A stretch of 20,287 nt of DNA. It comes from Nanopusillaceae archaeon (GTDB taxonomy: Archaea; Nanobdellota; Nanobdellia; Nanobdellales; Nanobdellaceae). This document shows, piece after piece, positions 1 through 20,287 of this stretch; the first letter of the stretch is position 1; every line of letters begins with the position of its first letter. The notes beneath the pieces were generated by a model. It saw only the letters and a list, made by a program, of their open reading frames with translations, had not been told where the DNA came from and did no database searches. The position numbers and the translations under genes are program-made. The stretch covers positions 1-20,287 of the forward strand of contig JAVYNJ010000010.1 of the NCBI GenBank assembly GCA_038735675.1. The letters are read 5' to 3'.

Positions 1-731
1 TCATTATAGCCTTTTATTAACGTTATTCTAGCAACTCTTCTAGTTTTTAATTTTGATGCTATTTCTAGAGATTTTAAAAATCTTTCCCAATAATCTGGAT
101 ATAAAGGCACTGATATTTCCTTATAACTTTCTTTAGTAGGACCTGTAAAAGAAATGTATAACTGGGTTGGTAAACTATTCTTATTTTTCATTTCTTCTAA
201 ACCTTCAGGAACTTGACCAGAAGTTACTACAAATATAGATTTTACCCATTTCCAATTTTTCTTAATATACTCTATACTTTCTGGTACGAAAGGATATAAT
301 AGCGGCTCTCCAGATAAAGAAAAAGTTACATGTGTTGGTTTATCAATTATTTGATTTAGTAATTCTTTATTTGCTTTAGGATTTCCATAAAATCCAATTA
401 ATAACTTTTTTCTTAGTTCCCTTAATTTTTCTAGGGTTTCTTCCGGAGAATCTACCAGATTTTTTGGTAATATATTTATATATGGTTCAAAATCTGAATT
501 TGTTCTCCAGCAATATATACATCTATTCGGACACCAAACTACAGATTGAGTAATTTGCATACATCCTGCTGTAGAAACGCCATAAAACTTATTTTTATAG
601 CAATTTCTTCCATTAATTATTGATTCTTTAGTCCAATGACATATTTCAATTGCAGAATGGTTGTAAATTCCGTATCCAGCTTTTTTTAATTGATCTTCAT
701 ATTCCTTGTTGTGAATTGTCCATTTTTGCAT
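1..731 (-). CDS. taw1: tRNA 4-demethylwyosine synthase (Taw1/TYW1 family, radical SAM), N-terminal ~243 codons; the 3' end runs off the left window edge
   Basis: Absent from the ORF track because the window edge truncates it. Manual reverse-complement translation from the ATG at 731-729 gives MQKWTIHNKEYEDQLKKAGYGIYNHSAIEICHWTKESIINGRNCYKNKFYGVSTAGCMQITQSVVWCPNRCIYCWRTNSDFEPY... This contains the radical-SAM CxxxCxxC motif (CPNRCIYCWR). It is preceded by the extra HSA.E.CHW..K..CYK..FYG Cys segment characteristic of Taw1/TYW1. Confidence 0.8.
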   Translation of the reverse strand, partial: MQKWTIHNKEYEDQLKKAGYGIYNHSAIEICHWTKESIINGRNCYKNKFYGVSTAGCMQITQSVVWCPNRCIYCWRTNSDFEPYINILPKNLVDSPEETLEKLRELRKKLLIGFYGNPKANKELLNQIIDKPTHVTFSLSGEPLLYPFVPESIEYIKKNWKWVKSIFVVTSGQVPEGLEEMKNKNSLPTQLYISFTGPTKESYKEISVPLYPDYWERFLKSLEIASKLKTRRVARITLIKGYN

Positions 732-752
732 AAATTATTTTACTTAAGAAAA

Positions 753-760
753 TTTATATA
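753..760 (-). promoter_or_regulatory. TATA-like box (tatataaa on the minus strand) 22-29 nt upstream of the taw1 ATG; implies a leaderless or very short-leader mRNA
   Basis: The minus strand reads CTGA tatataaattttcttaagtaaaataattt ATG. The position fits archaeal TATA spacing if transcription starts at or near the ATG. The AT-rich background makes such matches weak evidence. Confidence 0.35.
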
Positions 761-809
761 TCAGTGAACTCGGCAATCATCATTGTTCAGATGAGAAAGC
801 CATCATCAC
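761..809 (-). ncRNA. box C/D sRNA (2'-O-methylation guide RNA), canonical archaeal C-guide-D'-C'-guide-D layout
   Basis: The minus strand reads GTGATGA (box C, 809-803), tggctttctcat (12 nt, 802-791), CTGA (D', 790-787), aca, ATGATGA (C', 783-777), ttgccgagttca (12 nt, 776-765), CTGA (D, 764-761). All four boxes match RUGAUGA/CUGA exactly and both spacers are exactly 12 nt. Confidence 0.8.
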
Positions 810-1196
810 ATTTCCTAAATAATCATAAATTTTCAAATTTAAAATCCTAATATCATTACCAAAAGAAGATTCTGCAATTTCCTTTATAATAAGGTTATCT
901 AGTTTTTCATTAGAACACCAAGCAACATCTATATCTAAAATTATTTCCGAATCATTACTATAACTGCTAATTACAATATGTGAAGAAGAAAGAATGGAAA
1001 TATATGTAAAATCTTTAAAATCTTTATTTTTAGATGGAAAGAAAAATATGTAATCATATAAGATTTCGCTTTTTAATTTTTTTGATAACTTCTTAGCAAA
1101 ATCCTTTATTTTTTCTATTTCTAAATATTTATTTAGTTTTATTAGCATAAAAGCTCTTTGAACATTTTTATAATCAATGTATTTATATCCCGCCAT
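780..1196 (-). CDS. Divergent S-adenosylmethionine decarboxylase-like (SpeH/SpeD pyruvoyl-enzyme fold) protein
   Basis: 138-aa ORF. The segment FTYISILSSSHIVISSYSNDSEIILDIDVAWCSNE aligns by eye to the archaeal/bacterial AdoMetDC core (..vvlLaESHisiHTwPE.g.aaiDvftCG..). The Ser-His of the self-cleavage site and the downstream Cys are kept, but ES is SS and HTWPE is not conserved. The last ~10 codons (NVMMAFSSEQ) plus the stop lie inside the C/D sRNA. Confidence 0.4.
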   Translation of the reverse strand: MAGYKYIDYKNVQRAFMLIKLNKYLEIEKIKDFAKKLSKKLKSEILYDYIFFFPSKNKDFKDFTYISILSSSHIVISSYSNDSEIILDIDVAWCSNEKLDNLIIKEIAESSFGNDIRILNLKIYDYLGNVMMAFSSEQ

Positions 1197-1320
1197 TTAT
1201 ATTATATTTTTTAACATCTCTTAAAAATATTTTTTGCTTAAAAATATCGTTTTCTGTTAAAAAAAATAAAATTTTTTTGTTTTTTTATTCTATTTTTACT
1301 AAAAAACGTTTAAAACAGAA

Positions 1321-1329
1321 TTTTTATAA
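1321..1329 (+). promoter_or_regulatory. Candidate TATA box (tttttataa) about 26-34 nt upstream of the tRNA-Gln 5' end
   Basis: Position relative to the mature tRNA 5' end at 1355. Low specificity in AT-rich DNA. Confidence 0.25.
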
Positions 1330-1354
1330 CTCTTTTAATAAAAAATAATATTAT

Positions 1355-1427
1355 AGCCCCGTCGTCTAGTGGCCTAGGATTCGGGGCTCTGGTCCCCGAG
1401 ACCGGGGTTCAAATCCCCGCGGGGCTA
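1355..1427 (+). tRNA. tRNA-Gln, anticodon CUG; no encoded CCA, no intron
   Basis: Hand-folded cloverleaf. Acceptor AGCCCCG/CGGGGCT (1355-1361 with 1420-1426), discriminator A1427. D stem GTCT/GGAT with an AGTGGCCTA loop. Anticodon stem CGGGG/CCCCG with loop C-T-CTG-G-T (anticodon 1389-1391). 4-nt variable region. T stem CGGGG/CCCCG with a TTCAAAT loop. 73 nt, 49 of them G/C. Confidence 0.93.
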
Positions 1428-1435
1428 GTAAAAAA

Positions 1436-1450
1436 TTTTTTTATTTTTTT
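1436..1450 (+). terminator. Two T7 runs (tttttttattttttt) directly downstream of the tRNA; archaeal oligo-T terminator candidate
   Basis: T7-A-T7 starts 9 nt after the tRNA 3' end. Oligo-T tracts are the known archaeal termination signal. Confidence 0.45.
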
Positions 1451-1464
1451 AAATAAAATCTTAT

Positions 1465-2514
1465 ATGAAAAATAAATTAATCTTAATTATATTTTTGCTA
1501 TTTCTGATTTTTATTTCAATATTTTTAATATTTTATCAAGATTATCAAAAATTAAAAAAAGAATTAATCATCCTAACTTCTGAGAAAGAGGAATTAATTA
1601 AAAATTTGGATAATTTAAAGAAAGAATATTCTATTTTGAATGAAAGTTATAATATTTTAAATTATGAGAAGGAAAAACTAAATAAAAGCTTAGAAGAGTT
1701 AAAGAAAGAATATTTTATTCTAAATAAAAATTATTCCGATTTGCTTAATAGTCATCAAACACTAGAAAGAAAATATAACGAATTAAGTATTAATTATTCC
1801 TTAGTTTCGGATCAATATATGAATTATTTAGAATACAAAAGTAGATTGCAAAATTATGTTTTTTATAATTTAAATTATGATTTTTCTAGAGAACCCTTTA
1901 TTAGTACTATTGAAAATTATTGTATTTCGGGAAGAACGCTAAATTATCCTTGTTTGATTAGTATATTAAAAAACAAGTTTGGATTTTCATATAGAGAATT
2001 AGAAATATTTTATGATAGAGTTGATATAGAAGAATTTATAAGAAGTAAATCGGGTGATTGTAAATCTTGGTCTTTTTTTTCCGTTGCAATAATAAACTAT
2101 TTTTACAGAATAGGAAAAATAGATAGTATAATTCTTTATCAACCATATCGTGGAGAGAGATTTATACTTTACTATGACGGACCCGTTTACTATTACTATC
2201 CGGATGCAAAAGATTTTATGATTGATCTTAGAAAAAGACAATATTTGTATGTTTTTTGTTATTATAATTTATTAGGATCTTCCGGACATTGCATTTCCGG
2301 AGTTTCTAATGTTATTATCAATCCTGAAAATCTTGAAACATCTGAAGTACTTTTATTTGAATCACAAGATGGAAGATATTTAGGAACTTTAAAAGAATTT
2401 TTAGTAAAAAATAGAGAAGTTTTCTTATCCTATATTTTTCTACAGAGCGGACATTTCTATTTTAGACCGCTTGATTTACTACAATGGGGGGAAGATGTAT
2501 GGGTCTGGATATAA
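1465..2514 (+). CDS. Membrane-anchored coiled-coil protein with a C-terminal globular domain carrying a possible transglutaminase-like/papain-like Cys-His-Asp core
   Basis: The N-terminus KLILIIFLLFLIFISIFLIF is a signal-anchor/TM segment. Residues ~27-125 are heptad-rich (LKKEL..LKKEYSILNESYNILN..LKKEYFILNKNY) with an in-frame 28-codon internal duplication. The C-terminal domain has SGDCKSWSFFSVAIINYF (resembles the G.C.dFa.l TGase-core motif), then SSGHCISG and FESQDG as candidate His and Asp. Confidence 0.6.
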   Translation: MKNKLILIIFLLFLIFISIFLIFYQDYQKLKKELIILTSEKEELIKNLDNLKKEYSILNESYNILNYEKEKLNKSLEELKKEYFILNKNYSDLLNSHQTLERKYNELSINYSLVSDQYMNYLEYKSRLQNYVFYNLNYDFSREPFISTIENYCISGRTLNYPCLISILKNKFGFSYRELEIFYDRVDIEEFIRSKSGDCKSWSFFSVAIINYFYRIGKIDSIILYQPYRGERFILYYDGPVYYYYPDAKDFMIDLRKRQYLYVFCYYNLLGSSGHCISGVSNVIINPENLETSEVLLFESQDGRYLGTLKEFLVKNREVFLSYIFLQSGHFYFRPLDLLQWGEDVWVWI

Positions 2515-2539
2515 GAATAAAAAAATATTATAAAAATTT

Positions 2540-3418
2540 ATGGCACTTTTCAATATCTCCTCTGTTGCAATTATTGGTGCTTCTCCAAAAGAAGGAAAAG
2601 TTGGAAATATTATTTTAAAAAATTTTTTAGAGGACTTTAAAGGAAAAATATATCCTGTAAATCCAAATTACAATGAAATTTATGGTTTAAAGTGTTATCC
2701 ATCAATATTAGATATAGAAGATACGATAGATTTGGTGATAATTTCAGTCCCAGCTGATAAAGTTCCAAAAATTGTTGAAGAAGCCGGAAAAAAGAAAGTA
2801 AAATTGGGAATTATTATTTCTGCAGGATTTTCTGAAATAGGCGAAGAAGGCAAAAAAATGGAAGAAGAAATATTGAAATACTCCGATATGTATGGAATTA
2901 GAATAATTGGACCGAATTGTATGGGAATTTATGATCCTTATAATGGTATAGATACATTTTTTGTTGATAGAAATAGATTAAAAAGACCAGGAAAAGGAAA
3001 AATATCATTATTATCGCAATCGGGGGCTATAGCTTTGGCATTTTTAGAATATGCAAGTTCAAAAAATATAGGAGTTTCAAAAATAATATCTTACGGTAAT
3101 AAAATAGATATAGATGAAATAGATATTCTAAAAGAATTGAAAGATGATGAAAATACGAAATACATTTTTATTTATATGGAAGGACTAAGAAAAAATAGAG
3201 GTAAAGACTTTATAGAAATTATAAAAAATTACGAAAAGCCAATAGTAATATTAAAAGCGGGGAAAACAAATAGGGGAAATTTAGCTGCAATATCGCATAC
3301 TGCATCTATGGTAGGAAATTATGATGTATATAGAAATGTTTTTAGGAGATTTAATATTATAGAGGCTAAAGATTTTCATGAGTTTATGATATATTTAAAG
3401 ACTGCAGCTTACTTATAA
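2540..3418 (+). CDS. acdA: ADP-forming acetyl-CoA synthetase alpha subunit (NDP-forming acyl-CoA synthetase), N-terminal CoA-binding and CoA-ligase part; ends at an in-frame TAA
   Basis: SVAIIGASPKEGKVGNIILKNF (CoA-binding Rossmann start), YPVNP, DLVIISVPA, GIRIIGPNCMGI, SQSGA, and the phosphohistidine loop LAAISHTASMVGN. The family normally continues uninterrupted into the next ORF. Confidence 0.85.
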   Translation: MALFNISSVAIIGASPKEGKVGNIILKNFLEDFKGKIYPVNPNYNEIYGLKCYPSILDIEDTIDLVIISVPADKVPKIVEEAGKKKVKLGIIISAGFSEIGEEGKKMEEEILKYSDMYGIRIIGPNCMGIYDPYNGIDTFFVDRNRLKRPGKGKISLLSQSGAIALAFLEYASSKNIGVSKIISYGNKIDIDEIDILKELKDDENTKYIFIYMEGLRKNRGKDFIEIIKNYEKPIVILKAGKTNRGNLAAISHTASMVGNYDVYRNVFRRFNIIEAKDFHEFMIYLKTAAYL

Positions 3419-3421
3419 AAA

Positions 3422-3889
3422 ATGGTCATATATATCTATACTAACGGCGGTGGGATGGGTGTTTTAACTGCTGATTATTTAGAATCTTTTAATATTAATT
3501 TAGAGGAAACTCCAGATGACATTAAAATAAAATTAAAAGAAAAGCTACCATATTTCGCATCCTTGAGAAATCCTATAGATACTACTGCTAATGCTACCGA
3601 AGATCAGTATATAGACGGACTAAAAATAATCTTAGAAGACTTAAGAACAGAGGCAATCTTAGCGATATTATTACCGCAGTTACCACATTATACCGAAAAT
3701 ATTGTTGAAAAAATAGTGCAAATAAGCAAAAATAAAAATACTCCAATATTTTTTGTAATTTATGGTGGAGATTATTCTTTGAAAATAAAGGAAAAATTAG
3801 AAAAATATTTTTTAGTTTTTGATACACCCGAGGAAGCTTCTAAGGCTCTGTTATTTTATTTAAAAGTGAAAAATAAATATCCTTACTAG
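3422..3889 (+). CDS. acdA: ADP-forming acetyl-CoA synthetase alpha subunit, C-terminal domain; same frame as 2540-3418 and separated only by TAA-AAA
   Basis: MVIYIYTNGGGMGVLTADYLE matches the family segment (r)vaiiTNaGGpGvlaaD. NPIDTTANATEDQY matches NPvDm.a.a....y. Both 2540 and 3422 are congruent to 2 mod 3. Confidence 0.8.
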   Translation: MVIYIYTNGGGMGVLTADYLESFNINLEETPDDIKIKLKEKLPYFASLRNPIDTTANATEDQYIDGLKIILEDLRTEAILAILLPQLPHYTENIVEKIVQISKNKNTPIFFVIYGGDYSLKIKEKLEKYFLVFDTPEEASKALLFYLKVKNKYPY

Positions 3890-3927
3890 GTAGTAAATAT
3901 TAAAAAATTTATAAACAAAAAACTTAT

Positions 3928-4539
3928 ATGGGGTTAAGTTTAGAAAATGATTTTAACTATGTAATTTTGTTTGATAAAGGAAATTTAGATATAGAAATGA
4001 AATATCTATCATTTCAAAATTTGGATGAGATATTAGAGAATTTTTCTGATTTTTTAGTGAGATTAGAATATCAACCAGTTATCGGAGAGATATATACTGA
4101 TATATTTTTGCCTTTTAAATTGGAAAACAAGAATAATGGATTGGAAGAAATCATTTTCTCTGTTGAAAGGGGATATTTTGTCTTTAAAAAAGTTGGAGAT
4201 CCTTCAGACAATGTTGTAGTGCGTGGAAAAACTTTTTATAATATTCCAATGTTTTTAGAAAAAATAAAAGATAATTCTTATACTTTAAGATTTTTTTTAG
4301 ATGAAGAAGCGATAGCGCACTACATTTTTCATAAGAAGGTAGAAATATTTGATATTTTGAGATTTCCAATAACTACAATATCTATAGATTATTTTTATAA
4401 ATCAGATTTGAAATCAACAAAAATTGAAAATATTTATTTTTATCCCACAATAATTGAGGTCAAAAATCAGGAAGATTTCTTAAATATTTTATCTAAGGCA
4501 ATTAACGAGAGCTATAAAAATCCTTCTTATATAATTTAA
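3928..4539 (+). CDS. Hypothetical protein, 203 aa, no recognisable motif
   Basis: Long ORF with no competing gene, and its composition is not purely low-complexity. No motif recognised. Confidence 0.55.
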   Translation: MGLSLENDFNYVILFDKGNLDIEMKYLSFQNLDEILENFSDFLVRLEYQPVIGEIYTDIFLPFKLENKNNGLEEIIFSVERGYFVFKKVGDPSDNVVVRGKTFYNIPMFLEKIKDNSYTLRFFLDEEAIAHYIFHKKVEIFDILRFPITTISIDYFYKSDLKSTKIENIYFYPTIIEVKNQEDFLNILSKAINESYKNPSYII

Positions 4540-4575
4540 ATAGTTTGATTTCAAATTTTATGTTAATATTTACTA

Positions 4576-5403
4576 TTAAATTACATTATCTAAAGATTTT
4601 TCTTGTTCTTCAATAGATTTTTTCATATTATTTATTTCCTCTTGTGATATATCTTCTATTTTTACGTAATTTCCATGCATCTTGATGTATTTATTCCAAT
4701 GTATATATATGCCATCTTCTAGTATATCCATTGGATGTCTTAACATGCTATGTTTAGTATCTCTCATCTTCCAAACTATAATAGATCTATACAATTTTCC
4801 GTCGATTTCATCCAAATCTAATCTAATTATACCATCTACAGCATGTTCTACGCCAGGACCTCCAAAACCTCTTTCTCCTACGGAAACTTGAGATATAAAG
4901 ATTGCTGTACAATTCATTCCAGATATAACCCTCTTTAATAGCATTACAGTTCCTCTTGCAGTTGCAGGCTTTGTCAAATATAAGGTTGATATGGAATCTA
5001 TTACTATTCTTTTTGCATTTATTTCTTTAATTGCTTGTTTTAATAAATCTGATAATTCAAAAACATCATCTATCTGCTTTAAAATATATTTTTCTCGTTG
5101 TATTGCTGTTCCAAGACCCCCAGTAAAAGCATCTATTATTGCAAATTTCCCATCTTTTTCAAATTGCGTAATATCCCATCCAAAGTTTTTGAAGCTTTTT
5201 CTAATAGCTATTGGATGTTCTTCTAATGCAACAAAAATGCCATTTTCTCCTCTAATTAGGCCATTATATAGAAATTGTTTACCTAAAATAGACTTTCCTG
5301 TTCCCGGACCACCAGATAGCAGAACAATGCTTCTTTCTGGAATTCCACCGAATAAGATTTCATCAAATCCAGGAATATACGTTTTTATTTTTTTTATTAT
5401 CAT
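4576..5403 (-). CDS. KaiC-like / aRadC-type RecA-superfamily ATPase (single domain)
   Basis: [40 protein letters not shown] (Walker A in the typical KaiC/RadA-paralog context), [11 protein letters not shown], Walker B-like [10 protein letters not shown], and a ~40-aa charged C-terminal tail. Confidence 0.8.
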
Positions 5404-5426
5404 ATAATATTATTATTTTGAAATTT

Positions 5427-5651
5427 TTAATCTTTTTTTGATATTAAATTATTTGTTATCGATTTTAAATATTCTCTAGCACTTTTTGAATCTTCAAAGC
5501 ATTTTATTATAGAATTTCCATATTTTTTAGATAGTATGATAAATGTCTTATTGCAAAATTTACATCTAATAGATCTTTCCAATGTTTTTTTACTTCTGAT
5601 TTCTTTTATAAATATTTTTTTACATATTGGACATTTTATGATACAAAACAT
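5427..5651 (-). CDS. Small zinc-ribbon protein (CPxC...CxxC), DUF1922-like
   Basis: MFCIIKCPICKKIF...RCKFCNKTF is followed by a helical tail (SKSAREYLKSI). The layout resembles the archaeal DUF1922/MTH1184-type small Zn-ribbon proteins as I recall them. Its start lies 1 nt after the upstream gene's stop. Confidence 0.55.
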   Translation of the reverse strand: MFCIIKCPICKKIFIKEIRSKKTLERSIRCKFCNKTFIILSKKYGNSIIKCFEDSKSAREYLKSITNNLISKKD

Positions 5652-5652
5652 T

Positions 5653-6177
5653 TTAACATGTTTTATTTAACTCATCTAATTTATAGTAATCCTTTTCAAA
5701 ATTTTCTAAAGAATATTTACAATCTCTTTTTAGAATATTTAAGCTGTTATAATCTTTTTTAAAAGGGAATATTATAATGTTTCTGCTACAAATGCACTTA
5801 CAAAGAGAACCAGTTTCAATTTCTTCTATAAAAATATTTCTATTTATTTTATAAATTTTAAAATCAGTTCCACAACAATTTGTAATTAATCTTAAAAATA
5901 AAGTTGAATTACTGAGGTATACATATTCTTCTAAATTATTCTCATCACATTTTAAGATTATGTAGGTAAAATAATTATTTTTTTGGTTTTCAAGTAAAAA
6001 AATTAAATAGCTTATGAAAATAATAAATAAAACTATTAAAAAAACCATGAAATTATTGTTTTTTACAATTTTTTTTACTTCTTTTTTGTTGACCATTAAA
6101 TTACACTTATTTTTAAACTTTTTATAATATTGATCACTTATGATGTGGAAATGTGAAGTTTGTGGTTTTGTATACAA
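5653..6177 (-). CDS. Single-pass membrane protein with a Cys-rich (8 Cys) C-terminal domain; the true start is probably Met28 at 6096
   Basis: TM segment FMVFLIVLFIIFISYLIFLL, then a domain with C..CC..C.C.C..C..C. The first 27 codons overlap the divergent gene starting at 6140. Starting at MVNKKEV (6096) removes that overlap. Confidence 0.55.
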   Translation of the reverse strand: MYTKPQTSHFHIISDQYYKKFKNKCNLMVNKKEVKKIVKNNNFMVFLIVLFIIFISYLIFLLENQKNNYFTYIILKCDENNLEEYVYLSNSTLFLRLITNCCGTDFKIYKINRNIFIEEIETGSLCKCICSRNIIIFPFKKDYNSLNILKRDCKYSLENFEKDYYKLDELNKTC

Positions 6178-6472
6178 AGGAGAAAATCTTCCAGAAAAAT
6201 GTCCAAAATGTGGAGCTCCAAAAGAAAAGTTTAGAAAACTAAATGAAGAAGAAGAAAAATTAATTGAGAGATCTCAACTAACAAATAATTTACATATACA
6301 AGCTTTATTATTATTAGAAGATCTATTAGATATTGCTGATGCTGGAATAGAAGATAATTTGGATCCTGGATGTTATAAAATATTTCAAGAGGAGAAGAAT
6401 TTTGCTATTGAAATGATACAAAAAATAAAGGCAGAATTGGAAGCTCATATGAAAAAAGGAAAGTTTGGATGA
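6140..6472 (+). CDS. Rubredoxin-like (rubrerythrin C-terminal type) metal-ribbon protein with a helical C-terminal half
   Basis: WKCEVCGFVYKGENLPEKCPKCGAPKEKF is the classic rubredoxin-like CxxC...CPxCG knuckle pair found at rubrerythrin C-termini. The remaining ~75 aa are helical, with no ExxH di-iron motifs that I can see. Confidence 0.65.
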   Translation: MMWKCEVCGFVYKGENLPEKCPKCGAPKEKFRKLNEEEEKLIERSQLTNNLHIQALLLLEDLLDIADAGIEDNLDPGCYKIFQEEKNFAIEMIQKIKAELEAHMKKGKFG

Positions 6473-6737
6473 ATTAATTAAAAAAATAGAAGAAAGTATA
6501 GAATTTTATAATTTTACTAGAGGTTCTGAATCTCAGGCGAAGATAATAAAATTGGATATGACCAAAAAGGAAATTTATATAGAATTTAAAGGAAGCTTTT
6601 GTCATACATGTGGTGTTAAAGACTGGATTGAAGATATGAAGTATATTTTTATTAAAAATGGAATTAAATCAGAATTACTTGATATTGAAGAAAAATCCGA
6701 GAACATTTTAATTGGAAAATTTAAAATTTTTGTTTAA
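6465..6737 (+). CDS. Small CxxC protein, possibly Nfu/NifU-C-terminal-like; TTG start overlapping the upstream gene by 8 nt
   Basis: The pattern IKKIEESIE....G...KIIKLD...EIYIEFKGSFCHTCGVKDWIEDMKYIF loosely follows the Nfu layout (helix, GG..lv.vd, v.v.l.GaC.gC, helix). These are the only two Cys. No ATG is available near the N-terminus. Confidence 0.4.
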   Translation: MDELIKKIEESIEFYNFTRGSESQAKIIKLDMTKKEIYIEFKGSFCHTCGVKDWIEDMKYIFIKNGIKSELLDIEEKSENILIGKFKIFV

Positions 6738-6745
6738 TTAAAAAT

Positions 6746-7009
6746 TTACTTAATTAGTAATTTTTTTCTAATCATAATTGATCTAATTATTGTTAAGAAA
6801 ATAATTCCGAAGTTTATAGTATATTTTATAATTTCCGAATAGAACTCAGATAATGATAAATAAATGGAAATATTTGGCCAAAGAAAATGAACTAAAAGAA
6901 TCAATATTATCATGAAAATAAGTGTTTTTATAATATATTTTATTATTTTTAGCGCAGTAAAAACAATTAAAAAAATCAGCAAGATAAATAAAAAAATTTC
7001 CATTTCCAT
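6746..7009 (-). CDS. Small hydrophobic membrane protein (about 3 TM segments)
   Basis: 87-aa ORF made of I/L/F-rich hydrophobic stretches. It fills an otherwise empty 350-nt interval. AT-rich genomes generate such ORFs by chance, so confidence is moderate. Confidence 0.45.
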   Translation of the reverse strand: MEMEIFLFILLIFLIVFTALKIIKYIIKTLIFMIILILLVHFLWPNISIYLSLSEFYSEIIKYTINFGIIFLTIIRSIMIRKKLLIK

Positions 7010-7087
7010 TAATTTTATTAGATTTTTGTTTTTAAAGATTTTTTTAATTTTTTATATTTATTAACGTTTAAATTACATTATTTATAT

Positions 7088-7822
7088 ATGATATCTGATT
7101 ATTTGAAATGGCATATAATTCAAAAAGAAAAAAATTCGAATATGGAAGCTTATTACATACATTGCATTATCGATTATTACAAAGATACTTTAAAGGAAAA
7201 TTATAAATTAGTTCTAGATATTCCATGTGGTAATGGAAGATTAATTCCATATTTAAGATCTTTCGGATATGATGTTTATGGTGTTGATATCTCTGAAGAA
7301 TTAATAAATGAATGTAAAAAGAAGTATCCCGATTTATCGAATAATTTTTTTATTGGTGATATGAGAAATTTTTATTTTTCAAAAAAATTTGATGTTTTGC
7401 TGAATTGGTATTCTTCTTTTGGATATTTTGATGAGAAAGATAATCTAAAAACTATGAAAAATTTTAATAAGTTGTTAAGAACTGGAGGTATTTTAATATT
7501 AGAGGATGTAAATCCAGAAAAGGTGGAAAATCAAAATTTATTTTTTGATTATGGAGAAATAGTGGAGTTTTGTGAAATAAAAGTTGATAAAAATCATAGA
7601 ATATTTTTTGAAAAATATTTTAGGAAAGATGGAAAGAATCTAATATTTTTAGAAGATTTTGTGATAAGAGTAAGACTATATACTTACGAAGAATATAATA
7701 AATTGTTTGAATTGTGCGGATTTAAGTTATTGAAGGCTTATGAATACTTGAGTTTTAGAGAATATAGATCTGATAGTAGTAGGATAGTTTATGTTGCTCT
7801 AAAAGTTGCCGAGACAATGTAA
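7088..7822 (+). CDS. Class I SAM-dependent methyltransferase
   Basis: Motif I VLDIPCGNGRL, acidic motif II YGVDISEE, post-I FIGDM, and GGILILED. Confidence 0.75.
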   Translation: MISDYLKWHIIQKEKNSNMEAYYIHCIIDYYKDTLKENYKLVLDIPCGNGRLIPYLRSFGYDVYGVDISEELINECKKKYPDLSNNFFIGDMRNFYFSKKFDVLLNWYSSFGYFDEKDNLKTMKNFNKLLRTGGILILEDVNPEKVENQNLFFDYGEIVEFCEIKVDKNHRIFFEKYFRKDGKNLIFLEDFVIRVRLYTYEEYNKLFELCGFKLLKAYEYLSFREYRSDSSRIVYVALKVAETM

Positions 7823-7824
7823 AC

Positions 7825-7831
7825 TTTTTTT
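7825..7831 (+). terminator. T7 run 2 nt after the methyltransferase stop codon
   Basis: taa ac ttttttt. This is an oligo-T archaeal terminator candidate. Confidence 0.4.
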
Positions 7832-7855
7832 ATCATCAAAGATTTTCAATTTAGA

Positions 7856-7914
7856 TTAGCGAAATACATATTTTGAAAATATTTTTTAAGTTAGGGAAAT
7901 ATATATTTCTAAAA
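7856..7914. repeat. Imperfect 24-nt direct repeat (20/24 identical), copies at 7856-7879 and 7891-7914; the second copy contains a perfect 14-bp palindrome GAAATATATATTTC (7896-7909)
   Basis: ttagcgaaatacatattttgaaaa versus ttagggaaatatatatttctaaaa, aligned by eye. The palindrome was checked by reverse complement. Confidence 0.5.
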
Positions 7915-8004
7915 GTCAAATTTAACAGAAAATTGTATTTTTTACGAGCCTTAGAAATTTATTTATTATTATATAATTATATATTGCTTAAAATAGTAGG
8001 ATTT

Positions 8005-8030
8005 TGTCGGATAATGTTCGTTATCTGACA
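8005..8030 (+). other. 10-bp-stem hairpin / near-palindrome: tgtcggataa-tgttcg-ttatctgaca
   Basis: The arms are complementary except for one position. That position is a G-U wobble in a plus-strand RNA but an A-C mismatch in a minus-strand RNA. Confidence 0.45.
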
Positions 8031-8057
8031 TAAAAATTGCAAATAAAGATACTATTA

Positions 8058-9356
8058 TTAGTATAATAAATTTCTAAACTTTTTTATTTGCTCATAATGA
8101 TTAACAATCGGTTCTATATAATTGCCAATTTTATATTGAATAGGGTTGTGTAAAGCTTTGCAATCTATCTCCTTTAATTCACCTAGGTACTTCTTAATAT
8201 ATTTACAATAAGGATCATACTTTTTCGCTTGTACTATAGGATTGAATAATCTCAAAGGTAAAGGATCTATACCAACAGAGGCGCACCATTGCCAATTTCC
8301 AACGTTTAAAACCTCATCATAATCTATTAAATATTTTCTAAAAAATTTTTCTCCAATTCTCCAATCTACTAATAAATCTTTTACTAAAAAGTTTGCTAAA
8401 ATTAGCCTAACTCTATTATGGATCCAACCTTCTTGTTTTAATTGTTTTATACCAGCATCTACAATAGGATATCCAGTTTTTCCTTCAAAGAAAGATTTAA
8501 TAAAATACATATCATTTTCCCATTTTATATTTCTCATTTTTTTCTTTATTTCTAAGTTTTTCATCCAGGGATACCAAAATCTGATGGAATAATAGTATTC
8601 TCTCCAAGATAACTGTCTTATAAATTCATTAGACTTATCTTTTGCAATATTATATAATTCTCTTATAGAAATAGCCCCTACATTAATAAAGTGAGATAAC
8701 TTAGATGTACCATCTATTCCTGGATAATCTTTAAATTTATTATAATTTTCAAAAATAAACTCTCTTTTTCTTTTTTCCAGCCATTCAAATTTAATGTGCT
8801 CTTCGTTATAGTCGATTAAATTGAATTTTTTTATAAATTCGTGAATATCTAATTCATCTAATTCAGAAAATTTATCATTTTTGATTTCTGGTAAAATGTT
8901 TGAATTTATATCTTTTAACCATCTTTTATAAAAATTAGAAAAATTATATGTTGGTTTAAATTTTCTCGGATCTGTTAAAAAATTATCAAAAAATTTACGG
9001 CATTTAACTTTATATTCCTTACAAATTTCTTCTATTTCTTTGTTTTCTTTTTCTTCAAACCATGATAAAGAATCTGAAAAATATACAGCATCTATCTTAT
9101 ATTTTGAAAATATATTTGCAAGAATTTCTTTTATATCCCCAAAAAATACATGAATTTTTATTTTTTTATTTATTTCTTTTAGTATGTTTAAAATAAATAT
9201 CGTAAATTTATGATTCAAATCTATTTCTCTGTATTTAAAGTAATTTTTGTTAAAAATATAAATGGTAAAAATTTTTTCAGAATCTTTATATGCTTGAAGT
9301 AAAGCCCTATTATCGTAAATTCTTAAATCTCTTCGAAATAAATATAAAGTTCTCAT
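8058..9356 (-). CDS. phr: Deoxyribodipyrimidine photolyase (class I CPD photolyase/cryptochrome family)
   Basis: The N-terminus is LYLFRRDLRIYDNRAL. The FAD-binding region reads WREYYY, TGYPIVDAGIKQLKQEGWIHNRVRLILANFLVKDLLVDWRIGEKFF, LIDYD..LNVGNWQW, and RLFNPIVQAKKYDP. Confidence 0.9.
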   Translation of the reverse strand: MRTLYLFRRDLRIYDNRALLQAYKDSEKIFTIYIFNKNYFKYREIDLNHKFTIFILNILKEINKKIKIHVFFGDIKEILANIFSKYKIDAVYFSDSLSWFEEKENKEIEEICKEYKVKCRKFFDNFLTDPRKFKPTYNFSNFYKRWLKDINSNILPEIKNDKFSELDELDIHEFIKKFNLIDYNEEHIKFEWLEKRKREFIFENYNKFKDYPGIDGTSKLSHFINVGAISIRELYNIAKDKSNEFIRQLSWREYYYSIRFWYPWMKNLEIKKKMRNIKWENDMYFIKSFFEGKTGYPIVDAGIKQLKQEGWIHNRVRLILANFLVKDLLVDWRIGEKFFRKYLIDYDEVLNVGNWQWCASVGIDPLPLRLFNPIVQAKKYDPYCKYIKKYLGELKEIDCKALHNPIQYKIGNYIEPIVNHYEQIKKFRNLLY

Positions 9357-9529
9357 TTATTTATTATATTTTCTAAAAGCACAATTAATATAGCAGATAA
9401 TAAAGAACTCAAAATGTTATATGGTATAAAGAACATAAAAGCCATTAAGTATGGTGCAATAAGATTAAAAGTTATATATATTATCACAGCATAAATAACT
9501 ATCTTAATTAAAGTATTTTTCATATTCAT
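9353..9529 (-). CDS. Small two-TM membrane protein (58 aa, or 56 aa from the second Met); its stop overlaps the photolyase start (ATGA)
   Basis: Below the ORF-track size cut-off. Manual translation gives MNMKNTLIKIVIYAVIIYITFNLIAPYLMAFMFFIPYNILSSLLSAILIVLLENIINK, ending in a TGA that shares TG with the photolyase ATG. Confidence 0.4.
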   Translation of the reverse strand: MNMKNTLIKIVIYAVIIYITFNLIAPYLMAFMFFIPYNILSSLLSAILIVLLENIINK

Positions 9530-9564
9530 AAAGAATTAAAATATTTTAAAAATTAAAAATATTT

Positions 9565-10215
9565 TTAATCCAATTTAGATATTTTAACTAAATATAGACT
9601 TTCTAAGAAAAAATCAATTTTTTCAATTAAAGTAAATTTGTATTTATCAGAAAAATCATTAAAAATTTTTTTAGGATCATTAAAAGAAGACATAATAACC
9701 AATGAAATACCATTTTTATCTAAATGATTCTCTAAATTATTCAAAAATCTTTCTATTATTTCTTTTCCATTTTTACCGCCACAAATCCATCTTTTAATAT
9801 TTTCTTCTTCCTTATCAGTTTCAGGTAGATATGGAGGATTGAATAATATTACATCAAATTTTTCATCGATCTTTTCGAATAAATCTGATAAAATAAATTT
9901 TACCGGAAAATTAAAACTTTCAACAATGTTATAAATTTTTTCTAAGTCCTCTTGTGGATTTATATAATTTAGATAAAAATTTATTTTAGCTAATTTGATA
10001 CAAGCATTATCTATATCCGAAAAAGTAACTTTTTTAGTATATTTATAAGCTTCTAGACCTTGAATTCCAGTTCCACAACCCAAGTCTAAAACTTTTTTAT
10101 TTTTGCAAAATTTTGGAATATATTTATTTAGTAATAGAGAATCTTCTAACGGCGGATAGCATTCTAAATCCTTAATTTTATAATATATTTTTAAATTAGA
10201 AATTTTTATAAACAT
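9565..10215 (-). CDS. HemK/Mtq2-like N5-glutamine (release-factor type) methyltransferase
   Basis: YPPLEDSLLL near the N-terminus, motif I VLDLGCGTGIQG, and the catalytic FNPPY tetrapeptide (DVILFNPPYLP). Confidence 0.75.
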   Translation of the reverse strand: MFIKISNLKIYYKIKDLECYPPLEDSLLLNKYIPKFCKNKKVLDLGCGTGIQGLEAYKYTKKVTFSDIDNACIKLAKINFYLNYINPQEDLEKIYNIVESFNFPVKFILSDLFEKIDEKFDVILFNPPYLPETDKEEENIKRWICGGKNGKEIIERFLNNLENHLDKNGISLVIMSSFNDPKKIFNDFSDKYKFTLIEKIDFFLESLYLVKISKLD

Positions 10216-10244
10216 ATAAGAATTGTAAAAATATAGATATAAAA
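10216..10244. promoter_or_regulatory. 29-nt divergent intergenic region with back-to-back TATA-like elements
   Basis: catATAAGaattgtaaaaatatagATATAAAAatg. A TATA-like element abuts each start codon and lies ~25-29 nt from the opposite start. This fits two leaderless transcripts. Confidence 0.3.
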
Positions 10245-10988
10245 ATGTGGTTTTGGATAACTTTAATTTTATTCGTAGTTTTTATAAGTTTGAGAATAGC
10301 GAATGAATACGAGAGAGCAGTGATCTTAAGATTAGGAAGGTTTATTGATGTAAGAGGGCCAGGATTATTTTTTATAATACCTATAATAGAAAAATCAATA
10401 AAAGTTGATACAAGAGTTCGAACTATAGATGTACCAAAGCAAAAAGTAATAACAAAAGATAATGTAAGCATAGAAGTAGATGCCGTTGTATATTTTAGAG
10501 TTCAGGACCCTGTCAAAGCAATATTAGCTGTAGAGAATTATTACTATGCCACAGGATTACTAGCTCAAACAATATTAAGAGATGTTTTAGGTCAGGAAGA
10601 GTTAGATAATATATTGTCGAAGAGAGAAGAATTAAATGAAAAGTTAAGATCTATTTTAGATAAAGCAACTGATGACTGGGGAATAAAAGTTACTTCGGTA
10701 ACTATAAAAGATATTATTTTACCAGATACATTATTAAGAGCATTAGCAAAACAAGCAGAGGCTGAAAGAGAGAAAAAAGCCAGAATAATAGTTGCAGAAG
10801 GAGAATTAATAGCAAGTAAAACTTTAATAGAAGCTGCAAAGTTAATAGAAAAACATCCAGTTGCATTAAGATTAAGAGAGTTGCAAACGTTAGTAGAAAT
10901 AGCTAAAGAAAAGAATTTAGTTGTAGTAACTCCAGAAAGTTATTTAGGAACATTAGTAGGTATATCTAAAAAAGCTCAAGAAAAATAA
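10245..10988 (+). CDS. SPFH/band-7 (stomatin/prohibitin-homologue) membrane protein
   Basis: N-terminal TM segment WFWITLILFVVFISL, then EYERAVILRLGRF, DTRVRTIDVPKQKVITKDNV.VEVDAVVYFRV.DP, and an ALAKQAEAEREKKARII coiled coil. Confidence 0.9.
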   Translation: MWFWITLILFVVFISLRIANEYERAVILRLGRFIDVRGPGLFFIIPIIEKSIKVDTRVRTIDVPKQKVITKDNVSIEVDAVVYFRVQDPVKAILAVENYYYATGLLAQTILRDVLGQEELDNILSKREELNEKLRSILDKATDDWGIKVTSVTIKDIILPDTLLRALAKQAEAEREKKARIIVAEGELIASKTLIEAAKLIEKHPVALRLRELQTLVEIAKEKNLVVVTPESYLGTLVGISKKAQEK

Positions 10989-11011
10989 TTTTTTTAAAGG
11001 TATAATTTTTA

Positions 11012-11060
11012 TCTGCTTCCGGGTTCTTCATCATTTTATCAGTAGCAATAAACTCTTCAT
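11012..11060 (-). ncRNA. Candidate box C/D sRNA with perfect internal D'/C' boxes and degenerate terminal boxes
   Basis: The minus strand reads ATGAAGA (11060-11054), gtttattgcta (11 nt), CTGA (11042-11039), taaa, ATGATGA (11034-11028), agaacccggaag (12 nt, GC-rich), CAGA (11015-11012). Complementary A/T flanks aattttt / aaaaatt surround it. It starts 6 nt after the stop codon of the upstream minus-strand gene. Confidence 0.45.
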
Positions 11061-11066
11061 AAAAAA

Positions 11067-11477
11067 TTAAATAATATTATAATCTTTAAATTTTAACTCT
11101 TTTATTAAGTAATTTAAAACTTCAAGATTGTTTATTAAAAATAAATGTGATTTATCGTTGCAATCAGAATTTCCAAAATTTTCTATAAAGCTAAAATATT
11201 TTTCAAATTTTTTAGAAATTTTTTCTTCTTCTTTTTTATTAGATTCTTTTATAAATATTTTTCTTATTACAAAATTGTCATTTGTAGTTATATAGTCTAT
11301 ATGCCATTTTAATTTTTTATCTTTCTTTAAATGTCTTAGTATTCTTTTTTCTAAGTTATTCATTGCAGATCCAACATAGATATAATTTCCTTTTTTAAAT
11401 CTAACTTTACCTAATTTTCCAATTTTGATTTCACACTCATTCAAACATTCTAATAGCAAAAGATAAATTCCTCTCAT
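11067..11477 (-). CDS. GIY-YIG nuclease-superfamily protein, DUF123 type
   Basis: GIYLLLL......IKIGKLGKVRFKKGNYIYVGSAMNNLEKRILRHLKK.KKLKWHIDYI matches the remembered DUF123 pattern G.Y.l.......i.vG.lG...f..G.Y.YvGSA...l..Ri.RH.....k..WHIDyl. Confidence 0.8.
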   Translation of the reverse strand: MRGIYLLLLECLNECEIKIGKLGKVRFKKGNYIYVGSAMNNLEKRILRHLKKDKKLKWHIDYITTNDNFVIRKIFIKESNKKEEEKISKKFEKYFSFIENFGNSDCNDKSHLFLINNLEVLNYLIKELKFKDYNII

Positions 11478-11597
11478 TATAAGATTTTTAAATTGGTTTA
11501 GAAAAATATTTATTAATGATCTCCAATTTTCGGTATTGATGAAAAAATTTCTTTAATAAGTAGAGAGCCTACGGTAGAAATTTTAACTTTAGATAGA

Positions 11598-12668
11598 TTG
11601 AAGGAATTATTAGAAAAAAATGAAAAACTAAGACATTATATAGGTTTTGAAATTTCAGGTTTTGTTCATTTGGGGACGGGCCTGATAAGTATGAGTAAAG
11701 TAGCAGATTTTCAAAAAGCTGGAATAGAAACAAATATATTTTTAGCAGACTATCATTCATGGATAAATAAAAAGCTTGGTGGTGATATAGAATTAATAAG
11801 GAAAGTGGGAAGCGGTTATTTTAAAGAAGCTTTAAAAATTTCTTTAAAATGCGTTGGTGGCGATCCTGATAAAACAAAATTTATTTTTGGTTATGAATTA
11901 TATGAAAAATTAGGAATAGAATTTTTTACAAAAATATTGAAAATTTCAATGAATTTAACTTTAACTAGAGCGAAGAAAGGATTAACAATATTAGGTAGAA
12001 AACAAAAAGAAGATATAAGTTTGGCTCAATTGATATATATTCCTATGCAAGTTGCAGATATTTATTCTTTAAATGTTAATATAGCTCATGGAGGATTAGA
12101 TCAGAGAAAGGCACACGTAATTGCTTTAGAAGTCTATGAAGAATTTGGATATAAACCTATTGCTATTCATCATAGATTGCTGACTGGACTACATATTGAT
12201 GAAAATATCAGAAAAAAGATATTAGAAGCAAAAAATAAGGGAGATAGAGATCTTTTTGAAGAAGGAATAGTCGATATAAAGATGTCTAAATCAAAACCAG
12301 ATTCAGCAATTTTTATTCATGATACTGAAGAAGAAATAAAGAATAAAATTATGAAAGCCTATTGTCCTCCAAAAGAAATAGATTTAAATCCTATTTTTGA
12401 AATAGTAGAATTAATTATATTTCCATATTTAGTTAATAAAAATAGAGAATTCGAAATAAAAAATTTAAAAACGGGAGAATTAAGAAAATACAATTCAATA
12501 AATCATCTTAAAGAAGAATATATTTCTGGAAAAATTCATCCATTAGATTTAAAAAATTCAGTTTCCGAATATCTTATAGAACTATTAGAACCTGCTAGAA
12601 AATATTTTTTGGATGGACCAGGAAAAAAATATTTAGAAGAACTAAAAAATTTAATTATAACTAGATAA
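11598..12668 (+). CDS. tyrS: Tyrosyl-tRNA synthetase, archaeal type (coordinates from the first canonical in-frame start, TTG; homology continues upstream to about 11535)
   Basis: [14 protein letters not shown] (HIGH-region variant), [35 protein letters not shown], and [24 protein letters not shown]. These are closely collinear with the M. jannaschii-type TyrRS as I recall it. Confidence 0.88.
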
Positions 12669-12699
12669 CTTTTATTTTTTTCTTTAATAAATTTAATAA

Positions 12700-14034
12700 A
12701 TGAATATTTTTGATAATAGAAGAATCGAAGAGCTATTAAAGAATAGAATTAAAATTTCAGATCTCGAAAGATTAGAATATGATAAAGAGGTTATAGTTTC
12801 AGGATGGATTACTAATATAAAAAACATGGGAAAAATATCTTTTATAGTTTTAAAGGATAAAAGTGGAGAAGTACAGCTAACTTTAAGGGAGGAAAAATTT
12901 AAAAATTTAGATTTTGTAAATAATCTTTCGTTACACACCTTTTTAGTCGTAAAAGGAAAATACGTAAAAGGAATTGCTAAAAAATGGAAAGAAATCGTTG
13001 TAGATGAGATATACGTTCTAGGAGAAATAGCAAAACCTTTACCTATAGAGCCGAGATCTATACTGGAAAAAAGGTTAGATTATAGATGGATAGATTTAAG
13101 AGATGATCGAAATGGATTTCCAATAATTTTAACATCTCAATTTGTTAGGTATTGTAGAGAATTCTTCTATAAAAATAATTTTATAGAAATATTTACTCCC
13201 AAAATATTAGGAACGCCATCTGAGGGCGGTGCAGAAGTATTTGAAATACAATATTTCAATAGAAAAGCATATTTAGCTCAATCTCCGCAATTTTATAAAC
13301 AAATGGCGATAGTATCCGGATTCGATAAAGTTTTTGAAATTTCACATGCATACAGAGCCGAACCGTCTTTTACTACAAGGCATTTGACAGAATTTTTATC
13401 TTTAGATGTAGAAATGGGATATATATCCTCGCATCACGATGTAATGGATGTTTTGGAAAATTTGGTTGTTTATGCTTTAAATAAACTTAAAGAAGAGAAA
13501 GAAGAAGAAATAAAAAAATACTATAATCAAGAAATAAATATTCCTTCGAAAATTCCAAAAATAAAAATGGAAGAAGCCTATGAAATAATTGGTAAAGAAA
13601 ATATAAAACCAAATGGAGATATAACTCCTGCAGGAGAAAAAATTCTTGGAGAATATATTAAAGATACTTATAATTCGGAATTTTTCTTTTTAATCGATTG
13701 GCCATGGGAAGCTAGACCTTTTTATCATATGAAAGGTGAACAAATGAAAAATGGAAAAGAGACAACAAGGAGTTTTGATCTAATATATAGAGGACTGGAA
13801 ATAGCTACTGGAGCTCAAAGAGAGCATAGATATTCTGTTTTGTTAAATCAAATTAGAGAGAAAGGATTAAATGAAAAAAATTTAGAGTTCTTTTTAGAAT
13901 TTTTTAAATATGGTTCTCCAACAATGGGTGGATTTGGATTTGGTATTGAAAGATTTATAAAGCAATTGTTAGGAATAGAAAATGTAAGAGAAGTAGTTTT
14001 CTTACCTAGAGATCCAAATAGAATATATCCATAA
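12700..14034 (+). CDS. aspS: Aspartyl-tRNA synthetase, archaeal/eukaryal type (class IIb)
   Basis: N-terminal OB fold VIVSGWITNIKNMGKISFIVLKDKSGEVQLTL. Motif 2 FRAEPSFTTRHLTEF. QSPQFYKQ. Motif 3 region GLEIATGAQREHRY and GGFGFGIERF. Confidence 0.9.
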   Translation: MNIFDNRRIEELLKNRIKISDLERLEYDKEVIVSGWITNIKNMGKISFIVLKDKSGEVQLTLREEKFKNLDFVNNLSLHTFLVVKGKYVKGIAKKWKEIVVDEIYVLGEIAKPLPIEPRSILEKRLDYRWIDLRDDRNGFPIILTSQFVRYCREFFYKNNFIEIFTPKILGTPSEGGAEVFEIQYFNRKAYLAQSPQFYKQMAIVSGFDKVFEISHAYRAEPSFTTRHLTEFLSLDVEMGYISSHHDVMDVLENLVVYALNKLKEEKEEEIKKYYNQEINIPSKIPKIKMEEAYEIIGKENIKPNGDITPAGEKILGEYIKDTYNSEFFFLIDWPWEARPFYHMKGEQMKNGKETTRSFDLIYRGLEIATGAQREHRYSVLLNQIREKGLNEKNLEFFLEFFKYGSPTMGGFGFGIERFIKQLLGIENVREVVFLPRDPNRIYP

Positions 14035-14037
14035 TTT

Positions 14038-14778
14038 ATGGAGGAAGAAAGATTAATAGAGATTATAAGAGAAATTGGAATTGAGGGAGCTAGATATATT
14101 GAAGAAAATATAGATATTCAATTTTTTGCTATAAAAAAATTGTATAAAAATCTAAAAGATCCAGAATTGCTAATAAAATTAGTTTTATTAAATTCCATTG
14201 TAAGTTATCAGATAAATTGTACCGGAGAGAGTTGGTGGATAGAATTTTCAAAATATTTCATAGATAAAAATGTAGAAAACATTGTTTTAGATTATATAGA
14301 TTTTTTAAAAAATTCTAAGTGTAATAAAAGATATTTAGAAGTTAAAATAAATAGAATAAATAAAATTTCTAATTTTATAGAAAAATTAGATTTAGAAAAG
14401 ATGAATTTCTATTATAAAAATATGATTTTTCTTAGAGATGATTTATCAAATCATTTAAAATCTGATAAATCTTCTAAAACTATTTGTTTTTCTATAAAAA
14501 TGTTTGGATATGCTTCTAGAATTGTTTTTAGAAAATTTATATCATATCCATTTGAAGTTGATATACCTTTAGATAATAGAATAAAAAAATATACACAAAA
14601 ATTTGTTAAAAATAATTTCTTAGAATTTTGGAGAAAAGTTTCTTACAAATCAAACGTTCCTCCATTGCATATAGATTCAATATTATGGCCATTCTTAAAC
14701 AAAAAATTTAATCTAATTTTTTTTGAAAAAATAAAAAATTTTAATAAGATGCATTCAATCTTTGATTTATTTGTTTGA
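14038..14778 (+). CDS. Archaeal 8-oxoguanine DNA glycosylase/lyase (AGOG family)
   Basis: LNSIVSYQINCTGESWWIEF, SKTICFSIKMFGYASRIVF (Lys-bearing helix), and FEVDIPLDNRIKKYT match the remembered AGOG signatures (alvsYqL..GE.yW.eF; KT..Fa.KMfgYA; IPvD.Ri). Confidence 0.7.
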   Translation: MEEERLIEIIREIGIEGARYIEENIDIQFFAIKKLYKNLKDPELLIKLVLLNSIVSYQINCTGESWWIEFSKYFIDKNVENIVLDYIDFLKNSKCNKRYLEVKINRINKISNFIEKLDLEKMNFYYKNMIFLRDDLSNHLKSDKSSKTICFSIKMFGYASRIVFRKFISYPFEVDIPLDNRIKKYTQKFVKNNFLEFWRKVSYKSNVPPLHIDSILWPFLNKKFNLIFFEKIKNFNKMHSIFDLFV

Positions 14779-14813
14779 AAAATATTAAATAGTTTATCTT
14801 AAAAAATATTTTT

Positions 14814-15236
14814 ATGGAATCTCTTTTAGTAAAATATATTTTTGCTTTTTTGGTTGGTTTAATTTTTGGAATTGAGAGAGAAATAAAAGCTAAACCTGCA
14901 GGAATGAGGACTCATGTTTTAGTGGCTCTAGGCGCTTTAACTTTTACTTTAGTTGCTATAGATGTTTTTGGTATTGATGCGGCAAGAATTGTTGCTAATC
15001 TTATTGTAGGAATTGGTTTTATTGGAGCAGGAACTATAATGAAACATGAAGAAAAAGTTATTGGATTAACTACTGCCGCTTCTTTATGGTTAGTTACTGC
15101 TGTTGCAATGGCTATTGGTACAAATCAATATAATTTAGCTTTTTTATCAACAACATTTGGTATTATTACTTTAATTCTAAAGCCTTTAGAGAGAATATTA
15201 AGACAGATAGAAAGTCAAAAAAACAATAAAACTTGA
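14814..15236 (+). CDS. mgtC: MgtC/SapB-family membrane protein
   Basis: GLIFGIEREIKAKPAGMRTHVLVALGA and IGFIGAGTIM..........GLTTAASLW are classic MgtC-domain motifs. There are four hydrophobic segments. Confidence 0.85.
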   Translation: MESLLVKYIFAFLVGLIFGIEREIKAKPAGMRTHVLVALGALTFTLVAIDVFGIDAARIVANLIVGIGFIGAGTIMKHEEKVIGLTTAASLWLVTAVAMAIGTNQYNLAFLSTTFGIITLILKPLERILRQIESQKNNKT

Positions 15237-15602
15237 AACAACATTATAACTTCCAGGAATTTTTGTTGGAATTTTTACTATTTCCTTATTTTTAACTTTT
15301 TCTATTATCTCAATAGGAATTCCATAATCCTCTGCCCCAAAAACAAAAATATCGAAATCTTTTAAATTTACATCAAATATATATTTATCTCCGTAAGTCT
15401 CAAAAAATAAAAATTTTTTATCTTTATTTTTTTCTAAAAATTCTTCAAATGAATCATAAAATTGAACTTTTTTATCTTTTATAAAATCATAATCTGCACC
15501 TTCTCTCTTTATTATACTTAAAGATAAGTTTAAACTATTACATATTTTTAGAAAATCTTTTATATTTTCTATATCCTTCAGCTTGTATAGTAATATCTCC
15601 AT
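15198..15602 (-). CDS. Small SPOUT (SpoU/TrmH-like) RNA 2'-O-methyltransferase
   Basis: The C-terminal knot motifs are IFVFGAEDYGIP..I......VKIP....GSYNVVSSFIVFL (compare lvfG.E..Gl......d..v.IPm.....SLNvs.a..i.l). Confidence 0.65.
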   Translation of the reverse strand: MEILLYKLKDIENIKDFLKICNSLNLSLSIIKREGADYDFIKDKKVQFYDSFEEFLEKNKDKKFLFFETYGDKYIFDVNLKDFDIFVFGAEDYGIPIEIIEKVKNKEIVKIPTKIPGSYNVVSSFIVFLTFYLS

Positions 15603-15631
15603 TTAAAATTTTTAGAATAGAATCATTAAAA
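15603..15631. promoter_or_regulatory. Second 29-nt divergent intergenic region with back-to-back TATA-like elements
   Basis: catTTAAAATTtttagaatagaatcATTAAAAatg. The geometry is the same as at 10216-10244. Confidence 0.3.
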
Positions 15632-16450
15632 ATGATAATTTGGATTAACAAACCAAAGTCCTTCGAGGCTGCAGTAATAACAAGATTTCTATATTATTCT
15701 ACAGGATTAAAAAACATAGATTTATTTTTGTCTGAAATTAGAAAAATAGATTCATTTGTTAGATATTCCAGAATTCCTATAGAAGTTATTAAAGAAAAAA
15801 TAAAATTTGATAAACCTAAAGGAAAATTTTTAATCATTAATCCTCGAGGAAAATCAATAGAAAATTATGATTTAAGTAATTACTCTGGATTTGTTGTAGA
15901 TTTTTCTGAAACTATTGAAGGTGATAAAGTAAGAGGAATAGGTTTAGATATTTTACATTACGAAGCAATATCTATATTTTCGAAATTATTTTTAAAAAAA
16001 GAAAAAAATATGTTAGATTTTAATATTTCCGGTTTTGAGAGAGAAAAAATATATTTTGCAAGAAAAATTTTAGATGGGATACAGTTTCTAGATAATTACC
16101 ATTTTATTTCTCCTAGATTGCTATATTTTTGTTTAAAAAATTTTGAAAAAAATTTTAAAATATTGGTAGATATGGAGGATAGTGAAATTGTTTTTAAGAA
16201 AGATAAAGTTATAGAAAAAATCTATATAGCTTTTTATGATAAAAAACTAAATTTAATAGACAAAGATGTAATACAGCTGTGTGAAAATATCTTAGAAATT
16301 CCAATTTTTATAGGTAAACACAAAAAAATAATTAAATTTTACATAGATTTTGATAGAAGAAGGGTTTATTTGAATAAAGATTTTTATATTTCTAAATTAG
16401 TAGAAGATAAAATTATAAACAATTTAACTTCTTTTTTAAATAATTTTTAA
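15632..16450 (+). CDS. Hypothetical protein, 272 aa
   Basis: Long ORF, 14 nt upstream of the DUF763 gene and on the same strand. No motif confidently recognised. Confidence 0.55.
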   Translation: MIIWINKPKSFEAAVITRFLYYSTGLKNIDLFLSEIRKIDSFVRYSRIPIEVIKEKIKFDKPKGKFLIINPRGKSIENYDLSNYSGFVVDFSETIEGDKVRGIGLDILHYEAISIFSKLFLKKEKNMLDFNISGFEREKIYFARKILDGIQFLDNYHFISPRLLYFCLKNFEKNFKILVDMEDSEIVFKKDKVIEKIYIAFYDKKLNLIDKDVIQLCENILEIPIFIGKHKKIIKFYIDFDRRRVYLNKDFYISKLVEDKIINNLTSFLNNF

Positions 16451-16464
16451 AACAAATTTATAGA

Positions 16465-17556
16465 ATGAGAAGGATTGGTGATGTGGAATTGAAACTAGCT
16501 AAAGGACCAGTTCCACATTATAAAGAGATAAAAGAATTTACCAGAAGCATTTTAAAATTATTAGAATATGAATTTGGAACAAAAGAAATAATTAATAGAT
16601 TTTCAAACCCATTATGGTTTAACTCCTATGCATGTTTGGTAGGATTTGAATGGAATTATTCTGGAATGACTACTGTTACTTTAAAAGCAGTTAAAGAAAT
16701 ATCTAAAGAAGAAAATATAGGAATTTATGCTTTTGGCGGAAAAGGAAGGGAAATAAAAGTAACTGAAGAGCTAGAAAAAAATGAAGATTTGAAAAACTTG
16801 GATTATCTAAAAAAAGCATCTATTTTATCTTCAAAAGTAGATAATAATTTAGTTCAGGATGGATATAGTTTGTATTTTCATTTTATGATATGTGATGAAG
16901 AAGGAAATTATACTATAATAAATCAGAAGATGTCTATTGATGAACAAAAGGTTAGAAGATTTCATTGGATAAATACTAAAGATTTTTTAAATGATCCTCA
17001 AATTGGATTTGGAATTAAAACAAAAACTTTGAATATTTCATCAAAAGAAATGGAAAATACCAGGAAAGATATTGTTAGTTTGTTAAATGAAAAAAATGAA
17101 AGTGAAATAAAAAATTATATAATAAGATTACAAAGTATCGGAAATAAAACGATACTTGATTATTTAGAAAAAAATTCTAAAAAAATTTTTTATCAAGAAT
17201 TACCAGAATATTTAAAAATTCCTAAAAAGATATATTGGAAAGCATTGAAAATAAATAAAACAATTGAAAAGTTTGAAGATATTTTATTTCTAAAAGGATT
17301 TGGACCCGGTTTAATTAGATCTCTAGTTTATGTGGCAAATATAATCTATGGATCAGAAATATCTTGGAGAGATCCAATAATATATACTTTTGCACATGGG
17401 ACAAAAGCCGGAAAACCATATTACGTTAAAAAAGCTTTAATGTTAGAAGAAGCAGAAATAATTAAAAATGCTATAGAAGAAGCAAAAGTTGGAGAAAAAT
17501 GGAAATTAAGAACTTTAAAAAAATTAAGTGAAATAATAAAATTAAATGAAGTTTGA
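16465..17556 (+). CDS. DUF763-family protein with a C-terminal helix-hairpin-helix-like element
   Basis: The N-terminus LKLAKGPVPHYKE......LEYEFG..EIINRFSNPLWFNSYACLVGFEWNYSGMTTVTLKAVKE matches the remembered DUF763 signature (LH.GkaP.wl; sdP.wFqa..cvlGfDWhSSG.TT). LFLKGFGPGLIRSLVYVA looks HhH-like. Confidence 0.7.
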   Translation: MRRIGDVELKLAKGPVPHYKEIKEFTRSILKLLEYEFGTKEIINRFSNPLWFNSYACLVGFEWNYSGMTTVTLKAVKEISKEENIGIYAFGGKGREIKVTEELEKNEDLKNLDYLKKASILSSKVDNNLVQDGYSLYFHFMICDEEGNYTIINQKMSIDEQKVRRFHWINTKDFLNDPQIGFGIKTKTLNISSKEMENTRKDIVSLLNEKNESEIKNYIIRLQSIGNKTILDYLEKNSKKIFYQELPEYLKIPKKIYWKALKINKTIEKFEDILFLKGFGPGLIRSLVYVANIIYGSEISWRDPIIYTFAHGTKAGKPYYVKKALMLEEAEIIKNAIEEAKVGEKWKLRTLKKLSEIIKLNEV

Positions 17557-18508
17557 AATTAAACTTGATCTGAAGAAAGAAATAGATAAGAACTGGGATG
17601 TAATTATTATTGGCGGTGGTCCTGCAGGATATTCTGCAGCAATATATTGTGGTAGATATAAATTAAAAACCTTAGTTATAACAAAAGAAGTTGGAGGATT
17701 ATTAAATGAAGCACATATAATAGAAGACTATCCTGGTTTTAAGAGTATAAGAGGATCAGAACTAGGAAAGTTATTTAAAGAACATGCAGAAGTTTACAAT
17801 GTTAAAACTTACATAGATGAGGTAATAAATGTAGAAAAGAAGGATAAATCATTTTTTGTCTATACTAAGGACGGTAGAATATTAGAATCAAAAACCTTAA
17901 TTGTAGCTACAGGATCAAATAGAAGAAAATTAGGCGTTCCTGGAGAAAATCTAAAGGGAATTTCATATTGTGCGGAATGTGATGCCCCTTTGTATAAAAA
18001 TAAAATTGTTGCTGTTATTGGTGGCGGTAATTCTGCTTTTCATGATGCTTTAGTTCTCTCAGAGTATGCATCAAAGATATATCTAATACATCGTAGAGAT
18101 GAATTTAAAGCAGATCCAATAATAATTGAGGAAGTCAAAAAGTTAAATAATGTAGAATTTTTGTTAAATAAAGTAGTTATTGAAATAAAAGGAAAGGACA
18201 AAGTTGAGGAAATAGTATTAAAAGATACGAAAACTAATGAATATTTGAGTTTAAAGGTAGATGGAATTTTTGTAGCGATCGGTTTATCACCAGCATCGGA
18301 ATTTTTAAAAAATTTAGAAGTAGAAATAGATGAAAGCGGTTTTATAATAATAGATAATTGCTGTAGAACGAATATTGAAGGTTTGTTAGCGGCTGGAGAT
18401 GTAACCAAGCAACTATGTAATTTTAGACAAGTTATAACTTCAGCAGCTATGGGAGCTATTGCGGCTATGTCAGCATATAGTTATATAAAAACTGGAAAAT
18501 GGAAATAA
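17546..18508 (+). CDS. trxB: Thioredoxin reductase (low-Mr TrxR family)
   Basis: FAD motif DVIIIGGGPAGYSAAIY, redox-active CAECD (a CxxC variant of CATCD), the second dinucleotide motif VAVIGGGNSA with HRRDEFKA, and AAGDV. It overlaps the DUF763 gene by 11 nt. Confidence 0.9.
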   Translation: MKFEIKLDLKKEIDKNWDVIIIGGGPAGYSAAIYCGRYKLKTLVITKEVGGLLNEAHIIEDYPGFKSIRGSELGKLFKEHAEVYNVKTYIDEVINVEKKDKSFFVYTKDGRILESKTLIVATGSNRRKLGVPGENLKGISYCAECDAPLYKNKIVAVIGGGNSAFHDALVLSEYASKIYLIHRRDEFKADPIIIEEVKKLNNVEFLLNKVVIEIKGKDKVEEIVLKDTKTNEYLSLKVDGIFVAIGLSPASEFLKNLEVEIDESGFIIIDNCCRTNIEGLLAAGDVTKQLCNFRQVITSAAMGAIAAMSAYSYIKTGKWK

Positions 18509-18533
18509 TTAAAAATGTATTGAATATTAATAT

Positions 18534-19223
18534 TTGATGGCAATACTTTCAGAGTCTGATAAGGAAGCACTAAAAAAAATATTTGAAGAAAGTTTAAAGA
18601 ATAAAGTAAATATTGAAGTTTATTTAGATTTTAAAAATAATAAGGAGGCCAGCGAAATAGCTAAAGAATTATTTAGTGAAATAGGAAAACTTTCAGATAA
18701 AATAGTTATAGATTTCGTAGACTCCAATTCAGATATCGGAAAAACAAAACTTGAAGAAAGGAATTTGATATTAGATAAACAAGGAAACAGAAAAGGACCT
18801 ATAGTTTTATTCAAAGATTATCCAAATATAATATTTTATGGTTTGCCAGCTGGAGAGGAATTTCCAGTTTTTTTAGAAGATCTAATACACATTTCAAATG
18901 GAGAAATTCATTTATCAGAGGATGTAAAAGAAACAATTGAAAAAATAAATAAAAATATAGATATCTTTGTCTTTGTGACACCAACGTGTCCCTATTGTCC
19001 TATCGCCTCTCATGGTGCTCATATGTTTTCTATGGTAAATAAAAATATTAGAGGAATTGTGATAGAAGCAACAGAATTTTTTGAATTATCGGGAGAGTTT
19101 AATGTATATGCAGTTCCAAAAATAGCAATATTGTCAAATGGACAGATATTAGATTCATGGGAGGGTGCTCTTCCAGAAAGAGAATTTGCCAAAAAAATTT
19201 TAAAAGCAATTGAAAAAATTTGA
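18534..19223 (+). CDS. Protein disulfide oxidoreductase (PDO, two thioredoxin-fold units) with a single CPYC site; the likely start is the ATG at 18537
   Basis: 229 aa, the typical PDO size. The C-terminal unit reads VFVTPTCPYCP...AVPKIAI. FYGLPAGEEF resembles the PDO motif f.G.P.G.Ef. The N-terminal unit has no cysteine. The ORF begins TTG-ATG. Confidence 0.8.
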   Translation: MMAILSESDKEALKKIFEESLKNKVNIEVYLDFKNNKEASEIAKELFSEIGKLSDKIVIDFVDSNSDIGKTKLEERNLILDKQGNRKGPIVLFKDYPNIIFYGLPAGEEFPVFLEDLIHISNGEIHLSEDVKETIEKINKNIDIFVFVTPTCPYCPIASHGAHMFSMVNKNIRGIVIEATEFFELSGEFNVYAVPKIAILSNGQILDSWEGALPEREFAKKILKAIEKI

Positions 19224-19516
19224 AAGAATTAGAAAAAATAATAGAAAAACTTAGAGAAGTTATAGATCCGGAATTAGGATACGATATAGTATCTTTGGGG
19301 GAAATAAAAGATATTAAAATATTTGGAAATAAGGTAGAGGTAACCATTTTACCTACTACCCCTTTTTGCCCGTTTTTACCTTTTATACAATCTTCTATTT
19401 ACGAAAAACTAAGTAGTTTGGGATATACGGTAGATATAAAAATTGATTTTGAAGATAAATGGAATATTAATAGAGTAGATCCTCAAATTAGAAAATATTT
19501 AGGAATATTTAGATAA
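19220..19516 (+). CDS. DUF59 / MIP18 / SufT-like Fe-S assembly family protein; TTG start overlapping the PDO stop (TTGA)
   Basis: LREVIDPELGYDIVSLGEIKDI and TTPFCP match the DUF59 signature (V.DPEl...iv.lGlv; T.p.CP). Confidence 0.75.
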   Translation: MKELEKIIEKLREVIDPELGYDIVSLGEIKDIKIFGNKVEVTILPTTPFCPFLPFIQSSIYEKLSSLGYTVDIKIDFEDKWNINRVDPQIRKYLGIFR

Positions 19517-19547
19517 TTTTAAAAGTATTTTTAATTAAATAGATTAA

Positions 19548-20287
19548 ATGGTTAATATAAAGGTTTTAGAAAAAATAACTGATAAATTTGCTGTAGATAG
19601 CGATAAAAAAATATATAAATTAAAATTATTGATATCGGATGTATCTCCACAATTTTTAAATGTTATTAAGAGGACAATAGAAGAAGAAGTAAAGTGTTTA
19701 GCTATCGAAGATGTTTTTATAATGGAAAATAATTCTGCTATGTGGGATGAAATGATTGCACATCGTTTGGGTTTATTATCTATTAATACTCCGGAAAATC
19801 TATCTTATAATTCTAAAGTAAAATTGTATTTAGAGAAAAAAGGAAAAGGATATGTATTAGCATCAGATATAAAATCTGAGAACCCTCAAGTATATCCAGT
19901 ATATCCAGATACAATAATAGCATATCTTGGAGACAACCATTCTATAAAGATTGAAATGTATGCTGTTTTTGGATGTGGAAATGAGCATGCAAAATGGATA
20001 CCTGCAAATGTGTATTACTATAGATTGGTAGATTTAAAATTGAAGGAAGAATTGACTAAAGAAGAAATAGAAAAATTAAATAAGATAGGAGTTAAGATAA
20101 AAAAAGGTCAATTAGATATACCTGAAAATAAAAAATACGATAGAACTTTTTTAGATGCAATTTATTCTGTTTCTAGATATAAAATTGAAGAAGTTCCTAA
20201 GGAAGAATATGTATTTGTAATTGAATCTTTTGGACAATATTCAGCTGAAAAGATAATTAATTTATCTATCAATGAGATTAGAGAAAA
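19548..20287 (+). CDS. rpoD: DNA-directed RNA polymerase subunit D (Rpo3), 5' part; runs off the right window edge
   Basis: Manual translation from the ATG at 19548 gives MVNIKVLEK...SPQFLNVIKRTIEEEVKCLAIEDVFIMENNSAMWDEMIAHRLGLLSI and later FGCGNEHAKWIPA. These are the canonical subunit D/Rpb3-like motifs. It is not in the ORF track because it lacks a stop in the window. Confidence 0.88.
   Translation, partial: MVNIKVLEKITDKFAVDSDKKIYKLKLLISDVSPQFLNVIKRTIEEEVKCLAIEDVFIMENNSAMWDEMIAHRLGLLSINTPENLSYNSKVKLYLEKKGKGYVLASDIKSENPQVYPVYPDTIIAYLGDNHSIKIEMYAVFGCGNEHAKWIPANVYYYRLVDLKLKEELTKEEIEKLNKIGVKIKKGQLDIPENKKYDRTFLDAIYSVSRYKIEEVPKEEYVFVIESFGQYSAEKIINLSINEIRE

Follow-up and report, generated by a model that had tools for sequence, protein, structure and literature searches.

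The DNA analysed here (20,287 nt, GC 24.9%; hereafter the window) belongs to a Nanopusillaceae archaeon (Nanoarchaeota) and carries on its minus strand four short motifs in the order of an archaeal box C/D sRNA. They lie at the junction between a small open reading frame (ORF) and the taw1 gene, partly within the coding sequence of the former. This locus raises the question of whether the motifs form a guide RNA gene or arise by chance in AT-rich coding DNA, which RNAs its two guides would address, and whether the overlap with a protein gene calls for a mechanism of its own. Our analysis indicates that positions 809-761 (minus strand) very probably represent an archaeal box C/D sRNA gene whose D guide most likely targets the segment GAAC*UCGG of 23S rRNA.

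Architecture and recognition of the sRNA gene

The core of the gene, from box C to box D, comprises 49 nt (761-809, minus strand) and was identified by direct reading and as a unique regular-expression match. On the minus strand it consists of box C (GUGAUGA, 803-809), which makes up a k-turn with box D, the 12-nt D' guide UGGCUUUCUCAU (791-802), box D' (CUGA, 787-790), a 3-nt linker ACA between D' and C' (784-786), box C' (AUGAUGA, 777-783), the 12-nt D guide UUGCCGAGUUCA (765-776) and box D (CUGA, 761-764). The minus-strand read of 809-753 with its flanks is aaaU-GUGAUGA-UGGCUUUCUCAU-CUGA-ACA-AUGAUGA-UUGCCGAGUUCA-CUGA-UAUAUAAA. All four boxes match the archaeal consensus; boxes D', C' and D and the UGAUGA of box C are invariant in all orthologues. 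The textbook C/D sRNA described in a first-pass annotation of this DNA, with four boxes and two 12-nt guides, was thus confirmed on the minus strand. The mature sRNA is probably slightly longer at either end and would cover about 757-815.

A regular expression for the four-box architecture, allowing spacers of 10-14 nt and a linker of 2-12 nt, matched the window once and gave no match on either strand of 2000 dinucleotide-preserving shuffles, which bears out the earlier judgement that the arrangement was unlikely to arise by chance. A sequence profile was built from the alignment of 25 canonical, RNA-seq-verified C/D sRNAs of Nanoarchaeum equitans (Randau 2012, suppl. 2) and, with filters off, recognised 759-811 on the minus strand at 29.8 bits (E=7.5e-9, model positions 4-56 of 58). 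One other full-length match was found in the window (11010-11062, minus strand, 20.8 bits, E=5e-6), together with a third, partial one (E=0.03), and all orthologues of the sRNA were also recovered by this profile. At Rfam gathering thresholds, only a tRNA and no C/D family was detected in the window. A permissive search aligned the four boxes and their spacing end to end with about 20 C/D families, all sub-threshold, the top archaeal match being snoPyro_CD (RF00095, 26.0 bits against a gathering score of 45). These scores stay low because the archaeal C/D models (snoPyro_CD, sR1, sR2, sR5, sR9 and others) encode other guides, and the sRNA therefore falls outside every curated Rfam family. The C/D scan that had been proposed as a check was accordingly positive with the N. 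equitans profile and below threshold with Rfam. The minimum free energy fold of the sRNA (z=-1.85) revealed no conserved stem.

The closest described set, the 26 C/D sRNAs of N. equitans (Randau 2012, PMC3491384), comes from the same phylum and shares with the window sRNA a compact size (50-58 nt), the absence of a terminal stem and the same box variants. Most of these RNAs overlap mRNAs and several adjoin RNA-modification genes (PMC3491384). Neither guide of the window sRNA was found in the N. equitans set.

Genomic context and conservation of the overlap

The host ORF (780-1196, minus strand, 138 aa) encodes a divergent AdoMet-decarboxylase-like protein, as judged from its homologues and from a weak match of the window copy itself to PF02675 (E=0.003). 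Eleven homologues were found, most with PF02675 (AdoMet decarboxylase), and those that are named come from Nanopusillaceae, Nanoarchaeales or Nanoarchaeota metagenome-assembled genomes (MAGs). The protein ends in ...NVMMAFSSEQ and its TGA stop (782-780) lies within box C', so the terminal 10 codons and the stop fall within the sRNA, as the first-pass annotation had stated. In annotation terms, the last 10 codons of the host ORF are RNA-gene sequence. Direct reading further showed that none of the three forward frames entering the sRNA stays open, each being closed by a TGA in one of the boxes C, D' and C'. Downstream, positions 1-731 (minus strand) hold the 5' part of taw1/TYW1 (4-demethylwyosine synthase), cut by the window edge; the identity suggested earlier was upheld by TIGR03972 (E=3.1e-73) and a Radical_SAM domain, and full-length orthologues in nine loci (L001-L009) are 336 aa long and carry Wyosine_form. 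A tRNA-Gln gene lies upstream of the host ORF on the opposite strand, and the order tRNA-Gln, ORF, taw1, L39e and following genes is kept in nine loci from at least four lineages. An L7Ae gene (PF01248) is located about 6 kb off on three of the orthologous contigs (L001, L003 and L009).

The sRNA is present at the ORF-taw1 junction in L001-L009 and in Nanoclepta minutus (L016), so that four further diverged lineages share it at the same junction as the window. Assemblies carrying it include GCA_038823625.1, GCA_038894595.1, GCA_038891875.1 and MWMI01 (Nanoclepta minutus). The four boxes and both guides occur at every orthologous junction, with both spacers at 12 nt and a linker of 3-4 nt. From UGAUGA to the final CUGA, 42 of 49 alignment columns are invariant, compared with 60/153 (39%) in the adjacent ORF and 10/38 (26%) in the taw1 spacer, and the variable sRNA positions are limited to the nucleotide after box C, the nucleotides adjoining D' and D, and the linker. 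Conservation of the boxes at the orthologous locus had been set beforehand as a test of the sRNA, and they were kept throughout.

In the host-ORF alignment the body is conserved and the C-terminal tails are of three kinds. In the window and L005 the ORF ends in ...VMMAFSSE(Q/E), its TGA being part of box C'. The linker of L007 and Nanoclepta is 4 nt long, which carries the ORF on to a TAG just past box D (...MMMAFSPDGMMIAEFSE). In L008 and L009, 13 nt inserted immediately 5' of box C shift the frame, giving the tail ...CD(D/E)GFL(N/T), and the stop is the TGA of box D'. The same nucleotides are thus retained under two reading frames and three stops, which indicates selection on the RNA and not on the protein. 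With three C-termini and stops arising from one conserved RNA, the locus makes a clean case of selection on an embedded RNA determining the end of a protein.

Overlaps of this kind have been catalogued in Pyrobaculum, where 'category 2' comprises sRNAs overlapping the 3' end of a protein gene in sense orientation and a stop codon is supplied by an sRNA box, with 23 cases for box C (Lui et al. 2018, PMC6009581); among the guides that overlap an ORF 3' end in sense, 61% are without a predicted target (PMC6009581). Two features set the present locus apart from the Pyrobaculum category. The overlap persists through divergence at the family level, with the stop shifting among box C', box D' and a position just past box D, and the D' guide within the overlap is conserved to the same degree as the free D guide. 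The first-pass annotation had ranked the locus as more than routine on account of its overlap, its adjoining promoter and its rRNA match. This view did not survive comparison, as ORF overlap and box-supplied stops are on record in Pyrobaculum (PMC6009581) and the 23S region is a known target; the features singled out are typical of compact archaeal genomes.

Predicted targets of the D and D' guides

The complement of the D guide is UGAACUCGGCAA, and the target core predicted for the organism's own 23S rRNA is GAACUCGGCAA, with which the 23S states GAAAUCGG or GAAUUCGG would conflict. Complementarity was seen in the 23S of a related nanoarchaeal locus, L011, and in that of other archaea: in L011 the guide forms 11/11 Watson-Crick pairs with GGAACUCGGCAA at position 1819, the unique best site, and equal pairing was reached by 0/5000 shuffled D guides and 4/5000 random 12-mers. 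Only the guide position adjoining box D stays unpaired; different lineages have A, U, G or C there, a free variation expected where pairing is not required. The rRNA segment named in the first-pass annotation, with a match of 11/12 and a mismatch beside box D, is real. Since the window contains no rRNA of the organism, a stop-free antisense stretch of N. equitans 23S was translated and searched as a protein, and spurious ORFs called on rRNA contigs led to L011; this locus contains a complete archaeal LSU rRNA (2599 bits), and the nearest protein to the gene flanking this 23S is named 'Candidatus Nanopusillus sp.' (67% identity). Other loci returned by the same antisense query (L012, L013, L022/L023 and L024) were unrelated or lacked the targets.

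The position of the methylated nucleotide follows from the N+5 rule, which is established for C/D sRNPs. The D guide would pair with GGAACUCGGCAA in domain IV of 23S rRNA, and fibrillarin would 2'-O-methylate the C (GAAC*UCGG) that faces the fifth nucleotide of the guide, counted upstream from box D; this C corresponds to L011 C1823 and, by approximate count, roughly to E. coli C1670. From this complementarity, Cm at the C of GAAC*UCGG is the most likely modification guided by the window sRNA. In a published alignment of archaeal 23S rRNAs (Dennis et al. 2015, PMC4644070 suppl. 2), the block around E. coli 1664-1685 reads aGGGAAcUCGGCAAAUUgGCC, as does the 23S of L011. The aGGGAAcUCGGCAAAUUgGCC block has already been annotated with sRNAs of four species, and helix 61 of domain IV is among the methylation hotspots (PMC4644070). 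In the same alignment the predicted target position is A or G in N. equitans, M. kandleri and M. maripaludis (PMC4644070), N. equitans having A where the target C of the window sRNA would be.

Known sRNAs address this segment in a neighbouring register. The D' guide of N. equitans sRNA21 (sR21) lies on the same 23S segment, AAAUC*GGCAAAUUG (PMC3491384), and differs from the window sRNA in modifying the C two nucleotides downstream and in using D' instead of D. The guides AUUUGCCGAGUG and GUUUGCCGAGUG of P. calidifontis sR38 and I. hospitalis sR169 pair with the same ACUCGGCAAA segment in 23S domain IV (PMC4644070), but their register is shifted by 2 nt (UC*GGCAAA, not AAC*UCGG) and their second guides are unrelated. 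The N. equitans / Ignicoccus pair shares this neighbouring (+2) register and the D' position. A literature search for the D guide string returned only unrelated primers, and neither the D guide UUGCCGAGUUC nor a name for it was found in Randau 2012 or the Dennis 2015 supplements.

A scan for UGAUGA-UUGCCGAGUUC-N-CUGA, with one genome per species, matched Nanoclepta minutus, six Thermoproteota MAGs and one cyanobacterial sequence; the last is without box C and was taken as a chance match. The six Thermoproteota MAGs (L014 and L017-L021; Desulfurococcaceae, Thermoproteales) carry complete but unannotated C/D sRNAs, which were recognised by the N. equitans profile. With the window sRNA they share the module formed by box C', D guide UUGCCGAGUUC and box D, in agreement at 21/22 positions, and the shared D guide predicts the same target nucleotide. 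Unlike it, they have the D' guides AAGCCCGCCGCA, GUGGUCCCGCAC and AAAGCGGGCAUCA and another genomic context, in genomes of 37-55% GC. The occurrence of complete sRNAs with the same D guide in Thermoproteota leads to the prediction that the site is modified in several phyla.

The D' guide is complementary to AUGAGAAAGCCA, and its predicted modification falls on the marked nucleotide of AUGAG*AAAGCCA. Its core GGCUUUCUCA is invariant in all lineages despite two reading frames; against an ORF identity of about 55% (0.55^10, about 0.003) this invariance indicates that the D' guide is probably functional. The nucleotide that it methylates should then be the second G of UGAG*AAAGCC in some RNA. The target UGAGAAAGCC or a G.U variant was not found in the 16S/23S of about 7-8 archaea together with a partial N. 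equitans 23S, nor in the 23S of L011, L012, L013, L022 and L024, and UGAGAAAGCC was not found in tRNA-Gln or the nanoarchaeal loci examined, save on the gene's own antisense strand. The best D' sites in L011 23S reach the level of shuffled guides. Candidates examined and discarded, all pairing no better than shuffled guides, were 23S sites at about 1630, 1275 and 1250, the GGGAUGGGGCGGCCG hairpin (~1530), the CCAUGAAAAGGG site (~1595), 16S at about 770, tRNA-Gln, and the tRNA-Leu(GAG) anticodon loop. When the genome collection was scanned at 23S site 'a' (E. coli ~1630), roughly 30 nt ahead of the D target, 0 perfect D' targets were found. For the ~1275 hairpin, some 390 nt ahead of the D target, the metagenomes yielded a sole match to a D' target, L010; this is not rRNA, and the match is therefore put down to chance. 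The conservation of the D' guide argues for a target in 16S rRNA, a tRNA or a lineage-specific 23S segment.

Transcription, alternative readings and significance

A TATA-box-like element, TATATAAA (753-760, minus strand), lies directly 3' of box D, and the taw1 ATG (731-729) follows box D by 29 nt. The first-pass annotation had noted this abutment, and the spacing proved general: the TATA-like octamer starts 29-30 nt ahead of the taw1 ATG in all lineages, the others having box D, a 5-nt spacer and then TTTTTA(C/T)A. Box A of N. equitans is located about 26-27 nt upstream of transcription starts (Randau 2012, PMC3491384), so that the geometry fits a leaderless taw1 mRNA, and from this spacing we infer that TATATAAA is its promoter. 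By its position, the T-run at 749-752 may serve as terminator of the upstream transcript. Further upstream, TTTTTAAG (1220-1227, minus strand), 31 nt before the host-ORF ATG, is by its geometry the likely promoter of an ORF-sRNA transcript. A TATA-like element within the host ORF, TTTTAAAT (837-844, minus strand), 35 nt upstream of box C, was considered as a weak candidate for a separate sRNA promoter. It is kept in L005, but its spacing is not kept in L007-L009 and lends the candidate no support; such motifs are common in DNA of 25% GC.

We infer the expression, processing, protein partners and activity of the sRNA as follows. The RNA would be transcribed as the 3' end of the AdoMet-decarboxylase-like mRNA or, less likely, from the TATA-like element inside the host ORF; L7Ae would bind the C/D k-turn and the C'/D' k-loop, Nop5 and fibrillarin would assemble on the RNA, and the flanks would be trimmed. 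The boxes supply the stop of the host ORF because the sRNA gene sits at the ORF end in a compact genome. The ORF stop provided by a box and the abutment of box D on the taw1 TATA box are gene packing, and no separate mechanism is involved.

Several other readings of the locus were weighed. The shared D guide could reflect an exchange of guide modules between symbiont and host, or selection for matching rRNA methylation, given that Desulfurococcales is the host order of Nanoclepta and Nanopusillus; alternatively, the succession of box D, T-run and TATA box could act as a terminator-promoter coupling the sRNA to taw1. We regard such an added mechanism as improbable, and for the shared module there is a simpler account, in which a fixed rRNA target and consensus boxes force an identical sequence. 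A somewhat smaller chance attaches to a real C/D sRNP acting mainly as an rRNA-folding chaperone that joins segments of 23S domains III and IV, with methylation secondary, or absent for D'. Dual guides have been proposed as chaperones (Dennis et al. 2015, PMC4644070), and in other archaea the D' guide has near-matches with one C.C mismatch at 23S GGUGAGAAGCCCAAGG, which precedes the D target by about 40 nt, and at the GGGGUGAGAAGCCCC hairpin. In L011 23S, however, pairing at these sites does not exceed the random level, and a perfect D' target at the upstream site was absent from the genome-collection scan, so we consider this role very unlikely.

Slighter still is the prospect that the mRNA ends in an L7Ae-binding k-turn/k-loop module which stabilises or regulates the transcript or insulates it from the taw1 promoter, and which is never excised as a methylation guide. 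Its location inside an ORF, where no dedicated promoter with conserved spacing was seen, would suit such a module, and overlapping sRNAs possibly affect mRNA stability and translation (Lui et al. 2018, PMC6009581). A pure protein-binding module, however, needs neither two lineage-invariant 12-nt spacers nor an 11-nt match to a known rRNA methylation region, and the same D-guide module occurs in the free-standing sRNAs of Thermoproteota. That the four-box pattern is a chance or coding by-product of an ATG/TGA-rich ORF tail is the least credible reading, with a negligible probability. UGAUGA words are indeed common in such an AT-rich genome (17 TGATGA on both strands of the window) and the region is coding in every lineage, but the outcome of the shuffles, the profile score, the retention of the sequence through two reading frames and three stop positions, and an sRNA conservation exceeding that of the ORF body have effectively refuted it already.

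The window sRNA, a box C/D guide RNA in our reading, is on the evidence of its sequence genuine, conserved and previously unannotated, with a well-supported D target in 23S rRNA. Our understanding of C/D sRNPs is unchanged by it. In AT-rich nanoarchaeal MAGs such genes escape the Rfam thresholds but are picked up by a C/D model trained on N. equitans, and the present gene adds an unannotated guide RNA and a predicted 23S methylation site for the poorly studied, ultra-small symbiotic archaea.

A second C/D sRNA and other genes of the window

A second box C/D sRNA was identified on the minus strand (window 11010-11062) with the sequence profile built from 25 RNA-seq-verified Nanoarchaeum equitans C/D sRNAs (20.8 bits, E=5e-6). 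Its layout is AUGAAGA-GUUUAUUGCUA-CUGA-UAAA-AUGAUGA-AGAACCCGGAAG-CAGA, and its D guide is similar to the D guide of N. equitans sRNA7, AGAACCCGGAGA, for which 23S-2521 is the predicted target. The stop codon of a DUF123/GIY-YIG ORF (11067-11477, minus strand) is followed by 6 nt and then box C of this sRNA, and a Band 7 gene is its convergent neighbour.

Three consecutive plus-strand ORFs of 292, 155 and 203 aa (window 2540-4539) look like parts of an ADP-forming acyl-CoA synthetase split into separate genes; the first carries CoA_binding and Succ_CoA_lig domains and the second Ligase_CoA_2, while no family was found for the 203-aa ORF. This arrangement is kept at the orthologous loci L002 and L005 and in part at L008/L009. 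A full-length DNA photolyase/cryptochrome-type gene (8058-9356, minus strand; PF00875 and PF03441) occurs in this very small genome, with two small methyltransferase genes (7088-7822 and 9565-10215) on either side of it.

The ORF overlapping the first sRNA

At two orthologous loci, a 13-nt insertion lies directly 5' of box C (L008 ~1677-1689, TTATAGATAGCTG; L009 ~2984-2996, TAATAGATAACTG; alignment A3, columns 155-167), and because it changes the frame, the host ORF there stops in box D' rather than box C'. In the alignment of host-ORF homologues (A1; window 780-1196, minus strand), an SSSH motif is invariant and the flanking ILSSSHIVISSYS stretch nearly so. We take this motif to be the position of the self-cleaving ES-H site of the AdoMet decarboxylase family, in comparison with which other catalytic-region residues appear substituted. 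The host ORF encodes a divergent AdoMet-decarboxylase-like protein, which may differ from a standard AdoMetDC.

The D guide and its predicted 23S rRNA target

Antisense translations of archaeal 23S rRNA are present in public protein collections as 'proteins' of 180-330 aa, and N. equitans 23S has an antisense stretch of 324 codons without a stop. These entries (P0012-P0046; L011 4001-4870, L012, L013, L022 and L024) are annotation artefacts, and served here as an indirect route to rRNA contigs.

The D guide of the first sRNA, UUGCCGAGUUC, is identical in C/D sRNAs of six Thermoproteota MAG contigs (L014, L017-L021), with differing D' guides; several more sRNA-like matches lie within a few kb in each of L017, L019 and L021, forming sRNA clusters. 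A Leptolyngbyaceae (cyanobacterial) contig (L015, 2843-2864) matches all 22 nt of the pattern used in the scan, but this match has no box C upstream and was rejected as due to chance, in keeping with the ~0.3 chance matches roughly estimated for the scan.

At the predicted D-guide target segment, 23S rRNA of the Nanopusillus-related contig L011 (1819-1830 of that rRNA) and of Crenarchaeota reads GGGAACUCGG, whereas that of N. equitans, which is without such a guide, reads GGGAAAUCGG, with A at the target site (Dennis 2015 alignment). In this comparison, the guide repertoire follows the target base in 23S rRNA.
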